Source: Candidatus Doudnabacteria bacterium (GTDB lineage: Bacteria; Patescibacteriota; Doudnabacteria; UBA920). From it: 64,000 nt of DNA. A model generated the notes under the pieces. That model was not told the DNA's origin and did no database searches. It saw nothing but the letters and a program-made list of their open reading frames with translations. Both the position numbers and the translations under genes were made by a program. This document shows positions 1 through 64,000 of this stretch, piece after piece (position 1 is the first letter of the stretch; the number at the start of each line of letters is the position of its first letter). The DNA lies in assembly GCA_963788395.1 (NCBI GenBank), contig CAWBGV010000028.1, forward strand, positions 18,102 to 82,101, given 5' to 3'.

Positions 1-2
1 GT

Positions 3-412
3 ATGGAAAAAATGATTGACGATAATATGAGTGCTCAGGCTGAAACAGTAGTCGGACCTTCGGTCAAGATTCAAGGGGATTTAAATTCTGAAGGAAATAT
101 TAGAATCGAAGGCCAGGTTACGGGCAAAGTCGAATACGTCCCAAGGGGTTTATGTTAACCAAGGAGCAAAAATTGCCGCCGATATTATTGCTGGAAACGC
201 GGTTGTGGGGAGAGGTGCTGGGTAATTTTAAAATCAACGGCCATTTGGTCTTACAGAGTACGGCCAAAATTACGGGCGATATTGCCTGCGCGATTTTGCG
301 GGTGGAAGACGGCGCTCAGTTTAGCGGCAAATGCGTCATGAACGGTAAAACTCCCACCGTGACTTCGGCGAACAAAAAGCCGGTCAATGAAGAAATAATC
401 GAAGAAGAGTAG
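3..412 (+). CDS. bactofilin-family cytoskeletal protein, reading frame interrupted twice
   Basis: Three frames join into a typical bactofilin beta-helix: VGPSVKIQGDLNSEGNIRIEGQVTG / QGVYVNQGAKIAADIIAGNAVVG / EVLGNFKINGHLVLQSTAKITGDIACAILRVEDGAQFSGKCVM. The shifts lie near 125-140 and at the G-run 207-210. Confidence 0.6.
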
Positions 413-501
413 TTTTAAACTCATAACGAGTAATTGATAACTGATAACTTACAGTTGTCAGTTATAGTTATGAGTTATTAATTATCAGTTGTAGCACCCT
501 C

Positions 502-1344
502 GTGTATTACTACATTTTAGACCAAGGATCACTGCCTATAGATAAATTTGAAAAACTGCAGACCGAACTTCAAGGTTTGTTGGCGGAATTTAAGATTGCA
601 GGAGAAACTTCCCGGGTAACCCCACTGCGGTCGGTAACCGACCTGGTTGATACCGCCAGCCAGCGGGGAGTGCGGACATTGGTGGCCTGCGGCAGCGACG
701 ATACATTTAATTTAATGCTGGCCGCTTTAAAAGGGCGAGACTTTACTTTAGGATTTATTCCCCTGGATCCTGAATCTTTTTTGGCCAAGATTCTGGGGGT
801 GGACAGTATTTACGCGGGCGTTAAAACCTTAGCCGCCCGCAGGATTGAGCGGATAGATTTAGCCCGGATTTCCGGAAATTATTTTATCAGTTATCTGGAA
901 TTTGGCGTAATGAGCTACAATATTAAGGCTACTGGTTGGTTTTCGGGATTAAAACTCCTGTCCAACGAACCCCGGCCTTTGGATATTCGCATAGATGACT
1001 CCTACAATATTAAGATAGACGCCTTAGGCGGTTTGGTGGCCAATACGCGGTCGAATTCCGGCCAATCAGAAGTTATTGCCAATCCTACTGACGGCTATTT
1101 GGATTTGTTGATTATAGAAAAGTTGAGCAAGACCAGCATTTTAAAATACAAGGCTGATATTGCTTCGGGGTGTTTGGAAAAAGTTCCCGGCACCACGGTA
1201 ATTAAGTGTAAAAAAATTCAATTTTTACAACCTCAGGGGTATAACCTGACGATGCTTGGCCGCATAGTCGCTAAGTTTCCCGCAGTGGTGGAAATTATTC
1301 CTCAACGGTTGCGCTTGATTGTAGGCAGAAACAGGACTTTTTAA
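502..1344 (+). CDS. diacylglycerol-kinase-family (YegS/DagK-like) lipid kinase
   Basis: 280-aa ORF with a GTG start. It has a DAGK catalytic-domain pattern (RTLVACGSDDTFNLMLAAL in place of GGDGT) and a C-terminal beta-sandwich-like part. Confidence 0.55.
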   Translation: MYYYILDQGSLPIDKFEKLQTELQGLLAEFKIAGETSRVTPLRSVTDLVDTASQRGVRTLVACGSDDTFNLMLAALKGRDFTLGFIPLDPESFLAKILGVDSIYAGVKTLAARRIERIDLARISGNYFISYLEFGVMSYNIKATGWFSGLKLLSNEPRPLDIRIDDSYNIKIDALGGLVANTRSNSGQSEVIANPTDGYLDLLIIEKLSKTSILKYKADIASGCLEKVPGTTVIKCKKIQFLQPQGYNLTMLGRIVAKFPAVVEIIPQRLRLIVGRNRTF

Positions 1345-1351
1345 AACTTTT

Positions 1352-1382
1352 ACCGCTCTAAAATTTCCAAGAGCGGTTTTTT
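1352..1382 (+). terminator. rho-independent terminator
   Basis: Stem accgctc / gagcggt followed by TTTTT, directly after the lipid kinase stop. Confidence 0.7.
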
Positions 1383-1414
1383 AATTCCCAACAAAACTGA
1401 TTGACCGGGTCTTT

Positions 1415-1524
1415 GTAACAGTTCACAACTCCAGTTGGTCACAAAGCCAATTTTTTTGCTGCGGAACTCGCCGCAAAAATTGCCTTGTCTTTGTGACTAA
1501 CAAACTGGAGTTGTGAACTGTTGC
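1415..1524. repeat. 110-bp palindromic (hairpin) element, copy 1
   Basis: Arms gtaacagttcacaactccagttggtcacaaagcc... and ...ctttgtgactaacaaactggagttgtgaactgttgc pair along about 50 bp around the loop tgcggaactcgccgca. A homologous inverted copy lies at 35578-35736. Confidence 0.8.
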
Positions 1525-1572
1525 TGGGTTTGGCTTGATTTTTATTGGGATTTTAAGTATAATTAGTGAGTT

Positions 1573-3500
1573 ATGAATCTTTCTAGCCTGTCTTCTGAAC
1601 TCAATATGTCAGTCCAAGAGCTTCGCGCCAAGTCTCGCGAGAAGGGTTTTTTCATTTCGCCTCGGGCCAATAAGATTGATAATTTTTTAGCCAACCAGAT
1701 AAAAGATGCCTTTACTCCAAAAAAAGCAGTAGTGGCAACAGCGGTTGCCGCCGAGCCGAAAAAGATCAAACTGCCTTCTTTCATAAAGGTTCGGGATTTT
1801 GCCGCTTTGTTACAGTTACCGGTAGTCAATGTGATCAAGGAGTTTATTAAAAATGGCATTATGGCCACCATCAATGAAGAGGTGGATTTTGAAACGGCCA
1901 GCATTGTGGCCACTGACTTGGGTTTTGAGGTTGAAAACGAAGCTGACACAAGCCAAACCGAGTATGGTTTAGGTTTTTTGCAGGAAGTTTTAAAAGCCGA
2001 AAAAGAAGAAAATTTAAAACCCCGCGCGCCGATTGTGGCTATTATGGGTCATGTTGACCACGGAAAAACCACCTTACTCGATACCATTCGGAAGACAAAA
2101 GTGGTTGAAGGCGAATCGGGGGTATTACTCAACACATTGGTGCTTACCAAGCCAAAAAGAACGGTAAAACAATTACTTTTTTAGATACGCCCGGTCATGA
2201 AGCTTTTTCCGAAATGCGCGCCCGCGGCGCCAACGTTACCGACATAATCGTTTTGGTAGTTGCCGCCGATGATGGCGTGCGCCCGCAAACCGTAGAAGTG
2301 ATTAATCGGGCCAAATTTACTAATACACCGTTGATCGTGGCTATTAATAAAGTCGATAAACCGGACGCTAATATTATGCGGGTTAAGCAGGAACTGGCCG
2401 GCCAGGGTGTGTTAACGGAAGAATGGGGTGGTAAAGTTATAGCGGTGGAAATTTCGGCTAAACAAAATAAAGGCATAGATAGCCTGTTGGAAATGATATT
2501 GCTGACGGCAGAACTGGAAAATTTTCGCGCGAACCCTAACGGCAAAACAATAGGAACGATTATCGAATCAAAAATCAGCCAGGGCAAAGGCTCTACGGCT
2601 ACAGTGATTGTCCAAAACGGCCACTTAAAAGTTGGTGATATTATAGTTGCCGGTGCGGCTTTTGGCCGGGTACGCAGCCTGGAAGACGAAACTGGCCGTA
2701 AACTGAAAGAAGCCGGGCCATCGATGCCGGCGCAAATTTCTGGATTGTCGGAAGTTGCCCAGGCCGGAGACATCTTGCAGACTGTAGCGACCCTGGATGA
2801 AGCTAAACAAATTGCCTCGACCATTAAACGCAAGAACCGGAGCCATCATCTTTCCAGCAAGCAATCCTTGCAGGGCGATGTAGAGAACAAAACGCTTAAT
2901 TTAATTTTAAAAACGGACGTAGCCGGATCTTTGGAAGCTATCAAGCAATCTATTGCGAAATTAAAAAACGACGAAGTGCGGATTAATATTTTAAGTGAAG
3001 GCGTTGGCGAAGTTAACGAATCGGATGTGTTACTGGCAGCTAACTCCAAAGCCAGTATTCTCAATTTTCACAGCAAAGTGAATCCCAAAGCCGTGAACCT
3101 GGCCAAGCAAAAGCAAGTAATGATAGATTCTTATGACGTAATCTATGAGCTGATTGAAGACGTAACCAGCGCGGTGATTAAAATGTTTACGCCGGAACTG
3201 GAAAAGCATTCTTTTGGTAAAGCTAAAGTTTTGGCAATTTTCCGAACCGAAAAACTGCAAATGATTATTGGCGGACGCACCGAAGAAGGCGAAATCCGCA
3301 AGAATGGCCAAATTGCCATTTGGCGCGAAGACGCCGAACTTGGCCGCGGTGAAATTACCGAACTCCAACAGAACAAATCCACGGCCAAAGCAGTCGCGGC
3401 CGGCAATGAATTCGGCATGAAAATTAAGACGCAGGTTAAAATCAAAGAAGGCGACGTGCTGGAGAGTTTTGAAGAAAAGATTAAACAAAAGACATTGTAG
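1573..3500 (+). CDS. infB: translation initiation factor IF-2, one apparent frameshift
   Basis: [12 protein letters not shown] (G1), then after the shift [11 protein letters not shown].../[20 protein letters not shown], and IF-2 C-terminal domains. ORFs 1573-2184 and 2214-3500 join if one G is added to the G5 run at 2118-2122. Confidence 0.9.
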
Positions 3501-3536
3501 CCTAAGGGCGGACACGCGAATTATGCAGATAAAATC

Positions 3537-3569
3537 AAGCTCTAGAGAATATACCCTCTAGAGCTTTTT
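3537..3569 (+). terminator. rho-independent terminator after infB
   Basis: aagctctagag / ctctagagctt stem followed by a T-run. Confidence 0.7.
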
Positions 3570-3690
3570 AATTAGGTAGTTCGCCCACCTGCCTCGCTGG
3601 CAAGTCACGTTTAGGGGCAGAGTTATGACACTATTGATGAAAATGGGTATTTAGATTATACTATTGAGTTGTATCCGTTATAATAACTAT

Positions 3691-4047
3691 ATGAAACCCG
3701 TAAAAAAAGATACTAATCGTATTTCTAAGGTTAATTCTTTAATCGAGCATGGACTGGGGCCGGTTTTGCATGAGGAACTGGAGGGGCAAAACGGGCTGGT
3801 CACCATTACTAAGGTAGAAACCAGCCGCGACATGAAGTGGGCCAAGGTTTGGATCTCTATTTTGGGCGGCGATGATGACAAAATTTTAAAATTTATCAAT
3901 GCCCATATTTATGAAATCCAAGGCGGTTTAAACAAAAATTTTAAAACTAAGATAATACCGCGCCTACAGTTCTTTTTAGACACCGGCCCACGATATGCCC
4001 AGCATATCGAGGAATTGGTGAAGAAAGTGCATGAGGAAGAATCGTAA
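3691..4047 (+). CDS. rbfA: ribosome-binding factor A
   Basis: RbfA pattern: KVNSLIEHGLGPVL...ITKVETSRDMKWAKVWISILG...IPRLQFFLDTG. The ATG at 3691 is preferred over the TTG at 3664. Confidence 0.85.
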   Translation: MKPVKKDTNRISKVNSLIEHGLGPVLHEELEGQNGLVTITKVETSRDMKWAKVWISILGGDDDKILKFINAHIYEIQGGLNKNFKTKIIPRLQFFLDTGPRYAQHIEELVKKVHEEES

Positions 4048-4156
4048 TTCGTTTATTGGCGGCGCGGCGCGTAACGGTAAATGTGTAACGGCCGAAAGAC
4101 GTAAAACGAACAACAATACGCGCAGCGCTGCCAAATACCTCAAAACGCGATATATT

Positions 4157-5122
4157 ATGGATAATTTAATTCAAGAATTTAACACAGCTAATTCGTTCAT
4201 TACTAAAGCTCAGCGCATTCTCCTGACCATGCACGAACGCATGGATGGGGACGACGGTGGAAGTCTTTTGGCGGTGGGGCGGCAGTTGGAGACAATGGGG
4301 AAGCAAGTGACTCGAGCCATTAAACGCGGCGTGCCTCCCAGTCTGGCCTTTTTGCCGGATAGTAAAAAGATTCAGGACGATATTACTTCATTAAATTTTG
4401 ATCTTTTAATTATGTTTGGTTGTTCCGTGAAAGAACGCTGCGGCAGCGAGAGTATTGTCCATTTGGCCATTCCGACGATCAACATTGACCATCACCCCGA
4501 CAATACCCATTATGGGCAGGTGAACGTAGTAGATCCTTCTAAATCCTCGGTGGCGGAATTGATATACGATTTTTTTGTTTGGAACAATTGGCGCATTACC
4601 AAAGATATTGCCACTTGTTTGCTGACAGGAATCATTACTGACACAGGATCATTTAAACACAGCAATACCCAAACTTCCACGCTCAAGGCCGCGGCAGAGC
4701 TGATGTATAAAGGCGCGCTGGTAGATAAAATTATCCGGAATACTTATAAGAATAAAAATATTAACAGTTTAAAAGCCTGGGGCAGGGCGTTTGAAAATTC
4801 TTATTACGACGAGAAGCGTAAAATTGTTTATTCGGTAATTACCGACCGCGACCTGCGCGAAATCGGGGAGCTTCCGCAAGCCGCTTTCGACGGAGTGGCG
4901 GAAATATTAAATACCGTTCCGGAAGCCAAGTTTGCCATGTTTTTACGTCAAGATGGCAACGTAATTAAAGGCAGCCTGCGCAGCGGCAATGAAGGTATAA
5001 AAAATGTGGATGTTTCCAAAATCGCCCACCTGTTCGGCGGCGGCGGCCATAAGCAAGCTGCCGGGTTTTCGGTAGTGGGGAAATTAAGTAAAGATGAACG
5101 CGGGAAATGGAAAGTGACATAA
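4157..5122 (+). CDS. DHH-family phosphoesterase (NrnA-like oligoribonuclease/pAp phosphatase)
   Basis: Motifs DGDDGGS, NIDHHPDN, and the DHHA1 motif GGGGHKQAAGF. The ATG at 4157 (MDNLIQEF) avoids the implausible basic N-terminal extension that overlaps rbfA. Confidence 0.8.
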   Translation: MDNLIQEFNTANSFITKAQRILLTMHERMDGDDGGSLLAVGRQLETMGKQVTRAIKRGVPPSLAFLPDSKKIQDDITSLNFDLLIMFGCSVKERCGSESIVHLAIPTINIDHHPDNTHYGQVNVVDPSKSSVAELIYDFFVWNNWRITKDIATCLLTGIITDTGSFKHSNTQTSTLKAAAELMYKGALVDKIIRNTYKNKNINSLKAWGRAFENSYYDEKRKIVYSVITDRDLREIGELPQAAFDGVAEILNTVPEAKFAMFLRQDGNVIKGSLRSGNEGIKNVDVSKIAHLFGGGGHKQAAGFSVVGKLSKDERGKWKVT

Positions 5123-5139
5123 CTGATCACGGATATAAA

Positions 5140-5166
5140 AACACCGGCTATGCTCGGTGTTTTTTT
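5140..5166. terminator. bidirectional rho-independent terminator
   Basis: aacaccg / cggtgtt stem flanked by an A-run and a T-run, between convergent genes. Confidence 0.7.
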
Positions 5167-5196
5167 GGATCATCTGTGCTATTTGCGTATCCGCGA

Positions 5197-5754
5197 TCAT
5201 TTCTTCATTGCTTCCGCGGCCCCAATTAAATTTTTAATTAACCCGTCTATTGCTTTTACGTAAGTTAGGTTAATTAATTCTGATTGTTGATTAAAGGCTT
5301 CGGCGACCGGACCGAATAAAACTGTTTCGCGAATGTCGTACATGGCAAAATTGGCCATGAGAGGGCGAAGCTGTTCAACTACGCGGGCCGCGCCAATGCG
5401 TCCGTTGGAAACCCCGACCAAACCTACCGGTTTGTTGTTGAATTCCGGATAGAGCCAGTCGAAGGCATTTTTCAAAACACCCGGCACGCCATGATTGTAT
5501 TCCGGGGTCACAATTATAAAACCGTCGGCTTTCTGGGCTATATTGCTCCAGGCTTGGACGTTGGGATAAGGATATTGTTTATTAAGTTTGGAAGGTTCCA
5601 CCGCCGAATCCATAAACGGCAGTGGTAATTCTTTAAAATCAACGAGCTGGCTTTCATACCCCGCCTCTTGCAACTTTTTGACCATAAACCGCGCCGGATA
5701 AACGCTCCAGCGTTCATTACGCACACTGCCGAGGATAACGGGAATGGTAAGCAT
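5197..5754 (-). CDS. NAD(P)H-dependent FMN reductase
   Basis: IPVILGSVRNERWS, VTPEYNHGVPGVLKNAFDWL. The start was moved to the internal ATG (MLTIPV) at 5754, because the upstream part of the ORF runs into the repeat array. Confidence 0.8.
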   Translation of the reverse strand: MLTIPVILGSVRNERWSVYPARFMVKKLQEAGYESQLVDFKELPLPFMDSAVEPSKLNKQYPYPNVQAWSNIAQKADGFIIVTPEYNHGVPGVLKNAFDWLYPEFNNKPVGLVGVSNGRIGAARVVEQLRPLMANFAMYDIRETVLFGPVAEAFNQQSELINLTYVKAIDGLIKNLIGAAEAMKK

Positions 5755-5838
5755 AGAAATTAAAATAGTAACCCAACAAATTTTCCCTAAAGGAAAATTG
5801 GCAAACCAACTGCTAGTAATAACTAAGCTGTTCCTTGC

Positions 5839-6199
5839 GGGGCCCCCGATCCGCCCGAGACGGATTGGGGAAAGGGGCAACAATCCGAACGTAATGGAGT
5901 CGCGTCCGACGCGGACGGAATGGAGTGAGGATTGATTATTTCCTTTTCAGGGCCCCCAATTTTCCATCCCTAGAAAAAAATCATAGGGAAAATTGGGGAA
6001 AGGGGCAACAATCCGAACGTAATGGAGTCGCGTCCGACGCGGACGGAATGGAGTGAGGATTGATTATTTCCTTTTCAGGGCCCCCAATTTTCCATCCCTA
6101 GAAAAAAATCATAGGGAAAATTGGGAAAAGGGGCAACAATCCGAACGTAATGGAGTCGCGTCCGACGCGGACGGAATGGAGTGAGGATTGATTGACCCG
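5839..6199 (-). repeat. tRNA-trailer repeat family, 3 tandem units (128-bp period)
   Basis: The unit ...ggggcaacaatccgaacgtaatggagtcgcgtccgacgcggacggaatggagtgaggattgatt... occurs three times. The junction word cagggccccc recurs at 5948 and 6076. The array abuts the CCA end of tRNA-Leu. Confidence 0.9.
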
Positions 6200-6287
6200 T
6201 GGTGCCCGGGAGAGGATTCGAACCTCCAAGCCCTTGCGGGCGCTGCCACCTCAAGGCAGTGTGTCTCGCCAGTTGCACCACCCGGGC
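6200..6287 (-). tRNA. tRNA-Leu(GAG)
   Basis: Manual cloverleaf: acceptor GCCCGGG/CCCGGGC, anticodon loop TTGAGGT, long variable arm, T-loop TTCGAAT, encoded CCA. Confidence 0.9.
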
Positions 6288-6410
6288 AAATTATTTTTGC
6301 TTCACAATTATAACTGAAACGCTGGTACAAAACAAGAGGTGCTAATAATTGTATAATCTGCTACTATACTCAATAAGGCTTACCAACTTCAAGTTGATTC
6401 TCCCGTTTTT

Positions 6411-6710
6411 ATGAAGCAGTTTCAGCGCACAATTGAAAATTTTACTTGTGAGCGCTGCGGCGCCAGGGTTATTGGCAACGGTTACACCAATCATTGCCCG
6501 CGCTGTTTATGGAGTAAGCACGTGGATATTAATCCCGGCGACCGGTCTTCTCCTTGCGGCGGCCTGATGGAGCCAATTGGTATAGAAATAAAAGGCAGTG
6601 AATATATTATCTTCCACAAATGTCAAACCTGCGGCCGCACTAAACCCAACAAAACTTCACCGCAAGACGATTTTGACGATATTATAAAATTACCGCCGCT
6701 AAATTTGTAA
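6411..6710 (+). CDS. RNHCP domain-containing protein
   Basis: FTCERCGARVIGNGYTNHCPRCLWSKHVD...CQTCG matches the RNHCP zinc-ribbon pattern. Confidence 0.7.
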   Translation: MKQFQRTIENFTCERCGARVIGNGYTNHCPRCLWSKHVDINPGDRSSPCGGLMEPIGIEIKGSEYIIFHKCQTCGRTKPNKTSPQDDFDDIIKLPPLNL

Positions 6711-6794
6711 AGGCTTTTGATGTTGCGGCTCAATTAGCCGGCTTGCAAATTAGTAACTAGACATTTTTATTTCAGCGCCGCTGGAAAGCGGTGA

Positions 6795-7517
6795 TTAATC
6801 CCGGCGACCGCCTTCTTGCTCATCTAAATTGGGGGAGCGCCGCGGAATATTGGAATCTATGTGCCCAAACGAAAATTCGTCTTCCGTCGGCGAATAATCT
6901 GGCGAGGTATTTGCTTCCTCTCTTTCCAGGTCCGCCAATTTTGCTTCGTCAGTTGCCGCAGGGCGTCTGGCTGTGAACTGCCAATTGAAGCGGTTTTCTA
7001 AAACCTTAACCTCATTACCTTTTTGCAAATACCAGCTTATAAATTTAGTCCATTGAGGTTTGTCTTTTGGCAATTCCAGCAGATTAAAATCTTTAATATT
7101 ATTATCGCGCAGATATTGTCCAAGCGGTTTTAATTCTTCTTCGTTCAGTATGTAGTAAAGCTGTTTTTGAAATTCTATAACAATTTTTCTTAAGATAGCA
7201 ATATGGGCAGAGTCTTCATAACCGGCAGATTTAAAATAACCTTCCATAAATTTGTCACCCCAAGCGCCAAGATCGGAAGGGCGTCTGAGTAAATGCTGTT
7301 TAAAATAAGATCTCGCAAAATTGGCCGCAAGACCAACTGTAGTCGGCGCAACTTGTCCATATTTATTTTGGACTTCGTTCATAACCTCGGAAACCATAGC
7401 TGGCAAAAGGTCGACTATACGCGCTTCAACCTGCTGCTGCTTTGTGTCCTCCGAATCCCGTTCATATTGATTTTCACGTTCCATAGCTTTATGCGTCTTT
7501 AATTGTTCATGTACCAA
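6795..7517 (-). CDS. hypothetical protein
   Basis: 240-aa ORF with no motif I recognise. Confidence 0.5.
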   Translation of the reverse strand: MVHEQLKTHKAMERENQYERDSEDTKQQQVEARIVDLLPAMVSEVMNEVQNKYGQVAPTTVGLAANFARSYFKQHLLRRPSDLGAWGDKFMEGYFKSAGYEDSAHIAILRKIVIEFQKQLYYILNEEELKPLGQYLRDNNIKDFNLLELPKDKPQWTKFISWYLQKGNEVKVLENRFNWQFTARRPAATDEAKLADLEREEANTSPDYSPTEDEFSFGHIDSNIPRRSPNLDEQEGGRRD

Positions 7518-7678
7518 CTAAGTACTTACCTAACCAAAGTATAACAAAAACACACTTGCTAGTTAATAGAAGTGTTGTTATCAGCTATGGAACCAGGATT
7601 GGGCGGAGGTGGTCGGGAGTTATGGATATGAGGTAAAGCTGCTGGATAGGTTCTTGATGAAAGTATGAAGCTAATACA

Positions 7679-7981
7679 TTACTGAGCGGAGGAAATAAGG
7701 TTTTGAACATTTAGTACATCACTGATGAAGATCTCGTTTTTAGTAGTATTGCTTGAAATATCAATGACTCTGATTTTGCCTTGGTAGTATTTAATATATC
7801 CCGTTATGGTCCCAAGCGGCCCGTCGCCATCTGAAGGCAATAAGATATAAGCCGGTTCAGGCTGGCTAGGAATCCAATTCTCAATTACATTGAGATTTTG
7901 GTCCAAATTAATTACTGTCTGATAGTCTTCTAAAGAATGGTCTTGAGGAGGAGACACTAAAAATGGCCAAGTTAGAACCAT
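7679..7981 (-). CDS. hypothetical protein
   Basis: 100-aa ORF with no recognisable motif. Confidence 0.4.
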   Translation of the reverse strand: MVLTWPFLVSPPQDHSLEDYQTVINLDQNLNVIENWIPSQPEPAYILLPSDGDGPLGTITGYIKYYQGKIRVIDISSNTTKNEIFISDVLNVQNLISSAQ

Positions 7982-8132
7982 CGCTTCTTGCTTCAGATAA
8001 AACGCAAAACCCCCTTTCGGGGGGTGTAAATTTGCGTTGGAGCGGGATAATGGCTGGGGTTAGAACTTATTGGCAGGATAAATCAAATTGGTTTTATATT
8101 CCGGAGCTGTCATTGGAAACTGTAAAAATCAA

Positions 8133-8470
8133 TTAATCCTTTAAATACCTAGCATATTTATACCCTCCCTGAACGCCTTTTTTGGAAAGCACAACTTGCC
8201 ATAATTGAGTTTCCCTCGCTCTAAAGAGCCCAGCACAGCAAAGTAAATAATATTTCCACATTCTGAAAAACTCTTCATCATAATCTTTTTTTAGTTCTGG
8301 CCAGTTGGTCTTAAAATTATGATACCACGCCATTAAAGTTTTATCGTAATCAGCACCAAAATTATGCCAATCCTCCATAACAAATAAATTTTCTATGGAG
8401 CCGCCAATTTGCCTGATCGAAGGCAGCGCACCGTTTGGAAAAATGTATTTGTTAAGCCAAGGGTCTGAAT
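8133..8470 (-). pseudogene. C-terminal remnant of cyclopropane-fatty-acyl-phospholipid synthase-like methyltransferase
   Basis: ...DNSDPWLNKYIFPNGALPSIRQIGGSIENLFVMEDWHNFGADYDKTLMAWYHNF...RMWKYYLLCCAGLFRARETQLWQVVLSK is the C-terminal third of CFA synthases. No SAM-binding N-terminal part lies upstream. Confidence 0.65.
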
Positions 8471-8873
8471 TATCCTGGCTGAAATTCTACTATCGGACAT
8501 TAAAGTCAAAGACCAGAAAGTTCAACAGATACAGTTCAAACCTGCATTTCAGCGGATGTATTTATCACCTAAAAATCTTGATTTTGTTGCTTGGAGCGGT
8601 CTTAGGGACGATTATAGAACTATGGATTGGGGGCAGGTAATTGGAAATTACGGTTACACCGCAAAGCAGCTGGATAAATTTTTGGTAAAAGCTTAATTTG
8701 AAATTTATAGCCCTGTTTTTCTAATCGTAAGGCTAACTATTTCCTATGAAAGTAAAACACTGAGGGTTTAGATACATGTACACATAATATACACGTAGTA
8801 AAAATATGTATAAAATATTGACTTTTTTATACACGTATGCTATCCTTACTTTGATATTATTAAGTGTTACTTT

Positions 8874-9962
8874 ATGGCTAAATTTGATAAAAATACGCCC
8901 TATAACCAGTTGCCTCATTTACCTCCAAAAAGGGAACTTGAAACTAAGCAAGTTCTTAAAAAGACCATATCCGCCAATAAAGAGTTGGCTAATATGGCTG
9001 GTTTTTGTAAACAGCTACCTAATGAAGCAATTTTTTACCACTCCGCTTTTTTAATTAAAGAGGCAAAGGATAGCTCGGAAATAGAAAACATCGTAACTAC
9101 AAATGATGAACTATATCAAGCACTTGCTTCTGGTAAAATCACAACAGACCCAAATATAAGAGAAGTTCTGCATTACATAGATGCACTTTGGGAAGGCTTA
9201 AAAGAAATGAAAAATACAAAAGTATTAACTGTCAGGACTTTCGTAAAAATTGTCAATACAATAAAAGAAAATAATCAAGGTATCAGGATTCATCCAGGGA
9301 CTAAAATACAAAATGACAAAACTAAAGAAATTATTTATACACCCCCGGAGGGTAAAGACGTTATTGAGAACAAACTTAGAAACTTAGAAGAGTATATAAA
9401 TAAAGACGATGATGTTGACCCGCTTATAAAGTTAGCAGTTCTTCATTACCAATTTGAAGCCATACACCCATTCTCGGATGGTAATGGGAGAACTGGCAGA
9501 ATAATAAATATACTCTATTTAGTTTTTAGGAATCTCCTAGAGCATCCCATGCTATTTTTGAGCAAATACATCATTAATAATAAAAATGATTATTATACAA
9601 AATTAAGAAATGTAACAGAACATGATAGATGGGAGGATTGGATTTTATATATACTACAAGGAGTTGAAGAAACATCAATATACACAAAGAAAAAAGTGTC
9701 TGAGATTCTTGACCTAATGAGAGCAACCAAAGAAAGAATAAGAAAAGAAGCTCCTGGAATTTATTCTAAAGATTTATTAGAGGTATTGTTTCGGCAACCG
9801 TATATCAAAGTTCGTTTCTTAGAAGAAGCTGGTATTGTAAAGAGATTAACGGCAGGAAAATATCTAAATAAATTAACAACTATGGGGATATTAAAAAAGG
9901 TAAAAGTTGGAAAAGAAAATCTATATGTTAACCTTGAGTTCTACAAAATATTGAAAAAATAA
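8874..9962 (+). CDS. Fic family protein
   Basis: Fic motif HPFSDGNGRTGR, plus a C-terminal winged-helix-like tail. Confidence 0.9.
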   Translation: MAKFDKNTPYNQLPHLPPKRELETKQVLKKTISANKELANMAGFCKQLPNEAIFYHSAFLIKEAKDSSEIENIVTTNDELYQALASGKITTDPNIREVLHYIDALWEGLKEMKNTKVLTVRTFVKIVNTIKENNQGIRIHPGTKIQNDKTKEIIYTPPEGKDVIENKLRNLEEYINKDDDVDPLIKLAVLHYQFEAIHPFSDGNGRTGRIINILYLVFRNLLEHPMLFLSKYIINNKNDYYTKLRNVTEHDRWEDWILYILQGVEETSIYTKKKVSEILDLMRATKERIRKEAPGIYSKDLLEVLFRQPYIKVRFLEEAGIVKRLTAGKYLNKLTTMGILKKVKVGKENLYVNLEFYKILKK

Positions 9963-10059
9963 AACCGCTACTTGCACCAAAGTCAAAATTAGCAAAGCCC
10001 AAGTTAAAGATACCAACTTTTTAGAATATTTATCGCTACTAACATTAAATTTGTTTATT

Positions 10060-10227
10060 TCATTTACTAGCTGCTCTGAGGCTGTGGCGTTTTTTTTCTA
10101 TAGCTCTACGAGTTAGTTCTGCCATAACAAAATTGCTAACTGAACTGTTTATATCCGCATTCTCTAATTTAGCCTCCAGTTCTTCTTGGCTGTATTCTTT
10201 TATTGGTTTTCCGAGACCAAAAGGCAT
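10060..10227 (-). CDS. small hypothetical protein (55 aa)
   Basis: ATG at 10227, MPFGLGKPIKEYSQEELEAKLENADINSS... It is below the ORF-track cutoff and lies downstream of Fic on the opposite strand. Confidence 0.3.
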   Translation of the reverse strand: MPFGLGKPIKEYSQEELEAKLENADINSSVSNFVMAELTRRAIEKKRHSLRAASK

Positions 10228-10438
10228 AAGTTTTTGATTATAATGCTAAATAATTATAAGATTATATAATTTTGACTTAAGGCCTTATTGAGCGTATAGT
10301 ACATATAGATAGTGATTATGCGGAAATAAAAAGTGTGCGGCAACATGCCCTATATTCCGCCGGGAGGTCAACCATGCTAAATACCACAGGCAATTCTTAT
10401 AGTTAGAATTGTCTTTTTTATATGCGCGGTTTAATAAT

Positions 10439-11353
10439 ATGAAAGAAAAACGCCTTAACCAATCAGTAGATGTAGCTAAAAGCTACCGCAGCCTAGTCGA
10501 AAACATCAGCGACTATGCTATTTTTATGTTGGATACTCAAGGTCAAGTTTTAAGTTGGGACCAGGGAGCCAAGCTCCAATTAGGATATGGTAGAGAAGAA
10601 ATTGTTGGTAAGTCTTTCTCTCTGTTTTATACTCACAAAGATGTTAAGGCGGGGGTTCCGGCCTTCGATTTGTCAGAAGCCAAGTTGTTTGGACGTCACA
10701 TAGATGAAAGGCACTATGTGAAAAAGGATGGCAGTGAATATTGGGGAACGGCTGTTTTGACCTCCAGTGTAGATAAAAAAGGGTCTCACTATGGCTATTC
10801 TATGATTATGCGAGACGTGACAGAAGAAAAGAATCTCCAGCAGATTATTATGCACCGTTCCACTCACGATTATTTGACCGGTTTGCCCAACCGCAGAATT
10901 TTTGAACAAAATTTACTGGAAGCCATAGACCAGAACAAGAAAGGCAGCTTGGTAGCCATCCTCTTTTTAGACTTTAATAATTTTAAGCACGTGAACGATC
11001 AACAGGGTCATGGTTTTGGGGACTTGGTGTTGGTGCAAATTGCGACCAGGCTTTTAAAGGGTATTCGTATTACCGATATGGTTGCCCGTTTAGGTGGTGA
11101 TGAATTTGTAATTCTAACATCCGGTTTTACCGACGTACAGGATATTAAAAGTTTTGCTAGTAAGATTTTAAGACTTTTTCAGGTTCCTGTTAAAATTGGT
11201 AAAAAGTCGGTAAAAACAACGGTCAGTATTGGCGTGGCTATCTATCCTACTGACGGCAAAAAAGCTTCGCAGTTGTTGCACTATTCCGACATGGCGCTTT
11301 ACGAGGCAAAGAAAAATGGCGGTAATCAGTTTTGGCTTTATTCTCAGGATTAA
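10439..11353 (+). CDS. PAS domain-containing diguanylate cyclase (GGDEF)
   Basis: PAS region (NISDYAIFMLDTQGQVLSWDQGA...), then DYLTGLPNRR and RLGGDEFVIL. Confidence 0.9.
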   Translation: MKEKRLNQSVDVAKSYRSLVENISDYAIFMLDTQGQVLSWDQGAKLQLGYGREEIVGKSFSLFYTHKDVKAGVPAFDLSEAKLFGRHIDERHYVKKDGSEYWGTAVLTSSVDKKGSHYGYSMIMRDVTEEKNLQQIIMHRSTHDYLTGLPNRRIFEQNLLEAIDQNKKGSLVAILFLDFNNFKHVNDQQGHGFGDLVLVQIATRLLKGIRITDMVARLGGDEFVILTSGFTDVQDIKSFASKILRLFQVPVKIGKKSVKTTVSIGVAIYPTDGKKASQLLHYSDMALYEAKKNGGNQFWLYSQD

Positions 11354-11379
11354 GTTAACGAACGTGGAAAGGAAGAATT

Positions 11380-11670
11380 ATGCAGTACGATTTTGATGAT
11401 TTTTTAAATACTATAAAGTATCTTGATCAGGAAGATATTCTAAAGACTACTCATCAGCAGCAGCTGTCTTTGAACAGGTTTTACCCCAGGTATACAAAGG
11501 AAGAAAGGCTGGATTTGCAAAACAGTCTCCAAGGTTTTTTATTTTGGATAGAAACTAAGCAGCATCCGCCCGGCATGAGCCACGCCAATTTTGAAAAACT
11601 CAAACCCATCTGCAAAAATCTCATAAAAAAACACCAACTGGAACCAGCAGCCCTGGAACTGTTTACCTAA
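11380..11670 (+). CDS. hypothetical protein
   Basis: 96-aa ORF, 27 nt after the GGDEF gene, preceded by aaggaag. Confidence 0.45.
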   Translation: MQYDFDDFLNTIKYLDQEDILKTTHQQQLSLNRFYPRYTKEERLDLQNSLQGFLFWIETKQHPPGMSHANFEKLKPICKNLIKKHQLEPAALELFT

Positions 11671-11873
11671 CAAAAACACCCAAATATTAGGGGGCGTTCG
11701 TTCCGTGTGGAGCTCTTAGGTAGTAGCAACCAGAAATGAAATTGCGCGGATTGGAGAGAGTTTTTACGTTCCAGAGTTTGCCCTTTAGGAAAATAGAAAT
11801 TTGGTTAGAAATGGACGGCTTATTTTGGGTAGTTTTATTTTACCCCACAAGCCTTCACACTATAAATTAGAAA

Positions 11874-12422
11874 TTAATCAGCTTCATCTCTAGCGATTTG
11901 AAATCCTCGTCTGCCCTCCGGGTCAAGTTTAAATCTTCCGACCCACCGATAAGCCTTATAAGCCGGCACTTCATTTGTGTATCTTTCGCCCAAGTCCATT
12001 ATCCGTCGTTTAAGGTCTGTTAACTGTCCCGGAAAAGCAAAATTTCCTGTTTTTCTCGCTTGTTGAGCATAGGACTTAAACGCTTGGTCAAAATCGGACA
12101 GCAGTTTTTTCATTTCCTCAATTATATCTTTGCCCGTTTTTTCGTTCTGCTTGGATAGGTCTATGCTGTTATACCGTGTCAATAAAAAATTTAAACTCCT
12201 TTCCGCATCATCCAAGTCTTTTTCGTCACTGATAAACATTTCAGTAGGCATACTGTTAACCAAAGGCACATCATTTTCAGCCATTATGGGAAAACAATCT
12301 TCATAAAGGCTCGGGTCAATGCCCTGCTTTCGTAAAATATCTTCGCCATAGGCGATTTGCTGTTGTCTTTCTAATTCTGGGTCGTCGTGTGATTGCATAA
12401 AAAAATGATTGCGATTTATCAA
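11874..12422 (-). CDS. hypothetical protein
   Basis: 182-aa ORF, no motif. Confidence 0.5.
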   Translation of the reverse strand: MINRNHFFMQSHDDPELERQQQIAYGEDILRKQGIDPSLYEDCFPIMAENDVPLVNSMPTEMFISDEKDLDDAERSLNFLLTRYNSIDLSKQNEKTGKDIIEEMKKLLSDFDQAFKSYAQQARKTGNFAFPGQLTDLKRRIMDLGERYTNEVPAYKAYRWVGRFKLDPEGRRGFQIARDEAD

Positions 12423-12658
12423 GGTTATTATATACTTTTTTGACTTTTGTTTCTATTCTCCTTTCGGGTAAGACAAAATCCATCCAAATCAAACAAAAAA
12501 CGCCAGCATAAACTGGTGTTCTTTGTGGAGCGGCTTAGTCAAGGACGTCAGAACTGCAATAGTGGAAATAAACGGGAATTTGAAGTTTCCGAACTTCGTG
12601 TTACAAGGGCGAATTTAGGGTTTTATCGGTTTATAGGGGCTTGGTAAAATAGTGTTTA

Positions 12659-13399
12659 CTAAGGATTTTCCCGACCTTCTTTCTTTTCCTTTTCTAAAAG
12701 TGTAATTTCCTCTTGGATCTGTTCATCGCTGAATTTTAGATCCTTTTTATACCAGAGCATGTTGGCTTGTCCGAAACTAAAAAACCTATTTATTTTTAGT
12801 GAGCTAATTTTATTAACTTCCTTAAGCAGCAGCCGGACTTTAATTCTTAGTTTGACCAAGTCATCAACGATTTTTGGGTATTGTTCTTTGATGCCAGTAA
12901 GAGCTTCGACAAAAAAGTCATTTCCATTTTGAGGGTGTATTGCGTCTTTGCTTCCTTTCATCCGTTTATAAGCTGCGTATTCAGCAGATATTATTCTTAA
13001 ATGGTGATCTAAGCCTTTGAGCTTTCTAACTTGGACATAAAATTCATTCAAAAGTTCGTTGTTATAAGTTTTAAAAAAATTTATCGCTGGAAAATCATAA
13101 AATTGAAAATCTTTAACAAATATTGCTTGTGGATTATTATTTACCGACAAAAATTCTTCAATCAACTTTGTATTGTATGACGAAACGTTCAGCCATTCTA
13201 AGAAAAATATTTCGGCTTGTCCTAAAAAATCCCTATACTCTTTGTTAAGCGAAAAAGCCTTTTCATATCTTATAAGCAAGTAAGGCATTAATACCGAAAT
13301 AACCAAGGCAACGCTGCTTATTAATACAGGCAGAATATCTTTCAAAAAATCTAAAGGCCTGCTTTGTATTAAATGTGGGGCTTGCTCAATAAATACCAT
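12659..13399 (-). CDS. hypothetical membrane-anchored protein
   Basis: 246-aa ORF with an N-terminal hydrophobic segment (ILPVLISSVALVISVLMPYLLI). Confidence 0.5.
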   Translation of the reverse strand: MVFIEQAPHLIQSRPLDFLKDILPVLISSVALVISVLMPYLLIRYEKAFSLNKEYRDFLGQAEIFFLEWLNVSSYNTKLIEEFLSVNNNPQAIFVKDFQFYDFPAINFFKTYNNELLNEFYVQVRKLKGLDHHLRIISAEYAAYKRMKGSKDAIHPQNGNDFFVEALTGIKEQYPKIVDDLVKLRIKVRLLLKEVNKISSLKINRFFSFGQANMLWYKKDLKFSDEQIQEEITLLEKEKKEGRENP

Positions 13400-13573
13400 T
13401 GTTTGGTTTTACTTTCGGGTGTCTAAGGTTAATGCTCGCAACGGCAGATTCGCTTTATCGATTACCCATACACACCCAGTTCCCATATATTCGCCGGCTG
13501 AAAATATATAGAGTTGAGTAGTAGAGTCGGTTTATAAGTCCTTACAGAAACACCGCTTTGTAATAGCGGTGTT

Positions 13574-13939
13574 TTATATTTCTATAACCGTAATTTCTTT
13601 GATTTTATTGAACTGCTTATCTTGAGTTACTAGCGGCAACTCCAGCATGATGGCAGTTGCGGCTATGGCGGCATCCGGCAGGCCGAGGCCATAAATTCTG
13701 CGGCATTGGGCGGCCACGTCAGCGATAGCATCGTCAAATGGGACGGAGACAAAAGTTTCTAAAAAGGTTTTTACTTTTTCTACAGCTTCAGGGCTTAAGG
13801 TTTTAAGCGACAAAACTTCTGCTGTAGTTATTGAGGATATAATAAAAGCCCGGCCCTCTTGGCGCCAGGTGGTTAGTTGATCCAGAATTGCCGGTTCGCC
13901 ATTGAGATACCGGATTAAGACGTTGCTGTCAAAAAGCAT
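13574..13939 (-). CDS. vapC: PIN-domain toxin (VapC-like)
   Basis: MLFDSNVLIRYL..., acidic PIN residues, and ...LVTQDKQF. It abuts the upstream antitoxin ORF. Confidence 0.8.
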   Translation of the reverse strand: MLFDSNVLIRYLNGEPAILDQLTTWRQEGRAFIISSITTAEVLSLKTLSPEAVEKVKTFLETFVSVPFDDAIADVAAQCRRIYGLGLPDAAIAATAIMLELPLVTQDKQFNKIKEITVIEI

Positions 13940-14140
13940 TTATTTGGCTAAGCGTTCTAATTTAGCAAGCCTGGTTTCCCAAGTCTTGCGGATTTGTTTC
14001 TGATAGGCTAAAGCGCTTACCTTTTTTTTGCCTTTTAAAATGCCGGCAACGTTAAGCCAGCTCTGCGGCACAGGGTAACGCATAGTTTCTAATTCTTGAG
14101 GGGTTATAATTCTAGCTTGTTTTAAGGTTGTTGTAGACAT
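13940..14140 (-). CDS. type II antitoxin (VapB-like)
   Basis: 66-aa ORF whose stop is adjacent to the vapC start. Confidence 0.6.
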   Translation of the reverse strand: MSTTTLKQARIITPQELETMRYPVPQSWLNVAGILKGKKKVSALAYQKQIRKTWETRLAKLERLAK

Positions 14141-14203
14141 ATAATTGTAATTTCCTTTCTTTTATAGTAGACGATTGTTGGGGGGAAGTCAAACAAAGTT
14201 TAT

Positions 14204-14241
14204 AAAAAAAGCCCGTATAAGACACAGTGTCTTATACGGGC
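14204..14241 (-). terminator. rho-independent terminator (left edge of GC-rich island)
   Basis: Perfect 15-bp palindrome gcccgtataagacac/gtgtcttatacgggc, with an A7 run that reads as a U-run on the minus strand. Confidence 0.75.
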
Positions 14242-14268
14242 TGAGAATTCAAATACTGGATCTGTTGA

Positions 14269-15585
14269 TCAAGCCGTAGCGTTTTCTTGTCCAGGGGGAA
14301 CCTTTTCCGCCACAAGGTTCAACTGACGCCGTTGCTCAATTGCTCTGGTCAGTAAATCTCGCGCCGACTCAAAGTCAGTCATTGCCAATTCACCTGCTAA
14401 CAAGCAAATGCGTTCTGACTCGCCAGCGTGCTCCGCTGGTGTTATCCGTTGAAGTTGAGAACAGAAAGTGGCGATCTTTTGCTGTCGTCGCCTTTCTTTC
14501 TGCTCGGGAGTTTCGAATTGGACTGAGGGTGCCGGCGGCAAGGATTCCCGTTCCAAGCGTTTGAGCTCTTGAATTTCGGCCTCGCGCTGCTTCCGTTCCT
14601 TTTTAGCCATAGTCTTCCATTGCGCTTCGACAAGCTTCTGCAATTCCATCACATCCGCAGCGGCCAAAAAATAACGGAGCTTGGCCACGGGACGGCGTTG
14701 TGCCCGCATGTCCTTTTGGTATTCCAGGAACATGAAATACGGGGCTTTGTAGGAGATGGAAATGCCGCCGATTGCCAAACTGAGCAAAAGGTAAAGACAG
14801 CCGATGACCAACTCTTGCGGCCTTTTGAAATTCTTCCTGACTTCTTGCAGGTAGTCACGATAAAGCTGCTCCGCATTGGTATAGAATTTGGCGGCGGCCA
14901 TCTGTTGACTTACGGCATATGACCTCGGCGCGGTGAAAAAGAAATTGCGAAGGTCGGGTTCTGTCCCTTGCTTGTCTATCCGTTCCAAATGCGCGCCGCT
15001 CAAATCATATTTAACAGTGGACATCCTGAGTCCTGCCTCTACGTGATCAGGGTCTGGGATGCTGCCGAAGATTGCCAAATACTTCGGCTGGTTGACCACA
15101 TGCTCTGTATGCCGAAGTTCCGCTAATGTCACGCAGACCACGTCACGGTGGCTGGACACTATAAATTCTGTTAGCGTCATTTGCGGCGTGATATGGTCGG
15201 TGATATGGAATGGGACAGGGAGACGGAACGGCATATCAGCAGCAGGGTTGGAGACAGGAAAAGCTTTCTCGCATCCCGTTGCCAAAGTGTCGTCCATCCT
15301 CACTGCTGTAGCGTAGATACCTCGCGATTGGCTCTGTTTTGCGAAAATCTGAACGGCACTCAGCAGAGGTCGGGTCGAAAAGATTTTCCCAGCTGCCCAG
15401 TAAACAAAGGGGTGGATGTGAGCCAACGCGAAGCAGATGATGGTAGCAAGCACGGAAACCGCTCCGCACTTGAGAAGCTTGGGCTTCAGCCGGTTGATGC
15501 GGTCGTAGTCCAGTTCAGGTTTGTTGCGATCCATGAATTTCCTCTTTTCTATTGTCAAAGCGCGGTTCTTTTTTGGCAGCCGCAA
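14269..15585 (-). CDS. hypothetical membrane protein (GC-rich island)
   Basis: 438-aa ORF with two hydrophobic segments and a charged coiled-coil-like C-terminus. No known motif. Confidence 0.6.
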   Translation of the reverse strand: MRLPKKNRALTIEKRKFMDRNKPELDYDRINRLKPKLLKCGAVSVLATIICFALAHIHPFVYWAAGKIFSTRPLLSAVQIFAKQSQSRGIYATAVRMDDTLATGCEKAFPVSNPAADMPFRLPVPFHITDHITPQMTLTEFIVSSHRDVVCVTLAELRHTEHVVNQPKYLAIFGSIPDPDHVEAGLRMSTVKYDLSGAHLERIDKQGTEPDLRNFFFTAPRSYAVSQQMAAAKFYTNAEQLYRDYLQEVRKNFKRPQELVIGCLYLLLSLAIGGISISYKAPYFMFLEYQKDMRAQRRPVAKLRYFLAAADVMELQKLVEAQWKTMAKKERKQREAEIQELKRLERESLPPAPSVQFETPEQKERRRQQKIATFCSQLQRITPAEHAGESERICLLAGELAMTDFESARDLLTRAIEQRRQLNLVAEKVPPGQENATA

Positions 15586-15734
15586 TCCAAATAATCCTTT
15601 AAGGGATCAAGGAAATATAGCATAAACAGGCCTTTCCGTCAACCTTAGCCGATATAGCGTGGACACTTTTATAGACACAAAAAAGCTGTTATAATAACAG
15701 CAAGGGAATCCAGCATTAAAAATAGTCTTATTTT

Positions 15735-16380
15735 ATGGAAACTAAACATAATGTCGGCGAACACTATAAAAATTTAGAATCCCATTGGGAAAGCACCGAC
15801 TCATTAAAAAAATCACAAGCCAATTATGATTTGGCCACTGGTTTGCGAACTGAAGCTACAGCAGAAGAAGAAAAGGCCGCAGAAGAAATGATGACCGAAG
15901 CCAAGCAGGAATTGGATAAAGTCCAAGGAGAGTATGACACAGTCATCGCGCAAGGCAAGGAAATCGGCGACCAAGAAAAAAATATGGAACTTTGGCTCGA
16001 AGCTTACCAAGAACACTATGAATTTTTAATGGGTCAAGCGAGGGAATTAAAACAAAAAATCGATCTTTTCAAATCTACTTTGCAATCCGACAAGCTTTTA
16101 AGCCAAGCAAAGGAGCAACCGTTGCCAACTTATGTTTCGGAAGAAATTACAGATGAAGTTGGGCGCAACCGAGTCCGATATCTTTTTATGGAAATGTTCC
16201 AAGGCGCATATGCCAATGCCAAAGCAGAAGGATCCTCACCACACGCGGTTTTAGGCACCAGATCAAATTGAATCTTTCTGGCAACGCGCGGTAAAACGCT
16301 TCCAAGCCGAGCCTAAAAAGGCAACACCTGTGAAGGCGCCGGCAGGCTGGACACCTTGGCATAAAGAAAAAACGGAATAA
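15735..16380 (+). CDS. hypothetical coiled-coil protein, probable frameshift near 16255
   Basis: The ORF 15735-16271 continues in another frame as PDQIESFWQRAVKRFQAEPKKATPVKAPAGWTPWHKEKTE*, ending just before a terminator hairpin. Confidence 0.5.
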
Positions 16381-16446
16381 CTTTTTTCAGACAATAAGAA
16401 AGGGCGTGTCGGCAAAAATACCGGCGCGCCCTTTTTTTGGTTACGG

Positions 16447-16707
16447 TCACATCACGCGACTGGTCGGCAGCGCTTCAGAGACCAATTCTTCCATTTCCGG
16501 AGTTTCTCCGCGAGCCGGAAGTTTGCGTGAAGCGAGAATAAGGTCTTTCAATCGTTCCCTCTCCTTCAGAGGCAGGAATTGTTCAAGGCCGTCGACGGCC
16601 TTTAGTCCAGCCATCTGATTGTTAAATACCCTTACGCCGAAGGTTCCTTGTAGCACGCCAAAAGTCGTCGGCGGATTTTCAAACTGTTCAACCGTAAATT
16701 TCACCAT
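16447..16707 (-). CDS. hypothetical protein
   Basis: 86-aa ORF with a gaggtg SD-like sequence upstream. Confidence 0.45.
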   Translation of the reverse strand: MVKFTVEQFENPPTTFGVLQGTFGVRVFNNQMAGLKAVDGLEQFLPLKERERLKDLILASRKLPARGETPEMEELVSEALPTSRVM

Positions 16708-16804
16708 TGCAGCACCTCCAATTTTATTTGTTTGCGTCTAAAGAATAAGACTTCTTATAATATATCTTTTTATATGTTTTGTCCATAGCCTTAAAGTTCG
16801 GTGC

Positions 16805-16833
16805 TTGACAAATAGCCTTATTTATAGTAAATT
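16805..16833 (+). promoter_or_regulatory. sigma70-type promoter
   Basis: TTGACA, 17 nt, TAAATT, about 45 nt upstream of the SD aaaggagg of the 16878 gene. Confidence 0.5.
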
Positions 16834-16877
16834 ATTAAGTTCCAGTAGTTAGAAAATCACAATTAAAAGGAGGGGCT

Positions 16878-17747
16878 ATGAGAGAAGGAATTCTTGACCA
16901 GCTTCCAAAGACGCTTACCAAAGAAACGGTCGTGCTCGTCGTCGGGCCTGACCAATACCCCGGACTCAACCATGTCAAAGCCCTCATTCAGGATTTGAAC
17001 CGCGAAGAGAAGTGGATCAGAGATGAATTTCGCACTGACGTGTCCGATTCGCAGGTTTCCAATAAGGTGGGTATCATACTCACTTTGGTTGGCACCAAAC
17101 ACGGCTCACTTAGTAATGTCCGACGAGCGGCAAAAAACCTCAATGCCTGCTGTCCAAATCAGGCACTGACTATCGCCGAAACGAAGGATATCCTAACGCG
17201 GCTCGCTGACCTCCGTAAAGGAGTCGCTCCGCCGCAGACCCTACCCGGGGCGCATAACGGGAACGGCAGCCACCCTGTGCCCGGCGCGGGCGAAGGGCAA
17301 CGGCTTGACCGCCTACGGACTTCTGCTCAAGAGTCGAGCAAGGAGTTTATCGCCGTTGTAACCCAACCCCTACCACAACCCGATTCGCCGACCACTGCCG
17401 CACAGATGACCGCGTCAGCAGAGACGGGAGAGCCGGAGGAGTTGGATGCTGCATTGACAGCCCTCGACACATTCGGCTCCGCTTTTGCTGAAGCCCAGGA
17501 TGCAGTCCTTATGGTCGGTGACCGGCTCAAAGCCGTAATGGCCGAACGGGACCAATTCCAAAGGCAACTGGCAACAAAGGATGGTGAAATCGCCGACCTG
17601 CGTAGCCAACTCGGCAAGACGGCAGACCTCACCAAAGAGAATGGAATTCTCATCGCCAAGAACAAGGAACTTCAAACAGAAGTCCAACGCCTTCAGCAGG
17701 CTTTCGACAACCTCGAGAGCCTGATCAAAGGGGCGCGGAAAAAGTAG
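16878..17747 (+). CDS. hypothetical protein with C-terminal coiled coil
   Basis: 289-aa ORF with a strong SD and a Pro/Ala-rich linker, followed by a heptad-like C-terminus. Confidence 0.6.
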   Translation: MREGILDQLPKTLTKETVVLVVGPDQYPGLNHVKALIQDLNREEKWIRDEFRTDVSDSQVSNKVGIILTLVGTKHGSLSNVRRAAKNLNACCPNQALTIAETKDILTRLADLRKGVAPPQTLPGAHNGNGSHPVPGAGEGQRLDRLRTSAQESSKEFIAVVTQPLPQPDSPTTAAQMTASAETGEPEELDAALTALDTFGSAFAEAQDAVLMVGDRLKAVMAERDQFQRQLATKDGEIADLRSQLGKTADLTKENGILIAKNKELQTEVQRLQQAFDNLESLIKGARKK

Positions 17748-17766
17748 GGTGAAACCTACAACTTGC

Positions 17767-17800
17767 AGCCACGGATCGCAGTTTGATCCGTGGCTTTTTT
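17767..17800 (+). terminator. rho-independent terminator
   Basis: agccacggatc / gatccgtggct stem followed by TTTTTT. Confidence 0.75.
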
Positions 17801-17811
17801 AATTCCATTAG

Positions 17812-19195
17812 TATTTTCCAGTCAAGAGAATATACTGAAAGTAAACGCCGCACCGTGAGTTGTTAAGGATTAATGGTGTTTAATGGTTTTCCAGATTTCT
17901 CTCTTAGCCTCGTTCATCTGTTTGGCAAATTCGTTGTCTGAAAGCGCGAGGGAAATATCGTCCAGCTCTTTTTGCGTCCGTCCTGGGGCAAGATATTGTG
18001 TCCAGTTTTCCAATGTTTTTAATTTTTCATAAGGCGTGAGGTAAATTTCGTATTTTTTCTTCTGCTTGCCTTGGTTATCGGTGTATGTGGTAGGGTAGGC
18101 GCACTGTCGATGGAAATTCAGGTAGGTATTAAAGTGGCTTGTATACCATTGGTTAATAGCCGGAGCAAACTTTTTAGGAATGTAGCTGTAACCATTCCAC
18201 TTGCGGATAATCTTGTTCTTGGTTTCGGCCAGCCCGTTGTCGTTGCTATGTCTGCTTCTGGATTTGGTTTGTTTGACTATTAAGCGTTCCAGCAAGTCCG
18301 CTACCTGATAGTTAATGTATTCGCTGCCATTGTCGGAATGGAAGTTTAAAATTTTAAAGGGAAATTCGGTTAAGGCTTTCTCCAGGGCCGGTATTAAAAA
18401 GTATTCGCTGATACCCTCCACGCAAACTACGATTTCCCATTGGGTGACTTCATCAACCAGGTTAATATGGTATACGCCTTTCTGCTTGTCCAAATCCCCC
18501 TGATGCACGGAATCTACCCGTAAATAGCCTGGTTTGCCGTAGGGCTGGGGTTTCCTGCGTTCCCCGATGGGAACCGTAACGGGATTGGTTTTAGTGTAAG
18601 TCAAAGCTTTACCGATATACCTGTCAGTACCACGCAGATTGTAAATGTGGCCTAAAGAAATATTTTGCAGGCGGACAAACTTTTCATCCTTAAACAGATT
18701 AAACATCCGCTTAAAAATGTTTTGTAAAGCCTGCCCAGTCGGCCGTCTGTGGAGATTGTCGGTTTCAGCCAAAGTTTCAATGTCGGCTTCGGTGTAAACT
18801 TTGGTAAAAATATTCCTTTTGCCCCAATCGGAAGACACGGTTAATTTTAATTGTCCCTTATCACGCTTCCTGCCCAACAGTTTTTTAATCTGAATCTTGG
18901 AATAGCCGGTAATCTTCGCCAGGTAGTTAATGGTAATTCCTTTTTCCTTTTTTCCCAGCTTAAAGTATGTAATCTGGTTAGTTTGTTTGGCTATCCAGTC
19001 ATAGACCTCCTGTTTACCCTGGGCCTGGAGCTGTAAGTGGCTGCTGCCCTTTAAAAAATCCTCCATTTGATTTATGCTAACTGCACATGAGTCGTTCATG
19101 GTGATGGTCATAACTCACAGTGTAGCGACTCGTGTTTTTAATGCCCAGCCTGTTCTATGTCCGAATTTCAGTATCTTTCCCATTGGAAACAGGGA
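17812..19195 (-). mobile_element. insertion sequence with rve (DDE) transposase
   Basis: Imperfect terminal inverted repeats (...gagaatatactgaaa at the left, tttcagtatctttccc... at the right) around a single transposase ORF. The element is AT-richer than the GC-rich DNA on both sides. Confidence 0.6.
17870..19111 (-). CDS. DDE transposase, integrase core (rve) domain
   Basis: N-terminal HTH, then the triad context VDSVHQGD ... FHSDNGSEY ... NGLAETKN. Confidence 0.8.
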   Translation of the reverse strand: MTITMNDSCAVSINQMEDFLKGSSHLQLQAQGKQEVYDWIAKQTNQITYFKLGKKEKGITINYLAKITGYSKIQIKKLLGRKRDKGQLKLTVSSDWGKRNIFTKVYTEADIETLAETDNLHRRPTGQALQNIFKRMFNLFKDEKFVRLQNISLGHIYNLRGTDRYIGKALTYTKTNPVTVPIGERRKPQPYGKPGYLRVDSVHQGDLDKQKGVYHINLVDEVTQWEIVVCVEGISEYFLIPALEKALTEFPFKILNFHSDNGSEYINYQVADLLERLIVKQTKSRSRHSNDNGLAETKNKIIRKWNGYSYIPKKFAPAINQWYTSHFNTYLNFHRQCAYPTTYTDNQGKQKKKYEIYLTPYEKLKTLENWTQYLAPGRTQKELDDISLALSDNEFAKQMNEAKREIWKTIKHH

Positions 19196-19234
19196 GAGCC
19201 CTCAGTATCCTTTTGTATTGTAAAATACTGGGCT

Positions 19235-19263
19235 TTGACATTTCCCTTTATATCCTGTATAAT
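19235..19263 (+). promoter_or_regulatory. consensus sigma70 promoter
   Basis: TTGACA (19235-19240), 17 nt, TATAAT (19258-19263), upstream of the 19345-21565 gene pair. Confidence 0.65.
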
Positions 19264-19344
19264 TTTAAGTTCCTCAGGCCTACCCAGACGTATCCTGAAG
19301 ACAAAACTTGAGATTGCAAATTTCCAATTTAATAGGAGGCTTAA

Positions 19345-20034
19345 ATGGCTTCAGAGCTCACACAAAGCCAAACGGAAGTTTTTGAACAAGCCAAACAATC
19401 TATAATTGGTGAGCTCGATGAGGAAACCCTTAATTGGGATTTCTCAAAGATGCTCGATCAGTTAAAGACAACAATCGCCAACAAAAGTCCTACGGAAAGC
19501 GGGGCAACTCGCAATGCTGTTCGTTTCTTTTGCCGCCACTACCTGAACATGAAAGGCGAAGCATTCAACGAAACTCGGCGCTGGCTGACTGGCGAAAAGT
19601 CCATGTCATCTGCAGAGATTCAGCTCGTGCTACGCACATTGAAAGCTCTCAACGACGGGACTTTTGTAGAACCAGATTCCAAGCCATCGGCGTCCGAAAC
19701 CGAATACGACTCGTGCAGGGAGTTGGCGGCCGCAGTTATACCAACTGTCGGACAGCCAATCACCCAGCCAAAACCAGGCGTAGTTCGCAAGCTCATCGAC
19801 CATACGATTTCGCTGTTCAACTCGCTTGTCGGTTTAATTGTCGAATCTGGTGTTCAGCCTTCCGACGTGTTTGACGGAGACCGGATGCAGATTCGCGGTG
19901 CGTTGCAGAAAATTTGTGACGCATTTGGTATCAACGTGGTTTTTCCCGAGCCCGATGCGGCTCGTAACCAGCCAGTGACGAGAGACGACCTCTCTAGTTT
20001 AGGGCTAACTCTTACAGGAAAGAAAAGGAGATAG
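19345..20034 (+). CDS. hypothetical protein, upstream partner of the GHKL ATPase
   Basis: 229-aa ORF with SD taggagg. Its stop lies 4 nt before the next start. Confidence 0.6.
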   Translation: MASELTQSQTEVFEQAKQSIIGELDEETLNWDFSKMLDQLKTTIANKSPTESGATRNAVRFFCRHYLNMKGEAFNETRRWLTGEKSMSSAEIQLVLRTLKALNDGTFVEPDSKPSASETEYDSCRELAAAVIPTVGQPITQPKPGVVRKLIDHTISLFNSLVGLIVESGVQPSDVFDGDRMQIRGALQKICDAFGINVVFPEPDAARNQPVTRDDLSSLGLTLTGKKRR

Positions 20035-20038
20035 AGTT

Positions 20039-21565
20039 ATGAGATTCCAGATGAAAGTTACCGCCTTCCACATGGTCGACAACCTCGCCACCGGTCTCTA
20101 CGAGAGTGTGGGTCAGCGCCTGATGGAGCTGATTCGCAATTCTCTGGTTGCCAGCATGGCCGATCCGAACGTTTGGGAACCCAAGCGGGCGAAGATCGAG
20201 ATGTCGATTATTTCCAACCACCCGCTTTCACCCAGCAAGAATCCAGCACTCATCATACTGGACCATGGCTGCGGCTTGACTGATCCGGCGCTCGAACGCT
20301 ACTTTAACTGGCTCGGCACTCCCTTGAGTCAGCTTCGCCAGCACAGTAACGGTTCCTATGGCGGTGCTTCACAAAAGGGCATCGGCCGTCTGGCAGCACT
20401 CGCTCTAAACGAGAACTGCCTCCATGACGACGTGATGACCCGCATCAAGCACGGATACTACCTGCTTACGCGGACGTCCAAGACCGGTAATGTTCGTTTC
20501 GTGCCGGTCATTCCCGAAAAGGCGGAGACGGAACAGGGTTTCGATACCGAACGTTTCATTTCCTCAACCTCGACGGAACTCGGCCCGCTTAAGAATCTGC
20601 AAGGTTCGTTTACGGCAGTGGTCATTCCGACTCCGGTTTTCAAGAGCCACGCCGAGATTTACGAGGCGATCAAATGGCTCCTCCCGCGCGAACAGGATAA
20701 GATGTTCGATCTTCAGATCGGCGGCAAGGCATTCGGGCCACCCCCGCTGGAAAAGGAGATTAATCTTTCCTTACAAGACGGCCGTTACCGTGCCCGCCTC
20801 GGTGTCGGCAATACCGACAGCGACGGCGTTTGGCTCTGCGATGATGAGACAGGCTTTCGGGTCGCGAGCTGCCAGAAGCTTGGCAGACTCCTCCCTGATC
20901 CGCTTTGGTATCCCGACCTCGTCGGAGATATCTTTGCGCCAAACCTTCTCCGCCATCAAAACACCGCCCGTAGCACTCTTGCCAAGGAGTTTACTCGCAA
21001 GGGCAATAAAGAGTGGCAGCGTCTGCTGATGTTCCTCATTCGGGACGTCTCACCGCAGGCCAAGCAACTCATTGAACGGGATTCCATCCGCGGCAACGCC
21101 GCCGAAACCCTCGATGAACTGGCAGAACTGTTCAACGATCGTTTTGGCCCACCTGACGAATCGGATCACGGCGATGGCCCGCACAAAAAGCGGGAACCCA
21201 AAACCCCTGAACCCGGCGGCAATGGAGAGGGTGGTAATGGTGACGGAGACGGCGGTGAAAAGGAGACCGATCCTGAACGTCGCTATCGGCGTCACATCGC
21301 TATCAAGGTGCGAGACGAGGTCTTCTACCTCTATCGCGGCCAGACCCTGCATCCGTATGTCTTTGCCCAAGTCAGTCCCAACAATCCGAAGATGATCTTC
21401 GTGAACGTGCGGGGCGGATATAAGGCGCTACCGGATCAAAAGGCGGCCCGTCGTGAGCACTGTTTCGTCCAAGTGCTTATGGCAATCGGCACGAGCAAAT
21501 TTCCCTCTGATCGTTACCAGGCAATGCTGTTTGCCAACGAGGTCAGGGGCGAGTTTCTCAAGTAG
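20039..21565 (+). CDS. GHKL-type (HATPase_c_3-like) ATPase domain protein
   Basis: Bergerat-fold motifs in the correct order: ELIRNSLVAS (N-box), ILDHGCGLT (DxGxG), ASQKGIGRLAALAL (G2). A Gly/Asp/Glu-rich linker and an unknown C-terminal domain follow. Confidence 0.6.
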   Translation: MRFQMKVTAFHMVDNLATGLYESVGQRLMELIRNSLVASMADPNVWEPKRAKIEMSIISNHPLSPSKNPALIILDHGCGLTDPALERYFNWLGTPLSQLRQHSNGSYGGASQKGIGRLAALALNENCLHDDVMTRIKHGYYLLTRTSKTGNVRFVPVIPEKAETEQGFDTERFISSTSTELGPLKNLQGSFTAVVIPTPVFKSHAEIYEAIKWLLPREQDKMFDLQIGGKAFGPPPLEKEINLSLQDGRYRARLGVGNTDSDGVWLCDDETGFRVASCQKLGRLLPDPLWYPDLVGDIFAPNLLRHQNTARSTLAKEFTRKGNKEWQRLLMFLIRDVSPQAKQLIERDSIRGNAAETLDELAELFNDRFGPPDESDHGDGPHKKREPKTPEPGGNGEGGNGDGDGGEKETDPERRYRRHIAIKVRDEVFYLYRGQTLHPYVFAQVSPNNPKMIFVNVRGGYKALPDQKAARREHCFVQVLMAIGTSKFPSDRYQAMLFANEVRGEFLK

Positions 21566-21589
21566 TAACGCTCTGAAGCACAAACAAAG

Positions 21590-21626
21590 AACCCCACGAT
21601 CATTTACTGGTCGTGGGGTTATTTTT
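21590..21626. terminator. bidirectional terminator
   Basis: aaccccacga / tcgtggggtt stem followed by a T-run, between convergent genes. Confidence 0.65.
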
Positions 21627-22379
21627 ATCGCCGAAGTTATTGAAGTAGCGGAAAGGCTTGCCGATGAGGTCGGACGGTGGATCGGCACTGACCAGCTCAA
21701 CGGCCTGCCGATAAGCAAGCAGTGTGCCAATCTCCCGATCGTTTTCAGCTAGCAAGTCAATAATACTGTTGATGATGCCGCCTTCGCTCGCCAGCTCGGT
21801 TTCCAAACGAGCCTTTTCCATCTTTGCCGTCTGCTCATCCTCGCAAGCTCCGAGGCTTAAGAGTTGGCTGGTCATGGAAAGCTGTTCGGTTTTCTTGTCC
21901 CGTTCATTCTCCAAGTGCTCTTGGATATTTCTGACCGCATCGCTCCATTGCTCACGTCGCCGGAGTTCTGCGCAGATTTGATCGAGCGTTGTATTCAGCC
22001 GGACTTGCGGATTAGGTTGTCCGTGTTCAAGTTGCTCTGCCAACTCAGCTACTTGCGCTTCTGCGCCTGCAACTAAATCAGCAGCTGCACTATCGAGTTG
22101 CTCAACTGTGTTGAGCAGTTCGTCGACAGCCTTTGACAACTCCTTGTTGTCTTGACCGAGACCAATAGCCCTAATGAGACTCACTATGGTTTCGGCAAGC
22201 AACCGTTTAGATTCGGTATCAGCGGTTCCGAGCTGTAGGTGTGTTGCAAGCTCGTCTTCGGTATATTGAACCGCGCGGGAGATCTCCCGCGGATTGCGCA
22301 GTTCAACAACCTTTTGGGTGGTTTCAACTGGTGTTGGCGGTTGGCCCTTTTGCGGTTCCATCACTATCCTCCTATTCAA
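21600..22379 (-). CDS. hypothetical coiled-coil protein
   Basis: 259-aa ORF, highly helical, Glu/Leu/Ala-rich. Confidence 0.55.
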   Translation of the reverse strand: MNRRIVMEPQKGQPPTPVETTQKVVELRNPREISRAVQYTEDELATHLQLGTADTESKRLLAETIVSLIRAIGLGQDNKELSKAVDELLNTVEQLDSAAADLVAGAEAQVAELAEQLEHGQPNPQVRLNTTLDQICAELRRREQWSDAVRNIQEHLENERDKKTEQLSMTSQLLSLGACEDEQTAKMEKARLETELASEGGIINSIIDLLAENDREIGTLLAYRQAVELVSADPPSDLIGKPFRYFNNFGDKNNPTTSK

Positions 22380-22443
22380 GTTTTCATATTATTATATGGG
22401 TTTTTCGCATTGTTGTCAACCTTTCGGTATTTGCCATTTTGGC

Positions 22444-22472
22444 TTGACAAAAGCGGTTTTTGACCTTATAAT
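22444..22472 (+). promoter_or_regulatory. consensus sigma70 promoter
   Basis: TTGACA (22444-22449), 17 nt, TATAAT (22467-22472). Confidence 0.65.
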
Positions 22473-22536
22473 TTATAGTTCTGTCAGGAGATTTTTTCTT
22501 GCGGAAATGTTTTTTGAAATAAACCAAGGAGGCCTT

Positions 22537-23905
22537 ATGGAGGCTACTAAAGAGCAGGTCATTCGACTATTCCTGACGTTCCTGTCGCGGTATGTCCCCA
22601 TCGGGCAGGCGCAACTGGCAACTTTTAGGTGGACGAGGATTGGAGGCTAAAATTTGGTCGGAACTGCAAGTTCCTTCCGAGCATGGCTGGCTGATCGAAC
22701 GCAACAGGGAACGAGCGAGTAATCTCATCATCAATCATCGCTACGGCACCCACAACCAACTCCGAACTTTCGATCGTATCCTAGCCGGATACGGCGAAGA
22801 TCGAGAATTCATCGACGCGTTCCATTTGGATTTATGCGGAACGCTCTGCAACACCGCCATTGAAAACTTTTCGCCTGTATTACCGCTCCGTGCTCAAAAG
22901 CACAGGCCGGTGTTTGGCGATTACAGTCTGACCAGCGTCGCAATTTAACGTTGGAACAGTGGCCAAGTTTTCGTGCGCGCGCAAAACGCTTGTTCGGTTC
23001 ACAGGCAAATGACCTTCACGATCAAATCGTGGCACAACAGCGATGCGTGCCTGTCAGGCAGACTCGCCGGCATTTTTCAAGCCGTTTGATTCAGCCAAGG
23101 CCGCCAAGCGGGAATTCGGCTTGCTCATTGAGTTGACCGAATTATTACGCATGCAGCAGCTACCATGGATACCAGTGGCTGTTGAACGTTATATCTACGT
23201 CAGCCGCTACAAACGCCGACCCTTCCGGATGCGGACGTATTTTTTCCGTTTCGGACAGCAAAATGCAAGCTCCTCGGAATTCGCCTTTGCGCAAGCCTGG
23301 GTGAACAGTAAAACGTTCTTTGCTAATGATGAAGCATTCACTGAAGTCAAAATGCCAGTCGTTAGTATCACAGTTCCACCAACTACGAAAGGAATCGTTA
23401 CGCATATGGAACAGACAACGCCGAAACTCATCGATTTGTCAGGATACGTGGCCGTGCCAAAACCGGAATACGACCAACTCCTGGCCGACAGCCAACAGCT
23501 CCGCGCCATCCGCTCCGCACTCGAAGGTGCGATGGTATCCAATACCCACCCCGCCCAGCCCTCTTCGACTTCCCCGCCTTCGGTTGAGCCGCAAGGGAAT
23601 AAGGCTGGCCGAGTGCGAAAGTCCTGGGACAGCTTCACCGCCTGCGAGCAGATCGACTTCACCATCAAGGCTCTGGAGTTGCGGCTGGCCTTAGGCGGTA
23701 AGTTCACCGGCACAGAAGGCACCGCCGCGTGGGAGAAGCTGCTCAAAGGCACGTTTGGATACTACAATCCGAAGCTCGGTCGCAGCACACGTGCGACCTT
23801 GGCTCGCACCAGCGGCGAGAAGTTCCGCCCCGAGTTCGAGGAGCGGATCCGCAAAGCCTGCGGAGACAAGGCCAGCCTTACCTCGACCGCCTCGCCAAGC
23901 TGTAA
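22537..23905 (+). CDS. hypothetical protein, several apparent frameshifts
   Basis: SD aaggagg plus ATG at 22537. The pieces 22537-22650, 22592-22948, 22951-23136 and 23043-23984 read as one protein (…IDAFHLDLCGTL…GRCLAITVADQRRN…). The 3' end is uncertain because one frame reads through the terminator. Confidence 0.45.
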
Positions 23906-23931
23906 CGCCAGCAGTAGCAAATCATTCGTAG

Positions 23932-23961
23932 CAGGAGTTCCCAGTGGACTCCTGTTTTTTT
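23932..23961 (+). terminator. rho-independent terminator (right edge of GC-rich island)
   Basis: caggagt / actcctg stem followed by T7. Confidence 0.75.
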
Positions 23962-24187
23962 ATTTACCCATATTTAGACCGTAATTCTGTATATTTTTGG
24001 GAGTTAAATTATCCACATTTGTTCAGCTAGACTTTAAGTGAACGATAGTATACCATAAGAATATGCCCGATTATTACAATTTGTATGAGTATCAAAGTGG
24101 CAACATACATATCATACCGAAGGGTATGTATTAGTTCATCCCGACGGCAGCACCGACCGCATTCCATTAGATCCGGTAATTTTTGAC

Positions 24188-24640
24188 ATGATCCTTAAGG
24201 CTATCCATAAATCTGCATTAGAACAAGCGACACCAAATAGCAAAGCTGCAATCACCATTAGCCTTTACACAGAATCTCTGAACGAATATATCGATTTAGA
24301 AGTCTTTAAAACCGAAGGCCGACAGCGCAGCAAAGCTGTGTTTGATGTGTTATGCAGTAAGCAGGCAGTCGAGCGGTATAAACTGGAACTGGATGATAAG
24401 AAAACATTTTTTAAGGACAATTGGCAGTCCAAGATGGCGATAGAAGCGGACATTCCGGCCTACAGCGTTACCTGCTCTGTAGTGCCGGCAAAACTGACTG
24501 CTTTTGTGGAAGAGCGGTTTAAATTCAATAAAGCCTTTTACGAGCAAGTCAGCTGGACATATGGGCAAATCATTAAAGTTATTGAAACTCATTTTAAGGA
24601 GCCGGTAGAATTTAATCCGGAGCTTAACAATATTACGTGA
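24188..24640 (+). CDS. hypothetical protein
   Basis: 150-aa ORF in an AT-rich block. Confidence 0.5.
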   Translation: MILKAIHKSALEQATPNSKAAITISLYTESLNEYIDLEVFKTEGRQRSKAVFDVLCSKQAVERYKLELDDKKTFFKDNWQSKMAIEADIPAYSVTCSVVPAKLTAFVEERFKFNKAFYEQVSWTYGQIIKVIETHFKEPVEFNPELNNIT

Positions 24641-24927
24641 CGTTGTTGGCCAAACTACAGGAGTATTTTCAAAGCGATATTCGCGCCACCTTATTTGAGG
24701 AATTAACGTTGCCTTTTAAAACATTATTTTTCCATCAGCACGAGATTACTGCAATCAAACAGGATGTTAAGAAAATCACCGATCCCATGCATGACAACTT
24801 GGCTGGCTTGCAGCGGATTATTGACCTGTATAGTTTGGACCAGCCAAAAGATACTAACTTTGAGCAGTTGGAAGATTTTTTTGGCAAATTTACAGAAGAG
24901 CAGTGGCCGGGGGCGTTGCCAAAATAG
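24637..24927 (+). CDS. hypothetical protein
   Basis: 96-aa ORF with a 4-nt overlap (GTGA) to the preceding ORF. Confidence 0.45.
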   Translation: MTLLAKLQEYFQSDIRATLFEELTLPFKTLFFHQHEITAIKQDVKKITDPMHDNLAGLQRIIDLYSLDQPKDTNFEQLEDFFGKFTEEQWPGALPK

Positions 24928-25949
24928 CTTAGCCAAGCCATCACCAATTAACCCTTATAAGACGCTAATTTTCCGATTCCTCAATCAAAATTGCAGTTAA
25001 CAAGGATATAAAAATGCTTTAAGGTCAGTGTGAATAAGCCACCTTGGAAGTTACTGCTGCATGTGGCCGAAGACGGAAAAGCCACTTGTTCAATATATCT
25101 TCTTAGCCCCTTAAAGGCATATGGATTATTTGAATACCCATGGCGATTGTAGGCTATATACCCAATCAGGCAAACATTTGACTACAATTTATTGAAGAAG
25201 AAAACGGCCAGTCGTCGCGGCCTGCCATGCCAATGGAAGTCATCTCGCCACAGGCTTACCAGCAACGCTTAAACAAACTTAATATCTACTTAAAAAAACT
25301 AGAAAAAGAGGAAAATGAAAAAACCGCCAATAAAACGGCGGTTTTTTGTTGTGTTTTTTTAATTTCCACTTTGTTTAAGAAAATTTTGTCTGCGAACCTA
25401 TAGATACATTAAACATTAATCTACAATCGTATGACAAAATCATTACGAAAAAATGTGCAGCTGGATAATCCGGCTGAAGAAAGTAGTAGCTATTTTTCCA
25501 CGCATGACCTTGCATGCGCCGGAAGCTTATCGATTTGCAGGCTTTGAGCTTCTATCTGGCTCAGCAGGAGACGATCCACGAAGATAAAATTTACCTTTCC
25601 ACTCGCCGAGGACAAAATTCACAGAACACGCGTAAAAAAGTTTTTGGGGATGGTGATTTTGGAGAAGGTTAAACATTCCCAAGGTTATTTCAAATGGGAT
25701 CAGGCGTTGAAAAATCAAATTATTCTCGGAGTAGAGCCATGGAATTGACCGACCAACAAATCGAGAAATTCAGAGCTATATAAGCAGCAATTTGGAATTG
25801 AGATAGCTATGAAGATCGCAAAAGACCGCGGCCCAAGCTTATTCAGGCTCCTGGTCTAAAATGTCTATAAGCCCATAAGAGGAGGAGTATAAAAAGCGAA
25901 CCTCGGCTTTCAGGCGAGAGTAAAATCTAATACCATTAAATTGATTATT

Positions 25950-27268
25950 ATGGAAAACAATTACTTTAATTTTACCGCTTCACGTCATGATGACGAGCTC
26001 AGCCATGTCCAGGCCTACCATTAAAAAGGACGATGAAAAGAAAAATCATAACCTCCTCTGCGAGTTGTCGGCTTATACCGATGACTCGCAGTTCAACATT
26101 AGTTATAACGCGCCGCATCGACCGGCAAGTCATATATCCCTACGGAAATTGCCACGCTGTTTCCACAGGAAGATGTTATGGAAATCGGCCACAGTAGCCC
26201 TATGTCTTTTTACCATGACGCCAAGTTTGATGAAGAAAAGAAGGAACATATTATTGACCTGTCTAGAAAAATAATAATCTTCCTGGACCAGCCGCACAAT
26301 GACCTATTAACCCGGTTGCGCCCGTTATTGTCCCATGACAAAAAAGCCATCAAGATTAAAATTGCCGATAGATCCAAAAATGCCAGCTTGCGCACCAAGA
26401 ATATTACCATGATCGGTTTTCCGAGCGTGGTGTTCTGCACAGCTAGCTCCAACGTTGATGAGCAGGAATCCACTCGTTTTTTCTTGCTGAGTCCGGAAAT
26501 AAACCAAGAGAAAATCAGACAGGCTATTTCTCAAAAGATTGATAAGGAATCTAACCGCGCTAAGTTTATGGCTTGGCTGGACGAACTGCCAGAACGCAAG
26601 CTTCTCCAGCAGCGTATCGCGGCTATCAAGCAAGAAGCTATAACGGATATTAAAATTATAGATCCTAAAAAATCAAGGAGCGATTCTTTTAGTGAAACAA
26701 AATGCTGAAATCAAGGCACTCAAGAGATATTGGCCGGCTGCTGGCTTTAGTTAAATCGTTAGCGTTGCTGAACTTATGGTGGCGCCAAAAGGAAGGCTCA
26801 AGCATTACGGCTAACGAAGATGACGTCAATCAGGGCTTTGCCATTTGGAATAAGATTGCGGTTACTGAAGATCTAAATTTGCCTCCATATATTTATAACC
26901 TATTCCAAGAAGTCATCTTGCCGATCTGGAGCACTAAAGAAATTTCTTACATGAGCCTAGAGGGACAAAAGGAAGGCATCAGTAGACAGGAAGTGCAAAA
27001 AAAGCACCTTGAAGTCTACGGCCGGATGCTGGATCCAACCAAACTAGTTAAAGGAATTATTCCCATGCTGGAAACGGCCGAACTTATCACCCAAGAACCG
27101 CATCCTATGGACGGCCGTAAGATGCTGATTTTCCCTACAGTGGAGTCCCATAGTTCTAAACCGAAAATGAGCGAAGCTAAAAAAAAAGAGGCGGCTATAA
27201 AATTCATGACAGAGAATTTTCCCGATGGCCCGGATCCGGAAACTATCATTCGGGAGGCAGGACTTTAA
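25950..27268 (+). CDS. hypothetical protein (phage/plasmid-like), multiple apparent frameshifts
   Basis: Overlapping ORFs in different frames (25950-, 25987-26274, 26178-26708, 26702-27268) read as one ~440-aa protein. No motif recognised. Confidence 0.4.
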
Positions 27269-27548
27269 ACCAAGCACAACGGGTGAAACGCTTGATTGAT
27301 TAATCGATTAAGCAAACCTGACGCTGTGCCCGCTATGGCCACGACTAAAAATCCTCATCGCACAGTCACTTTGGTAGGTTTTGTCAGTTTTCTTGTTTGC
27401 CTCTTGCTTATAACCTAAATCAGCAAAAACCTACTACTGTTAAACCTACCATCCTTAATTATTTCGGCAAACAGCTATATGGGAATCGACTGTGTATCAG
27501 GCTAATCAATAAAGTTAGTTAACCGCTGTGCTCTTAAGTGAAACAATT

Positions 27549-28219
27549 ATGCCAAAACCAATAGCAGACAATTTATTTCGTCTTGAGACTCGCGAGCTTC
27601 AGAGGTTTGGATATTTCCGTGGCTTTAAGTGCGGCCAGATTATACTGCGTCACGGCAATTATAATTTGCCTCTAACCGTAGAAGCTGATTTTGAGGAAGA
27701 ATTTGCCGAACCAAAAATTTTCCTGTCTTACTGGACTAACCGTTATAAGCCTAATGCCAAATATCATAATTGTGAGATTCCGGTGGTTACGACTCCCTGT
27801 AATTTAGGCGGTAAGCGATATTGGTTTCTCTGCCCGTTGTGCGGCGAAAAAAAGCCCGAGTGCTATATCTTCATGACGGTTATCTTGGCTGCGTCCGCTG
27901 CCACCAGCTGACTTACGAGAGTCAAAAATTAAGCGGCATCTGGAAAATTGGCGGCAAAGGCATTGGCTTCTCTGAGCTTGATCGTATGAAAGAAAACATC
28001 GGCAGACAAATTTATGCCGGCAAACCGACTAAGCAGTTTATAAAGTATAAGATGGCCGAAGTTAAATCGTTCGGTGGATTCATGGGCACGGCTTGTGCCA
28101 TTGATGCAAAATCGGGCCGAAACGCAGCGTTTTGGGCTAAAGATGGGCAAACCTTGGGACAAGTTTGGCAAAAAGGGCAAACAGGGGGCAAAGTTGCCAA
28201 AAGAGCCAAACCACGGTAA
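27549..28219 (+). CDS. hypothetical zinc-ribbon protein, one apparent frameshift
   Basis: CPLCGEKK / ARVLYLHDGYLGCVRCHQLTYESQ join across the A7 run near 27846. Confidence 0.45.
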
Positions 28220-28260
28220 TATAGGCACGATTTAAACTATCACCATTAAATTTCTATTAT

Positions 28261-29825
28261 ATGCAAAATAAATCTAACGCCAGTAAGTATATTGAATACT
28301 GCCGCAAGTCCTCTGACTCGGAAGACCGGCAGGTGCAATCAATTCCGGACCAACTGAAAGAATTGATGCCTTTAAGAATTGCGCGGCAGGCTAATGTTAT
28401 AAAATCTTATGGTGAATCGCAGTCAGCTAAAAAGCCCGGCCGCCCTTACTTTAACGAAATGATTAAAATGGTTGAGGACGGTAAAGCTGATGGCATCATC
28501 TGCTGGAAAATAAACCGCCTTGCCCGTAACCCGATTGACGGCGGGAAAATCCAGTGGCTGCTGCAAACCGGCAAACTCAAATCCATCCTTACGCCCGGCA
28601 AAGAATACTTACCGACTGACAATGTTTTAATGATGGCTGTTGAGCTTGGTATGGCTAACCAGTTTATATTAGACCTAAGCAAAGACGTTACTCGCGGCAT
28701 GAACACTAAGGTGCAAAAAGGCTGGCGGCCGGTTAAAGCGCCGCTTGGTTATTTAAACGATCCGGTTGGGTTGCGCGGCGAGAAAAGAATTTTTAAAGAT
28801 CCGGAACGGTTTGAGTTGGTGCAGAAAATGTGGAAGCTAATGCTTAGCGGTAATTATACTATCCGCAGGCTTCGAGACGTTATTACCAACGAGTGGGGTT
28901 TAAGAAGCAGGCAGAATAACAACACGTTAAGCTTAGGCGGCCTATACCGAATTTTTACTAACTCCTTTTACTACGGGGAGTTTACTTATCACGGCGAAGT
29001 CTTTCAAGGCAAACACGAGCCTATGAATTAGTAAAATGGAATTTGACCGAGTGCAACAGATTTTAGGCAGAGCTGGTAAGCCCAGGCCAAAATATAAGCG
29101 GCTACCATTTAACGGGCTTATTCAGTGCGGCGAATGCGGCGCCATGATTACCAGTGACGAGAAACTTAAAACCATGAAAGCCACAGGCGAAATCAAATCT
29201 TATATTTACCATCACTGCACTAAAAAGAAAAAGATACTGCCTGTTACCAAAGACCAATTAAGCACGAGGAGCTGGTTAAGCAGGTTAATGCTTATTTAAA
29301 TCTCATAACCATCCCCGAAGAATTTTTGCACTGGACCCCGTGAGGTGCTTAAATCAAACAACGAGCAGGAAGAACACGACCGCACCCTTATGTTGGAAAA
29401 CCATCGCAAGAATTACGACTCATGCCTTAAGCGCATCGATAATTTAATTAACCTGTATATTTCGGGCGATAATGCGGATAAGGAGCTTTTAACCGAGGAT
29501 GAGTTTAAAAGTCAGAAAAACGGGTTAGTGGCTGAGAAAGCGCAAATAGAGTCACAGATGCGGCAGGTTGGCGAGAGGTTAACGACTGGATGGACTTAAC
29601 TGAGAAAACGTTTGAATTTGCGACTTATGCTAAATCTTTTTTTGAAAAAGCGGATTTATGAGCAGAAGACTGACATTCTGCGCGCCTTTGGTCAGAACTT
29701 TGTGTTACAAGGCGGAAAACTTGATATTACCTTGGCTAAACCGTTCTTGGTTTTGAAAAATGGGCTAACGGAGGCATCCATTCAAATGGCTATGTCAGAA
29801 CCGGCAAAACTCTTGAGACCTCATC
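28261..29825 (+). CDS. large serine recombinase, fragmented by at least 3 frameshifts
   Basis: Resolvase N-domain (YCRKSSDSEDRQVQSIPDQ, ICWKINRLARN), recombinase domain (GWRPVKAPLGY), zinc ribbon (CGECGAMITSDE…HHCTKKK), coiled coil, and C-terminal tail. Pieces: 28261-29031, 29036-29299, 29345-29599, 29612-. The 3' end is uncertain. Confidence 0.8.
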
Positions 29826-29828
29826 GGA

Positions 29829-29854
29829 AAAAACCGCCCTTTAGAGACGGTTTT
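29829..29854. terminator. bidirectional terminator (ends the minus-strand tRNA operon)
   Basis: aaaaccg / cggtttt stem with an A-run before and a T-run after. It lies 8 nt downstream of the tRNA-Gly 3' end. Confidence 0.7.
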
Positions 29855-29861
29855 TTCACGT

Positions 29862-29935
29862 TGGAGCGGCTAACGGGAATCGAACCCGTGTCCCTTCCTT
29901 GGCAAGGAAGAGTTCTACCATTGAACCATAGCCGC
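29862..29935 (-). tRNA. tRNA-Gly(GCC)
   Basis: Manual cloverleaf: GCGGCTA…TAGCCGC, anticodon loop TTGCCAA, T-loop TTCGATT, encoded CCA. Confidence 0.9.
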
Positions 29936-30002
29936 GTTAGGTTTTATATATTATATAGGTAACAAACAAAAGATTCAATCCAAATTGTGTAACTTAACTG
30001 TT

Positions 30003-30611
30003 CCCATCCGGGCCCTAAATTTTCTCGCCGTTTCCAAATGGAAAATTTGGGGTAAGGGGCAACACCCCGAACGTAACGGAGTGGCCGCCGAGTAGGCGGA
30101 CACGGAGTGGAGTGAGGGTTGATTGACTGTATCTTTTGGGGCCCCCAATTTTTCTAGCAAGGAAAATTGGGGAAAGGGGCAACAACCCGAACGAACGGAG
30201 TGGCCGCCGAGTAGGCGGACACGGAGTGGAGTGAGGGTTGATTGACTGTATCTTTTGGGGTCCCCCAATTTTTCTAGCAAGGAAAATTGGGGAAAGGGGC
30301 AACAACCCGAACGTAACGGAGTGGCCGCCGAGTAGGCGGACACGGAGTGGAGTGAGGGTTGATTGACTGTATCTTTTGGGGTCCCCAATTTTTCTAGCAA
30401 GGAAAATTGGGGAAAGGGGCAACAACCCGAACGTAACGGAGTGGCCGCCGAGTAGGCGGACACGGAGTGGAGTGAGGGTTGATTGACTGTATCTTTTGGT
30501 GCTCCCCAATTTTTCTAGCAAGGGAAATTGGGGAAAGGGGCAACAACCCGAACGAAACGGAGTGGCCGCCGAGTAGGCGGACACGGAGTGGAGTGAGGGT
30601 TGATTGACCCG
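30003..30611 (-). repeat. tRNA-trailer repeat family, 5 tandem units (119-121-bp period)
   Basis: The junction word tgtatcttttgg occurs at 30128, 30247, 30368 and 30488. The units are near-identical, and the last abuts the CCA of tRNA-Phe. Confidence 0.95.
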
Positions 30612-30686
30612 TGGTGCCGGGCCCCAGAGTCGAACTGGGCACGCCTGCCTCTTCAGGGCAGCGCTCTACCGATGAGCTAGCCCGGC
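30612..30686 (-). tRNA. tRNA-Phe(GAA)
   Basis: GCCGGGC…GCCCGGC, anticodon loop CTGAAGA, T-loop TTCGACT, encoded CCA. Confidence 0.9.
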
Positions 30687-30742
30687 ACGTCGTCGCACTT
30701 TATTCCGGCCTACGAGAATGAATTAAAACCAGCCTCCATAAA

Positions 30743-30941
30743 GTGTTCCTCTTCCCCAAATTCCTTTTCTCTATGTTTTTTCTTCGCTTCGCTTCGAAAA
30801 AACTAAATGTGAAAAGCAATTCGGGGTCCTGCCAATTTTCCATCCCAAATTCAATTGGGAAAATTGGGGCAAGGGGCAACACCCTGAACGTAACGGAGTC
30901 GCGTCCGACGCGACGGAATGGAGTGAAGGGTGATTGACCCG
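30743..30941 (-). repeat. tRNA-trailer repeat family, composite copy (standard unit + inverted long-loop hairpin module)
   Basis: 30823-30941 is a standard unit abutting the tRNA-Val CCA. 30743-30826 is the reverse complement of 47871-47965 in the 16S insertion. Confidence 0.85.
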
Positions 30942-31018
30942 TGGTGGGCGATAAAGGATTCGAACCTTTGGCCTCCTCGGTGTAAACGAGGCGCTCTAAC
31001 CAACTGAGCTAATCGCCC
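30942..31018 (-). tRNA. tRNA-Val(UAC)
   Basis: GGGCGAT…ATCGCCC, anticodon loop TTTACAC, T-loop TTCGAAT, CCA. Confidence 0.9.
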
Positions 31019-31194
31019 CTACTTACCCAGGAGGCTCCGTCTCTTTTAGAATTCCAGGTGCAAAATCGAATTGCTTAGAAACTATAGCAAAAAACCGGTT
31101 TTTTGACAACCATCAAAGCTCTTCCTTAAACAGCCTTGGATGAAGCTAAAAAAAGCTTTCCCTCATATTTATGAGGTAAAATGGCAAAAAGGGC

Positions 31195-31223
31195 TTGAAA
31201 AAACCACTTAAATAGAGTATAAT
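31195..31223 (+). promoter_or_regulatory. sigma70-type promoter
   Basis: TTGAAA, 17 nt, TATAAT, upstream of the 31373 gene. Confidence 0.5.
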
Positions 31224-31372
31224 TATATTCAGAAAGTGCTATAGCGGCACTCTTTTTTATTGCCCGTAAGCTCTAGCAACTTTTCTGGTCACTTAGTATG
31301 TACTTTAAAAGTTAAAGTCTTATTTCCCTTTAAATTAAGGGAAATAGGGGAGAAAGGAGTTTGATTCAAAGA

Positions 31373-32080
31373 ATGAAAGCTCTTTTTACCCTTAAGTCTG
31401 CCATAAATCAGAACATGGTCTTTGCGACTATCATTCTGATCTCGTCAATCTCCTTGGTTTATCCGGAATTGGCCTTAGGCGCAAGCCTTCAGACGAACGG
31501 GCAAAACACAGCCAATCTAGTATTTGAAATCAAAGATCCAAATCAAATTCAAGATATAGTAAGTCCAGATGAAAATCAAAATTCATTAGCCTATAGTACT
31601 ATTGTAAAAGCCGATCCGTTAGTGGTTGATTTACAGAGTTATTTAGAAAAGAACAATTCACCCTTAGCGCCTTACGCGGCCCAGATAGTCCAAATGCCGC
31701 GTTGGGACGACGCCTTAGCCATTAGTTTTGTGGAAAGCAATATGTGCGTCCACCAGATTAATTACAATTGTAGCGGTATGGGCGGCGCTCCCGGCGATCC
31801 AACCTGGCATAAGTATTCAAACTATATGGATTGGTTTAAAGATATGACCAACCTGTTGAATGAACCGCTGTATGCTCAAAAGTATACTACTTTTGCTCAG
31901 ATGCGCGGCGTGTATGTCCAGCCCGGTAGTATCCAATGGGTGCATGGGGCCGAAAAAGTTAAAAGTGATTTAGTCGCCCTGCAGCAGCAAGCTCAGGCCG
32001 AACGCGCTCAAATGATAGCCAGCTATCAGACCGAGCTCGCCACTAACTCCAGTGTTACCCTTTTAGCTGATACGCAATAA
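31373..32080 (+). CDS. secreted hypothetical protein
   Basis: Signal-peptide-like N-terminus (MKALFTLKSAINQNMVFATIILISSISLVYPELALG). No catalytic motif recognised. The TTG at 31361 is too close to the SD. Confidence 0.55.
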   Translation: MKALFTLKSAINQNMVFATIILISSISLVYPELALGASLQTNGQNTANLVFEIKDPNQIQDIVSPDENQNSLAYSTIVKADPLVVDLQSYLEKNNSPLAPYAAQIVQMPRWDDALAISFVESNMCVHQINYNCSGMGGAPGDPTWHKYSNYMDWFKDMTNLLNEPLYAQKYTTFAQMRGVYVQPGSIQWVHGAEKVKSDLVALQQQAQAERAQMIASYQTELATNSSVTLLADTQ

Positions 32081-32159
32081 TTTGGTTCCCCCGCCGCAAG
32101 CGGGGGACTTTTGTTGATTAATTCTTTAATTTCGATTAAAATATAAAAGCTTTTTATCT

Positions 32160-32234
32160 GGTGCAGTGGCGAAGTGGTAACGCGGCGGTCTGCAAAACCG
32201 CAATGCATGGGTTCGATTCCCATCTGCACCTCCA
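32160..32234 (+). tRNA. tRNA-Cys(GCA)
   Basis: GGTGCAG…CTGCACC, anticodon loop CTGCAAA, T-loop TTCGATT, CCA. Confidence 0.9.
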
Positions 32235-32345
32235 CGGGTCAATCAACCCTCACTCTGCTTCGTCCGCCTCGGGCGGACTCCGCTGCGTTCAGGTTGTTGC
32301 CCCTTACCCCAAATTTTCCCTGCTGGAAAAATTTGTGGGCCCCGA
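32235..32345 (+). repeat. tRNA-trailer repeat family, single unit (plus orientation)
   Basis: cgggtcaatcaaccctcactctgcttcg-[tccgcctcgggcgga]-ctccgctgcgttcaggttgttgcccc-ttaccccaaattttcc/ctgct/ggaaaaatttgtggg-ccccgatggg, directly after the CCA. Confidence 0.9.
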
Positions 32346-32378
32346 TGGGAACAGCAAAAGCGGGGCAAAAAGCAATAG

Positions 32379-32464
32379 GCCCGAGTGGCGGAATGGCATA
32401 CGCTATCGACTTAAAATCGATCGCCCTTACGGGATTGAGGGTTCGACTCCCTCCTCGGGCACCA
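32379..32464 (+). tRNA. tRNA-Leu(UAA)
   Basis: GCCCGAG…CTCGGGC, anticodon loop CTTAAAA, long variable arm, CCA. Confidence 0.9.
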
Positions 32465-32595
32465 AAAATTGACAAATATTTTCCTAGATGTTACAGTTGT
32501 TTTGTTATTAATTTTTTGAGGAGTTGAACCAACCCCGTCGCAGCAGCAATTTATTTCAAAACCGCAGCAAGTCAAATCAATGGCTTAATTAAGTG

Positions 32596-32627
32596 TAACG
32601 AATTCATATTTGAGTTCGTTATTTTTT
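32596..32627 (+). terminator. rho-independent terminator of the tRNA-Cys/Leu unit
   Basis: taacgaa / ttcgtta stem followed by TTTTTT. Confidence 0.6.
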
Positions 32628-32709
32628 ATTTTTAGCGAATGGGCATTAGCGAATAGCGAACAGTGCTGTAATACAATTGCCTATTCACCATTCGCTACTC
32701 ACTCTTTAT

Positions 32710-34095
32710 ATGACTACTAAAACCGCATCAAAAAAGAAGAATGGTTTCCGCAAATTCTGGCGTTTGGGTATTGAAGAATACAACACCCAAATGTTCGACA
32801 TCTCGCCCGACGGCGAACTGATAGTGCGCGAAGGTAATTACCAGTACAATGTTTTTGATATTGTCAAAAAATACGGCACCAGCACCGAAATTATGTTCCC
32901 GACTATTATAGAAAACCGGGTGCGGGACTTAATTGAAACCTTTAACGCCTATATTAAAGTTTTGGGCTATCGCGGCAAGTTTTATTACCATTACGCCATG
33001 AAGGCCAACCAGACCAAGGAATTTGTCTTGCCGGCCGTGGCCGAAGGCGCGAACTTAGACGTGGCCAGCGCCAACGAGCTTTTCCTGGTTAAGCGAATGA
33101 TAGAGCAGGATAAATTTAACGCCAAAATTCGCGTTATCTGCAACGGCCCGAAAACCGAAAAATATATTAGCCTTATAGAAGAGCTGCGCGGCAAAGGTTT
33201 AATTGTGGTGCCGATTATCGAAGACTACAACGAGCTGGAACGCTTGGCAAAATTTAAAGGCGAAGTCGGGATTCGGGTAAATTTGGATATTAAAATCCAG
33301 GCTCATTGGGACAAGCGCTTTAACCGCTACGGTTTTACCGAAGAAGAACTCTTAAAAATTGGCAAGGTTAGAAATTTATCTACACTGCATTATCATATTT
33401 CCAAACAGATTGAAAGCGTCCAGGGCTTTATTAAGCCGCTAAAGCGCGCTTTAGCTCTGTATTCTCAAATGAAGGAAAAAAATCCCGGGCTCGATACGCT
33501 GGATATTGGCGGGGGCGCCGGCGTGCCGTTTGAAAAGAAGAAGCATTTTTACAGCGGAAAAAGTTTAATCCAGCAAATTGTCAAAACCGCCAAGAAAGAG
33601 TGCGATAAGCTAAATCTTCGCCACCCGAACTTAATTGTTGAATGGGGCAGCTATGTAGCCGCGCCGGCTCAGATTACGATCTATAAAATTTTGGCCGAAA
33701 AAAATGTAGGCAATAAAGGGAATGTTAAGTGGTACATTATCGACGGCAGCTTTATGAATGATTTAATAGATACCTGGGCTATCCACCAAAAGTGGCACGT
33801 TATCCCGGTCAACCACATGAACACCAAGAAGATGGAAAAAGTCTGGCTGGCGGGCTCCAGCTGCGACAGCGACGATAAATATACGGCCGGCGGGGAATAT
33901 GTGTTATTGCCGCGATTGAGCGAAACGGATGAATTGTATATTGCATTGCTGGATACCGGCGCCTATCAAGATGCCTTGGCTTCGCATCACTGCTTGCTAT
34001 CATCACCAGCCAAACTCATTGCCCAAAACGGCGAAATCAAAGTTGCCCGCAGGCGCGAAATTCCAGAAGAAATAGGGAAGATGTTCGGCTGGTAA
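32710..34095 (+). CDS. PLP-dependent Orn/DAP/Arg decarboxylase family protein (arginine decarboxylase-like)
   Basis: YHYAMKANQ (PLP lysine), DIGGGAGVPF, GSSCDSDDKY. The ATG at 32710 (MTTKTASKKK) is preferred. Confidence 0.75.
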   Translation: MTTKTASKKKNGFRKFWRLGIEEYNTQMFDISPDGELIVREGNYQYNVFDIVKKYGTSTEIMFPTIIENRVRDLIETFNAYIKVLGYRGKFYYHYAMKANQTKEFVLPAVAEGANLDVASANELFLVKRMIEQDKFNAKIRVICNGPKTEKYISLIEELRGKGLIVVPIIEDYNELERLAKFKGEVGIRVNLDIKIQAHWDKRFNRYGFTEEELLKIGKVRNLSTLHYHISKQIESVQGFIKPLKRALALYSQMKEKNPGLDTLDIGGGAGVPFEKKKHFYSGKSLIQQIVKTAKKECDKLNLRHPNLIVEWGSYVAAPAQITIYKILAEKNVGNKGNVKWYIIDGSFMNDLIDTWAIHQKWHVIPVNHMNTKKMEKVWLAGSSCDSDDKYTAGGEYVLLPRLSETDELYIALLDTGAYQDALASHHCLLSSPAKLIAQNGEIKVARRREIPEEIGKMFGW

Positions 34096-34125
34096 GATCG
34101 CGGATGTTGGATTCCAGACAAAATT

Positions 34126-34153
34126 AAAGAGACTCCTTTGCCGGAGTCTCTTT
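34126..34153. terminator. bidirectional terminator
   Basis: aaagagactcc / ggagtctcttt stem between convergent genes. Confidence 0.7.
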
Positions 34154-34161
34154 AAAAATGT

Positions 34162-35364
34162 TTATTTTACTTCTTCCACTTTCTCTTCTACAACTTCTTC
34201 TTTTACTTCCGTCGCAGCTTCTGTGGTTGACTTTTTGGGCGGCTCAGTCATGGCTTTCAGTGAGAGGCCCAGCCGGTGTTCGGCCGGTTCAATAGAGATA
34301 ATCTTGAATTCTTTTTCTTCGCCGGGTTTCAGGACCTCCTCGGCGTTTTTAATAGCTTCGTGGGAAAGTTCCATAACGTGGGCCAAACCCTGGATATCTT
34401 TATCTAATTCCACAAACACGCCAAACGGCATAATCTTGGTGACGGTACCTTTGACTACTTGGCCGATTTGGTACTTTTTGACGGCGTCCAGCCATGGATC
34501 ATTTTGGAGCTGCTTCATAGAAAGCGAAACACGGCCTTTATCTATAGAGATAATCTTGGCGCGGACGCGCTGGCCGACTTTGACAATATCGCGCGGATTT
34601 TCAATGCGTTGCCAGGCCAATTCGGAAATGTGGACCAAGCCTTCCAGCTCGCCAAATTTTAAGAATGCGCCAAAGTCTACGACGCCGGTAATGGTGCCTT
34701 CTACTATTTCGCCAATTTTGAGTTGGCCCAGGCGGTTTTCCATTTCCTTTTCGAACACGGCTTTTTCGCTGACGATCAGTTTTTCCTCGGCCGAGTCGGC
34801 GGTAATAATCTGGACATCAAACGGTTGGCCAACGTAGCTTTGCAAAACGGAAAGAATTTTATTCTTGTCGCCGTCTTCCACGCGGGGATAGTGTTCCAGC
34901 GAAAGTTGGGAAACGGGCAAGAAACCCATAACGTTGTTAATCGAGACCATGAGTCCGCCCTTGTTGGCTTCCAAGATTTTGCTGCGGACGATTTCTTTAC
35001 TTTCCATCTTTTCTTTTAAGGTCTGCCAGACGCGTTCCTGGCCGGCTTGGCGCAGGGACAGTTCAACAATACCTTCTTTGTTTTCCGGCTCCACGACCGA
35101 AACGAAAATTTTGTCGCCGGGCTTGAGCGAGTTAAGGGTTGCTTCGTCATCGTAGAGTTCGCGGCCGCGGACTACGCCGATGCCGTAGCCTTCTAAATCT
35201 ACATAGACTTCGTTTTTGCCGACGGAGATTAAAGTCCCTTCGACCATGTCGCCGGTCTTAAGCACTTTAATATCCACGCCGTTCTCTATGAGTTCCGCCA
35301 TGGTCTGCGCCTTTTGCGCGGCGGGAGAAACGGTTTGGACGGTTGTTATTACTTCTTCGGGCAT
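34162..35364 (-). CDS. rpsA: 30S ribosomal protein S1
   Basis: Four consecutive S1 domains (GDMVEGTLISV…, GKIVKGTV-type repeats, VGQRVRAKIISID…). Start taken at MPEEV. Confidence 0.9.
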   Translation of the reverse strand: MPEEVITTVQTVSPAAQKAQTMAELIENGVDIKVLKTGDMVEGTLISVGKNEVYVDLEGYGIGVVRGRELYDDEATLNSLKPGDKIFVSVVEPENKEGIVELSLRQAGQERVWQTLKEKMESKEIVRSKILEANKGGLMVSINNVMGFLPVSQLSLEHYPRVEDGDKNKILSVLQSYVGQPFDVQIITADSAEEKLIVSEKAVFEKEMENRLGQLKIGEIVEGTITGVVDFGAFLKFGELEGLVHISELAWQRIENPRDIVKVGQRVRAKIISIDKGRVSLSMKQLQNDPWLDAVKKYQIGQVVKGTVTKIMPFGVFVELDKDIQGLAHVMELSHEAIKNAEEVLKPGEEKEFKIISIEPAEHRLGLSLKAMTEPPKKSTTEAATEVKEEVVEEKVEEVK

Positions 35365-35577
35365 CTTAATTCCTTTGCTAACCAATGATGATTTAAAATA
35401 AAACCAACGTTTTAATCGTTGGGGTAATTAAAAACAGTATTGCATTGGTTAATTGTTAAAACAGTGCTTGCTACGGCTCATTTGGGGGTTAATATTTTTA
35501 TAGTTGTTTAAGCACTGCGTACCAAATAAGCATTAAGATTATAGCCTACTTTTAGTCTTAATGCAAGTTCAAAAGGC

Positions 35578-35736
35578 GTAACTGTTCACAGCTCCAATTT
35601 GAGGGTCGCAAAGACAAGGCGATTTTTGCAGCGAGGACTGTTTGAGCCAACTTTATATAAAAATTAATATAGCGGCGAGTTCCGCAGCTAAAAAATCGGC
35701 TTGGCTTTGTGACCATCTGGAGCTATGAACTGTTAC
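35578..35736. repeat. palindromic element, copy 2 (inverted, with central insertion)
   Basis: Its arms are homologous to 1415-1524 in the opposite orientation (…ggctttgtgaccatctggagctatgaactgttac). About 40 extra AT-rich nt sit in the centre. Confidence 0.8.
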
Positions 35737-35781
35737 CGAAAGGCCTTTTCTTTTTGACCAAATAATAGTATAATTCCTTAT

Positions 35782-36411
35782 ATGCAAATACAATATTTTG
35801 GCCTTTCTTCTTTTAAAATCACTACTAAATTAGCTACTATTATCACCGATCCGTTCCATAAAGATTCCGGCCTAACCCCGCCCCGGGGCGCGGCGGATAT
35901 TGTAGTGTTAGCCGAAAAAAATAAAGCATTATATTCCGCCGTTTCCGGCATCTCCGGCGAGTATTTCGAAGTCTTTGATCCTGGTGAATACGACATTAAA
36001 GGCGTAACCATAACCGGCATCCCCTTAAAGCAGGAAGATAAGTACATTACGGTATTTCTGATCGAATCCGAAGATATGCGCATACTCAACCTGACCCACA
36101 TTAAAGACTGGAACATGAAAGAAGATGAAATAGAAGAACTGGGGGAAATAGATATTTTAATTCTGCCGGTTGGCGGCAATACTGTGCTTTCGGCCTCGGC
36201 CGCCTCCAAAGTTGTGAACGAGATCGAACCGAAGATTGTTATTCCGTCCCATTATAAAATGACAGACTTAATCATAGACGTAGATCCTTTGGAGAAATTC
36301 CTTAAAGAAATGGGCGGCAAGAGCGAAAACATGGAAAAACTGACGGTCAAGAAAAAAGATTTGCAGGACGAGGAAGGCGCAAAAGTAATAGTTTTAGAGC
36401 CGCTCCGATGA
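35782..36411 (+). CDS. MBL-fold metal-dependent hydrolase (UPF0173-like)
   Basis: N-terminus MQIQYFGLSSFKITTK…IITDPF and overall length are typical for this family. Confidence 0.65.
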   Translation: MQIQYFGLSSFKITTKLATIITDPFHKDSGLTPPRGAADIVVLAEKNKALYSAVSGISGEYFEVFDPGEYDIKGVTITGIPLKQEDKYITVFLIESEDMRILNLTHIKDWNMKEDEIEELGEIDILILPVGGNTVLSASAASKVVNEIEPKIVIPSHYKMTDLIIDVDPLEKFLKEMGGKSENMEKLTVKKKDLQDEEGAKVIVLEPLR

Positions 36412-36474
36412 TAGATCTTGGAATAAACTTTACTTAATTATCTCGATTATGTTCAATTTTATTTAATTGTTATT

Positions 36475-36690
36475 ATGTCCTTGATTGAGTCCCTGCAAAA
36501 AAAGTCGCCCGAGCAAAAAATGCGAATTATTTGGGCCACGGTGATTGTGGCATTTATATTGCTGATGGTACTGTGGATTCTGACCACCAGGATTGGCAAG
36601 AAAATGCCGACCGATACGACCATGTTCAAAGCCATCGGTCAGGGCGTAGAAGATGTAAAAAATAATTATCAGAATAATGCGGGAAAGTAA
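36475..36690 (+). CDS. small single-pass membrane protein
   Basis: 71 aa with one TM segment (IIWATVIVAFILLMVLWILTT). Confidence 0.5.
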   Translation: MSLIESLQKKSPEQKMRIIWATVIVAFILLMVLWILTTRIGKKMPTDTTMFKAIGQGVEDVKNNYQNNAGK

Positions 36691-36729
36691 AAAAGAGAGT
36701 TACTATAAATTTAACGAGTTTTAATCCAC

Positions 36730-39195
36730 ATGCCGAAAGATTCATCCAAACCACTTTCCGATAATATTGGCGTAGTCCATCAGCGTACCATTGAGAGTGA
36801 AATGCAGGAGTCGTATTTGGATTATGCCATGAGCGTAATTGTGGCCCGGGCCTTACCGGACGTGCGCGACGGACTTAAGCCGGTGCACCGCCGGATTTTG
36901 TACGTCATGCATGAAAACGGTTTGCGCCATAACGTCAAATTTAAAAAGTCCGCCGATACCGTCGGTTCGGTGCTGGGACGCTATCATCCGCACGGCGACT
37001 CTTCCGTCTACGACGCCATGGTTCACATGGCCCAGGATTTTTCCATGCGGTATCCGCTCATAGACGGTCAGGGAAACTTTGGTTCGTTAGACGGCGACCC
37101 GGCCGCGGCCTATCGGTACACGGAATCGCGCATGTCAGCCTTAGCCGAAATTTTGCTGGAAGACTTAGAAAAAGATACCGTGGATTTTCGCGACAACTTT
37201 GACGCTAGCCGCAAGGAGCCTTCGGTCTTGCCGGGCAAGCTTCCCAACCTGTTATTGAACGGGACTTTGGGAATTGCCGTCGGCATGGCCACCGATATTC
37301 CTCCGCACAACCTGACCGAAATTTGCAATGCCATTATCAAACTGATCGACGACCCCGAGGCCACTTCCGAAGACCTCTTGGAGTTTGTCACCGGTCCTGA
37401 TTTTCCGACCGGCGGAATTATTTACGATATTAACGCCATTCGAAACGCGTATGCTACCGGCAAAGGCAGTATTGTAATGCGCGCTAAAACGGAAATTATT
37501 GAGACCAAGAGCGGCGCCTTCCAGATTATTGTCAACGAAATTCCGTATCGGGTGAACAAAGCTACCTTGCTGGAGAAAATCGCCGAACTGGTGCGCGATA
37601 AAAAAGTAGAAGGTATCCGTGATGTCCGCGATGAATCCGATAAAGACGGCGTGCGCGTGGTTATAGATATCAAAAAAGAAGGCTTGCCGAACAAAATTTT
37701 AAACCAATTATTTTCGTTTACCCAGCTACAAGAGACCTTCCACATGAACATGCTGGCGCTGGTAGACGGTATTGAACCGCACGTCTTGAACTTAAAGACC
37801 GTGCTGGAAAAATATTTGGAGCACCGGCAGACCGTGATTCGCCGCCGCACCGCTTTTGAGTTAAAAAAAGCCAAAGACCGCGCGCATATTTTGGAAGGCT
37901 TAACCAAAGCCCTGGACCATATTGATGAGGTTATTAATACTATTCGCAAGAGTCCGACTAAAGAAGAAGCAAAAGTTAACTTAATCAAAAAATTCAAACT
38001 GACCGAAATTCAGGCTGATGCCATTTTGGAAATGCGCCTGCAGACTCTGGCCGGACTGGAACGCAAGAAAATAGAAGATGAATTAAAAGAAAAGAAAGCG
38101 CTGATTGAAGAACTGGAAGGTATTTTGCAGTCCAATAAAAAGATTTTAGGCATCATCAAAAAAGAGGTGGTGGAAATGCGGGACAAGTACGGCGATGAAC
38201 GCCGCACGCAGGTGGTAAAGAGCGCGGTGGGGACATTTAGCGCCGAAGATCTGATTCCGGAAGAAAACGTCATTATTACCATTACCAAATCCGGCTATGT
38301 AAAACGTCTCGCGCCGGACACCTACCGCAGCCAGAGCCGCGGCGGCAAGGGCGTAATTGGGCAGACATTGAAGGAAGAGGATGTGGTAGAAAAACTGATT
38401 TCTTCCAACACCCACGACGATATTTTATTCTTTACCAACAAAGGCCGGGTTTTCCAGACTAAAGTCTATGAACTGCCGGAAGGCAGCCGCGTGTCCAAAG
38501 GGCAGGCCTTGGTTAACTTTTTGCAGCTGACGGCAGACGAATACACCACGGGCGTTTTGACGTTCTCTAAAAAGGACGAGGTTAAGTTTTTGGTTATGTC
38601 GACCAAGAACGGCCTGATTAAAAAAGTTCCGCGGGAAGAATTCGCCAAAGTCCGCCGCAGCGGCATGATTGCCATTTCCCTGAAGCCCGGCGACGAACTC
38701 AAGTGGGTAGAGTGCTCTTCCGGCGATGACCAGGTTATGCTGTCCACGGAAAACGGCCAAGCCATCCGTTTTAGTGAAAAAGATGTCCGCCCCATGGGCC
38801 GCACGGCCAGCGGCGTTGGCGGCATGAGGCTCAAAAAGGACGATAAAATTATTAGCATGGATGTTATCCGCAAGTCTGCCGATGTTAAGAACTTGTCGGT
38901 CCTGATTGTGACCGAGAACGGTTTGGGCAAGCGTACGGAACTTGCTTATTATAAAATTCAAAAGCGGGCCGGCAGCGGTATTAAAACGCTTAAGGTTACT
39001 CCCAAAACCGGCAAGATCGTTTCGATGTATATTTTGGACGGCAAAGAAGAACGCGACCTGGTTGTGATTTCCCGCGCCGGCCAAACCATCCGCACGCCAT
39101 TGAACAATGTCTCTATGCTCGGCCGAGCCACCCAAGGGGTTCGAATTATGCGCCTCGACGAAGGCGACAAAGTAGCCGGCTCAGCAATAATCTAA
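36730..39195 (+). CDS. gyrA: DNA gyrase subunit A
   Basis: [32 protein letters not shown], active-site [10 protein letters not shown], and C-terminal beta-pinwheel repeats. Confidence 0.95.
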
Positions 39196-39205
39196 ACATT
39201 TAAAA

Positions 39206-39238
39206 ATAACCTTCCTAAATTGGGAAGGTTATTTTTTT
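39206..39238 (+). terminator. rho-independent terminator after gyrA
   Basis: ataaccttcc / ggaaggttat stem followed by T7. Confidence 0.8.
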
Positions 39239-39282
39239 GCTAAAAAATAAATTTTTGAAATGGGAGGATTGGTTTTATTGTT

Positions 39283-39404
39283 CCCATCGGGGGCCCCAAA
39301 TTTTCTCGCAATATCCAAAAGGAAAATTTGGGGAAAGGGGCATTGACCGAACGAAGCGGAGTCCGCCCGAGGCGGACGAAGCGGAGTGAGTAATAATTGA
39401 CCCG
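39283..39404 (-). repeat. tRNA-trailer repeat family, single unit
   Basis: Same architecture as 32235-32345. It abuts the CCA of tRNA-Ile. Confidence 0.9.
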
Positions 39405-39480
39405 TGGTGGGCGTGCTAGGACTCGAACCTAGGACCAATCGTGTATAAGACGACCGCTCTACCAACTGAGCTACACGCCC
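39405..39480 (-). tRNA. tRNA-Ile(UAU)
   Basis: GGGCGTG TA GCTC AGTTGGTA GAGC G GTCGT CTTATAC ACGAT TGGTC CTAGG TTCGAGT CCTAG CACGCCC A CCA. Positions 34-36 are TAT. Confidence 0.8.
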
Positions 39481-39600
39481 TTAGACCATATTATAACCGA
39501 GATCAAGCATACCTATCAAGTAGATTTATTGAGCATTTATTCCTTGAGAGATATATGATACTATAGATATACGGAAATAAAAGTAAAAGAAACAAAAATT

Positions 39601-41232
39601 GTGGAGGTTTTTCCGGTAAAAAATAACACGCGGATAAAAATACTCTGGGCGGTGCTTGGAGTTTTGATATTGCTTGTGTTGTGGTTATGGCCCGGCAAAA
39701 ATACGGCGCTTGAGCCCGTAGGCGTGAGCTCTCAAAATTTAGCCCGGTTAATTGAACCGGCCATTGTGCGCGTGGGAGTGCATGTTACCGGCCAAGCCAT
39801 AGCCGCTCCGGTCCAGTTTAGTTTAACCAATTTGTCATTTTCGGTGGGTAACGGCAGCCCGCAAACTATACCCATCGATGAATACCTCACGGGCAGCGGC
39901 TTTGTGGTTAATCCCGAAGGGTATATTATTACCAATTCCCACGTGGTTTCGCTGCAGACTATTAAAGACGAGTTCATTCAAAACGAAGCTCAGCAGATTT
40001 TTTCTAACGAAACAGCCGGACTTTCAAAAGCTCAGCTTCAGCAATTGTTTCCTGACGACCAAACCGACAGCAATTTTACGGCTTTGCTCATGCAGTACAT
40101 TACCCAGCACACCACGTTTCAGCTGCAAAGCCAGGTGGTGACGTTTGATCCCTCAACTGACCAGGAATCCATAGAAGGGCTTATGTCGACCGGCTTTCCG
40201 GTTACCGTGATTAGCGTGAATGATAATTACGATCAGGACGGCCGGGACGTGGCCTTGCTCAAAATCGCCCAAACCGGTTTGCCGGCCATTCCTTTGGGCG
40301 ACGATAGTACAGTGACTATTGGAGACAAAATTTACGTTTTTGGTTTTCCTTCCACCGCGGAAATAAATAACAGTAATCCGCTGGATGCCAGTTTAACAGA
40401 AGGAATTATTAGCGCCATTAAAGATGCGGATACGCGCGACTTTAATATTTTTCAAACGGACGCTAAAATCTCGGAAGGCTCCAGCGGCGGTCCGCTGCTG
40501 AATACCCAGGGCCAAGTTACCGGAATTATTACGTTCGAAACCGGCCCGGCGACCCAGGCTAACGGCGACAATTTTGCGTTTGCGGTGCCCATTAGCTTGG
40601 CTCAGCAGGTGCTGGATGAAAATAACATCGCCAATATTACCGGCGTTTATTACACGGCGTTTGAGCAGGGTTTGCAGTTGTACCAAGCCAACCGATGCCA
40701 GGCTGCGCTGCAATTATTTAACCAGGCCGAAGCGGCTACCAGCGGGGCGTTTGGGGTTGATAAATTTGTAAATCCGTACATTGAAGCCTGTACCACTCTT
40801 ATTCAAGAAGGACGGTCGTTAGATACTCCCCTGGAGCAGTTGGGGTATACGCTAAAAAGCGTCACTCGCGGAACTTGGTTTGTCTGGTTAGTGAGCGCGC
40901 TGGGGTTACTGGCGGCCGTGTGGCTGTTCTTTGTTTTATTTCAAAAACTTAATCGCGAGCAGGCAGAAGTATTTGCGCTGGAAACAGAGTTGGTCAGCGA
41001 GCAGGAAACAGAGCGGCGGCTGGCCGACTGGGTGGGTTTTTCCACGCTACCCACGCCCCAGCCTCAGGAAGAAACTCACGCCCATGCCCGCCAAGCGCTG
41101 AATATTCCCCATCCGCATTTAGCTGAGTTTGTCCGCCAGGCCCGGGAATACGGTATTACTGACGCGCGGATTGAGGAAGAACTGAAAACCGCCGGCTGGC
41201 CGGAAAATGAAATTAGTAATGCGTTACAGTGA
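39601..41232 (+). CDS. trypsin-like (S1C/HtrA-like) serine protease, membrane anchored
   Basis: Triad contexts ITNSHVV, DVALLKI, GSSGGPLLN. TM segments at the N-terminus and near the C-terminus. GTG start. Confidence 0.8.
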   Translation: MEVFPVKNNTRIKILWAVLGVLILLVLWLWPGKNTALEPVGVSSQNLARLIEPAIVRVGVHVTGQAIAAPVQFSLTNLSFSVGNGSPQTIPIDEYLTGSGFVVNPEGYIITNSHVVSLQTIKDEFIQNEAQQIFSNETAGLSKAQLQQLFPDDQTDSNFTALLMQYITQHTTFQLQSQVVTFDPSTDQESIEGLMSTGFPVTVISVNDNYDQDGRDVALLKIAQTGLPAIPLGDDSTVTIGDKIYVFGFPSTAEINNSNPLDASLTEGIISAIKDADTRDFNIFQTDAKISEGSSGGPLLNTQGQVTGIITFETGPATQANGDNFAFAVPISLAQQVLDENNIANITGVYYTAFEQGLQLYQANRCQAALQLFNQAEAATSGAFGVDKFVNPYIEACTTLIQEGRSLDTPLEQLGYTLKSVTRGTWFVWLVSALGLLAAVWLFFVLFQKLNREQAEVFALETELVSEQETERRLADWVGFSTLPTPQPQEETHAHARQALNIPHPHLAEFVRQAREYGITDARIEEELKTAGWPENEISNALQ

Positions 41233-41698
41233 GGCTATATGAAGATCGAGCCCGTGTATATTGCCGTAGCCGCCGTAAGTTTAGACGAAAAAATTAAGGC
41301 GCGGATGAAATTAATTACGGTAAAAAAGTTGAATGACCGGGTAACGTTGTTGCTGCACTACCAAATCCAAGCTTATCACCCCTCCCAGAGGTGGTGAGCC
41401 CTGCTTACTATAGACAACAATCAAAAAATCTGCTATACTACCTATAGAAAAGTCAATTCTTCACAGAAGAAACAAAAATAAAAATAATTGAATATGTAAG
41501 TCACACTGCGCGCAAGCGCATATATTGTCCTTACTTTTAGGATAATGGGCTAAGAGAGTCCTCTTAGCTTATAAAGCTTCTTGTGACTTTTCCTGAAAAC
41601 CTCTTTTTCCCGCCGCGACGGCGGGTTAAGGGGTTTTTATTTTTGTGAATATTAGGTAAAATACTAGAAGACCGCTACTACCGATTAATTATACATAT

Positions 41699-41977
41699 AT
41701 GGACCAAGACGATATAAAAGAACTATTCGAAGAGAAATACCAAAAAGCGCTGGGTATGAGCTACCAGGACTGGCTGGAGCAGGGGCCGCAAACCGAAGAA
41801 CAAGCCTACGCCCGCTGTATAGAAATCGATCGCGAACTTAACCGCACCTACGATGAATGGTTCGATGCCACCGGTGACAGAAAAGACGAACTGGGCGATT
41901 ACCGCGAAAAGTTAAAGAATGAGTATGATTTTATAGAAGAGGTTTTTCATTTGGAAGCGAACGATAGAAACTGGTAA
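41699..41977 (+). CDS. hypothetical protein
   Basis: 92-aa acidic ORF. Confidence 0.45.
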   Translation: MDQDDIKELFEEKYQKALGMSYQDWLEQGPQTEEQAYARCIEIDRELNRTYDEWFDATGDRKDELGDYREKLKNEYDFIEEVFHLEANDRNW

Positions 41978-42044
41978 AAAAGTCTTGACAAGATTGAGCG
42001 TAATGCTATTATATTAATAAGTATTATTAATATTTAATAAATAT

Positions 42045-42293
42045 ATGGCTGGCAATACTATTATTATTCCAATTTCGCTCCCTAAGGAGCTTGCCCAGGA
42101 ATTGGATAAAGCCGCTAAAAATCGGGCCATGACCCGTTCGGAATACGTGCGAAGTCTTTTGCGTAGACAGCTGGAATTTGCCGGATTGGAAACGGTAAGG
42201 GAGGAGTTCGCCCAGTATGCGAAAAAGGCAGGTATTAAAACTTTTAAAGATTCAGTCAAAGCCGTGCGTGAGGCTCGCAGAAAGAAAAAATAG
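42045..42293 (+). CDS. ribbon-helix-helix (CopG-like) antitoxin
   Basis: IPISLPKELAQELDKAAKNRAMTRSEYVRSLLRRQL. Confidence 0.75.
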   Translation: MAGNTIIIPISLPKELAQELDKAAKNRAMTRSEYVRSLLRRQLEFAGLETVREEFAQYAKKAGIKTFKDSVKAVREARRKKK

Positions 42294-42296
42294 GCT

Positions 42297-42698
42297 ATGC
42301 GAGTCGTACTGGATACTAACGTATTAATCTCCGCCCTGATTTCGCGTGACGGCATGCCTGGCCAAGTTTTAAATGCATGGATTGATGGCAGGTTTATTCT
42401 GATACTGTCTTCATTTATTTTAGAAGAATTTTTTAGAATTTCCGTCTATAAAATAAAATTTAACGAAGGAAAAATTCTCCGGCTTATAAATTTTTTAAAA
42501 CAGAGCTCGGAATTAGTTGAACCGGTGCAGCTTGAGGCGGGACAGGCCGATGCAAACGATTGGACGATTCTGGGAACCGCCATCGCCGGCAGCGCAGACT
42601 ATTTGGTGACTGGAGACGTAAAATTGCTAAACATCAAATATTTCCACCGTATCCAGATTATTGGCCCGGCTGAATTTTTAAGAATACTAATTAGGTAA
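42297..42698 (+). CDS. PIN-family toxin
   Basis: MRVVLDTNVLISALIS…, …YLVTGD. It lies 3 nt after the antitoxin. Confidence 0.8.
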   Translation: MRVVLDTNVLISALISRDGMPGQVLNAWIDGRFILILSSFILEEFFRISVYKIKFNEGKILRLINFLKQSSELVEPVQLEAGQADANDWTILGTAIAGSADYLVTGDVKLLNIKYFHRIQIIGPAEFLRILIR

Positions 42699-42701
42699 TT
42701 A

Positions 42702-43367
42702 ATGTTATATATTGTTGCGACTCCCATCGGGAACTTACAAGATATCAGTCTTCGTGCTATTGAGAACCTCAAAAGTTGTGCTTTTGTAATTGCTGAGAAT
42801 CCAGGATATTCAAAACGACTATTGGAGCATGTTGGAGCGTGGCCCAAAGAAATTGTTCAGTTTGCGGAATTTAATGAGCAGCAAGTAGTTAAAGAACTGG
42901 CCCGACGTTTAGTAAAAAATGACGGATGCCTAATTACTGATGCCGGTACTCCCGGGATTTCTGATCCCGGATTTCGCTTGGTGCGGGAATGTGTGAAGGA
43001 AAACGTTCAAGTTGTGCCTATTCCTGGGGCTTCGGCAGTAATAACCGCGCTCTCGGCTTCCGGCTTGCCGACGGACAGATTTTTATTTCTGGGATTTTTG
43101 CAAAAGACCGCAGCGAAGACTTTGGAAGCGCTCAAGGTTGCTGAGCAGGCCGGTGCCACCGCCGTTTTTTACGAATCGCCGGAACGGATAATTAAAACGT
43201 TAAGTTATGTTGCCAACGCCTATCCGACCAGCCAAGTCGTTGCCGCGCGTGAGCTAACTAAAATGCATGAAGAATTCATTCGCGGCACGCCAATGCAAGT
43301 TATGGATTTATTAAAAGAGAAGACGTCAATAAAAGGAGAGTTTACAGTTCTAATATCCTTTAAGTAG
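42702..43367 (+). CDS. rsmI: 16S rRNA (cytidine1402-2'-O)-methyltransferase
   Basis: LYIVATPIGNLQDISLRAIENLK, DAGTPGISDPG, FYESPERI. Confidence 0.85.
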   Translation: MLYIVATPIGNLQDISLRAIENLKSCAFVIAENPGYSKRLLEHVGAWPKEIVQFAEFNEQQVVKELARRLVKNDGCLITDAGTPGISDPGFRLVRECVKENVQVVPIPGASAVITALSASGLPTDRFLFLGFLQKTAAKTLEALKVAEQAGATAVFYESPERIIKTLSYVANAYPTSQVVAARELTKMHEEFIRGTPMQVMDLLKEKTSIKGEFTVLISFK

Positions 43368-43438
43368 TCTGCCTATTTATGGGCTAACGAAGTTGTTGCC
43401 CATAAATGGGCAAACTACAATAATCATAATATATAGTC

Positions 43439-44152
43439 ATGTCCGGTCATTCCAAGTGGTCACAAATCAAACGTACTAAAGGTGTTCTCGATCAAAAGCG
43501 GGGATTGCTGTTTTCCAAGTTATCTAAAAAAATTTCTATCGCCGTTAAAGAAGGTGGTAGTAACGATCCAGTTGCTAATTTTCGGCTAAAAAGCGCGATT
43601 GAATACGCTAAGGCGCAAGGCATGCCGAATGACAACATCGACCGCGCTATAAAAAACACCGCCAATGCCGGAGAAATTAAAGAGGTGGTTTACGAAGGCT
43701 ACGGCCCGTTCGGTACGGCCTTCTTAATAGAAGCTGCGACGGACAACGCCAATCGTACGACTAATAACATAAAGCACATTTTTTCCAAGCACAGCGGCAA
43801 CATGGGCGCGCAGGGGAGCGTGGCTTGGCAGTTCCAGACAAAAGGACAAATATTAGTTGAACGTGATAGGCAAGATTTAACTGATTTGGAATTTGCGGCT
43901 ATAGACGCCGGCGCAGAAGATGTCCGCGAATCTACCGAAGGCTTAGAAGTTTATACCTTACCTCAAGATTTACACAAAATAAAGGATGCTTTAACTAAAG
44001 CCGGTGCAAAAATTGCGCAAGCCGATATTATAAAGGAATCGTCGCAGGGAACAGATCTTTTGGAAGACCAGAAACCAAAAGTTGACGCGCTGTTCGCGGA
44101 ATTGGAGAACGACGAAGATGTGATCGCCGTCCATACGTCGGCAAATTTATAA
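43439..44152 (+). CDS. YebC/PmpR family DNA-binding transcriptional regulator
   Basis: MSGHSKWSQIKRTKG…, YEGYGP. Confidence 0.9.
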   Translation: MSGHSKWSQIKRTKGVLDQKRGLLFSKLSKKISIAVKEGGSNDPVANFRLKSAIEYAKAQGMPNDNIDRAIKNTANAGEIKEVVYEGYGPFGTAFLIEAATDNANRTTNNIKHIFSKHSGNMGAQGSVAWQFQTKGQILVERDRQDLTDLEFAAIDAGAEDVRESTEGLEVYTLPQDLHKIKDALTKAGAKIAQADIIKESSQGTDLLEDQKPKVDALFAELENDEDVIAVHTSANL

Positions 44153-44159
44153 AATTTTT

Positions 44160-44663
44160 ATGTTTATATTAGGCATCGATCCTGGTACCGCGACTACCGG
44201 TTATGGAATCATCAGTCCGACTAATAAATCAGGTGAGTACGAGCTCATTGATTTTGGCGCGATTTTGACGAAGAAAAATTTGAGCGATGCCGAGCGGCTG
44301 GAAATTCTGGCCGAAGATTTGTCTAAACTGATAATAAAGTATAAGCCCGCCGCCATTGGGGTGGAAAAATTATTTTTTACTACTAATCAAAAAACAGTAA
44401 TGGCCGTATCTCAGGCCAGGGGCGCGGTGTTGCTGACTGCTCAGCAGCACAGTATTCCGATTTTAGAATTCACTCCGCTCCAGGTCAAAAACTTTATTTG
44501 CGGTTACGGTAAGGCCGAAAAGAAACAAGTTCAGTACATTGTGCAGCAAACGTTTCATTTAAAGTCTCCGCCTAAGCCGGACGATGCCGCAGACGCCCTG
44601 GCAATCGCCCTCTGTACGGTCCATCATTTTTTAAGAAATGAAAAATACTTCAAGAATAAATAA
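44160..44663 (+). CDS. ruvC: crossover junction endodeoxyribonuclease RuvC
   Basis: ILGIDPGTATTGYGI, …DDAADALAIALC. Confidence 0.9.
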   Translation: MFILGIDPGTATTGYGIISPTNKSGEYELIDFGAILTKKNLSDAERLEILAEDLSKLIIKYKPAAIGVEKLFFTTNQKTVMAVSQARGAVLLTAQQHSIPILEFTPLQVKNFICGYGKAEKKQVQYIVQQTFHLKSPPKPDDAADALAIALCTVHHFLRNEKYFKNK

Positions 44664-44859
44664 AATGTGTATAACTGTGAGGAAAATTACTGGACAATAA
44701 GTAGCCAATCAGTATAATTACCATATGTCAGTTGAAGTAGTCTCAAAACTTGCTTTGGAGCCGAAATTCTGCGATTACGGCCCGAATGAAGTTTTGAGAC
44801 TACTTCGGGTTTAAGCATTAAAATTATCTTTACTTCGGTAAAGAAGCAAAGGAATTATT

Positions 44860-44976
44860 ATGGACGACACACAACCTATGGCCAACGCGCCGCAAGACGA
44901 CGTTACCACAGAAGGCCAAGAACCGATGGAAACTCCTGCCGAAGGCACTGAGCCCAAAGAAGACGAAGCTATGTAG
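44860..44976 (+). CDS. small acidic hypothetical protein (38 aa)
   Basis: SD aaggaa, then MDDTQPMANAPQDDVTTEGQEPMETPAEGTEPKEDEAM*, followed at once by a strong terminator. Confidence 0.35.
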   Translation: MDDTQPMANAPQDDVTTEGQEPMETPAEGTEPKEDEAM

Positions 44977-44980
44977 CAAA

Positions 44981-45012
44981 AAGACTCCTTAGATTCTAAG
45001 GAGTCTTTTTTT
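44981..45012 (+). terminator. rho-independent terminator
   Basis: aagactcctta / taaggagtctt stem followed by a T-run. Confidence 0.8.
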
Positions 45013-45156
45013 ATTGTAGGAGATAATATACGACACGTGTCGTTGTGACTCTGTCATTGCGAGCGGAGCGAAGCAATCTCAGCTACGAATCACGGACAGA
45101 GATTGCTTCGGCCCAAGTTAATCTAAGGATGGCCTCGCAATGAAATGACAGGATGC

Positions 45157-46329
45157 TTAGCTTTTTATCTTCACAAATTTTCTTTTCCCAACCTGTAAAA
45201 CTATCTCCGCCCCGGCTTCTAGTTGTATATTCTGTTCCGACACCGTCTGCTGATTCATTTTAATGCCTTTTTGATCAAACAATCGACGAGCGTCGGATTT
45301 GCTCGAAGCAAGCCCGGTATCTGTCACTAGTTGAATCACCGAGTACGTCCCCGGCTTCATTTTTTTTACTGCAATTTCTTCGGGTAATTCGCCTTTGCTG
45401 AACTGGGCAATAAAGGCCTGCTTGGCCTCGGCCGCTTTGTTAGCACTATGATATAAGGCGGTTATTTTTTCGGCTAAAATAAGTTTTTGGTCGCGGGGGT
45501 TGTTATTTTGGGAAATAATAGTCTGGATTTCTTCCAGCGGAACGCGTGTGGCCAAGAATAAAAAATTTTTTTATTAAGCCGTCATTAATAGACATTACTT
45601 TACCGAACATGTCGTTAGGCTCATCGGTAATATTAATCACGTTTCCCCAGCTGGATGACATTTTTCGGCCATCAGTCCCTTCCATCAGCACTGTCATAAG
45701 TATGTCTTGCGGAGCCTGTTGGTAGGCCGGCTGGATGGTTCTGCCGGCCAATAAATTAAAGCGCTGGTCGGTACCGCCTAATTCTACGTCGGCTTTAACC
45801 GCAACGGAATCGTAGCCTTGCATAATCGGATAGAGCAGTTCCCGAAGCGAAACCCGCTTACCGGCTTTTAACCGGAGGGCGATGTTTTCGCGGGCTTCAA
45901 ATTCGGGTGCAGCCCAAATAAATTAGCCATCCGGCCGATCTCGATAAAGCCTAATTTTTTAAGCCATTCTGAATTATAGTGGGTCTCGGTCTTTTTTTTA
46001 TCAAGTATTCTAAAAGCCTGCTCAAAGTACGTTTTGAGATTTTTTTTAATTTCCGCTTCACTGAGCATGGGACGTTCGGCGTCTTTATCGGAAGTGTCGC
46101 CAATCAGCCCGGTAAAATCTCCTACTATAAAGATAACCTTATGACCGAGTTCCTGGAACTGCCGCAGTTTCCACAAAACTACTGCCCGACCAATATGGAT
46201 ATTGGGGCTGGTGGGGTCTATACCCAGCTTTACTCTTAATTTTTTCTTGCCATTAAGCAATTGCCGCAAGTGGTCTTTTTCTATGACTTCATCCACGCCG
46301 CGGGTAAGGAGTTCGTCTATGGGGTTCAT
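45157..46329 (-). CDS. tyrS: tyrosine--tRNA ligase, two apparent frameshifts
   Basis: HIGR (HIGH motif), GGTDQRFN, KMSSS (KMSKS), C-terminal S4-like domain. Pieces: 45868-46329, 45503-45823 and 45157-45555. The shifts lie near 45913-45918 and 45548-45572. Confidence 0.9.
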
Positions 46330-46876
46330 ATGATTATATAATATCAGTTTTTTATGAACCCTTCCAACCGATCCACTTGACAACTCTTCCTAAACCCTTT
46401 AATATAACTAAGGATTTAGAAATTAAATCTTGGAGATTAAAAAAGGCATAACACCGCTAGTCCAATTTTACTCTTATGTAAGCCAAATCTGCTAACGCAG
46501 AAGGTTGATTATAAGGGGTCCGCCAATAGGTGGAAAACTAGGACACTTCAAGTAAGAAACTTGGGTGTTTTTTTAGCCCCTAATTTCCAACACTGCTCTT
46601 TAACAGCTGAATAGTGATTAGAATTTTGTACAAAACCATCGCGTCTCAATTATTTAAACCAATTGAGATGTGAAAACCCGAAAATTTCCGTCCCGGAAAT
46701 CTCGGGGTAAAGTTACGTCAATTTACTAGAGTTCAATGATAATTTATAAGCTTTAATAATTGAGCTTTTCCCAAATCAATTATGCCAGATTTGTATCATT
46801 TTGGTACGGATCGAACCGGATACTATAGATTCCGTTTGGTTAATTCCAAACACCAAGAATTTATTTATCTTTTATA

Positions 46877-46920
<44 letters not shown>

Positions 46921-47623
46921 GACATGCAAGTCGAGTGGGTTTAGACCCACGGCGAACGGGTGAGTAATACCTAGGAATGTCCTTTAAGTTGAGCATATCC
47001 CATCGAAAGATGGTGCAATACTCAATGTGAACAGTGCAAGCACTGTAGATCCCGTTACTGGAATTTACAACGCTTGCGTTTTTAAAGTCGCAAGACGCTT
47101 AAAGCGCAGCCTGGGCACCATCAGCTAGTTGGTAAGGTAATGGCTTACCAAGGCTATGACGGTTAGGGGCCCCGAGAGGGGAAACCCCCACACTGGAACT
47201 GCGACACGGTCCAGACTCCTACGGGAGGCAGCAGTTTGGAATTTTGGACAATGGGCGAAAGCCTGATCCAGCGACGCCGCGTGGACGATGAAGGCCTTCG
47301 GGTCGTAAAGTCCTTTTGCTCGGGAACAATTTTTGAGCGTACCGAGAGAATAAGAGGTTGCTAACTCTGTAAGCCCACACAGGTGGGTTGGTGCAGAGAG
47401 GGTGTAGTAATACATCCTAAGAAAATTTCGCTATATGCTGGAACACCTTGTAAGTTCTGTAGTACTTCCAAAAGAAGTGACAATCTACAGGAAACCCAAA
47501 AAAACGCACCGCTGCGTATAAGGGTTGCAAGACAATCAGCAGGCAATCCTGACGTAAATTTTTGGAAAAAAGAAAACGGAGACAGCCAGTAGCTATCCCC
47601 GTCATGTATTTGGTTTTTGGTTA

Positions 47624-47695
47624 TCATCGGTCAGCGGTTCTATACAAGATGCCGACTACCCCTACGATTACAGTAATTACGATAATCAACCACAT
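47624..47695 (-). CDS. 23-aa hydrophobic peptide encoded antisense within the 16S insertion
   Basis: aaggagg, 7 nt, ATG, MWLIIVITVIVGVVGILYRTADR*. Its stop overlaps (ATGA) the start of the 88-aa ORF 47361-47627. Confidence 0.4.
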   Translation of the reverse strand: MWLIIVITVIVGVVGILYRTADR

Positions 47696-47718
47696 ATTTC
47701 ATCCTCCTTGAACCGTTT

Positions 47719-47747
47719 AAGATAACACAAGTGGATGATCAAGTCAA
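47719..47747 (-). promoter_or_regulatory. sigma70-type promoter for the antisense peptide cassette
   Basis: On the minus strand: TTGACT, 17 nt, TATCTT, about 20 nt upstream of the SD. Confidence 0.45.
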
Positions 47748-48391
47748 TACAGTTGGCTTCCAAAAATTTGCGTCAGGCGAGCCTCAGAGACTACACGCGA
47801 AACTCCCACGTTAAGGTGGGATGATGATATAGTCCACGCTTCATGGCGACATGAAGACCTGGTCCCGAAAGGGGCCCCCAAATTGCTTTTTACATTTTAG
47901 TTTTTTCGACCGAGAGGGAGAAAAAAACATAGAGAAAAGGAATTTGGGGAAGAGGAGCGCTTCACGGAGACGGCACAAAATAAATTTACAATTTATTTTG
48001 TGGAGTCGGAGTGAAGGGCGACGAGCCAGCAGCAGCGGTAATACAGAGACCTCAAGCGTTATCCGGAATCATTGGGCGTAAAGCGTACCGATAGGTGGTT
48101 TACAAAGTCAGAAGTGAAATCCAAAGCTTAACTTTGGGACTGTCTTTTGAAACTTGTAAACTAGAGGGGCAAAGAGGAAGCTGGAACGAACGGTGTAGTA
48201 GTGAAATGCGTTGATATCGTTCGGAACACCAATAGCGTAGGCAGGCTTCTGGGTGCCACCTGACACTGCTAGGACGAAAGCGTGGGGAGCGAATGGGATT
48301 AGATACCCCAGTAGTCCACGCTGTAAACGATGATGATTAGGTGCTAGAGAGTATCGACCCTCTTTAGTACCATAGCTAACGCGTTAAATCA

Positions 48392-48442
<51 letters not shown>

Positions 48443-48446
48443 ACCT

Positions 48447-48480
<34 letters not shown>

Positions 48481-49260
48481 GTAAGCGAGGAACCTTACCA
48501 AGTCTTGACATGTACCTGCATACTCTGGAAACAGAGTAGCCTTCGAGGGTGGTACACAGGTGATGCACGGTTGTCGTCAGCTCGTGCCGTGAGGTGTTCA
48601 CTTAAGTGTGAAAACGAGCGCAACTCCTATCATAAGTTACAAGTGTCTTATGAAACCGCCGGCGTTTAAGCCGGAGGAAGGCGGGAATGACGTCAAATCA
48701 GCGTGTCTCTTACGACTTGGGCGACACACGTGCTACAATGGGGAGAACAAAGGGACGCCAAGGAGCAATCCGGAGCAAATCCTATCAATACTCCCCCCAG
48801 TTCGGATTGAGGGCTGCAACTCGCCCTCATGAAGCCGGAATCGCTAGTAACCGTGGATCAGCCTCGCTACGGTGAATACGTTCTCAGGTTTTGTACACAC
48901 CGCCCGTCAAGCCATGGAAGCGGGAAGCGGCTAAAGTACCTTTATGGTCCTAGGCCGAAGCTCGTAACTGGGGCTAAGTCGTAACAAGGCATCGGTAGCG
49001 GAAGCTGTCGATGGATCACCTCCTTTCTAAGGAACTTTATGCATCCTTTTCCCTTTTCGAAGGGGAATGTTGGTGCACATTCCATTGGTCGTCGTTAATT
49101 TTTTCGAAAATTAGCGCACTTCTTGAAACTTCAAAGAACGACGTAAACTGGTGGTTTTGTAAGGTAATTCTACCGTATTTAGCAATAAATACGGCCTGAG
49201 CGCCAAAATGCTCGGGGTCACTATTTAGCCGTTAAAGGCTTAACACGAAATTGCAAAGAA

Positions 49261-49290
49261 AGTCTCGGCCGTTATGGTACGAGGCTTTTT
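49261..49290 (+). terminator. rho-independent terminator ~230 nt after the 16S 3' end
   Basis: agtctcg / cgaggct stem followed by TTTTT. Confidence 0.55.
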
Positions 49291-49365
49291 ATGTTCTATG
49301 CAAAAACGTCACTTGAATCAACCGCTAAAGTAGGAACTTTAGCGCCAATCTCCAATGATTTGACA

Positions 49366-50262
49366 ATGAGCCAGCTCATTCCGCAGTTCCTGAAGTACGG
49401 CCAGTTTGAATTAATGTTCTCACAAAACACGCTTTTAAAATACGACGAGTGCTTAAAGTGGGTAGTCAGGGACATCGGCGACGTGAAGGTCACCGAATTA
49501 AACCTATTCCATTTCACTGAATTAAAGCAAATAATAACGAACCGTGGTTGCGGCACCAGCCGTGTTGCTTCCATGGTGTTTTCCATGAAAAGTTTCCTAA
49601 AGTATTGCAAGGACTATCTGGAGTTGCCGGTGATGGATTACAAAAAAATCCGTAGCCCAAGGTTTAAGCGCCGGGAAGTGATTTACTTAACTAATGAAGA
49701 AATTGAGCGATTTGTCAGCGCCATTAAAATAAAGAATGGCCCTCGCGCTACTAAGCCGGTGCGTATGGACGGCCTAAGATTTAGGGTCTTGGTAGAAGTC
49801 CTTCTTGGTACCGGCATGCGCATCTCTGAAGCTTTGTCACTAAACCGCGATATGGTCGATTTTGAAAAGGCTGAGGCCAAGATTATCGGCAAAGGCAGCA
49901 AGGAACGCACCGTGTTTTTTAGCAAGCGGTCGCTGGATTGGGTTAAACGTTATCTGTCCCTACGCACAGACAATGAACCCGCATTGTTTCTCACCCAGCA
50001 GAATACGCGCCTGTCCAAGATAGATGTCCCCGGCTTCTTTAAGCGCTACAGCAAGAAGGCCGGTATAACCAAGAAACTGACGCCGCACGTGCTCAGGCAT
50101 ACCTGCGCCACAAACCTGTTGTTTAACGGCTGTCCCATAAATAACGTTCAAGTAATTTTAGGCCATGACCGCTTGGAAACCACTTGCCGTTATTATCTCG
50201 GCGTTGACAAAACTAAGGCCAAGGAAGCGCACGGCAATTATTTAAATTATCAATTGTCGTAA
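49366..50262 (+). CDS. tyrosine recombinase (XerC/D-like integrase)
   Basis: SAM-like N-domain, then ARMDGLRFRVLVEVLLGTGMRISE, HVLRHTCAT, LGHDRLETTCRYY. The ORF opens at 49291, directly after the terminator, so the internal ATG (MSQLIPQF) is preferred. Confidence 0.8.
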   Translation: MSQLIPQFLKYGQFELMFSQNTLLKYDECLKWVVRDIGDVKVTELNLFHFTELKQIITNRGCGTSRVASMVFSMKSFLKYCKDYLELPVMDYKKIRSPRFKRREVIYLTNEEIERFVSAIKIKNGPRATKPVRMDGLRFRVLVEVLLGTGMRISEALSLNRDMVDFEKAEAKIIGKGSKERTVFFSKRSLDWVKRYLSLRTDNEPALFLTQQNTRLSKIDVPGFFKRYSKKAGITKKLTPHVLRHTCATNLLFNGCPINNVQVILGHDRLETTCRYYLGVDKTKAKEAHGNYLNYQLS

Positions 50263-51038
50263 TTCATGAACTTTGTGTGTGCCGCTTTCAGCGCCCGTTT
50301 ATCGGTTCCCAGATAATACTGGGCCGTGGTGCGAATGTCCGAGTGCCCCAAAAGTTCCTGAATATACCGGATGTCGCAGCCATTTTCCAACATGATCGTC
50401 GCGGCAGTGTGCCGCAGCGTATGCGGCGTGACTTTTTTCTTGATCCCGGCCTTGGCGGCGTATCTTCGAAATTCCTTGCCCAAATCGTAACGAGCAAGCC
50501 GCTTGGCTTTGCCGAACGTCACGAACAAGGCCGGGTTGTCATCGGTTCGGCTTTGCAGGTACTTGTTTATCCATTCCAAAGCGCGGTCGTTGAAGAAGAC
50601 CACTAATTCCTTATTGCCCTTAACGATGATCGTCGCCTCTTTTGTCTGCAAATTTATACTGTCGCGGTTAAGGTTTAAAGTTTCCGAAATGCGGCCGCCG
50701 GTGTCTAAGAGCACTTCCATTAAGGTTCTTGCTCTTAAGCCGTATTTAGTATTAACGTCAATGCTGCCTAACAGCTGCCGGACCTCGTCTTTGGTGAGGA
50801 AGACAACTTGGCGTTTTGGGATTTTCATGGGCTTGATCTCCTTTGGATCTAAAGTCGGGAGTTTATGAACATCCCGACAATAAGTTAAAAATTTTCTTAA
50901 TGAATAGACGAATGAATTGACTCGGGAAGGGCCGCAGCCGCGCCCCGTTGCGCGGGAGATCCGCGCCAGGGTTTGTTTTTTTATTTTAGTGACGTGCTCA
51001 AGCCTTAAATCAGACGGGTTTTGAACTTCGGGAAGCAT
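50250..51038 (-). CDS. tyrosine recombinase (XerC/D-like integrase)
   Basis: GLRARTLMEVLLDTGGRISE, HTLRHTAAT, LGHSDIRTTAQYY. It converges on the previous gene, and their 3' ends overlap by 13 nt. Confidence 0.85.
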   Translation of the reverse strand: MLPEVQNPSDLRLEHVTKIKKQTLARISRATGRGCGPSRVNSFVYSLRKFLTYCRDVHKLPTLDPKEIKPMKIPKRQVVFLTKDEVRQLLGSIDVNTKYGLRARTLMEVLLDTGGRISETLNLNRDSINLQTKEATIIVKGNKELVVFFNDRALEWINKYLQSRTDDNPALFVTFGKAKRLARYDLGKEFRRYAAKAGIKKKVTPHTLRHTAATIMLENGCDIRYIQELLGHSDIRTTAQYYLGTDKRALKAAHTKFMNYDN

Positions 51039-51220
51039 TTTAGCGATCCAGTATAGCGCCTCCTTATATTTATAAATGGTCTGTTTTGCGAGGCTAAGAT
51101 TCGTAAGTGGCGTGGTCGATGAATAATGGGATCAGGTATTCAAAATTTAGAGCTGGTTGCTGGCTGATATAGTTTTCTGTCGTTAATTCCAAAACCGCAA
51201 CAGGCTGCTGTTGAAAAGGG

Positions 51221-51436
51221 CTAAGTCCGAGATTTTGGATGACTGGATCCATAATTAAATTTTATTAGATTTTGAATTGCCTGATTTTTATAGAAATTCT
51301 TTTTATATTTGTTGATTATGATATCTCCAAATCCGGCCATCGTCTTGCACGGTTTATTTGTATCTATAAAATCGTGATTCTCTTTCGAGATCCGGAGGCG
51401 TTCTTTGAATCTGCTGTTTTTATAATCTTTTTTCAT
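51221..51436 (-). CDS. hypothetical protein
   Basis: 71-aa basic ORF. Confidence 0.35.
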   Translation of the reverse strand: MKKDYKNSRFKERLRISKENHDFIDTNKPCKTMAGFGDIIINKYKKNFYKNQAIQNLIKFNYGSSHPKSRT

Positions 51437-51806
51437 AATTATATAAGTGCCCTTATACCCCCACCACCCAAGCCGTTTCCTTCCTTAGCAGGTGTCTTGA
51501 GTTCTTGGTTCAAGGGTTTACCACTAGGTATGCTATGTTGAGTTGTCTTGGAAGCAGGGAGAAGAAAAGGTAAAATATAACCGGCGATTTTTTCTTTTCC
51601 CTTGGCGAAGTTTACCGCTCCGCTCGACTGCTGTCTCCAGCTGGAGACTTCATAAATTCTGCTGAAGTTGAGGTATCCGTATTGGGTTACATGCCACCTG
51701 CCATTTTACGTCCGCAGGCTATCTCGTAGAGATTGTGGCGACGCGAGTTAAATTTCTTACTCGCCTTCAGCACGCAAGTCGTAGCGTACCGAAAGCGAAG
51801 GAAAAA

Positions 51807-52115
51807 TCAAAATAAGACCGGCACTTTTTGGATTTGCGGCACAGGTATAGGCTGGAAAACAAATCGTTTCTCTGCCGGGCTATTTACCTCAGTTTCCTGT
51901 CCGCCACGATGGCCGTTCAGCTTTTCCATGTACGCAAGAACCTGTCTTTTTGTTGAGCCGTCATAGTCATCCCTGTCAACAAGCCTGTTAAAGGCACGGT
52001 GGAGACGCTGGCGGCAGAAACCTTGCTCACTGATAGCCGCTGCGAAAATTGTCAGGGTGCTACCATTTGGGATTCGCTTTGAGGTTATTTCAAAGCGTCG
52101 TTCTATCGATCTCAT
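51807..52115 (-). CDS. hypothetical protein
   Basis: 102-aa ORF. Confidence 0.4.
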   Translation of the reverse strand: MRSIERRFEITSKRIPNGSTLTIFAAAISEQGFCRQRLHRAFNRLVDRDDYDGSTKRQVLAYMEKLNGHRGGQETEVNSPAEKRFVFQPIPVPQIQKVPVLF

Positions 52116-52518
52116 GAAAAATTGATTAATTATAAAAACCCGTAAAAGTTATGCGGTTCCAGGTCAATGGCTCCGACCAACTTTTACGGGCTTATATATG
52201 ACCTGGAAATTAAAGCCAAATTTTTGTTTTGGTTTAAATTAGAAAAATAAAAAACTCACATTGCGCAATGTGAGTTCGGTCATAATTAAAAAAGCATCCA
52301 TGAAAATCACGCAAAGTGTTAATTTGCTCAGCCAATGTTCGATTGGGCCTATTAGAACAAGCTATTAGCCTGCCAATTGGTTATCGTTATAACCAATGCC
52401 CACTTCCATGATGCATTTATTGAAAATTTAAAGAGCGAGTAAAATAATAGTAATCCTAAAATGATTTTATGTCAAGCGAATGTTAAAAACGATTTATAAA
52501 TCCATGAAATAAAACCCG

Positions 52519-52770
52519 CTAATGAATCTTTTTGGATAAGTTCTTATAAGCTTCCCAATAGGTTTTTGCGTCTGCCCGGAGTTCTTCGTTGTTGTTATAT
52601 TTTTTTACCAGGTCATCAATTTTGGGGTCATAATCAAAACAAAATTCTGTTCTTTTGTTTTTATTTTTGCCCACTAATTTTAGATGATAACCTAAAGCAC
52701 ATAGTGCCGCTGCAATGCCTAGATGAGTGGTGTTATATATTTTTCTATTAGACTGCTTTGCTATCTCCAT
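52519..52770 (-). CDS. DUF5659-like small protein
   Basis: THLGIAAALCALGYHLKLV…EFCFDYDP…, a pattern I associate with DUF5659 (from memory). Confidence 0.5.
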   Translation of the reverse strand: MEIAKQSNRKIYNTTHLGIAAALCALGYHLKLVGKNKNKRTEFCFDYDPKIDDLVKKYNNNEELRADAKTYWEAYKNLSKKIH

Positions 52771-53299
52771 ATTGTTAATTCACCACGAGTTAAGATAATG
52801 GTGGGTCATACGCAAATTATGGTTCTAACCGTATAGCTTCGCTACCCGGAAAAAGAAAAACTTAACATCGGTAACACCTCGGACTAAAGCTCTAAAGCCT
52901 TTAAGTAATATACACATTATCCGCATCGCTGTTGCTTTCAATTAAGTTAAACCAGTCAAATAATCCTTGAGGGAAAATTATCTCAAAAACTTTTTTGTCA
53001 ATTTGCATATAACGGGATTGTTAATGATGGCAATCCTATTATACCGATTTAAGATTTAAGCGTCACCCACTATTGCGTATGAGCCATAATGGTCTTTATC
53101 GCCTATATCCTCTATGCGGCTCCAACCTTTTACTAACCAGCAAAAATTAACTGTGTCCTGCTTGGTAATTGTTTGACAGTACCGGCTACTTAGGAAGATT
53201 GCCATTTTCGATTTTAAGTCTTGTTTTCAACGGGCATATTTAGAAATTAAGGAGTCATATACATATCAGTTTGCTCCCATACAGAATACATATTTATAA

Positions 53300-54530
53300 G
53301 TATTTTAGGAAATTTTTAGAAGTGAAGCAAAACGGTTTTTGTTACTGGATAGTTTCCATAGATATGCCAGTATAGTTATTTTTTGCTCCATCGTCCATAG
53401 GGGTATTGTAACATAGGGCTGTTTGAATTTTGTTTGTCTGGCTGTGCGAACGCCAATACACAGGGGTAAAATGGCTTTTGGTGTGTTTGGTGTTTGACAA
53501 ACAGCGGTCATTATCTAAAGTTTCATCGCACTGTTTCACTGGCTAAAATTGACCACATAATTTCTATGATAACCTTCTTTATGCCGGCAACTTCTTTTAA
53601 CCATTTTTACCCTGAGTAATTTTTGTGTAAATGTGTCCCGTTAACGCACCAAATCAGGGGTATATTTGATGTTAAACGGCGGCTGTGTAATCTTTTGCGT
53701 ATTTTGGGAAAAAGGTTTTGGCTGAAAATACGTGCATAATTTTTGCATAGGCCGATTAAAATATCCCTAATAAATTGCCTATTATATTGCTTTAAGGGGT
53801 CGGTACATATTCTTTGCATATTTTGGTAAGGTAAATTGCTACAGAAAATTTGTTAGTCTATACTGTACTCAATCTTTTTAAAGGGTGTTCAATTTTTGTT
53901 CAATTCCCCGCATAACACCCTTATTAAAAGGCTATTTTGATGCCCTACACAGCTGCTGTGCATTTTTCTGTGCAATTTTATAGGATGCGCATTTTTTGCG
54001 CACCCCCTTAAAATAAGCGAATAAATGGCTGATTTTAATACTTTACTTAGGCCCTCCGCACTTTTTTGCGCATTTTGAAGGTTGGGCACGTTTTGGGCAC
54101 TCGCCCTAAAATAGCCTTCTTAATAGGCTAATAATCTTCATTTTTTATAAGATTAGCATTTTTTGGTCATTCCGAGCCGAAAGTAACCTTATGGGTAAAT
54201 TTTGGGTAATTGTGTCACGTTCACCCGCCAAATCAGGGGCATATGTGATCATTAAACACCGTTGGGTAATCTTTTGGGTAAACTGGTAATGGTTTCACTG
54301 GCTTTAATTGCCCGAATAATTTTTATGGTATATCAGTATAGTTCTTCTTTGTTGTCGTTGATATGCTGATTTTAGACCCTTGGGGCATTTTTGGGGCATT
54401 GTGTCCGGAACGCCCGTCAAAACAGGGGTATATTGGGGTCTAAAAACCGTTTGGGGAATCTTTTGGGGAATTTGTTAATATTTCACTTGCTTTAATTACC
54501 CGAATAATTTTTATGGCAAACCTATCGGGT
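53300..54530. repeat. degenerate ~190-bp tandem array with helically phased word-T4-word dyads (iteron-like)
   Basis: The scaffold word cac(t/g)gcttt/aaaattg… occurs at 53537, 54296 and 54484. Dyads: gggtaaattttgggtaa (54193), gggtaatcttttgggtaa (54264), ggggcatttttggggca (54382), ggggaatcttttggggaa (54453), gggcacgttttgggcac (54084). Confidence 0.75.
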
Positions 54531-54594
54531 TTTGGCACCGATTAAGTCAGTCGGAATAACAGTATATCCGGCAACCGTGGCTGGCTCAATTTAC

Positions 54595-55371
54595 CTATAT
54601 CCTCTTCATCTGCTGGATAATCGTGTTAGCCAGCTCACGCTTGTCAATCAGGTATTCGTCCCACTTGTTGGACTCTTTTTTCTTGCGGCCAGCTACAAAG
54701 CCCAGCAGGTTGCCCTCGCTTAAACGATTGGCTTTTTTAAGAAAATCAGGAGCAGGGACGAACCATAGGTAGTCCCACAGGTCGCCACGCTCGGTATCAA
54801 AAAAACAAAAGATTATGCCCATGGAAAAACTGTCCACGACGTTGTGGGTTTTCACCGTGGCCGTGAAGGCTTCACCGGAGTCGTCCCCAAACCGGCTCTT
54901 CACTTGTAAGTACATTATTTTGGGCACGCCTTTTTCTTTGACGATAATGTCGATACCCTCGTCGTCCGAGATTGGCCGGTAGCAGGCCAGGCATCTTTCC
55001 CCGTAAAGCGTGATCAGTTCCGCGACCCGGGCTTCGGTAATATCGCCTTTTTGCCGTTCGGATATACCATCCGCGATTTTGAATATTTTTTGTTCCTTTA
55101 CCTCGGCCGCTACCGTAGCGGGGGTTTCCACAAACTGTAGGTTAAGGGCATAGGTGGAAGGACCTGTTTTAATAAACCGTGATTTGTCTTTTTTGGAATT
55201 GACGTCCACTAGGATGGTGGCGTTCATGGTCGCTTCTGGCGTCTTACCGGCGGTTTTTAGCCAACCGCGTTTAAGGGCGATGTCCGTAATCTCTTTGCTG
55301 TGCAAAGACTTGTTTGATTCACGCAGGATTTCGTATGCGATGTCTTTAAATGAGTTCATATGATGGGTCAT
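54595..55371 (-). CDS. HARE-HTH domain + PD-(D/E)xK-like restriction-endonuclease-fold protein
   Basis: N-terminus FKDIAYEILRESNKSLHSKEITDIALKRGWLKTAGKTPEATMNATI (HARE-HTH). C-terminus …DDEGIDIIVKEKG…YLQVKSR (D…(D/E)xK). Confidence 0.6.
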   Translation of the reverse strand: MTHHMNSFKDIAYEILRESNKSLHSKEITDIALKRGWLKTAGKTPEATMNATILVDVNSKKDKSRFIKTGPSTYALNLQFVETPATVAAEVKEQKIFKIADGISERQKGDITEARVAELITLYGERCLACYRPISDDEGIDIIVKEKGVPKIMYLQVKSRFGDDSGEAFTATVKTHNVVDSFSMGIIFCFFDTERGDLWDYLWFVPAPDFLKKANRLSEGNLLGFVAGRKKKESNKWDEYLIDKRELANTIIQQMKRI

Positions 55372-55476
55372 TTGGCATTAGCAGCAGAATGAGCCGAACC
55401 CGTGGCAATTTTTGCGCCACGGGCGACTTTGGCCTTGGTTTTAGCTCTAAGAGCTTAGAATAATTCAGCGGTATTG

Positions 55477-56226
55477 TTATAGTCCAACCGCGTTAGCTCC
55501 GTACTCTGCTTGTTCTTGTGTGAATTTATCATATTCCAACTGCGCAATTAAACTGCCGCGTGAAAAAGCTGAATAGCTCATGTAGTCTTTGGCCTTTGCA
55601 GCTGCCTCCGCATCCCAGTTAGCACCGGAATTATCTGCACCATAAGTCGCATCAGCCTGTGAAAATTGGTCGTACTCCAATTGAGCAACCAATCCATCAT
55701 GAGAAAATGCTGTGTAATTTAAATAATCTTTTGCTTTTGCAACAGCATTTTTTTGACTAACTGTTTCATTTGATACTGGTGAAGTATTTTGATTGTCTGT
55801 TTGTGGAGCTTGCGTTGGCTGCGGGGTTGCAACAGGCGCAGGTGTAGTAGCCGCTGGCTGTTTTGGTTGAGGGTTGGCAGGAATAATTGGTGCGGCTTTA
55901 GTTGTTTTTGGTGAGGTCGCTGGAGCTACCACTACAGCAGAAGCCGGGCTGGTTGTGTTTGTGACCGAGGGAATAACCGTGTTTTGATTTGCCACAGCGG
56001 CCTGCTGTTGAGGTTGGGTGGTAGCTTCATTGCTAACCGTGTTACTTTTCGGACCTGTAGCGCCGATCAAAAATAGAAATACAGTCATGGCAATCCCAAA
56101 AGTCACGCTCGTATTTATTCTATTTGCTTTGCCTCTAAAAACTTTATTAAACCACACAGGTTTAATTAAACCCATTATTAGTCCCACTACACAGAGAAGG
56201 AATAATAAAACAAAAAAACCGGACAT
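55477..56226 (-). CDS. Ltp-family surface lipoprotein-like protein
   Basis: N-terminal TM segments, a Pro/Thr/Ala/Gln-rich linker, and two Ltp-type repeats (AKAKDYLNYTAFSHDGLVAQLEYDQFSQADATYGA and AKAKDYMSYSAFSRGSLIAQLEYDKFTQEQAEYGA). Confidence 0.7.
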   Translation of the reverse strand: MSGFFVLLFLLCVVGLIMGLIKPVWFNKVFRGKANRINTSVTFGIAMTVFLFLIGATGPKSNTVSNEATTQPQQQAAVANQNTVIPSVTNTTSPASAVVVAPATSPKTTKAAPIIPANPQPKQPAATTPAPVATPQPTQAPQTDNQNTSPVSNETVSQKNAVAKAKDYLNYTAFSHDGLVAQLEYDQFSQADATYGADNSGANWDAEAAAKAKDYMSYSAFSRGSLIAQLEYDKFTQEQAEYGANAVGL

Positions 56227-56678
56227 AAGATATTACCTTTCTGCCGGCGTAGATAGCACGAAGCCCCGCGCCAGCCGATCCCTTGCGGGATCCATACCCG
56301 TTTCCGGATATGGCCATAGAAAGCTGCTGAACGCGGGGTTCAGTGCTTTCTATGGTCTTGAGCGCCATGCCACCAGCTTGCGCTGGGGGTTTAGGCATTA
56401 AGTTGTTATTTGGATTATAAATCAAAAACACCTTAAAATCAAGGTTTTTTATGCAATTATACCTTTGAGCTAAGGGGATCCTATTTTTTTGACTTACTTC
56501 TAATAATTATCACCTCTACGTTCCCATGCCAGTCAAAAATTCAGATCAGGGGTCGTCGGCCTAATATCTTTCGCTATAATATGCAACCATTATTGTATCG
56601 CCACCAATTCGATTTTTTGTTATGATAATAAAGAATTTAAGCAAAAATTAGGTATTAAATATCCTAAAATAAGACAAG

Positions 56679-57221
56679 GTGAACGAAGACCCAATACTAA
56701 AGGCAGAGGGAGGGCTTACAGTTACCGATTTATCGGGTGGCTTGTTTTCATCAATTCCCGAAAAGAATATTAAAGTAGTGGCAGCGTATCTTCAGCTAGT
56801 AGTAGATTTAAATTCAAATAGCAAAGAATTGAAAGTGTTAGACATCTTTATAAACGCAAGAACTGTTTTTACGGACGACTATATAAAAAGCACCGATGTA
56901 TATTGGAAAGAACATTTAGCTGGTACTCTCCGAGAACCTTTTGATAGAGGTTTTGAAGCAAATTTGTTTAATGCCTTAAAACATATACCAAAACGTGAAA
57001 GTTCAGAGGAGGCTGCAAATTTTTATAAAAGCATTGGTGAATTAAAAACTTTTTTAAATGATTTTGCCCATATGAGGTATGCAAAAGCACTGGTGTATGC
57101 TAAGGGTAAATACCCCGACGCAACTGAAATAACAGAAGAAATTTTTAATAACATTTGTAGGGAAATGGTAGATATTTTATTTCAATGGTTTTCGCAACAT
57201 TGCTACAAAGGAACGAATTAA
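56679..57221 (+). CDS. hypothetical protein (180 aa), upstream partner of the large unknown protein
   Basis: GTG start. Its stop lies 3 nt before the next ATG. No motif. Confidence 0.5.
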   Translation: MNEDPILKAEGGLTVTDLSGGLFSSIPEKNIKVVAAYLQLVVDLNSNSKELKVLDIFINARTVFTDDYIKSTDVYWKEHLAGTLREPFDRGFEANLFNALKHIPKRESSEEAANFYKSIGELKTFLNDFAHMRYAKALVYAKGKYPDATEITEEIFNNICREMVDILFQWFSQHCYKGTN

Positions 57222-57224
57222 CAA

Positions 57225-60175
57225 ATGAATCAACTTGAGCTCCACAAAAAAATAGAAGAATTTTTTAAAGCGGCCCCTGCGACGGCTGATGTTTCCTATG
57301 CCAATTCTTTATTGGTCAACGATGACGCTAAACGATTCTTTTTCAATCAAGCTAATGAATTTTGGCTGGATTGGCTTTGGCAAAATGGTTTTTTAAATGG
57401 CTTAAAACAAAAGGCCACGGACGCTACTAAATACACCTATCAGTTACCGGAACTGGAATATCTAACTAGAATGACCGAAAAGCAGGCTGCCAAGGTAACA
57501 GAAATTTTACTTGACAGAGATAATGCGACTTCCGAACAAAACTTTAATCCAGAAGTTGTTGATCGTTTTTTTAGAATTATAGGTTCTCTGCCGGCAGAAA
57601 ACATCAAAGCTTTAACAGTAAAAATCCGAGACGAGAAGTGGTTTTTCTTAATGAGAAATTATCGCGAATCTGGCTATGCCTTTGAAAGAATTGTTAAAAA
57701 ATTAGTCGATAGCAAAGAAAGCCAAGGGTTATTAGAGTTTGTACAAGCTTTGCTTACCGTAAAAAGTAAGGACGAAATCTCCGAGAGAGAAAACATGTTC
57801 AGCTTTGAAGAACCGTTTTACTTAACCGATACAGGGGCCTCTGATATTTTTGAAGCATTAGCACAGATTGAGGGTCCATATGCAGAAGAAGCCCTTAAAA
57901 TTAGCACAGGCATTATGAGCCAGATTGTCAGGCTTGGCAAACCGGATGAAGACAAAATTTTTGATTACAATGATTTGTTTGCTTTGTTGGACGTTGATAT
58001 GTTCACACTGGAAATAGAAGACAAGCGCAGTACCTCTTATAAGATTGATGTTAAAAACTTAACCGCGGTAATTAAAAAATTAGTTGAAAGGACAATCGGA
58101 AAAAAGTGCGGAGATACTCCTGCAGTGAGCCGGTTATTTGAATATATAAACAGCATACCCACTTGCCGTTCCATGTGGCGGTTAAGGCTTTTTGTTTTAA
58201 CTCAATGCCCCAATACCTTTAAAGAAGCATTAAAAAAAGCGTTTTTTAAAGTCTTTGAAGTTGGCGACAGATATTTTGAAATTGAAGGTGGTGCTGAATA
58301 TCATCAAACCCTTATACGCTGTTTTAATGTGCTTGACGAGCCGACACAAAGAGATTATGTAAAGAAAGTTTTTGAGTACTTTGGAGCTAAGCTGGGAGAC
58401 GGAGACAAAGAAATATGGCGTAAAAGGGATGGATTAAAGATACTTATTTTAATTAAAAGTTATCTTACTCCTGATGAAGTAAATTTGGCCCAAGAAGTGT
58501 TTGGTGTTTCGCCGATGAAAGAAGACTTTACTCCGCAGCCTACGGTTGGCGCTAGCAGAAGCTGGTTCTATCCACCATATTTCGCCCATAGATCCTGCGG
58601 ACTTTACCATTGAGGAGATTATTACCAACTTAAAAACAATTTGGAGTCCTGAAAAACTTAAAGAAGAATATCAAGGCGATGACTTCTTTAAACCCCGCGG
58701 ACCAGAAGGACTCGGCGACGCTCTTAGAGAAGATGTAAAAAAACGGACTGATGATTATCTTAAACAAATTGTTAATTTCTTCGATAGAGAAGCTATTAGC
58801 CCCAACTATGTTTATTTTCTGCTTCGCGGTATTGAAGAAATGTTGCGCAACAAGCAAGCGCTAACACCGGAGCAAGTGAGTATGCTTTTTGGTTTGTTTA
58901 ATGTTATTAAGAATGACGGGCAAAGAGAACCATTCAAAAGAAAAGACGATAAATCATGGCTGGCTGATTGGATAGAAGTACACAAAATAATAACGGACAT
59001 ACTCCTTTACATTTTGGAAAATAAAGAAACCAAGGCAGTTATTCACCAAGCGCATCAAGAAGAAATTAAAAATTTAATTGCGTATCTGCTTACCATTTCG
59101 GACAGTCCATCTAAAGAAAAGGAAACACCGGAATCCAGCGAGCCATACCACGCCGCCATTAACTCTGTTCGTGGCCGCGCGTATGAGGCTTTTGTGGTGT
59201 TTACGGGAAATAACGGCAAAACACTAACAGAAGATGTAAAACGACAGTTTCTAAATGTTCTAGAGGACAAATCCTTGGCAGTTCGTTTTGTGGTTGGTAG
59301 ATATTTAGCAACTTTTTATTTCCGCGATAAGGAATTTATTACAGAAAATTTACCTGATAATTTTTCCGACTACTGATCCAAAAAAGAAAGATATATACCT
59401 TGCAACTTGGGAAGGTTATTTATCAAACACCTTATACGATAAATTATTTGTTGCGCTTAAAAGTTACTACGAACATGCCATCACTCTTGAGCCTGAAGCT
59501 TATACCCAAAGAAAATACTCAAAGGGGTTAGATGAATCTTTGGCAATCCACATCGCCCTTGCTTTCGCGCACTTAGGTTTAGAAATAACTGATGATTTAT
59601 TCCAACAATTTTGGGCTAAACCCAATGTTACTAGGCATGAAGAATTTATTTCGTTTATCGGCCGCAGCTGCATAAGTCGTGACCAAGCTGGCGACGAGTG
59701 GTTTAAAGAAAACAATGTAAGCAAAGAAAAACTTATTAAATTCTGGGATTGGGTTTTAAATAATAACGCAATAGAGCCGAAAGCCTTAGCGGGATTTGGC
59801 TTTTGGATAAATCCAAATAAAGAAATTTTAGACGATAAAGTTCTAGTGGAAAAAATTACCGAAACCATTAAAAAATCTGACGGCGCCATAGATTGGGATT
59901 ATGGTATAACAGAAAGGCTGCCGGCATTTGCTAAAAAAGACGGCGCAAAAACATTAGAGCTGATTTCAAATTTTTTGCTAGATTCTAAAAATAACCTTAA
60001 CCGTAACAGGCGTGCACCAATGTTTAGTTTAGATAACGAAATTAAACAGTCCTTAGAAATAATTTATCAAAACGGCGACACGGCTCTTAAACAAAAAGTT
60101 GTTGATTTAATCAGCTTACTAATTGAAAAAGGCAGTAGTATATTTTGGGGGCTAAAAGATGTTGTTGCGCAATAA
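57225..60175 (+). CDS. large (~980 aa) all-helical hypothetical protein, two apparent frameshifts
   Basis: Pieces 57225-58613, 58546-59376 and 59378-60175 read continuously (…LPDNFS/PKKKDIYLATWEGYLSN…). The sequence is helical-repeat-like with no catalytic motif recognised. Confidence 0.55.
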
Positions 60176-60187
60176 AAATAAATCAAT

Positions 60188-61138
60188 ATGGAAGACTCCC
60201 ATCAAAATTTCATCTCACTAATTATTGACAGGCATTTTCATGCTACGCCTAAAGCCATTACAAGGATGACCGTTGGCACAGCAAACGAAGTTTATGCGGC
60301 GGCTTTGCCGGATCAGGAAGTGATTGTCCGCATGAGTCCTTATGACAAATTTTTGTTGGGGTCGCGTAAAAATATACCGCTCTTTAAAAGCCTAGGTATT
60401 CCAGTGCCGACCATTTTGTTTGAAAATTATAATAAAGATATTGTGCCATATAATTACCAGATTCTAACCAAAATTCCAGGTGAGGATATAGGTGAAGTTA
60501 TCGCTACTTTAAAGAATGAGCAGTTAAAAAGTGTAGCTCAAAAAGTAGCTGAAATTATTACCAAAATAAGACGACTTATACCGTCGCAAGGCGGCTTCGG
60601 CTATATTTACGGCAATGCCGACAATTTAGTGAGCACGTGGACGGAGTATATGCAAAATAGCGCAAATCAAGCTATTGAACGTGGCAGGCAAACCGGCGTT
60701 TTGGAAAGCTGGATGAAGGATCTGCTAGATAGTATAGTTTGGGACAATAAACAGTATTTTGATTCTGTAGTATCGGAAACCTACTTTGATGACATTAGTT
60801 CCAAAAATGTGATGATTTACAATGGCGCCTTTAGCGGCCTTGTGGATCTGGACTGTCTGGCCCAAGGGGACTACCTTGAGGCTGTCGGCCGCATTAAGGC
60901 CAGCTGGTTCGGCACGGGTTACGGCGAAGTTTACAGTAATGCAGTTATGGATGAACTTAACCTAGACGAGGAGCAAAGAAAACAAGTTACAGTTTATGCG
61001 CTCTTTAATCGGTTATTTTGGGCTTGCGAAAATGGCATTCAGATGAACCAGAATACAAAGCCGGTAGTAAATTTGCAGCGGGATCAGGAGAATAAACAAA
61101 TTATAAGAGCAATAGCTGGATTGGATCATAATTCGTAA
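60188..61138 (+). CDS. phosphotransferase-family (APH/choline-kinase-like) protein
   Basis: Kinase-fold catalytic loop DDISSKNVMI and GLVDLD. Confidence 0.65.
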   Translation: MEDSHQNFISLIIDRHFHATPKAITRMTVGTANEVYAAALPDQEVIVRMSPYDKFLLGSRKNIPLFKSLGIPVPTILFENYNKDIVPYNYQILTKIPGEDIGEVIATLKNEQLKSVAQKVAEIITKIRRLIPSQGGFGYIYGNADNLVSTWTEYMQNSANQAIERGRQTGVLESWMKDLLDSIVWDNKQYFDSVVSETYFDDISSKNVMIYNGAFSGLVDLDCLAQGDYLEAVGRIKASWFGTGYGEVYSNAVMDELNLDEEQRKQVTVYALFNRLFWACENGIQMNQNTKPVVNLQRDQENKQIIRAIAGLDHNS

Positions 61139-61230
61139 TAGGATCGTGGTCTTTCTATGGAAATTCCTGTGGCTAACTGCCTAAGAAAGTGTTAAAATAA
61201 GGGCATATTTACTGGTAGAGAATTTTTGAA

Positions 61231-62430
61231 ATGATTATGGCAAACAGCAATCTTACTAACGCAAAAAGGGCAAAGAACGACGAGTTTTATACCCAGTACG
61301 GCGATATTCAAAAAGAGGTTGAGGCATACTTAGAATACAACCCCGATGTATTTCGCAGAAGAGTGGTGTATTGTAATTGCGATGATCCGTTCGAGAGTAA
61401 TTTCTTTCGTTATTTTGTGCTCAATTTCAAAAAGCTTGGATTAAAACAGTTAATAACCACCAGCTATAAACCCTCGCCCGTAGCCAACACCCAGTTGGCG
61501 TTATTTGGCGATGATAAAACTCTCACTAAGCCAAAAGGCCGTTCAAAGGTAACCGCCAACAAGTTTATTATCAACGAGGTGCACGATATTGACGGCGACG
61601 GCGAGTTCAACTTGAAGGATGTTGCCATGCAGTTAAAAGCAAACAAACATAATGAGTGGACGCCGTTAGAGGGCGACGGTGATTTCCGCAGCGAAGAGTC
61701 TATTAACCTGCTTAAACAATCTGATATAGTAGTAACAAATCCACCGTTTAGTTTATTCCGAGAGTACGTAAAGCAGCTTGTAGAACACAACAAGCAATTT
61801 TTAATTATTGGCAATTTAAACGCTATTACCTATAAAGAAATTTTTCCGTTACTCAAACAAAATAAAGTTTGGTTGGGTAATAATTATAAAGTTAATGGCG
61901 GCGCAATGTTTTATGAGATCCCAGAGGGGATTGCTAATTTAGATCAGGTTCGCGAAATAAAAACAAACGAAAACGGAAAGAAAGTTTATATTACGAGAGT
62001 CCAGGGTGTTCGCTGGTTCACTAACTTAGACCATGGCAGACTCCACGAAAGATTACCCTTAATGACCGAAGCAGAGGTTATTAAATTTAGCACTAAAAAG
62101 CCATTCTTTAAATATGATAACTACGATGCGATAGAAATTTCATTGGTTAAAAACATCCCGAGTAATTACAAAGGTGTAATGGGCGTACCAATTAGTATCA
62201 TGGATAAGTACAGTCCCGAACAATTTATAATTTTAGGAACGAGTGATAATGGTCTTGTTGATGATAAATTCAAGAAAACACCAGGTTTAACAAAAGAATT
62301 TGTTAGTGATTATTATAAAGCTGGCGGCACAGGGGCATATAAGGAAGGCAACCCAACAGCTGGTTACTATGAAAATAACGTCGCAAAGATGGCGTATAAA
62401 AGAATTTTTATTAGACACAAGAATAAATAA
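61231..62430 (+). CDS. adenine-specific DNA methyltransferase, EcoRI-methylase-like family
   Basis: N-terminus NAKRAKNDEFYTQYGDIQKEV and motif IV VVTNPPFS. Confidence 0.8.
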   Translation: MIMANSNLTNAKRAKNDEFYTQYGDIQKEVEAYLEYNPDVFRRRVVYCNCDDPFESNFFRYFVLNFKKLGLKQLITTSYKPSPVANTQLALFGDDKTLTKPKGRSKVTANKFIINEVHDIDGDGEFNLKDVAMQLKANKHNEWTPLEGDGDFRSEESINLLKQSDIVVTNPPFSLFREYVKQLVEHNKQFLIIGNLNAITYKEIFPLLKQNKVWLGNNYKVNGGAMFYEIPEGIANLDQVREIKTNENGKKVYITRVQGVRWFTNLDHGRLHERLPLMTEAEVIKFSTKKPFFKYDNYDAIEISLVKNIPSNYKGVMGVPISIMDKYSPEQFIILGTSDNGLVDDKFKKTPGLTKEFVSDYYKAGGTGAYKEGNPTAGYYENNVAKMAYKRIFIRHKNK

Positions 62431-62431
62431 T

Positions 62432-63697
62432 ATGAAAAAAATTAAAGTATCAATTCAAGACGAGAACACTTTAGTTTTATTAGAAGATGGTTCAAAAGGT
62501 GACATAATCGATCTAAAGTCAGTACATGAAACGGACATTGATAAAACAACTATCACGAATGTAGTTAATTCTATAAAAAGCGATGCTTTTAATATTGAAT
62601 TAAAAAAAGAAAAGGATTCTATTGAACGCGAAAATAACTTTAAGTTAGAACTTAAAGAAAAAGAGTGGGCAGATCGTGCAAAAGAAAGCTTGTCTGCAAA
62701 AGATAAGGAAATTGTTGTACTTAATTCCAAGTTAGAAAGTGTTGCGGAAAGAGTAGAAGCAAATGTGAAGCTAGAAGCTTTTCAAGAGAAACAGAGAATA
62801 GAGAAAGAATATCAAGAAAAGTTAAATAAAAAAGACACTGAAATAAACGACATCAAGCATGAGAAGGAACTGAGTGAAGAAAAACTCAAAGAACAAATCA
62901 AGTCGACAGAAACTGCTTTGGTATCGTTCAAGGAAATGCGTACAAAGATGAGTACTAAAATGATTGGCGAATCACTCGAAGTCCATTGCGAAAATGAATT
63001 TAATCGCATTCGTCATATTGCATTTCCTAATGCAAAGTTCGGTAAAGATAATATAGTCTCCGAATCAGGCTCAAAAGGGGATTATATTTATCGAGAAGTA
63101 GATGAAGATGGTAGCGAAATGCTATCCATTATGTTTGAAATGAAAAATGAAGATGATGTCACTTCTACTAAGAAAAAGAACAAAGATTTTTTTAAGGAAT
63201 TAGACAAAGATCGACAAGAGAAAAAATGCGAATATGCTGTTTTGGTAAGTCTTCTTGAAAAAGATAATGAATACTACGATGACATAGTCCCTGTTTATGA
63301 ATATGGACTTATGTACTCTATACGTCCGCAACACTTCATTACTATTATTGGATTTTTACGTCAAGCAAATATAAAATCACAACACCTTCGGCGTGAAATT
63401 CATATACTTAATAATCAAAATGTTGATGTATCAAACTTTGAAGCCAACATGAATGCATTTAAAGAAGGGTTTTCAAAAAACTACGGCTTAGCATCGAAAC
63501 AATTTTCAGAAGCTATAGAAGAGATAGATAAAACTATTGATCACTTAAATAAAGTGAAAGATAACCTATTGAAATCTGATAACAATCTACGATTAGCAAA
63601 CAACAAAGCTACAGACCTTTCAATAAAAAGACTTACTTCCAATAGTCCAAGTGTTGCCAAGGCATTTGAAAAAAATGATAAAGAAAAAATTAAATAA
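62432..63697 (+). CDS. DUF2130 domain-containing protein
   Basis: Long Lys/Glu coiled coil followed by a nuclease-fold-like C-terminus (…[12 protein letters not shown]…FEMKNE…), consistent with DUF2130 from memory. The ATG at 62432 follows the methylase stop. Confidence 0.65.
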
Positions 63698-63698
63698 T

Positions 63699-64000
63699 AT
63701 GAAAACAACTTTAAAAACCACAACCACTGTCAAAGATATTTGCGAAGGGTTTGAGTATAATGAACTTGAGGGCAAAGGGCTATTTGGTTTGTCCGGCAAG
63801 CTCACAATTCAGCCGGAGTATCAGCGTAACTATATTTATGCTTCCGATGGTGGAAAAAGAGAGGCTGCCGTTATTGAATCGATACTCAAAGGTTACCCAA
63901 TAGGTTTGATTTATTTTAATAAGATTTCTGAAAACAAGCTGGAAGTTTTGGACGGGCAACAACGCATTACAAGTGTTGGACGTTTCGTGACTGATAAATT
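63699..64000 (+). CDS. DUF262 (ParB/GmrSD-N-like) domain protein, 5' part only
   Basis: …[13 protein letters not shown]…GYPIGLIYF…LDGQQRITS. It runs off the window end. Confidence 0.8.

Follow-up and report, generated by a model that had tools for sequence, protein, structure and literature searches.

Within the 64,000-nt stretch of DNA analysed here (referred to below as the window), positions 46870-49026 match the bacterial SSU rRNA model with a score of 1302 bits, and this match is interrupted by one unaligned block of ~660 nt. By direct reading, the 5′ exon ends in ...GGTTGCTAACTCTGT at 47370 and the 3′ exon starts with GCCAGCAGCAGCGGTAATAC at 48025. Joining the two exons gives GTGCCAGCAGCAGCGGTAA, which is the site of the 515F primer with GCAGCGG instead of GCCGCGG. 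Stated in the register that restores GUGCCAGC, the insert comprises 654 nt (47371-48024), with AAGCC as its first bases and GCGACGA as its last, and lies between what we take, numbering from the 515F primer, to be E. coli 16S positions 516 and 517. An earlier sequence-only reading had placed a 654-bp insert at these positions within the 515F site, had described it as ending in A when the 16S is restored, and had pointed to two traits of CPR 16S genes, namely insertions of this kind and GCAGCGG for GCCGCGG. The gap in the SSU model and our direct reading agree with this placement, the insertion is of the type common in CPR 16S genes, and the primer-site variant is present in the joined exons. 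That reading had also seen no endonuclease gene in the insert, which our searches bear out: the list of open reading frames contained no convincing endonuclease ORF in the window intron, and a tblastn search of the window intron with the LAGLIDADG proteins of seven relatives gave a best E of 0.09 and hence no endonuclease remnant.

With the Rfam model of group I introns, RF00028, a plus-strand match at 47361-47856 was obtained that spans the full model (1-253) and has a score of 55.6 bits versus a gathering score of 50 and E = 2e-11 for the whole window. That the score is just ~5 bits over the threshold is mainly due to a 220-nt insertion in P6; three relatives at the same site, L101, L106 and L112, score 84.7, 74.3 and 69.8 bits, respectively. 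A group II intron was considered and rejected, as no Rfam group II model matched, either above its gathering threshold or with the cut-off relaxed to E <= 1, and the insert begins with AAGCC, as had been remarked before, rather than with GUGYG.

Using the RF00028 alignment and the sequence itself, a secondary structure of P1-P8 was built by hand and scored on 14 distinct cores of the intron family described below (Table 1). In P1, the exon sequence CUCUGU (47365-47370) pairs with GCAGAG (47393-47398), which places the wobble U47370.G47393 at the splice site, and the helix continues by one pair, A47371-U47392. The P1 pairs, including U.G, are formed in all 14 cores. On the guide strand, P1 is contiguous with P10, where GUUGGU (47387-47392) pairs with GCCAGC of the 3′ exon (48025-48030), an exon sequence that is invariant. 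In P7, the pair G47789-C47834 next to the bulged A47788 is invariant in 14 of 14 cores and is presumably the guanosine-binding pair, by analogy with G264-C311 of Tetrahymena. Throughout the 14-core alignment, the proposed pairs were formed in 98.4% of cells, versus 33-49% when the 3′ partners were slid by 1-3 columns. Compensatory changes were found in 18 of the 46 pairs (8 in P2, i.e. all of its pairs, 2 in P3, 3 in P5, 1 in P6 and 4 in P8), and the observed covariation score was reached by none of 500 shuffles. An unconstrained minimum-free-energy fold recovered P1, P2, the P6 stem, P8, P9, P9.1 and P9.2, and its stability compared to shuffled sequences corresponds to z = -7.6. The branched extension of P5, the cargo-bearing 18-bp stem of P6 and the tail containing P9.1 and P9.2 are peripheral additions; as the P9.1/P9.2 tail is absent from L114, it is dispensable periphery.

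Table 1. Features of the 16S insert and its flanking exons, in window coordinates.
Feature	Position	Strand	Basis and remarks
5′ exon, last 6 nt (CUCUGU)	47365-47370	+	Exon strand of P1; U47370 in the U.G wobble at the 5′ splice site
Very probable group I intron without homing-endonuclease ORF	47371-48024	+	RF00028 match, 24 same-site homologues, fold z = -7.6
P1 extension hairpin, AGCCCAC-ACAG-GUGGGUU	47372-47389	+	Sequence reading and fold; relatives have equivalent hairpins of other sequences
Internal guide sequence	47387-47398	+	GCAGAG (47393-47398) for P1; GUUGGU (47387-47392) for P10
P2 with GUAA tetraloop	47399-47418	+	8/8 pairs compensatory; tetraloop invariant
P3, 5′ strand (UUUCGC)	47426-47431	+	Partner GCGAAA at 47797-47802; 100% paired, 2 pairs compensatory
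P4	47436-47441 with 47536-47541	+	Invariant
P5	47447-47450 with 47528-47531	+	Inside P4; 3/4 pairs compensatory
Branched P5 extension	47451-47527	+	Folds as predicted
P6 basal helix (region 47542-47783)	47542-47544 with 47781-47783	+	Sequence reading, alignment and fold
P6 extension stem, 18 bp	47548-47565 with 47760-47777	+	Carries the cargo; same stem in L093/L114
Putative reverse-strand cassette at the P6 tip	47566-47759	-	Sequence reading; flanks conserved in L093/L114, ORF different
Terminator-like 13-bp hairpin, then T run	47603-47575 (to 47565 with T run)	-	Sequence reading
23-codon ORF, product MWLIIVITVIVGVVGILYRTADR	47695-47624	-	Ends TGA TAA
Putative ribosome-binding site AAGGAGG	47709-47703	-	7 nt before the ATG (47695)
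Promoter-like TTGACT-17-TATCTT	47747-47719	-	Sequence reading; TG upstream
P7 (region 47787-47835)	47787 and 47789-47793 with 47830-47835	+	A47788 bulged; invariant in 14/14; encloses P3 3′ strand and P8
P8	47804-47821	+	4/6 pairs compensatory
P9 with GCGA tetraloop	47839-47856	+	RF00028 alignment and fold; identical in L106, L094, L114
3′ tail, peripheral hairpins	47857-48021	+	Fold; 168 nt; small GAAA-capped hairpin and two long hairpins, P9.1 and P9.2
P9.1	CCCCAAAUU (47876-47884) with AAUUUGGGG (47941-47949)	+	Stem shared with L106, L094
P9.2	~47958-48020	+	Stem shared with L106, L094
P9.0, 3′ strand (C48022, G48023), and terminal A48024	48022-48024	+	Partners G47838, C47837; A48024 at the usual omega-G position
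3′ exon, first 6 nt (GCCAGC; E. coli 517-522)	48025-48030	+	Exon strand of P10; complementary to 47387-47392

These results overturn the claim of the sequence-only reading that the insert lacks canonical group I hallmarks. In addition to the RF00028 score of 55.6 versus 50 bits, there are the U.G pair of P1, the guide, P10, P3-P8, the P7 pseudoknot and P9, and covariation supports the P1-P8 core. A clear match to a group I model, which that reading had itself named as evidence against its view, was found, while the group II models gave none. The three hairpins it had listed are all real and correspond to the P1 extension, P8 and P9, the last with coordinates that were off by one base. Overall, the description of an intervening sequence at this site with a terminal A and no endonuclease stands; only the supposed lack of group I hallmarks has to be given up.

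Relatives of the intron were sought with a pattern consisting of the exon sequence followed by the guide sequence within 8-38 nt. In the first genome scan this pattern was too degenerate: 6 of 90 matches were true 16S introns and the rest mostly chance. Among species-representative genomes, introns at the same site were found in Woesebacteria, Uhrbacteria, Kerfeldbacteria, one genome labelled Saccharibacteria and some labelled Patescibacteria group, and a metagenome scan gave 18 true intron copies among 22 matching contigs. The intron ORFs of these relatives match LAGLIDADG_2 at E = 4e-22. A profile made from them retrieved 493 LAGLIDADG_2 proteins at E <= 1e-20, and contigs encoding some of these homologues added further family members, including Roizmanbacteria. 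Comparison with other CPR 16S insertions at the same site, which had been suggested by the sequence-only reading, yielded in total 25 distinct homologous introns at the identical 16S position, all from Patescibacteria and including the window copy.

An intact LAGLIDADG_2 ORF of ~200 aa lies directly after P7/P9 in seven relatives; in others it is decayed or there is none, and the window intron falls in the ORF-less group of the family. The nearest relatives of the window intron are L106, L093/L114 and L094, whose host 16S genes are 90.6%, 95.4% and 86.9% identical to the window 16S, respectively. That the closest introns reside in the closest 16S genes is consistent with vertical inheritance in one lineage and speaks against a chimeric assembly. 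L112, L114 and L095 have arrays of direct repeats in peripheral helices. We conclude, with a probability of roughly 0.93, that the insert is a group I intron after U516 of the 16S gene, and that it descends, without an endonuclease of its own, from a mobile family found widely in the 16S genes of Patescibacteria, other members of which encode a LAGLIDADG_2 homing endonuclease after P9.

Structure and family relationship are observations, and catalysis and the exact 3′ cut are inferences on our part. In the pathway that we propose, which is the standard one of group I introns, the guide GCAGAG and the exon CUCUGU would pair as P1, with the U.G wobble at U47370, and an external guanosine at the G-C pair of P7 would attack after U47370. 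The guide bases GUUGGU would next pair with GCCAGC of the 3′ exon to form P10, P9.0 (47837-47838 with 48022-48023) would position the 3′ end, and ligation of the exons would yield the 530-loop sequence GUGCCAGCAGCAGCGG again. The window intron and 13 of its 24 relatives would then either splice without a terminal G or be cut one base further on.

The last nucleotide of group I introns is near-universally G (omega-G). The window intron departs from this rule, as it ends with A48024 in the register in which the 16S is read without a gap or extra base. This A sits oddly beside the canonical guanosine-binding G-C pair of P7, an observation that counts against the group I reading. Within the family, the terminal nucleotide is A in 14 of 25 introns and G in 11, and never a pyrimidine. 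At intron nucleotide +1, 19 members have G and 6 have A, and this nucleotide always pairs with the guide nucleotide beside P1; the guide nucleotide at this junction is U, or C solely where +1 is G (5/5). P9.0 consists of 2-3 bp between the first nucleotides after P7 and those immediately 5′ of the terminal A. It can form beside the terminal A in 14 of 14 A-ending introns, using six pair combinations, and the same pairing is possible in 1 of the 11 G-ending introns (Fisher p = 3e-6, with kinship between the introns ignored). The P7 G-C pair is identical in A-ending and G-ending introns. Two family members, L125 and L129, start with A and end with G, and are fully canonical in the unshifted register. 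The missing terminal G is a family-wide polymorphism and would be no argument against group I identity. For exact splicing at S516 with a terminal A, helped by P9.0, we put the odds at about even.

The terminal A could also be accommodated by moving both splice sites one base to the right, such that the 5′ exon ends at A47371, the intron ends at G48025, and the mature 16S carries A at 517; in this shifted register most relatives, having G at +1, would keep G at 517. All 25 family members would then end in G, in line with the invariant guanosine-binding G-C pair of P7, which argues for a bound G in the second step, and nucleotide +1 would remain paired with the guide in every member. However, the cleavage pair would become G.U, G-C or A-U, even though a conserved U.G pair lies one position upstream in all members, and the universally conserved G517 would be an A in six taxa. 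The shift is also needless for L125 and L129, which are canonical without it, and it would put P9.0 one base from the terminal G. An exact-pattern scan of viral contigs for intron-less 16S genes with A at 517 gave no match. We consider the shifted register less likely than the unshifted one and, taken by itself, improbable.

Alternatively, the 5′ cut could remain after U516 with G48025 (G517) being used as the omega nucleotide, which would leave the mature 16S one nucleotide short (CUCUGU-CCAGC). Both the U.G pair and a terminal G would be kept in this way, and mutation of the terminal G in Tetrahymena moves 3′ splice-site choice to nearby Gs, which we count in favour of this possibility. Against it, closely related hosts with A-ending versus G-ending introns would have to differ by a deletion in the conserved 530 loop. 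Moreover, the A-ending introns L091, L097, L116 and L119 keep intact endonuclease genes and appear to be actively mobile, and such mobility would require splicing that is near-neutral and exact. We therefore regard the use of G517 as omega as very unlikely.

It is similarly hard to credit that the insert is not spliced at all, being instead an RNase III-type intervening sequence or a decayed intron that leads to a fragmented 16S, or part of a pseudogene. Fragmenting intervening sequences are known in bacterial 23S genes and have been proposed for some CPR insertions (PMC11270868); the absence of a terminal G and of an endonuclease could likewise signal decay. All catalytic-core elements of the window intron are nevertheless intact, being identical or compensated relative to its endonuclease-bearing relatives. 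A break at its site, in the 530 loop, would be detrimental, and the remaining 16S aligns over its full length with 1302 bits. That the 16S contig is chimeric, or took up a foreign fragment during assembly, would invoke just the general risk of metagenome assemblies and can practically be dismissed, as intron and exon similarities give the same nearest relatives and 24 other assemblies, made in different projects, have the same intron at this junction. With these 24 independent assemblies and a fold stability of z = -7.6, the insert is neither a chance nor an assembly feature.

A second copy of the 3′ tail of the group I intron is present in the window at ~30839-30690 on the minus strand, between tRNA-Val and tRNA-Phe and upstream of the latter. 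The two copies are 85.7% identical over 98 nt (E = 4.5e-25). They are homologous again in their last bases (...GCGACGA), up to precisely the intron end, which in the second copy is three bases before the 5′ end of tRNA-Phe. A relaxed-threshold Rfam scan of the tRNA-Val/tRNA-Phe spacer returned no known RNA family, and a motif search for more tail copies yielded nothing beyond these two in the window and a single copy in each of the introns L094 and L106. Should the second copy have arisen via an RNA intermediate, the point where homology stops would speak for A48024 as the actual 3′ end of the intron.

The P6 region is 244 nt long in the window intron, compared to 29-47 nt in most relatives, and its tip carries a candidate mini-gene on the reverse strand (Table 1). 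Chance occurrence of such an arrangement was assessed with dinucleotide-preserving shuffles of the whole intron (n = 4000) that were scored for promoter, Shine-Dalgarno sequence and ORF. A strong Shine-Dalgarno sequence with ATG and an ORF of >= 20 codons occurred in 145 of 4000 shuffles, three of which had a promoter-like site upstream as well. More informative than these shuffles is the comparison with L093/L114, in which the same P6 stem is accompanied by the same -35 and extended -10 elements with a diverged spacer, and both the region after the stop and the terminator position are as in the window cassette. Between these shared flanks, L093/L114 carry a 101-aa ORF with its own Shine-Dalgarno sequence, and it is the DNA flanks alone that align between the two cassettes. 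Homology between the protein products of the window 23-aa ORF and the L093 ORF was considered and rejected: when the two are aligned in frame by eye, the residues W, L, G, G, R and R coincide, and BLAST was unsupportive. L094 has a different, 65-aa ORF in P6, in the sense orientation. A homologue search with the L093 101-aa ORF returned just itself, which makes it an orphan, and its AlphaFold model has a pLDDT of 43. Searches with the 23-aa peptide, the L093 101-aa ORF and the L094 65-aa ORF gave no Pfam or NCBIfam match. Because its ORF is not significantly similar to that of L093, the window cassette may be an internally deleted remnant in which the expression signals have survived.

The 23-aa peptide is hydrophobic, and its ORF is overlapped by the sense rRNA transcript. 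As in type I toxin-antitoxin modules (hok/sok, ldr, ibs), the P6 cassette has a short hydrophobic peptide ORF with a strong predicted ribosome-binding site, and this ORF would be fully overlapped by an abundant antisense transcript, in this case the pre-rRNA or the intron. Unlike those modules, it has no family match and the peptide ORF is not conserved, its place being taken by the 101-aa ORF in the closest relative. The toxin-like look of the peptide is thus a resemblance only. Since nuclear group I introns of eukaryotes are known to carry antisense genes and P6 insertions, we treat the cassette as cargo, and read the P6 mini-gene as a hitch-hiking cassette with putative expression signals.

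Group I introns in CPR 16S genes, reportedly first noted by Brown et al. in 2015, are already published, and the window intron adds one to them. In the survey by Tsurumaki et al. (2024; PMC11270868), the same Rfam model assigns 35% of CPR 16S insertions to group I, and there are 134 group I insertions in CPR 16S genes, 49 of them ORF-less, concentrated at few conserved sites; the site of the window intron would be one of those numbered 16IS4-7 or 16IS10 there. The introns described there resemble the window intron in host group, gene, Rfam model, association with LAGLIDADG_2 and the existence of ORF-less members. A 3′ A/G polymorphism, P9.0 and cargo on the reverse strand, as described here, are not mentioned in the parts of that survey considered.

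Eukaryotic nuclear SSU rDNA has a classic group I insertion site at S516 as well (PMC9223047). The IC1/IE introns of myxomycetes, Naegleria and red algae (PMC9223047, PMC3679873) lie at the same point, after U516 and before GCCAGC, and they have U.G at the 5′ splice site, as found here. They also carry peripheral insertions, including large P6 insertions in Naegleria (PMC9223047), and direct-repeat arrays in peripheral helices, comparable to those of L112, L114 and L095. An intron gene in antisense orientation is known from Didymium S956-2 (PMC3679873). In contrast, the eukaryotic S516 introns have a terminal G and His-Cys box endonucleases, neither of which is present in the window intron, and the window cargo differs from theirs in having bacterial-type putative expression signals and no recognisable endonuclease. 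Precedent for a natural group I intron without a terminal G is provided by ND5-717 of hexacoral mitochondria, whose exons are ligated exactly in vivo (PMC6545197). ND5-717 resides in a mitochondrial protein-coding gene, is strictly vertical and is thought to be host-factor-dependent (PMC6545197), whereas the A/G state in the present family varies among close relatives, including apparently mobile ones.

For annotation, these findings mean that the insert should be labelled as a group I intron and the 16S read with 47371-48024 removed. Because the intron splits the 515F site, it is also relevant for primer design and for the phylogenetic placement of the lineage. More than half of the family is without the terminal guanosine that is normally needed in the second splicing step, and this loss coincides with a covarying P9.0 helix beside the splice site. 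If exact ligation holds true, the family would offer a compact natural system for 3′ splice-site selection without an omega-G. The A-ending subfamily with its P9.0 correlation, together with the P6 cassette, is the chief remaining interest of the locus. Tentatively, and with somewhat less than even odds, we propose that the CPR S516 family, including the window copy, would be the first bacterial and the first rRNA case in which exons are ligated with a terminal A, an adjacent P9.0 offsetting the absent omega-G, and that in the lineage of the window intron the P6 tip would be a protected site for an independently transcribed reverse-strand cassette. The conserved putative promoter and terminator on the reverse strand, around interchangeable ORFs, suggest that introns in single-copy rRNA genes may serve as stable carriers of small accessory genes.

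The 3' tail of the intron, comprising helices P9.1 and P9.2, has a second copy elsewhere in the window, in the spacer between two tRNA genes. This copy is 85.7% identical to the P9.1-P9.2 tail of the intron over 98 nt (E = 4.5e-25), and its terminus, ...GCGACGA, matches the end of the intron exactly; the 5' end of tRNA-Phe lies three bases beyond that terminus. The copy and the flanking tRNA-Val and tRNA-Phe genes share one orientation, and no match to any Rfam family was found in the tRNA-Val/tRNA-Phe spacer.

We also observed the motif CGGGTCAATCA directly 3' of the encoded CCA end in five of the seven tRNA genes in the window. The five matches compare with 1.07 expected, and none of 100 shuffles reached at least five. 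CGGGTCAATCA may be a 3' trailer or processing signal common to these genes.

Features located in the window outside the intron
Feature	Position	Strand	Remark
Second P9.1-P9.2 tail copy	30690-30839	minus	between tRNA-Val and tRNA-Phe
tRNA-Val	30942-31018
tRNA-Phe	30612-30686
CGGGTCAATCA occurrences	6189-6201, 30601-30613, 30931-30943, 32233-32245, 39394-39406
Tyrosine recombinase gene (Phage_integrase)	49291-50262		begins 265 nt past the 16S 3' end
LOOT RNA motif (RF03000)	56277-56397	minus	full-length match

The intron is the sole large insertion in the 16S gene of the window. Relative to the bacterial SSU model, a 33-nt expansion was observed at 47041-47073, near model position 188, within a variable helix of the 16S 5' domain. 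The region 3' of the gene (49027-50262) holds the tyrosine recombinase gene rather than a 23S gene, and no 23S gene was found downstream of the 16S gene anywhere in the window. The LOOT RNA motif scored 88.9 bits, where the gathering score is 46.4.

Among relatives carrying the homologous intron at S516, between E. coli 16S positions 516 and 517, six (L122-L124, L119, L125 and L130) have several more 16S insertions up to ~1.5 kb from it, encoding 23S_rRNA_IVP, LAGLIDADG_1, LAGLIDADG_2 or LAGLIDADG_3 proteins. Within the introns themselves, an insertion of ~60-105 nt in the P2-P3 interval is common to L093, L094, L095 and L099 (~60 nt in L099) and absent from the window intron. P6 of L094 holds a 65-aa sense-strand ORF with a strong Shine-Dalgarno sequence, for which no family match was found. 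P8 of L112 and L114 and P6 of L095 are filled by direct-repeat arrays, with repeated units such as GGAAGTTAGAGGTT or TTAGAG paired with their complements; similar arrays of repeats are described for the S516 introns of myxomycetes.

In L114, the closest relative, an element of 99 nt bounded by terminal inverted repeats of 16 bp (CCCGTTAGAAAATT...) lies directly at the intron-exon junction (~1089-1199, reverse strand). It provides L114 with a pair of candidate 3' splice sites, of which the distal is G-terminated. Similar hairpin arms occur in L024 at 1747; hairpins with the element's arms are present in a Moraniibacteria genome. GCCAGC, the first six nucleotides of the 3' exon, is duplicated and flanks the element, whose appearance suggests a miniature inverted-repeat element and a target duplication of 6 bp.

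Follow-up and report, generated by a model that had tools for sequence, protein, structure and literature searches.

The 16S rRNA gene in the window (the whole 64,000-nucleotide stretch of DNA that was analysed) is interrupted by a group I intron, and the terminal loop of helix P6 of this intron contains a complete antisense cassette, in which a promoter, a Shine-Dalgarno (SD) site, a 23-codon ORF for a hydrophobic peptide and an intrinsic terminator follow one another on the minus strand. Judged from its sequence, the cassette is on balance probably a genuine gene unit that is carried as intron cargo and that is functional now or was so recently. If a genuine gene that merely rides along as a passenger is counted too, the cassette is quite likely to be a genuine gene unit.

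The 16S rRNA gene and its intron were identified with Rfam models and are located as follows.

46870..49026, plus strand: bacterial 16S rRNA gene (RF00177)
47371..48024, plus strand: group I intron, the insertion in the 16S rRNA gene, between U516 and G517 in E. coli numbering (RF00028)

The alignment to RF00177 contained a gap of ~660 nt at model positions of about 512–516. RF00028 matched 47361–47856 of the plus strand with 55.6 bits, above its gathering score of 50, and the intron extended ~170 nt past the end of the Rfam model. Exon 1 terminated with ...GCUAACUCUGU (U516) and exon 2 began with GCCAGCAGCAGCGGUAAUAC (G517), and by this reading of the exon junction the insertion comprises 47371–48024. 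P1 (CUCUGU/GCAGAG) could be read, including a U.G pair where the 5' splice site lies, as could P10, which is formed with the 3' exon (GCCAGC/GUUGGU), and the guide sequence of the intron was conserved in the alignment of homologues. Provided that the mature 530 loop is of canonical length, the intron would end in A48024, at the place of the terminal guanosine (omega-G) of group I introns. The same A/GCCAGC junction was also found in the related introns L003, L077, L103, L108 and others, and other relatives ended in G. The ORFs of the intron had no Pfam match, and no homing-endonuclease domain (LAGLIDADG, GIY-YIG, HNH or His-Cys) was found in them; exact look-up of 10 ORFs from the intron region found none on record as a called gene. 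A 19-mer from the 3' extension of the intron had 8 matches in metagenomes, in which the agreement was confined to a 19–21-nt pattern and did not include the rest of the intron. Relatives of the neighbouring tyrosyl-tRNA synthetase (TyrRS) are annotated as Parcubacteria, Moraniibacteriota or Patescibacteria, which places the organism in the CPR/Patescibacteria. When the TyrRS gene was used as a synteny anchor, a relative with 77% TyrRS identity (L129) had no 16S rRNA gene beside TyrRS.

GTDB species genomes were scanned for 16S rRNA genes in which the base before G517 was other than T, which gave at least 119 stretches. Related introns were recovered by blastn and two profile HMMs, one for each half of the ribozyme, and numbered at least ~25, all at 516/517. 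In this family P6 was a short hairpin whose sequence varied while its pairing was kept (CCCCG/CGGGG, CCCCT/AGGGG, CCTCCGA/TCGGAGG and others), with compensatory changes at 5 of 11 predicted pairs. The introns differed in the length and the content of the P6 gap.

Gap of 19–37 nt, a short loop: L003, L103, L107, L002, L004, L011, L036, L050, L098, L119, L030, L084
Gap of 138 and 150 nt, structured ORF-less hairpins: L077, L108
Gap of 427–680 nt, LAGLIDADG or LAGLIDADG-like coding sequence: L115, L039, L117, L042
Gap of 235 nt, the antisense cassette: the intron of the window

The P6 loops of L117 and L042 contained genes for 199-aa LAGLIDADG endonucleases on the sense strand, and those of L115 and L039 contained putative LAGLIDADG-like coding sequence. 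Going by these sequences, the P6 terminal loop is the site where cargo sits in this intron family.

On the minus strand of the intron, the motifs that the earlier note had listed (TTGACT, 17 nt, TATCTT, AAGGAGG, 7 nt, ATG at 47695 and 23 codons) were all found at the positions that it gave. The parts of the cassette, in the order of transcription, are as follows.

47742..47747, minus strand: -35 hexamer TTGACT, 5 of 6 positions matching (motif scan)
47719..47727, minus strand: extended -10 element TGtTATCTT, with TG before TATCTT (47724–47719)
about 47711–47714, minus strand: predicted transcription start
47703..47709, minus strand: Shine-Dalgarno motif AAGGAGG, 7 nt before the ATG
47624..47695, minus strand: 23-codon ORF, MWLIIVITVIVGVVGILYRTADR plus TGA, with the ATG at 47695 and the TGA at 47626–47624
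47575..47603, minus strand: intrinsic terminator hairpin with a 13-bp stem and a 3-nt loop, 20 nt past the stop codon
47565..47574, minus strand: TTCTTTTTTC, the U-tract of the terminator, which extends into the arm of the P6 stem

The spacer between the -35 and -10 elements was 17 nt. An in-frame TGA was located two codons upstream of the ATG, so the start codon is fixed. The encoded peptide is hydrophobic from W2 to Y18 and ends in the tail RTADR, and the earlier description of a single hydrophobic helix with a charged C-terminal tail was correct. Its mean hydropathy was 1.65 (Kyte-Doolittle), and Ile, Val and Leu made up 14 of its 23 residues. The codon-usage log-odds of the ORF was +0.15 bits per codon, compared to 0.05 ± 0.10 for hydrophobic segments of host genes and -0.08 ± 0.16 for hydrophobic open stretches in non-coding frames. 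The codon usage of the ORF is compatible with that of host genes and weakly favours coding.

The terminator hairpin had a predicted stability of -19.3 kcal/mol on the minus RNA versus -9.1 kcal/mol on the plus RNA, where the fold is weaker because four G.U pairs become A.C. With its own terminator (47603–47575 plus the U-tract), the complete antisense cassette that had been proposed to lie within the 16S insertion is fuller than was claimed. The unit of promoter, SD site, ORF and terminator is ~180 nt long and ends ahead of the ribozyme core.

The stop codon of the 23-codon ORF overlaps the start of an 88-aa ORF (47361–47627) in the sequence ATGA, and the 88-aa ORF ends 7–10 nt from the insertion boundary at 47370/47371. 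Both features had been pointed out before and are present in the sequence. The translational coupling that had been proposed on account of the overlap, however, was not borne out. The intrinsic terminator (47603–47575, -19.3 kcal/mol) sits inside the 88-aa ORF, which is antisense to ribozyme helices P1–P6, and the frame that corresponds to it is not intact in L003, L077, L084, L011, L050, L098, L119 and L108, owing to stops or frameshifts. The 88-aa ORF had 0 Pfam matches and 0 relatives among 5.8 billion proteins, and no called gene on record corresponds to it. It is spurious and is no part of the cassette unit.

The cassette occupies a segment of ~230 nt in the P6 terminal loop; in the Rfam alignment, a block of 220 nt was unaligned within P6. 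The segment is closed by an extension of P6.

47548..47567, plus strand: 5' arm of the 20-bp closing stem (extended P6), inverted repeat (blastn-short, 95% over 20 nt)
47568..47757, minus strand: interior of the cargo, the entire antisense mini-gene, missing from all homologous introns listed
47758..47777, plus strand: 3' arm of the 20-bp closing stem (extended P6), inverted repeat (blastn-short, 95% over 20 nt)

The 20-bp closing stem was present in MFE folds. At its one mismatched position, the plus (intron) RNA has a U.G wobble and the minus RNA has A.C, so that the two hairpins show opposite strand asymmetries: the U.G pair of the closing stem works only on the intron strand, and the four G.U pairs of the terminator work only on the antisense strand. 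The fit is tight, as the -35 element sits 10 nt from one arm of the stem and the U-tract of the terminator abuts the other. The position is the same spot in the P6 terminal loop, a peripheral loop, at which L117 and L042 carry their LAGLIDADG genes, and the cassette exactly fills this looped-out cargo position.

Several other descriptions of the cargo were considered. As a decayed LAGLIDADG gene it was rejected, because blastx and tblastx comparisons with the genes of L117, L042, L115 and L039 returned only noise. As a structural expansion of P6 it was also rejected: the interior had no significant structure on either strand when its fold was compared with shuffles (plus-strand z of -1.6, minus-strand z of -0.9), unlike the ORF-less P6 expansions of L108 and L077, which folded strongly (z of -11.2 and -5.5, respectively). 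When tested as a miniature inverted-repeat element, the cargo was found to possess terminal inverted repeats (20-bp arms with 1 mismatch); no direct repeat that could represent a target-site duplication flanked the arms, and neither the window nor 0.95 Mb of loci contained a second copy of the cargo at the DNA or the peptide level. The cargo also had no Rfam match at E ≤ 1.

Conservation of the segment in homologous insertions, a check that the earlier note had proposed, was not found. The segment was missing from all of the ~25 related introns listed, which were recovered among the at least 119 stretches with an altered junction, and intron positions 183–411 (47553–47781) had no counterpart in any homologue listed, most of which have just 15–37 nt at that place. 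The cassette is thus not a trait of the intron family as a whole. L003, the closest among the introns listed, with 91% identity in the 16S exons and 76% identity in the intron, has an 8-nt loop at the cargo site.

Expression signals of the kind seen in the cassette are in general use in the host. The 3' end of the 16S rRNA reads GGATCACCTCCTTTCT / GGAUCACCUCCUUUCU and contains the anti-SD sequence CCUCC. Five tRNA genes and a LOOT RNA, which was also found in the window with Rfam, are preceded by TTGnnn-17/18-TAnAAT at a distance of 9–19 nt, and a candidate promoter of the 16S rRNA gene, TTGACA-17-TAATAT (10/12 match), is located 464 nt upstream of that gene. About nine hairpins of -15 kcal/mol or better followed by a T-run were found in the window, the terminator of the cassette among them, and about six of these ~nine sites were located just after long ORFs, i.e., at gene ends. 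Promoters of the sigma-70 type, SD sites and hairpin terminators are all employed by the host.

Chance counts were taken over 1.9 Mb of strand-sequence, consisting of the window and 130 loci. Singly, the signals of the cassette were not rare: sites that match the promoter as well as that of the cassette does (9/12) were found 7 times versus 5.2 expected in 4 kb, and AAGGAGG was near the level given by composition, with 5 observed versus an estimated expectation of ~6.6. Promoter-like sites overall numbered 163 per 128 kb. Among the 94 SD-led ATG ORFs of 18–40 aa, the ORF of the cassette had the highest hydropathy (1.65, the next being 0.89), and only 0.43% of 6268 small ORFs reached the hydropathy of its peptide. 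A terminator of -15 kcal/mol or better was found within 80 nt of 13 of 465 SD-led short ORFs. The scan yielded 27 SD-led short ORFs with a terminator; 9 rows also had a promoter-like site, which represent 8 distinct loci, since two of them are alternative starts at the cassette, and the cassette was the most hydrophobic. The product of the separate frequencies, 6.3 x 0.0043 x 0.028 x 0.083, amounts to ~6e-5 such units expected per 64-kb window, a rough figure that presumes independent features and was made after the fact. Taken jointly, the signals of the cassette look too complete for chance. Given this joint expectation and the use of such signals by the host, the cassette was read as a genuine gene unit. 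When the 130 loci were scanned for an SD site, a short ORF and a terminator, their rRNA introns yielded no hydrophobic cassette comparable to that of the window. The only candidate antisense to an intron core was a non-hydrophobic 30-aa ORF in L084, which was judged to be a chance occurrence.

No relative of the peptide or of the cassette was found in the collections searched. A degenerate pattern of the peptide (M-W-5 hydrophobic-T-3 hydrophobic-G-2 hydrophobic-G-2 hydrophobic) had 0 matches in JGI metagenomes and IMG/VR, a pattern of the SD site plus the N-terminus had no match in IMG/VR, and neither cassette nor peptide had a match in phage and plasmid collections. Searches of the peptide against Pfam, NCBIfam, PADLOC and PHROGs returned only sub-threshold matches to unrelated transmembrane segments. 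The cassette is thus an orphan with a single occurrence in the data reached, and because of this single occurrence, selection on the ORF is not measurable.

If the cassette is expressed as its signals predict, RNA polymerase would start near 47711–47714 and produce an RNA of ~145 nt with an 18-nt leader, from which ribosomes would translate the 23-residue peptide. The peptide would then be inserted into the membrane with its Arg-containing tail inside. The terminator would halt antisense transcription ahead of the ribozyme core and the 16S exon, and the closing stem would keep the cargo looped out and thereby allow the intron RNA to splice. The earlier note had stated that any mRNA of the cassette would be perfectly complementary to the pre-16S transcript; by geometry this complementarity is complete, and it applies to the intron part of that transcript. 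Because the cassette faces the rRNA promoter, head-on transcription and the formation of a duplex with the abundant intron RNA or pre-rRNA should hold its expression down and keep it off during growth. An antisense promoter within the most heavily transcribed operon may rarely fire. By this logic, which resembles that of type I toxins, the peptide would be made mainly when rRNA synthesis drops. A more far-reaching scenario, which we regard as unlikely, is that the intron has swapped a homing endonuclease for an antisense gene of a type-I-toxin-like peptide, which would be silenced by the intron or pre-rRNA and whose output would be inverse to rRNA transcription. In an organism with a single rRNA operon, such a gene might serve as a growth-rate or dormancy switch or as a killer that stabilises the intron.

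The sequence data bear differently on the other explanations of the cassette. A real small gene may have been copied into the P6 loop from elsewhere in a genome, e.g., during break repair or after loss of an endonuclease gene, and may be a neutral passenger or relic there, without a role and kept only because the stem makes it harmless to splicing. The segment is unique to the lineage of the window among the homologous introns listed, its intact signals point to a recent acquisition, the tolerance of the P6 loop for insertions is proven, and there is no sign of a conserved partnership between intron and cassette, all of which would agree with a passenger. However, no donor copy was present in the 64-kb window or the 0.95 Mb of loci, and the very tight fit between the stem arms, as well as the orientation of the cassette away from the exon with its own terminator, looks adapted rather than accidental; we hold a passenger to be credible but rather unlikely. 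It is less likely still that the segment is a variable P6 expansion in which promoter, SD site, ORF and terminator are chance matches seen after the fact. The unremarkable frequency of the single signals (7 promoter-like sites versus 5.2 expected, and AAGGAGG near composition), the ORF-less P6 expansions of 138–150 nt in relatives and the lack of conservation of the cassette in the homologous introns listed are as coincidence would have them, but the joint expectation is ~6e-5 per 64-kb window, and the interior does not have the strong RNA structure of P6 expansions (z of -1.6 versus -5.5 and -11.2). Moreover, the fold of the terminator hairpin gains 10 kcal/mol on the antisense strand, and the loop is filled exactly by parts that are all correctly ordered and spaced. 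We prefer to read the cassette as a genuine gene unit whose function is current or recent.

Two more specific roles were also weighed. Type I toxin-antitoxin pairs include Ibs/Sib, with a fully overlapping antisense RNA, and also Ldr, Fst, TisB and Hok. Similar to such pairs, the cassette has a tiny hydrophobic peptide that is charged at one end, a promoter of its own, a strong SD site and a perfectly complementary RNA from the opposite strand. If it were a classical addiction system, the peptide would be a membrane toxin, the intron RNA would be the antitoxin, and cells that lose the intron would be killed. A peptide of 23 aa (<60 aa) with one hydrophobic helix and a charged tail, full complementarity by geometry to an abundant RNA and the precedent of Ibs/Sib-like pairs all accord with this. 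The likeness to type I toxins that had been noted before is, however, one of architecture only. By profile, the peptide was not a member of the known toxin families (Hok/Gef, Ldr, Fst, Ibs, TisB, ShoB, TxpA/BsrG and others), and no Rfam antitoxin RNA was found at E ≤ 1 within 46700–49200. Different from type I pairs, the cassette has no family homology and no long structured 5' leader, and no dedicated antitoxin gene or small RNA unit accompanies it, the sole complementary transcript being the rRNA precursor and its intron part. Since toxin and antitoxin would share the same DNA, killing could be set off only if the intron were lost entirely, a rare event in a single-copy rRNA gene, and small membrane peptides are not all toxins. 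In addition, the ~25 related introns listed persist without the cassette, so the cassette is not needed to keep the intron and a general addiction role is unlikely. Our confidence in a toxin action of the peptide is low, and a classical toxin-antitoxin system is quite improbable here. The least probable role, with very little in its favour, is that of a leader-peptide attenuator of the ilv type that would control antisense read-through. Ile, Val and Leu do account for 14 of the 23 residues, and the terminator is 20 nt past the stop codon, but the predicted transcript contained no convincing antiterminator pairing, and downstream there is only the antisense of the ribozyme core and of the 16S 5' domain, with nothing to regulate.

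A genuine gene unit of this kind differs from the known cargo of group I introns. Genes other than those for homing endonucleases do occur in group I introns, for instance the rps3 gene of a fungal mitochondrial LSU intron and the IS200/605 genes of IStrons. The window cassette resembles these in that a gene that is not for a homing endonuclease is located at a looped-out position of the intron. Different from the window cassette, however, the rps3 and IStron genes are large, lie in sense orientation and encode members of known protein families. Group I introns of bacterial rRNA genes are generally regarded as either empty or bearing a homing endonuclease, and Brown et al. in 2015 reportedly described group I introns in 16S genes of CPR bacteria that were ORF-less or contained LAGLIDADG genes.

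Of the 16S genes of CPR/Patescibacteria, 48% contain insertions, and a count of the ORF-less group I introns in such genes gave 49 (Tsurumaki et al., 2024, PMC11270868). The cargo of CPR rRNA insertions consisted of Pfam-annotated ORFs for LAGLIDADG and GIY-YIG endonucleases or the 23S_rRNA_IVP protein (PMC11270868). The intron of the window is similar to the CPR 16S group I introns of that study in clade, kind of element, host gene and peripheral-loop position of the cargo, and it would be filed there as ORF-less; its cargo, in contrast, is an antisense mini-gene with no endonuclease. The text of that paper mentions no antisense mini-gene for a membrane peptide that runs from promoter to terminator, and it does not use the terms 'antisense', 'small ORF' or 'opposite'. 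Because surveys of CPR rRNA insertions seek only Pfam-annotated ORFs, an antisense gene of 23 codons would be invisible to them.

Antisense genes are known from group I introns of eukaryotic nuclear rDNA, such as L2066, which carry homing-endonuclease genes in antisense orientation (PMC9548176). Similar to the L2066 introns, the window intron carries a gene in a peripheral loop, opposite to the rRNA and ribozyme strand, which needs expression signals of its own. The genes of L2066 introns, however, encode eukaryotic His-Cys box endonucleases that drive mobility, and they have Pol II-type signals and spliceosomal introns, whereas the window cassette encodes a 23-aa hydrophobic peptide, has bacterial signals and has no link to mobility. 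In the literature, no report was found of a bacterial rRNA intron with a small-peptide gene that is antisense and has its own terminator, and no paper was found that links group I introns with type I toxins or with bacterial antisense intron genes.

Even as a mere passenger, the cassette would show that entire foreign transcription units can be captured and sheltered by the P6 loops of introns. An expressed cassette would be the first reported gene in a bacterial rRNA intron that is antisense and does not encode an endonuclease, and it would be a small-peptide gene whose sole antisense partner is the most abundant transcript of the cell. Expression would also connect ribosome synthesis with a membrane peptide in a way that can be tested, in organisms for which growth in isolation is not yet possible.

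The 3' junction of the group I intron inserted between U516 and G517 (E. coli numbering) of the 16S rRNA gene, and the intron region preceding it, were as follows:

48020-48030, 3' intron junction, read from the sequence
47857-48024, 3' extension of the intron, ~170 nt past the end of the Rfam model

Group I introns universally end with a G. If the mature 530 loop is of canonical length, however, the final base of this intron would be A48024 instead. Alternatively, splicing after G48023 would keep an additional A in the 16S rRNA, while splicing after G48025 would remove G517 from it. Among the matches listed, the A|GCCAGC junction that places A48024 last was also found in ~10 related introns at the same 16S site, including those of loci L003, L077, L103, L108, L030, L098, L115, and L117, whereas other related introns ended with G. 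In the flanking exons (47357-47359 and 48034), U and A replaced G and C at 16S positions ~505 and ~526, respectively. With both positions changed together, the 530 loop retains its 505-507/524-526 pseudoknot pair.

Two long hairpins with imperfect pairing, at 47876-47949 and 47957-48019, made up the 3' extension, which among the matches listed was common only to L003, including identical blocks of 18-19 nt. Two related introns possessed P6 expansions without an ORF:

L108 3439-3588, minus strand, 150 nt, z -11.2
L077 2355-2492, minus strand, 138 nt, z -5.5

Their folding energies relative to shuffled sequences indicate very strong RNA structure, and they represent a different type of P6 cargo from the antisense peptide cassette of the window.

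Other features of the window included:

16401-16432, strong bidirectional terminator after the 34-codon ORF
16447-16551, minus strand, 34-codon ORF with SD, MKDLILASRKLPARGETPEMEELVSEALPTSRVM
39405-39480, minus strand, tRNA-Ile, anticodon UAU
45157-46383, minus strand, tyrosyl-tRNA synthetase (TyrRS) gene adjoining the 16S gene
49291-51038, two convergent, overlapping tyrosine-recombinase (Phage_integrase) genes
56277-56397, minus strand, LOOT RNA (RF03000, 88.9 bits)

The 34-codon ORF may be an unannotated small gene. tRNA-Ile(UAU), which is uncommon among bacteria, had a sigma-70-type promoter (11/12 match) 9 nt upstream, and a TTGATT-17-TATAAT promoter sequence was found 16 nt upstream of the LOOT RNA.

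The TyrRS gene was broken into several ORFs. As TyrRSs of the relatives L129 (6001-7180) and L130 (1419-2548) were also divided into two adjacent or overlapping ORFs (187 + 211 and 250 + 126 aa, respectively), the gene is more likely to be naturally split or to undergo a programmed frameshift than to contain a sequencing error. In L129, the syntenic side of TyrRS carried penicillin-binding-protein genes and no 16S gene. Given this difference and the integrase genes directly 3' of the 16S gene, the 16S region of the window may lie in a rearranged or mobile context.

Follow-up and report, generated by a model that had tools for sequence, protein, structure and literature searches.

Intervening sequences of rRNA that are excised by RNase III are hairpin-rich, absent from the mature rRNA and without a ribozyme, and they replace variable helices. 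The 16S gene in the 64,000-nt stretch of Candidatus Doudnabacteria DNA analysed here (the window) likewise carries extra hairpin-rich sequence, but here the hairpins come after a complete group I core that has P1 and P10, and the insertion site, S516, is what we take to be a classic rRNA homing site in the invariant 530 loop. In the portions of the literature drawn on here, intervening sequences are also mentioned by Tsurumaki et al. (2024, PMC11270868), who, like Nakagawa et al. (2026, PMC13011429), report group I introns to be common in the rRNA genes of Patescibacteria (CPR). The present insertion resembles the CPR introns described in those portions in being an ORF-less group I intron at a highly conserved 16S site of a Patescibacteria genome. 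The same portions of both papers make no mention of a 3' tail module or of similarity between intron ends and tRNA spacers.

Myxomycete S516 introns of group IC1 combine a conserved core with a highly variable periphery and carry arrays of direct repeats in peripheral loops (Furulund et al. 2022, PMC9223047). They share with the intron studied here the insertion after U516 and the variable periphery, whereas they are eukaryotic nuclear introns, and the extension found here lies 3' of P9, directly against the 3' splice site, and is one member of a family spread over the genome. We know of no report that the myxomycete repeats are shared with the flanks of tRNA genes. In ORF-less IStrons (Tourasse et al. 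2014, PMC4227781), what stands between a group I ribozyme and the 3' splice site is the structured remnant of another genetic element. The same order of ribozyme and structured domain is seen here, but without IS200/IS605 or IS607 genes or ends in the window, without a conserved 5' target and at an rRNA homing site. REP/BIME, ERIC, Correia and RPE are short multicopy hairpin repeats in transcribed non-coding DNA, sometimes arranged in tandem and sometimes processed by RNase III. The units described below differ from such interspersed palindromes in their length (120-170 nt), in their two to three hairpins, in having neither terminal inverted repeats nor duplications, in lying flush, to the nucleotide, against mature stable-RNA ends and in the presence of one copy inside a ribozyme.

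The 16S gene of the window was located at positions 46870-49026 of the plus strand with the Rfam model RF00177 (1301.7 bits). Its insertion, 47371-48024 on the same strand, was recognised by RF00028 over positions 47361-47856 with 55.6 bits against a gathering threshold of 50, and the orthologous intron of a related genome (locus L001, 4688-5129) obtained 74 bits. What the sequence-only reading had treated as an unexplained intervening sequence is on these matches a group I intron after U516 of the 16S rRNA, predicted to be self-splicing. The assignment of U47370 to E. coli position U516 is our own count, and the 3' boundary of the intron is uncertain by about 1 nt. The parts of the gene are as follows:

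46870-47370, plus strand: 16S 5' exon, ending at U47370 (RF00177).
47371-48024, plus strand: group I intron at site S516 (RF00028), after which 16S resumes at GCCAGCAGC (48025); orthologous intron in L001.
47568-47757, plus strand: lineage-specific insertion at the tip of P6, not present in the L001 intron.
47838-47856, plus strand: P9 hairpin with a GCGA tetraloop (RF00028 positions 236-253), the last part within the Rfam intron model.
48023-48024, plus strand: the last two intron nucleotides, G and A, both unpaired and next to the 3' exon; one candidate for the omega-G is G48023.
48025-49026, plus strand: 16S 3' exon (RF00177), whose start GCCAGC forms P10.

Reading from the sequence, P1 is formed by CUCUGU (47365-47370) and GCAGAG (47393-47398), including the pair U47370.G47393. 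P10 is formed by GCCAGC (48025-48030) with GGUUGGU (47386-47392), giving six contiguous pairs (47387-47392) that adjoin P1, one of which is G.U in the window and G-C in L001. The other candidate for the omega-G is G48025, the first nucleotide past the terminal dinucleotide. If the exon begins at the canonical GCCAGC, both genomes have A as the final nucleotide of the intron, which ends ...GACGA in the window and ...GACGAGA in L001, whereas splicing at G48023 or G48025 would make the 16S rRNA one nucleotide too long or too short. A terminal A rather than G, with the exon starting at the canonical G517, is unusual for such an intron. An Infernal 16S alignment was dropped as a means of placing the 3' splice site, as its placement was ambiguous.

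In the Rfam alignment P6 contains an insert of 220 nt and no sequence is inserted between P3' and P8. The P6 insertion is carried by a long stem, an inverted repeat in which 47541-47567 pairs with 47758-47784, and its sequence has no second copy among all loci. It includes an antisense ORF of 23 codons (47695-47624, minus strand) with an AAGGAGG ribosome-binding site, while the sense strand of the intron has no ORF of at least 90 amino acids.

The last 168 bases of the intron constitute a separate domain 3' of P9. In RNAfold predictions it folds as three independent hairpins, even within a fold of the whole intron:

47862-47875, plus strand: first hairpin (hp0), GUCCC-GAAA-GGGGC (RNAfold).
47876-47949, plus strand: long hairpin (hp1) with the family stem CCCCAAAUU/AAUUUGGGG (inverted repeat and RNAfold).
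47950-47953, plus strand: unpaired AAGA linker, the start of a purine-rich motif AAGAGGAG (47950-47957) that continues into the base of the next hairpin.
47954-48022, plus strand: long irregular hairpin (hp2), the 'module' of the sequence-only reading (inverted repeat and RNAfold).

The long hairpin CCCCAAATT...AATTTGGGG proposed earlier is thus present, with a span of 47876-47949 instead of 47871-47965. The second proposed hairpin also contains the expected ACGGAG (47964-47969) and GGAGTGAAGGG (48008-48018), and the string quoted for it begins at 47950 and not at 47966. Its arms of 30 nt (47957-47986 and 47990-48019) are 80% complementary, the closing pair extends the hairpin to 47954-48022, and two GGA/GGA internal loops are seen, a symmetric one having its strands at 47966-47968 and 48008-48010. 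As had been proposed, the element ends at the junction with the resumed 16S sequence, at 48024 directly before GCCAGCAGC, to within about 1 nt. A counterpart of hp0, TGTTCCCATCGGGG, opens the first or sole repeat unit behind the tRNAs for Phe, Leu, Cys and Ile. The 11-mer GGAGTGAAGGG recurs at 30920-30930 beside tRNA-Val, and the pattern GGAGTGARGG with at most one mismatch was found 15 times in comparison with 4.2 expected, a count reached by none of 100 shuffles. Two other readings of the tail were set aside. The linker AAGAGGAG, which resembles a ribosome-binding site, was considered for a coding role, and a well spaced AUG is found only in the leader of tRNA-Phe (a 9-codon ORF), the other copies having no start codon. 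Pairing between tail and exon was searched with RNAduplex and is uninformative, as shuffled tails reach equal or better energies.

The tail has counterparts upstream of tRNA genes. The element is a previously undescribed folded RNA family, probably specific to a Doudnabacteria-like lineage, of which the intron tail is one copy. It consists of an hp1 stem, (C)CCCAAAWU/AWUUUGGG(G), the purine linker AAGAGGA, hp2 and two to three unpaired nucleotides (GACGN), and its hp2 is built from short Watson-Crick runs between symmetric internal loops of the G.A type (GGA/GGA, UGAA/UGAA). The intron tail has this architecture throughout, from the hp1 stem and AAGAGGA linker to an hp2 with G.A-type loops and the ...GACGN end. 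Its closest relative lies in the window itself:

30687-30839, minus strand (sense): tRNA-Phe leader element with hp1, AAGAGGA, hp2 and CGACGACGU, ending at position -1 of tRNA-Phe.

Between this leader and the tail nhmmer gives an E-value of 4.1e-17, and a Smith-Waterman score of 120 compares with a maximum of 28 among shuffled sequences. We used a covariance model, R3, built from eight tRNA leaders and zero intron sequences. It scores the Phe leader at 47.1 bits. In the window it matches the tail at 47940-48024 with 43.2 bits (E 7.1e-7, model positions 1-83), and in L001 it matches the tail at 5040-5124 with 50.1 bits (E 2.2e-8), both matches spanning the full length and stopping at the exon junction. 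Similarity of the tail to tRNA-linked units, as put forward from the sequence, is thus statistically significant for the leaders, and the same module is indeed found in the 16S insertion of a related genome.

All eight leader units, from six genomes, lie on the sense strand and end at position -1 of the tRNA (seen in the window and at the loci L008, L009, L012, L014, L015 and L019), and the element stands directly 5' of the 16S 3' exon in two genomes, the window and L001. In tRNA operons it makes up the 5' leader or the complete spacer between two tRNAs; in L019 a single unit is the entire Val-Phe spacer, from CCA to +1. The nucleotides preceding +1 of the pre-tRNA are GU or GC in leaders, and the corresponding ends are GA in the window intron and GAGA in the L001 intron. 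The idea of a shared module at stable-RNA boundaries holds in this form, and more strongly than had been noticed, at tRNA +1 in six genomes and at the 16S 3' exon in two, and the tie is primarily to tRNA 5' leaders and not to 3' processing sites as had been supposed.

Structure statistics for the leaders were taken from a MAFFT alignment in which structure played no part in the fitting. Paired bases are found in 85.5% of cells, as compared with 30-44% in slid controls, and compensatory changes, which support the pairs of hp2, occur at 16 of 21 pairs. On the sense strand G.U outnumbers A.C by 12 to 5, and in 18 of 19 units the fold of the G/A-rich strand is more stable than that of its complement, by 4-21 kcal/mol. 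Conservation is also seen in the loop nucleotides forming G.A pairs and in two motifs, AAGAGGA and GACG, the purine motif being AAGAGGA or AAAGAGGA in most leader units. Such conserved, compensatory hairpins are equally to be expected where a recombinase recognises DNA in the form of folded single strands. A hammerhead-like CUGA...GAAA in the leader of L014 proved on inspection to be a tandem G.A internal loop, with no fitting cleavage triplet or stems.

The repeat family behind tRNA genes, from which the similarity had originally been proposed, is real. It comprises 11 units in the window behind five tRNAs, each unit lying on the opposite strand and ending 3 nt from the encoded CCA:

29996-30608, plus strand (G/A-rich): tandem array of five trailer units, antisense to tRNA-Phe (30612-30686, minus strand), 90.8-98.1 bits.
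30826-30938, plus strand: single trailer unit of tRNA-Val (30942-31018, minus strand), containing GGAGTGAAGGG, 94.8 bits.
5826-6196, plus strand: array of three trailer units at tRNA-Leu(gag) (6200-6287, minus strand), 71.6-86.7 bits.
32238-32362, minus strand: trailer unit of tRNA-Cys (32160-32234, plus strand), occupying most of the Cys-Leu spacer, 95.3 bits.
39270-39401, plus strand: trailer unit of tRNA-Ile (39405-39480, minus strand), 79.7 bits.

The scores are those of R2, a covariance model made from trailer units alone. By TRF the Phe array, whose last unit is the one 3 nt from CCA, has 4.7 copies of 120 nt at 97% identity, and the Leu(gag) array has 2.6 copies of 128 nt at 99%. R2 finds the tail of the window with 18.6 bits, ranked right after the true trailers (60-98 bits), and the tail of L001 with 28.3 bits, at E-values of 0.012 and 3.4e-5 that are rough for this model. 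A profile HMM of the trailers matches the L001 tail in hp1 and linker only (E 2.8e-6), whereas by primary sequence nhmmer finds nothing better than E>10 between the window tail and the trailer units in either direction. The ranking and scores of R2 and the HMM match suggest that the kinship is real but distant, despite the negative nhmmer search. The description of the tail as a divergent trailer member is thus probably correct as to a distant relationship, and leaders are the closer relatives.

Trailers are marked by the invariant internal loops GAACG.A / AGUGA and by the 3' end GGGUUGAUUGAC, which is followed by CCG and the CCA of the tRNA on the other strand. These hallmarks are absent from the tail, where GCGCUUCAC/GUGAAGGGC are paired at the positions of the trailer loops, the end is GCGACGA and the host's sense strand is used. 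The orientation opposite to the host that had been noted applies to the trailer subfamily only, since the closest relative of the tail, the Phe leader, is on the sense strand. Trailers are 93% paired, with compensatory changes at 11 of 16 pairs, and their G.U and A.C counts (2 and 1) are uninformative on the strand. Because trailer units are transcribed as their C/U-rich complement, an RNA function common with the leaders is doubtful. Judged by these models, the trailers are a more distant, inverted sister subfamily of the leader element. One trailer-type unit, in L014, lies within an mRNA 5' UTR and not at a tRNA.

Over linker and hp2, the introns of the window and of L001 share 90.7% identity, and their alignment has 0 gap columns. 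Over all columns, the ribozyme segments of the two introns are 79-81% and the exons 86-94% identical (85-88% and 94-95% ungapped), and hp2 is thereby conserved better than the ribozyme core. In contrast, hp1 of the tail cannot be aligned to the hp1 of the orthologous intron, which is short, whereas it is about 88% identical to hp1 of the Phe leader in the same genome, including an exact run of 29 nt. The hp1 stem word occurs 24 times in the window, each time inside a unit. Among orthologous tRNA spacers, the one between Phe and Gly is 1 nt long in L012 and L017, holds one leader unit in L014, L015 and L019 and is the site of the five-unit trailer array of the window. Between Val and Phe there are only 20-45 nt in L015, L016 and L017. 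The elements are dispensable at particular spacers. Leader units are also kept at orthologous positions where the neighbouring protein is only 44-56% identical to that of the window.

Rfam 15 gave no match to the tail up to E = 1, and for the regions 29950-30950 of the window and 5240-5480 of L012 no family up to E = 5 beyond the tRNA gene and sub-threshold chance matches (E>0.6). A serine recombinase at 28261-29850 and two tyrosine recombinases downstream of the 16S gene were considered as mobility partners. The former is a fragmented large serine recombinase of an integrated element, and neither it nor the latter two have a demonstrable link to the units. A scan of viral contigs with the trailer junction pattern gave 0 matches; with the 3' arm of hp2 it gave 5, of which the one inspected lies in GC-rich coding sequence and is coincidental.

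We favour, with moderate confidence, the interpretation that the tail is a structured spacer RNA module of this Doudnabacteria-like lineage, co-opted as a 3' peripheral domain of the intron that presents the 3' splice site. The element would act in cis, as RNA: a rigid, self-contained hairpin domain would sequester the discarded spacer and leave a single-stranded link of 2-3 nt before the reactive phosphate, which would be the RNase P site in pre-tRNA and the docking point of omega-G and P10 in the intron. The intron tail would leave with the intron by self-splicing. Position and conservation suggest this cis-acting role as a 'boundary domain'; to our knowledge, there is no known case in which RNase P cleavage is aided by a stable hairpin 2 nt upstream of its site. 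As DNA, copies would spread and be homogenised by duplication, unequal crossing-over and gene conversion; exchange at the DNA level is suggested by an hp1 that is like that of the Phe leader yet unalignable to that of the ortholog, and by arrays with 97-99% identity. RNase III, RNase J and PNPase are among the ribonucleases kept by CPR bacteria (PMC12641178), which makes hp2 a plausible point of RNase III entry or of decay as well.

That the likeness between the tail and the tRNA-linked units arose by chance or shared base composition is scarcely credible. It is true that a single-sequence nhmmer search finds no match between tail and trailers, and that their common 11-mer stands in a different structural register in each; against this are the E-values with R3 (7e-7 and 2e-8), by nhmmer to the Phe leader (4e-17), with R2 (3.4e-5 and 0.012) and with the trailer HMM (2.8e-6), together with the confinement of all 24 hp1 stem words to units. 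For the leader family, these comparisons already refute chance. We also consider it very improbable that a transposon of the IS200/IS605 or IS607 type, fused to the intron and since decayed, left the tail as its right end or as its guide-RNA (omega RNA) scaffold, with flanking exon or tRNA sequence as the guide. There are precedents for ORF-less IStrons in which no more than a stem-loop is kept (PMC4227781). The layout would fit, with a 5' ribozyme, a further structured module that follows P9 and precedes the 3' splice site, and an element that stops precisely where the flank starts, and a guide-RNA role would explain units that point at the gene from either side. Yet neither the window nor any of 17 related loci (L001, L007-L022) has a tnpA or tnpB gene or a remnant of one, no conserved pentanucleotide precedes the units, their flanks being TTAAC, TTTGC, TTTAT and TAAGC, and the intron sits at a classic homing site of rRNA. 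IStron ribozymes are of class IA2 with P7.1 and P7.2 (PMC4227781), whereas the Rfam alignment shows nothing inserted between P3' and P8 here. A selfish repeat, close to the mobile element aimed at stable-RNA genes that the sequence-only reading also offered, is a tentative alternative of more weight. The element would be non-autonomous mobile DNA without RNA function, whose folded single strand is recognised by a putative recombinase or nuclease; it would insert beside stable-RNA genes, or merely be tolerated in discarded transcript segments including introns, and the intron tail would simply be a copy that had inserted 3' of P9 and ahead of the splice site. Several observations suit this: the multicopy state with nearly identical tandem arrays, the patchy occurrence among orthologous spacers, the four contexts (antisense trailer, sense leader, intron tail and mRNA 5' UTR), units that always end ...GAC with a junction GAC/CCG/TGG identical in six tRNA species, the exchange of hp1 between the tail and the Phe leader, and homing-endonuclease genes (LAGLIDADG_3, HNH_3, GIY-YIG) in the same spacers of relatives. 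It is opposed by the Pfam search of about 50 window ORFs, which revealed no transposase (TnpA), TnpB, HUH or Y1/RAYT protein, and by window units that lack the terminal inverted repeats and duplications of MITEs, the ends CTGTTCCC... and ...GATTGAC not being inverted copies and no target-site duplications flanking the units. Nor do the units fit REP repeats, which are palindromes of 20-40 nt with a GTAG head and an associated RAYT gene. Retention of leader units at orthologous positions beside such diverged proteins and conservation of the intron's hp2 above the ribozyme core also speak against it.

A common processing signal, as the sequence-only reading had suggested, would involve one trans-acting endonuclease or cofactor that defines tRNA 5' ends and cuts, or helps to release, the 16S 3' segment. 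We regard this as quite improbable. In both contexts the architecture and strand are the same and the end lies 0-3 nt before the mature 5' end, with the G.A loop pairs and the AAGAGGA and GACG motifs conserved. A variant in which splicing uses G47856 after P9, the factor then removing the tail, might be drawn from the end of the RF00028 match at G47856 and from the ACC at the start of the tail, which can make an alternative P10 of 3 bp; the real 3' exon, however, forms a 6-bp P10 abutting P1, with its G.U replaced by G-C in L001. Removal of a group I intron requires no shared excision signal, and cutting without ligation would break the 16S rRNA in the 530 loop. RNase P needs no leader structure, and many orthologous tRNA leaders have no element. 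The patchiness among orthologous spacers and the unit in an mRNA 5' UTR are likewise unlike an obligatory processing signal. A related reading, which we think rather unlikely, takes hp1, linker and hp2 as the recognition site of a dedicated trans-acting factor marking the 5' boundaries of stable RNAs or, as a variant, as a new kind of mobile DNA, homing from either side on stable-RNA genes at their mature ends. The factor may be a nuclease or an RNA chaperone in a lineage without RNase E, and the intron may have captured its site, so that the factor also governs 3' splice-site use or decay.

Where the peripheral domains of CPR rRNA introns come from has seemingly not been asked before. Here, a conserved structured element without an Rfam entry supplies, as a copy, the entire 3' domain of one CPR intron. 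This element stands a few nucleotides ahead of the reactive phosphate both in RNase P cleavage and in group I exon ligation, two processes that are unrelated. In practice, both 16S-based surveys and the annotation of tRNAs can go astray on the tail and the tRNA-linked arrays. A functional element would point to a so far overlooked level of stable-RNA processing in bacteria whose ribonucleases have mostly been lost. A selfish one would mean that repeats and homing-endonuclease genes crowd the discarded parts of stable-RNA precursors in very small genomes, and that introns can be assembled from such parts.

The 16S rRNA gene of the window (46870-49026; RF00177, 1301.7 bits) is broken at 47371-48024 by an insertion that is a group I intron. 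RF00028 was matched full-length at 47361-47856 with 55.6 bits, the gathering threshold being 50. As read from the sequence, P1 pairs CUCUGU of the 5' exon (47365-47370) with GCAGAG (47393-47398), which puts the customary U.G pair at the splice site, and P10 abuts it by pairing GCCAGC (48025-48030) with the six nucleotides immediately 5' of the guide sequence (47387-47392). By our own count, the insertion site follows U516 and precedes G517 (E. coli numbering). The Rfam intron model ends with the P9 hairpin (47838-47856, GCGA loop), and the remaining 168 nt (47857-48024) are here called the tail.

A pattern derived from the tail was used to find a second carrier, a GTDB genome (MAG MFD03726.bin.1.241, locus L001), whose 16S gene has the same S516 intron (RF00028, 74 bits) with an identical tail layout. 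The exon-intron junction agrees between these two independent assemblies. If the 3' exon starts at the canonical G517 (48025), the last intron nucleotide is A in both genomes (...GACGA in the window, ...GACGAGA in L001), which would be unexpected given that P7, GACUA/UAGUC in our own reading of the RF00028 alignment, has a G-C pair, as is usual, at the position where guanosine binds. With omega-G at 48023 or 48025 instead, the 16S would exceed the consensus or fall short of it by one nucleotide. Frameshifts split several window genes, among them a large serine recombinase adjoining tRNA-Gly (28261-29850, four ORFs) and IF-2 and tyrosyl-tRNA synthetase (1573-3500 and 45157-46383, two or three ORFs each). 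These are either real pseudogenes or frameshifts, or assembly indel errors, and single-nucleotide conclusions in the window call for caution.

The two 16S genes also differ elsewhere. A 190-nt insertion at the P6 tip of the window intron (47568-47757) is absent from the L001 ortholog and has no second copy in any locus. Within it, an ORF that runs antisense to the rRNA (47695-47624, minus strand) specifies a hydrophobic peptide of 23 residues, MWLIIVITVIVGVVGILYRTADR, with a perfect AAGGAGG 7 nt upstream of the ATG; this layout resembles a small membrane-toxin-like gene antisense to a highly transcribed RNA. Near E. coli position 1400 the L001 gene is interrupted again, by some 890 nt (6003-6895) containing an ORF of 154 codons; the window gene has no counterpart of this insertion. 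The 5' domain of the window 16S is about 45 nt longer than that of L001 (window about 47040-47100).

RNAfold predicted three independent hairpins for the tail, and the prediction did not change when the whole intron was folded.

Hairpins of the intron tail
47862-47875, hp0, GUCCC-GAAA-GGGGC
47876-47949, hp1, long hairpin with stem CCCCAAAUU/AAUUUGGGG, inverted repeat I3
47954-48022, hp2, after linker AAGA, inverted repeat I1 with 30-nt arms, 80% complementary

A symmetric internal loop in hp2 opposes GGA (47966-47968) to GGA (48008-48010), with C-G and G-C closing pairs on either side, and two nucleotides, G and A, separate hp2 from the 3' exon. The description in the sequence-only reading is thus right, but for slight shifts of coordinates; the string quoted there starts at 47950 and not at 47966.

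The closest relative of the tail is a tRNA leader and not a trailer. As a single nhmmer query the tail had only one further match in the window, at 30691-30829 (minus strand, E 4.1e-17), with a local alignment score of 120 against 16.6 +/- 2.5 (maximum 28) for shuffled sequences. The matched stretch is the sense-strand 5' leader of tRNA-Phe, ordered hp1, AAGAGGA, hp2 (CACUUUAU-GGA-GGC...GCC-GGA-AUAAAGUG), CGACGACGU and tRNA +1. Related genomes were found via homologues of the neighbouring gene, the named ones of which belong to Candidatus Doudnabacteria, and seven further leader units were identified in them, all ending at tRNA -1.

Leader units in related loci, sense strand
before tRNA-Phe: L012 and L019
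before tRNA-Gly: L019, L014 and L015
before tRNA-Asp: L008
before tRNA-Met: L009

The Val-Phe spacer of L019, from CCA to +1, consists entirely of one leader unit. Scored against a plain MAFFT alignment of these eight leader sequences, the hp2 structure had 85.5% of the cells paired and compensatory changes in 16 of 21 pairs (slid controls 30-44%), with 12 G.U pairs versus 5 A.C mismatches on the sense strand.

Family membership was evaluated with covariance models. The leader model R3 was seeded on the eight tRNA leaders only, making the test of the intron tails non-circular. It matched both tails full-length and ending at the exon junction, at 47940-48024 in the window (43.2 bits, E 7.1e-7) and in L001 (50.1 bits, E 2.2e-8). 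The model R2, built from trailer units only, ranked four non-trailers right after the true trailers, all full-length and on the G/A-rich strand. The first two, the L008 Asp leader and the L001 tail, are nearly level (28.4 and 28.3 bits; E 3.3e-5 and 3.4e-5); the window tail comes next at 18.6 bits (E 0.012), and then the window Phe leader (E 0.13). The L019 Phe leader obtained 25.3 bits with R2. Conversely, trailers gave E values of 0.14-2.3 with R1, another leader model, and 0.14-0.86 with R3. From these reciprocal scores the two families are akin, yet the tail does not itself belong to the trailer units. The earlier proposal of a divergent trailer-family member is borne out in part: there is a distant kinship (R2 E 0.012), but the closest relative is the leader. 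The common 11-mer GGAGTGAAGGG lies in different structural registers, as loop plus paired arm in the tail and in a loop-E-like internal loop in trailers. No Rfam 15 family covers the element. In L009, a third, intermediate unit (589-673, plus strand; 32-39.7 bits with R1/R3) lies between the trailer and leader units of one spacer and suggests that the two subfamilies form a continuum.

The tRNA-linked repeats of the sequence-only reading are real. With a profile and a covariance model, both made from array units, 11 trailer units were recovered in the window; they follow tRNA-Leu(gag), Phe, Val, Cys and Ile. TRF reported arrays at 5864-6193 (128 nt x 2.6 copies, 99% identical) and 30040-30608 (120 nt x 4.7 copies, 97% identical). 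In every case the G/A-rich strand of the unit runs antisense to the tRNA, and terminal units all end in GAUUGAC, after which come CCG (3 nt) and then the encoded CCA in complement. Of the hp1 stem word AAWTTKGGG, 27 copies were counted in the window against an expectation of 7.3, and 24 of them are inside units or the intron tail. A metagenome scan that did not assume tRNA linkage gave three loci, in all of which the unit likewise abuts tRNA-Met. The second hairpin of trailer units is well supported (93% of cells paired, 11 of 16 pairs compensatory; slid controls 31-43%) and consists of Watson-Crick runs of 2-6 bp split by purine loops (GA/GA, GNA/GNA), with GAACG and AGUGA invariant.

Between the two introns, linker and hp2 are 90.7% identical without gap columns. 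With every alignment column counted, identity is 79-81% in the ribozyme segments and 86-94% in the exons (85-88% and 94-95% when gapped columns are ignored). The hairpins hp0 and hp1 vary freely: hp1 of L001 is short, CCCCAAAUUUCC...GGGAAAUUUGGGG, and trailer-unit-like (trailer HMM E 2.8e-6), and the long hp1 of the window tail is about 88% identical to hp1 of the tRNA-Phe leader of the same genome. Such a mosaic indicates DNA-level exchange among dispersed copies.

The 5' UTR of a homologue of window gene 31373-32080 contains a trailer-type unit (L014 4855-4975, R2 59.6 bits), flanked by a promoter-like TATAAT with a short hairpin and by a ribosome-binding site. Its end, GATTGGC-CCG-TAG, resembles the tRNA-side junction GATTGAC-CCG-TGG, and it ends in GUUGGCCCGA, as does the L009 589-673 unit. 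The window gene itself has in its 5' UTR (31330-31372) a hairpin AUUUCCC...GGGAAAU followed by AGGGGAGAAAGGAG as ribosome-binding site, which resembles the hp1-plus-purine-linker part of the family.

Free-standing homing-endonuclease-like ORFs (LAGLIDADG_3, HNH_3, GIY-YIG) stand in place of hairpin units in tRNA-adjacent spacers of relatives, in Val-Phe and Cys-Leu spacers and elsewhere. In this lineage, selfish elements seem to settle in the spacers of tRNA operons quite generally.

Homing-endonuclease-like ORFs
L014, 2030-2749
L016, 5910-6581
L019, 2939-3679, Leu(gag)-adjacent
L010, 6935-7408
L022, 5858-6103, Gly-downstream

In two loci (L008 1957-2374, L009 894-1240) a GIY-YIG ORF separates a complete tRNA-Met gene from a displaced, partial copy of that gene, the copy running from anticodon loop to CCA in L008 and being interrupted in the T arm in L009. 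This looks like endonuclease-driven insertion into the tRNA gene with an intact copy restored. Additionally, a LOOT RNA, a described motif (RF03000, type sRNA), was found at 56277-56397 on the minus strand (88.9 bits, gathering threshold 46.4), upstream of a lipoprotein-like gene (55477-56226).

A purely selfish repeat is a rather unlikely explanation. The mobile element considered earlier, taken as a classical one, is made less likely by the absence of transposase, TnpB or HUH genes among about 50 window ORFs and the called genes of related loci, and of terminal inverted repeats and target duplications. An IStron-like origin is very improbable. The nearest analogies are ORF-less IStrons (PMC4227781) and the repeat arrays in peripheral regions of myxomycete S516 introns (PMC9223047). 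CPR rRNA and tRNA introns have already been surveyed (PMC11270868, PMC13011429), with no mention of the tail module in the portions covered.

A processing factor shared in trans by these sites is improbable. The excision or processing signal proposed earlier is not supported as an obligatory one, since the intron would account for its own removal, an mRNA 5' UTR in L014 carries a trailer-type unit on its sense strand, and orthologous spacers may have units in one genome and none in another. The spacer between tRNA-Phe and tRNA-Gly measures just 1 nt in L012 and L017; L014, L015 and L019 have a single leader unit there, L016 has an ORF, and the window has a five-unit array.

Function is supported by structure and loop purines kept over deep divergence (the neighbouring protein is only 44-61% identical in those genomes), by units placed to the nucleotide beside mature ends, and by the strong conservation of hp2 in the intron. 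We prefer, at about even odds, to see the element as a self-contained RNA domain of discarded spacer which the intron has co-opted as its 3' peripheral domain. It would act there like P9.1-P9.3, holding the 3' splice site 1-2 nt past a rigid helix, and in pre-tRNA it would do likewise, lying in front of the RNase P site. As CPR bacteria retain RNase III, RNase J and PNPase (PMC12641178), hp2 is also plausible as an RNase III entry or decay site. Copies of the domain may have spread via duplication and gene conversion.

Follow-up and report, generated by a model that had tools for sequence, protein, structure and literature searches.

A non-coding array of 1.1 kb in the window, which is the whole 64,000-nucleotide stretch of DNA analyzed here, is composed of eight co-oriented modules, each containing two dyads. 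A dyad is formed by one word of 6–7 bp that is written twice, with the copies positioned 11–12 bp apart around an invariant T-run followed by a G. The two dyads of a module start 70–72 bp from each other in 13 of the 14 modules available from two genomes, and the words of these modules are located at positions 0, +11, +70 to +72, and +82 to +84. Approximately ten different words are used, and each of them is present only two to four times. Comparison with the orthologous array in a related genome, L017, shows modules free of indels and half-sites that have changed identically, which indicates that selection is keeping the identity and spacing of the words, and not their sequence.

Ten exact word–T-run–word dyads are located within positions 53420–54520, where 0.77 are expected. 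The region 53401–54530 contains ten clusters of exact 6-mer repeats with spacers of 4–6 nt, whereas 1000 dinucleotide-preserving shuffles used as the null contained 0.77 ± 0.84 clusters and at most five. The repetition of words within units, which was proposed in the preliminary description of this DNA, thus exceeds the shuffle expectation. The remaining 62 kb of the window contain 33 such clusters. All 52 half-sites point in the same direction, every dyad includes exactly two copies of its word, and the identical stretch of a dyad is 6 to 10 nt long. In the 13 modules, the spacing of half-sites is 11 bp in left dyads and 11–12 bp in right dyads. The words were said to differ between units, and they do; however, they are not arbitrary, because the left dyads obey the invariant frame TG-N-K-N-A-W-TTTTG-N-K-N-A. 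Helical phasing had also been proposed: the half-sites are indeed one turn apart, but the phasing of T-tracts is confined to the dyads, and the periodogram lacks a strong peak at 10–12 bp. The plus strand of the array is rich in G and T.

All modules lie on the plus strand. Module uA (53420–53571) is a degenerate long-type unit with the left dyad TGTTTGA-ATTT-TGTTTGT, and its right repeat, GGTGTG/GGTGTT, is placed at an offset of +59 instead of +71. The tail of uA, with the anchor TTTCACTGGCTAAAATTGACCACATAATTTCTATGA, is the sole part of the unit matched by nhmmer, and uA lies outside the synteny with L017, past the break. The long-type module uB (53613–53732), which is missing from L017, has a tail and the words TGAGTAA/TGTGTAA and TGTGTAA/GCGTAT at an offset of 71. 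The following four modules are of the short type: M0 (53733–53822; TGCATAA/TGCATAG and TACATAT/TGCATAT), with a scaffold containing TTAAAATA; M1 (53886–53976; TGTTCAA twice and CTGTGCA twice); M2 (53986–54073; TGCGCA twice and CGCAC/GCGCA); and M3 (54083–54172; TGGGCAC twice and TTAGCAT/TGGTCAT). The long-type module u2 (54192–54330) contains TGGGTAA four times, at offsets 0, 11, 71, and 83, and a tail with TTGCCC, which is wobble-complementary to the u2 word. It is separated by the u2–u3 spacer (54331–54380, plus strand), in which TGATATGCT was recognized by eye as a putative extended −10-like motif, from the long-type module u3 (54381–54520), which carries TGGGGCA twice, TGGGGAA twice, and a tail.

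The period of about 190 bp given in the preliminary description applies only from uA to uB (193 bp) and from u2 to u3 (189 bp). The middle part of the array, 53733–54172, departs from it and is made of four modules of approximately 100–150 bp with a scaffold different from that of the long units. The word positions were described correctly for GGGTAA (54193, 54204, 54264, and 54276), GGGGCA (54382 and 54393), GGGGAA (54453 and 54465), and GGGCAC (54084 and 54095); dyads of GTTCAA, CTGTGCA, GCGCA, and TGCATA were found as well, and the recurrence of the scaffold anchor is seen at 53533, 54292, and 54480 (repeat family D3). The intervals between dyads are filled by two unrelated types of scaffold, long and short, and the 71-bp offset is the same in both. 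The short-type scaffolds are AT-rich (TAAAATA, TTAAAAGG), whereas the long-type scaffolds are not. In six of the eight short modules, the −10-like TAAAATA is found at a constant position, a few bases past the second word of the left dyad. The 71-bp offset corresponds to 6.8 turns at 10.5 bp per turn, and therefore the two dyads are on different faces of relaxed B-DNA.

The array is known from two related genomes only, that of the window and L017, where its ortholog is located next to the same block of a HARE-HTH gene, an Ltp gene, and a LOOT RNA. The fourfold-degenerate sites of the adjacent HARE-HTH gene, which serve as a neutral gauge, differ by 38% between the two genomes. By contrast, u2, the u2–u3 spacer, and u3 are 86–94% identical to L017, with 90–94% in u2 and 94% in the spacer, which is the best-conserved piece, and M1 and M3 are 80% identical. 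The array is therefore under selection. The identities of M0 (66%) and M2 (64%) are close to the neutral rate, and their dyads and spacing are intact. Since these scaffolds drift at approximately the neutral rate while the dyads and spacing are kept, the dyads and the distance between them are the constrained features. Indels occur only between modules, where the linkers measure 100 bp and 97 bp in one genome versus 115 bp and 134 bp, respectively, in the other, and the 71-bp offset is unchanged. In L017, the left dyad of M1 is TGTGCAA/TGTGCAG, M2 has TGGGCA at all four word positions, M3 contains TGTTCAC twice and TGGTCAT twice, and the left dyad of u3 is TGGGGAA twice. Both half-sites have changed identically at six word positions of a partly hand-curated alignment, where approximately 0.45 are expected. 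The synteny with L017 ends exactly at the distal end of the array.

The HARE-HTH gene (54595–55371, minus strand; Pfam 6.9e-19), the stop codon of which faces the array, is the only protein-coding gene directly adjoining the array in both genomes. Its product shares 98% amino acid identity with P0001 of L017, with four amino acid changes; some HARE-HTH homologs are also matched by the PD-(D/E)XK Pfam model PF11645. The conserved block continues with the gene of an Ltp-family lipoprotein (55477–56226, minus strand) and a LOOT RNA (Rfam RF03000; 56277–56397, minus strand; 88.9 bits versus a gathering score of 46.4), which has a 75% nucleotide match at positions 8517–8672 of L017. The genes on the far side of the array are entirely different between the two genomes: the DUF5659 gene (52519–52770, minus strand) and the small ORFs are missing from L017, and the DUF5659 gene probably lies outside the feature. 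The segment of the window that abuts the array contains two tyrosine recombinases, and its counterpart in L017 a large serine recombinase. Unrelated 71-residue ribbon-helix-helix-like ORFs are located 1.5–2 kb from the array. The conserved block has no Rep, primase, helicase, ParA, ParM, ParB, or ParR gene at either locus, and the neighbors of both loci have no par-gene matches in Pfam, PHROG, and PADLOC. Over the window, the cumulative GC skew climbs from 0 to 2.69, steadily and without a turn.

Searches of the genome and metagenome contigs with the pattern CAGGGGYATAT-N50-78-TTTCACTKGCT, which is too unspecific as a probe for arrays, returned only chance matches without dyads in unrelated taxa (L001–L015). 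Viral contigs searched with four DNA patterns and two protein queries gave nothing or chance matches, no match to the array was obtained by blastn in collections of phages and plasmids, and nhmmer profiles of both unit types detected no extra copies in 349 kb. Arrays are absent from the loci of HARE-HTH homologs with 82–89% identity (L018–L024) and of Ltp homologs with 58–78% identity (L025–L028), and exact-protein look-ups led to the same organism only (L016, L029).

The ORFs across the array look non-coding, as had been noted: they are short minus-strand ORFs of 65–70 residues, and their frames are broken by indels between the genomes. The encoding of small peptides was rejected, because the ORFs are not conserved between the genomes, and the concatenated six-frame stop-free translations of both arrays (1072 residues) have no protein matches in other assemblies. 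Comparison of positions 52700–54700 with Rfam 15 resulted in three chance-level matches with E between 2 and 7. The claim that direct repeats rule out RNA pairing was too strong, because the long units hold segments complementary to their words; of the two strands of these units, the plus strand gives the better fold, but the pairing is weak. In the short modules, a consensus RNA structure is lacking (−2.1 kcal/mol). A scan of the array identified no convincing promoter or terminator, and the consensus promoter scan flagged one putative case, TGGGCA-18-TAAAAT, at 54083–54112.

Several known types of element were considered and rejected. The logic of a CRISPR array is opposite, since here the repeated words vary while the intervening scaffolds are conserved, and modules follow one another at distances of 97 to 189 bp. 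Unlike an integron attC array, the array has direct repeats, and its modules are not flanked by inverted RYYYAAC/GTTRRRY cores. A chromosomal origin or terminus does not agree with a cumulative skew that has no turn. Potential internal anti-words in the short modules have inconsistent complements without covariation, and a word hairpin based on TG..CA self-complementarity fits, by eye, TGCGCA, TGTGCA, and TGGTCA but not TGGGCA or TGTTCA. A G-quadruplex fits only the G-rich modules, a sigma-54 or sigma-70 promoter built from the words has the wrong spacing, the changes are not A-specific as in DGR mutagenesis, the T-run is not duplicated after the second word as in a target-site duplication, and a tRNA-like 71-nt unit has no ARAGORN match.

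The minimal binding unit of ParR-type proteins is two adjacent direct repeats with an 11-bp period; in R1 parC, two sets of repeats flank a central promoter, and the sequence of parC repeats varies among plasmid families and sets the specificity (PMC9426499, PMC2241845). The array resembles the type II parC/ParR systems with ribbon-helix-helix proteins (R1, pB171, pSK41, and C. perfringens pCW3) in its co-oriented repeats with a period of approximately 10–11 bp, at least two of which are adjacent. However, parC repeats one word four to ten times beside parM and parR, whereas the array contains 2 + 2 copies per module, six to eight chained modules, different words, and no par genes. The origin of SaPIs has element-specific iterons of 5–6 nt on both sides of an AT-rich region, which are read by a winged-helix domain, and the iterons of the two sides point in opposite directions just downstream of rep (PMC9371898). 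Like the origins of SaPIs and iteron plasmids, the array has short repeats in two groups around a center, which is AT-rich in the short modules; by contrast, its words are co-oriented and many instead of one, it lacks a rep gene, and the long-type centers are not AT-rich. Boxes of the OmpR/PhoB family (pho, PhoP, WalR) consist of two direct repeats of 6–7 bp with an A/T-rich spacer of 4–5 bp and an 11-bp period, upstream of a −10 element. The dyads of the short modules, with TAAAATA a few bases after the second word, are similar to such boxes; however, an OmpR/PhoB regulon shares one consensus word and its promoters are not known to have a second dyad at 71 bp or chains of modules. The neighborhood of the array includes no response-regulator gene, and the array has many words, not a single box. 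Arm-type Int sites and Xis/RDF sites are element-specific tandem direct repeats about one turn apart in a recombinase-rich context. Unlike these, the array has no core with inverted symmetry between its dyads, its modules are too short, and the best-conserved modules are away from the insertion boundary.

Our tentative explanation is that the array is a series of modules that act at the level of DNA and are bound by dimer-of-dimers proteins, in the manner of parC, iterons, or pho-box operators. The anatomy, conservation, fixed spacing, and joint change of words are observed, whereas we infer that a protein binds the array, which kind of protein this would be, and what biological output follows. 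Each dyad may receive two subunits, or else two dimers, of a small DNA-binding protein, all placed on the same face of the helix, and the narrow minor groove of the T-tract would lie between them, as with proteins of the ribbon-helix-helix or winged-helix type. The two dyads of a module could be bridged or wrapped into one complex, which would thereby fix their distance. Possible outputs are the regulation or exclusion of mobile elements in the variable island and a centromere- or operator-like behavior. The phased protein-binding sites of the preliminary description agree with half-sites one turn apart, the scaffold-independent 71-bp offset, the restriction of indels to linkers, and the short modules without a conserved RNA fold. 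The systems that it named have fared worse: an iteron origin or partition centromere is not supported, as no Rep, ParA/ParM/ParB, or ParR gene is conserved beside the array and the GC skew has no turn, and operator sets for paralogous binders would need approximately eight to ten different proteins, none of which is visible.

Several observations count against binding modules. The genes next to the array include no conserved candidate for the binder. The HARE-HTH protein is 98% identical between the genomes, yet the words differ, and therefore a protein of fixed specificity cannot track the words; one such protein does not explain the many words. Approximately ten words would need many binders or a reader that is indifferent to the central bases, and the latter leaves the joint change of half-sites (six versus approximately 0.45 expected) unexplained. 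Furthermore, an identical stretch of 6–10 nt is unlike a fixed protein footprint, the dyads are 6.8 turns apart, the plus-strand pairing of the long units involves the words, and only two related genomes carry the array. It is conceivable, although unlikely, that the words are read by a matching rule and not by proteins of fixed specificity, so that selection would act on the identity of the four copies in a module instead of on what the copies say. The matching rule could be that of a decoy library, in which chromosomal centromere-, iteron-, or operator-like decoys, with one specificity per module, would titrate the maintenance proteins of several invading plasmids or phages and provide incompatibility-type exclusion in a defense island. 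Alternatively, it could be a nucleic-acid-templated mechanism, in which module-derived RNA or slipped-strand pairing, read by a structure-specific protein, would make the modules programmable.

A plus-strand cluster of small RNA genes, with uA, uB, u2, and u3 each encoding an RNA of approximately 150 nt, is not a likely alternative to binding modules. The second copy of the word would pair with a central anti-word and the fourth with another one in the tail, at the end of which there is a U-run; the first and third copies would be left over as strands for alternative pairing or as free seeds, and the need of several copies to match one shared anti-word would keep the words identical. Folded as a consensus, five long units reach −18.4 kcal/mol on the plus strand versus −4.9 kcal/mol on the minus strand, 87% of the cells are paired versus 82% in shuffles and 37–55% with slid partners, and six pairs have changes on both sides. 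The anti-words follow the words (TTGCCC/GGGTAA, ATACGT/GCGTAT, and CGAAC/GTTTG), the mismatches are mostly of the G-U type, specific to the plus strand, and one C-to-T change in L017 converts a G-C pair to G-U. However, the structure is judged on the five sequences that it was built from, which include two pairs of orthologs, and the G+T-rich plus strand by itself inflates G-U pairing. The stability of single units does not differ significantly from that of shuffles (z from +0.14 to −1.58), a swap test in which each word is set against the scaffold or tail of every module shows no preference for the word of the module itself, and the C-to-A change in the u3 word is not compensated by the G-to-C change of its partner. 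The eight short modules of the two genomes share the dyads and the 71-nt register but no consensus structure, and the fixed length with freely drifting sequence of M0 and M2 is unlike the evolution of RNA structure; the lack of an Rfam match and of a convincing promoter or terminator also speaks against RNA genes.

The paired direct repeats around a center of approximately 50 bp, AT-rich in the short modules, recall the SaPI origin and R1 parC, and the island contains recombinases and small ribbon-helix-helix-like ORFs. Nevertheless, it is improbable that the array is a strict iteron origin or parC centromere of an integrated element, with each module a core bound by the initiator or adaptor of the element: a true origin or centromere repeats a single word, whereas here the words vary by module and are co-oriented, unlike the opposed SaPI iterons, the long-type scaffolds are not AT-rich, Rep, primase, helicase, ParA, ParM, and ParR are missing from the conserved block, and the skew rises steadily through the region. 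We similarly doubt that the array is a hot-spot of recombination or integration, the dyads of which would be arm-type or accessory sites (Int, Xis, RDF) or crossover "pointers" with copies that have to match, on which tyrosine or serine recombinases from elements inserting at its edge would act. The break of synteny falls exactly at the distal end, where two different recombinase-bearing segments abut the array, a whole module (uB) is present or absent, dyads lie at boundaries, and a need of recombination for matching yet arbitrary sequence would explain the identity of words. However, the dyads lack the inverted symmetry of tyrosine and serine recombinase core sites, a full attP-like site, to judge by those of lambda and L5, would not fit into 71 bp, the uB indel junction shows no simple crossover inside a shared word, the array edge has no direct repeat in common with the opposite end of the putative element, and the best-conserved modules are interior, far from the break. 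A decaying tandem duplication, with short repeats kept alike by replication slippage alone, is already disfavored and has a very small probability. Slippage is favored by T-runs, and a 13-nt tandem duplication in L017 creates a new GTTTCAC dyad in the tail of u3, but parts of the array are 86–94% identical versus 62% at synonymous sites, the dyads always have two copies, the 70–72-bp offset is kept in 13 of 14 modules while the linkers accept indels, and dyads are intact even over scaffolds that drift approximately neutrally.

The genomes of Patescibacteria, a group of candidate phyla, are tiny, with little room for non-coding DNA. Because of this, and because conservation exceeds that of synonymous sites, a function is very likely for the 1.1-kb array. 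The array has an unusual grammar, with two dyads at a fixed 71 bp, many words, and copies that change together, and this grammar represents a clean, testable case of selection on identity instead of sequence. If the modules serve as binding sites that differ in specificity, they would be a new way to organize or exclude mobile elements; if they are RNA, they would be modular riboregulators of a new family. Either way, the dyad together with the 71-bp rule provides a search pattern for more arrays.

The array at 53420–54520 of the window consists of eight modules, named uA, uB, M0, M1, M2, M3, u2, and u3 from left to right. Each module contains two dyads, in which copies of one word of 6–7 base pairs are positioned 11–12 base pairs apart around a run of thymines. 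Thirteen of the 14 modules, seven of them in the window and six in an orthologous array of a related genome (L017), align without gaps from the first G of word 1 (position 0), with word 2 starting at +11, word 3 at +70 to +72, and word 4 at +82 to +84. The orientation of all dyads is identical. Between its dyads, each module carries one of two scaffolds, which are equal in length and unrelated to each other: the long-type scaffold TTGTGTCNCG..CCAAATCAGGGGTATAT.. in uB, u2, and u3, with a degenerate copy in uA, and the short-type scaffold ..TTAAAATA.CCCTTNTTAAAAGGCT.. in M0–M3. The left dyads share the TG that opens word 1 and the TTTTG that runs into word 2. Only the three or four letters between these invariant elements differ by module, and the words are therefore variants on TG-N-K-N-A, not free hexamers. 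Within the array, phasing of T-tracts was not detected outside the dyads. Most short modules have a TAAAATA box at a constant position after the left dyad, possibly a −10 element or a segment that melts easily. Fragments resembling the tail (TTTGCATAT...) and the scaffold (CCTATTATA..TTTAAG) of M0 are located, in swapped order, at 52998–53060, 700–800 base pairs to the left of M0; they may be the leftover of one more module.

Exact hexamers recurring after a spacer of 4–6 nucleotides form 10 clusters in 53401–54530, compared with a mean of 0.77 ± 0.84 and a maximum of 5 in 1000 dinucleotide-preserving shuffles, so that the word repetition within units proposed in the preliminary description exceeds the shuffled expectation. 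The remaining 62 kb of the window contain about 0.5 such clusters per kb. The coordinates in that description were all correct on re-checking, and the scaffold it assigned to the long units is real (repeat families D1–D4); however, its period of about 190 base pairs applies to part of the region and does not describe the whole array.

The array lies in a gene-free gap of 1.8 kb (52771–54594) bordered by two minus-strand genes, encoding DUF5659 on the left (52519–52770) and a HARE-HTH protein on the right (54595–55371). The source of the window is a small candidate-phyla-type bacterium, and the neighboring genes have protein relatives whose annotation is Patescibacteria or Minisyncoccia. To the left of the DUF5659 gene are two small open reading frames, two tyrosine recombinases (49291–50262, plus strand; 50250–51038, minus strand), and the 16S rRNA gene (46870–49026), which is 2157 nucleotides long because it contains a group I intron (47361–47856; Rfam, 55.6 bits). 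The recombinase frames are convergent, with 3′ ends overlapping by 13 base pairs (50250–50262), and the pair begins about 270 base pairs past the 3′ end of the 16S rRNA gene. A 71-residue frame beside them (51221–51436) reads like a ribbon-helix-helix protein. Matches to tyrosyl-tRNA synthetase (45157–46383, minus strand) are spread over at least two frames (45868–46383 and 45157–45555); frameshifts, homopolymer errors in a long-read assembly, or a pseudogene may be the cause. For the array itself, an independent contig of the same organism, 100% identical, confirms the sequence from 53586 rightwards. To the right of the HARE-HTH gene are the gene of an Ltp-family lipoprotein, a LOOT RNA just upstream of it (RF03000; 56277–56397, minus strand; 88.9 bits), and then variable sequence, in which a Dsr1-like fragment and an EcoRI-type methylase are found.

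L017 is a 700-kb contig encoding a HARE-HTH protein 98% identical to that of the window. Its array of six modules (M0′, M1, M2, M3, u2, and u3) is located downstream of the HARE-HTH gene, in the same orientation as in the window. The block of LOOT RNA, Ltp, HARE-HTH, and array is common to both genomes, with an additional bPH_2 gene between LOOT and Ltp in L017. The LOOT counterpart in L017 (8517–8672) has about 75% nucleotide similarity to that of the window. LOOT RNA, to our knowledge known only from metagenomes, thereby gains a conserved gene neighborhood of Ltp, HARE-HTH, and the array. Past the array, the two genomes have no gene content in common: the window contains DUF5659, small frames, and tyrosine recombinases, and L017 contains a 298-residue frame, small frames, and a large serine recombinase. 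Beside the serine recombinase is a 71-residue Arc/omega-like frame (13213–13428), unrelated to that of the window. A diversity-generating retroelement (18503–20765; bAvd, reverse transcriptase, and a VWA/transglutaminase target-like gene) is located 7 kb past the L017 array; none was seen in the window. HARE-HTH homologues with about 70% identity are widespread in Patescibacteria and in DPANN and other archaea, often beside integrases and restriction-modification genes, which suggests that the gene spreads horizontally. The array is absent from the examined loci of more distant HARE-HTH or Ltp homologues. At two of these loci (L027, 7534–8519; L028, 2373–3358), Ltp is followed by 985 base pairs without called genes, where the window has HARE-HTH and the array, and these stretches contain no dyads. 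A third array was not found by pattern scans of genomes, metagenomes, and viral contigs, blastn against phages and plasmids, nhmmer profiles, or a translated query.

Very strong purifying selection acts on the HARE-HTH gene: 4 of 254 residues differ between the window and L017 (10001–10765), and 40 of 104 fourfold-degenerate sites do. From this 38% change, about 62% identity is taken as the neutral level. Identity to L017 is 90–94% in u2, 94% in the u2–u3 spacer, 86% in u3, and 80% in M1 and M3; M0 (66%) and M2 (64%) are about neutral. Despite their near-neutral identity, M0 and M2 have intact dyads at the correct distance in both genomes. Insertions and deletions separate the modules differently in the window and L017 (M1 to M2, 100 versus 115 base pairs; M2 to M3, 97 versus 134 base pairs), and none occurs inside a module. 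Therefore, the constrained features are the dyads and their spacing; the long-type scaffold sequence is likewise constrained. These conservation figures disfavor an origin of the array as neutral slippage debris, which is very improbable.

The most striking result is the identical change of word copies. The left dyad of M1 reads GTTCAA twice in the window, and GTGCAA and GTGCAG in L017. The four words of M2 are TGCGCA twice, CGCAC, and GCGCA in the window, and TGGGCA throughout in L017. The left dyads of M3 (GGGCAC twice versus GTTCAC twice) and u3 (GGGGCA twice versus GGGGAA twice) differ in the same manner. The spacer is retained, in M3 with its unusual CG, and the changes are therefore not wholesale replacements with the dyad of another module. 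Six core positions, or eight with M0, have an identical change in both half-sites, and about six have a change confined to one, with the half-site register hand-corrected in two cases. Were the half-sites to change independently, with word sites diverging by about 15%, about 0.45 identical double changes would be expected, and the Poisson probability is therefore near 1e-5. The copies are either kept alike by selection, whatever the word, or by local copying through slippage or short-tract conversion. The u3 tail of L017 (10850–10880, read on the minus strand) contains a 13-nucleotide tandem duplication (GTTTCACCGGTTT followed by GTTTCAC...) with a new GTTTCAC dyad that is absent from the window. 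Slippage-type events thus happen in the array, and such duplication may be a route by which dyads arise. However, slippage alone does not account for a copy number that stays at two or for the fixed 71 base pairs.

The preliminary description dismissed RNA pairing because the repeats are direct, which was too quick, as the long units hold segments complementary to their own word, both centrally (ACCCG for UGGGU, ACGCA for UGUGU, and CGAAC for GUUUG) and in the tail (UUGCCC for GGGUAA and AUACGU for GCGUAU). Where these pairings are imperfect, the mismatches are mostly G-U; five long units together give a consensus fold of −18.4 kcal/mol on the plus strand versus −4.9 kcal/mol on the minus strand, and pair counts exceed those of shuffled and slid controls. 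Nevertheless, it is unlikely that the units are plus-strand small RNAs, although this is the most probable of the rival readings. Single units are no more stable than their shuffles, the structure came out of those few related sequences themselves, a module's own word was not favored in a swap test, one double change in u3 is non-compensatory, and the G+T-rich plus strand favors G-U pairs by composition alone. The array region has no match to a known family in Rfam, scanning it for promoters and terminators yielded no convincing excess, and no conserved reading frame was found in it by frame calls, the window–L017 alignment, or translated search. The weightiest point is that the eight short modules of the two genomes keep their dyads and the 71-nucleotide register but lack a consensus structure (−2.1 kcal/mol). 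Constancy of length in spite of unrelated or freely drifting sequence is a demand of DNA geometry rather than of RNA folding, which favors a role in which the modules as a class would act at the DNA level; the long units may be transcribed as well.

Two identical half-sites one turn apart across an invariant T-tract are what is classically seen where two subunits or dimers sit next to each other on one face of DNA, as in ribbon-helix-helix proteins of the ParR, Arc, or omega type and winged-helix proteins of the OmpR/PhoB or initiator type. parC sites require at least two adjacent direct repeats of 10–11 base pairs, with two repeat sets around a promoter in R1 parC (PMC9426499, PMC2241845), and SaPI origins have iterons of 5–6 nucleotides on either side of an AT-rich center (PMC9371898). 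The best explanation, which we advance tentatively, is that the modules are candidate sites for side-by-side protein binding. Each dyad would be bound by two subunits or two dimers on one helix face, and both dyads of a module would be tied into one complex, fixing their distance. Confidence is held below even because the array has about ten different words, no conserved candidate binder was found beside it in the window and L017, the part of a dyad that is identical in both copies ranges between 6 and 10 nucleotides, and 71 base pairs are a non-integral number of turns of relaxed DNA. HARE-HTH, the only neighbor adjoining the array in both genomes, is 98% identical between them although the words are not the same, which excludes it as a reader of specific words. 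A recombination or integration hot-spot would fit the break of synteny with L017 at the array edge and the presence or absence of modules between genomes; we consider it improbable. The odds are equally poor that the array is a true origin or centromere of an integrated element. The array lacks at least one defining feature of each of parC, iteron origins, and pho-box-type operators, and likewise of CRISPR, integron attC, and known RNA families.

The main weakness is that the array is carried by only two genomes, which are related to each other. The building block of paired direct repeats in helical phase around a center of about 50 base pairs is already known. New relative to the families compared are the chaining of six to eight co-oriented modules with different words, the invariant offset of 71 base pairs common to two unrelated scaffolds, and the joint evolution of word copies. 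There is a small but real chance that something new lies behind the matching rule, such as a decoy array of several specificities directed against mobile elements or a programmable element templated by nucleic acid.
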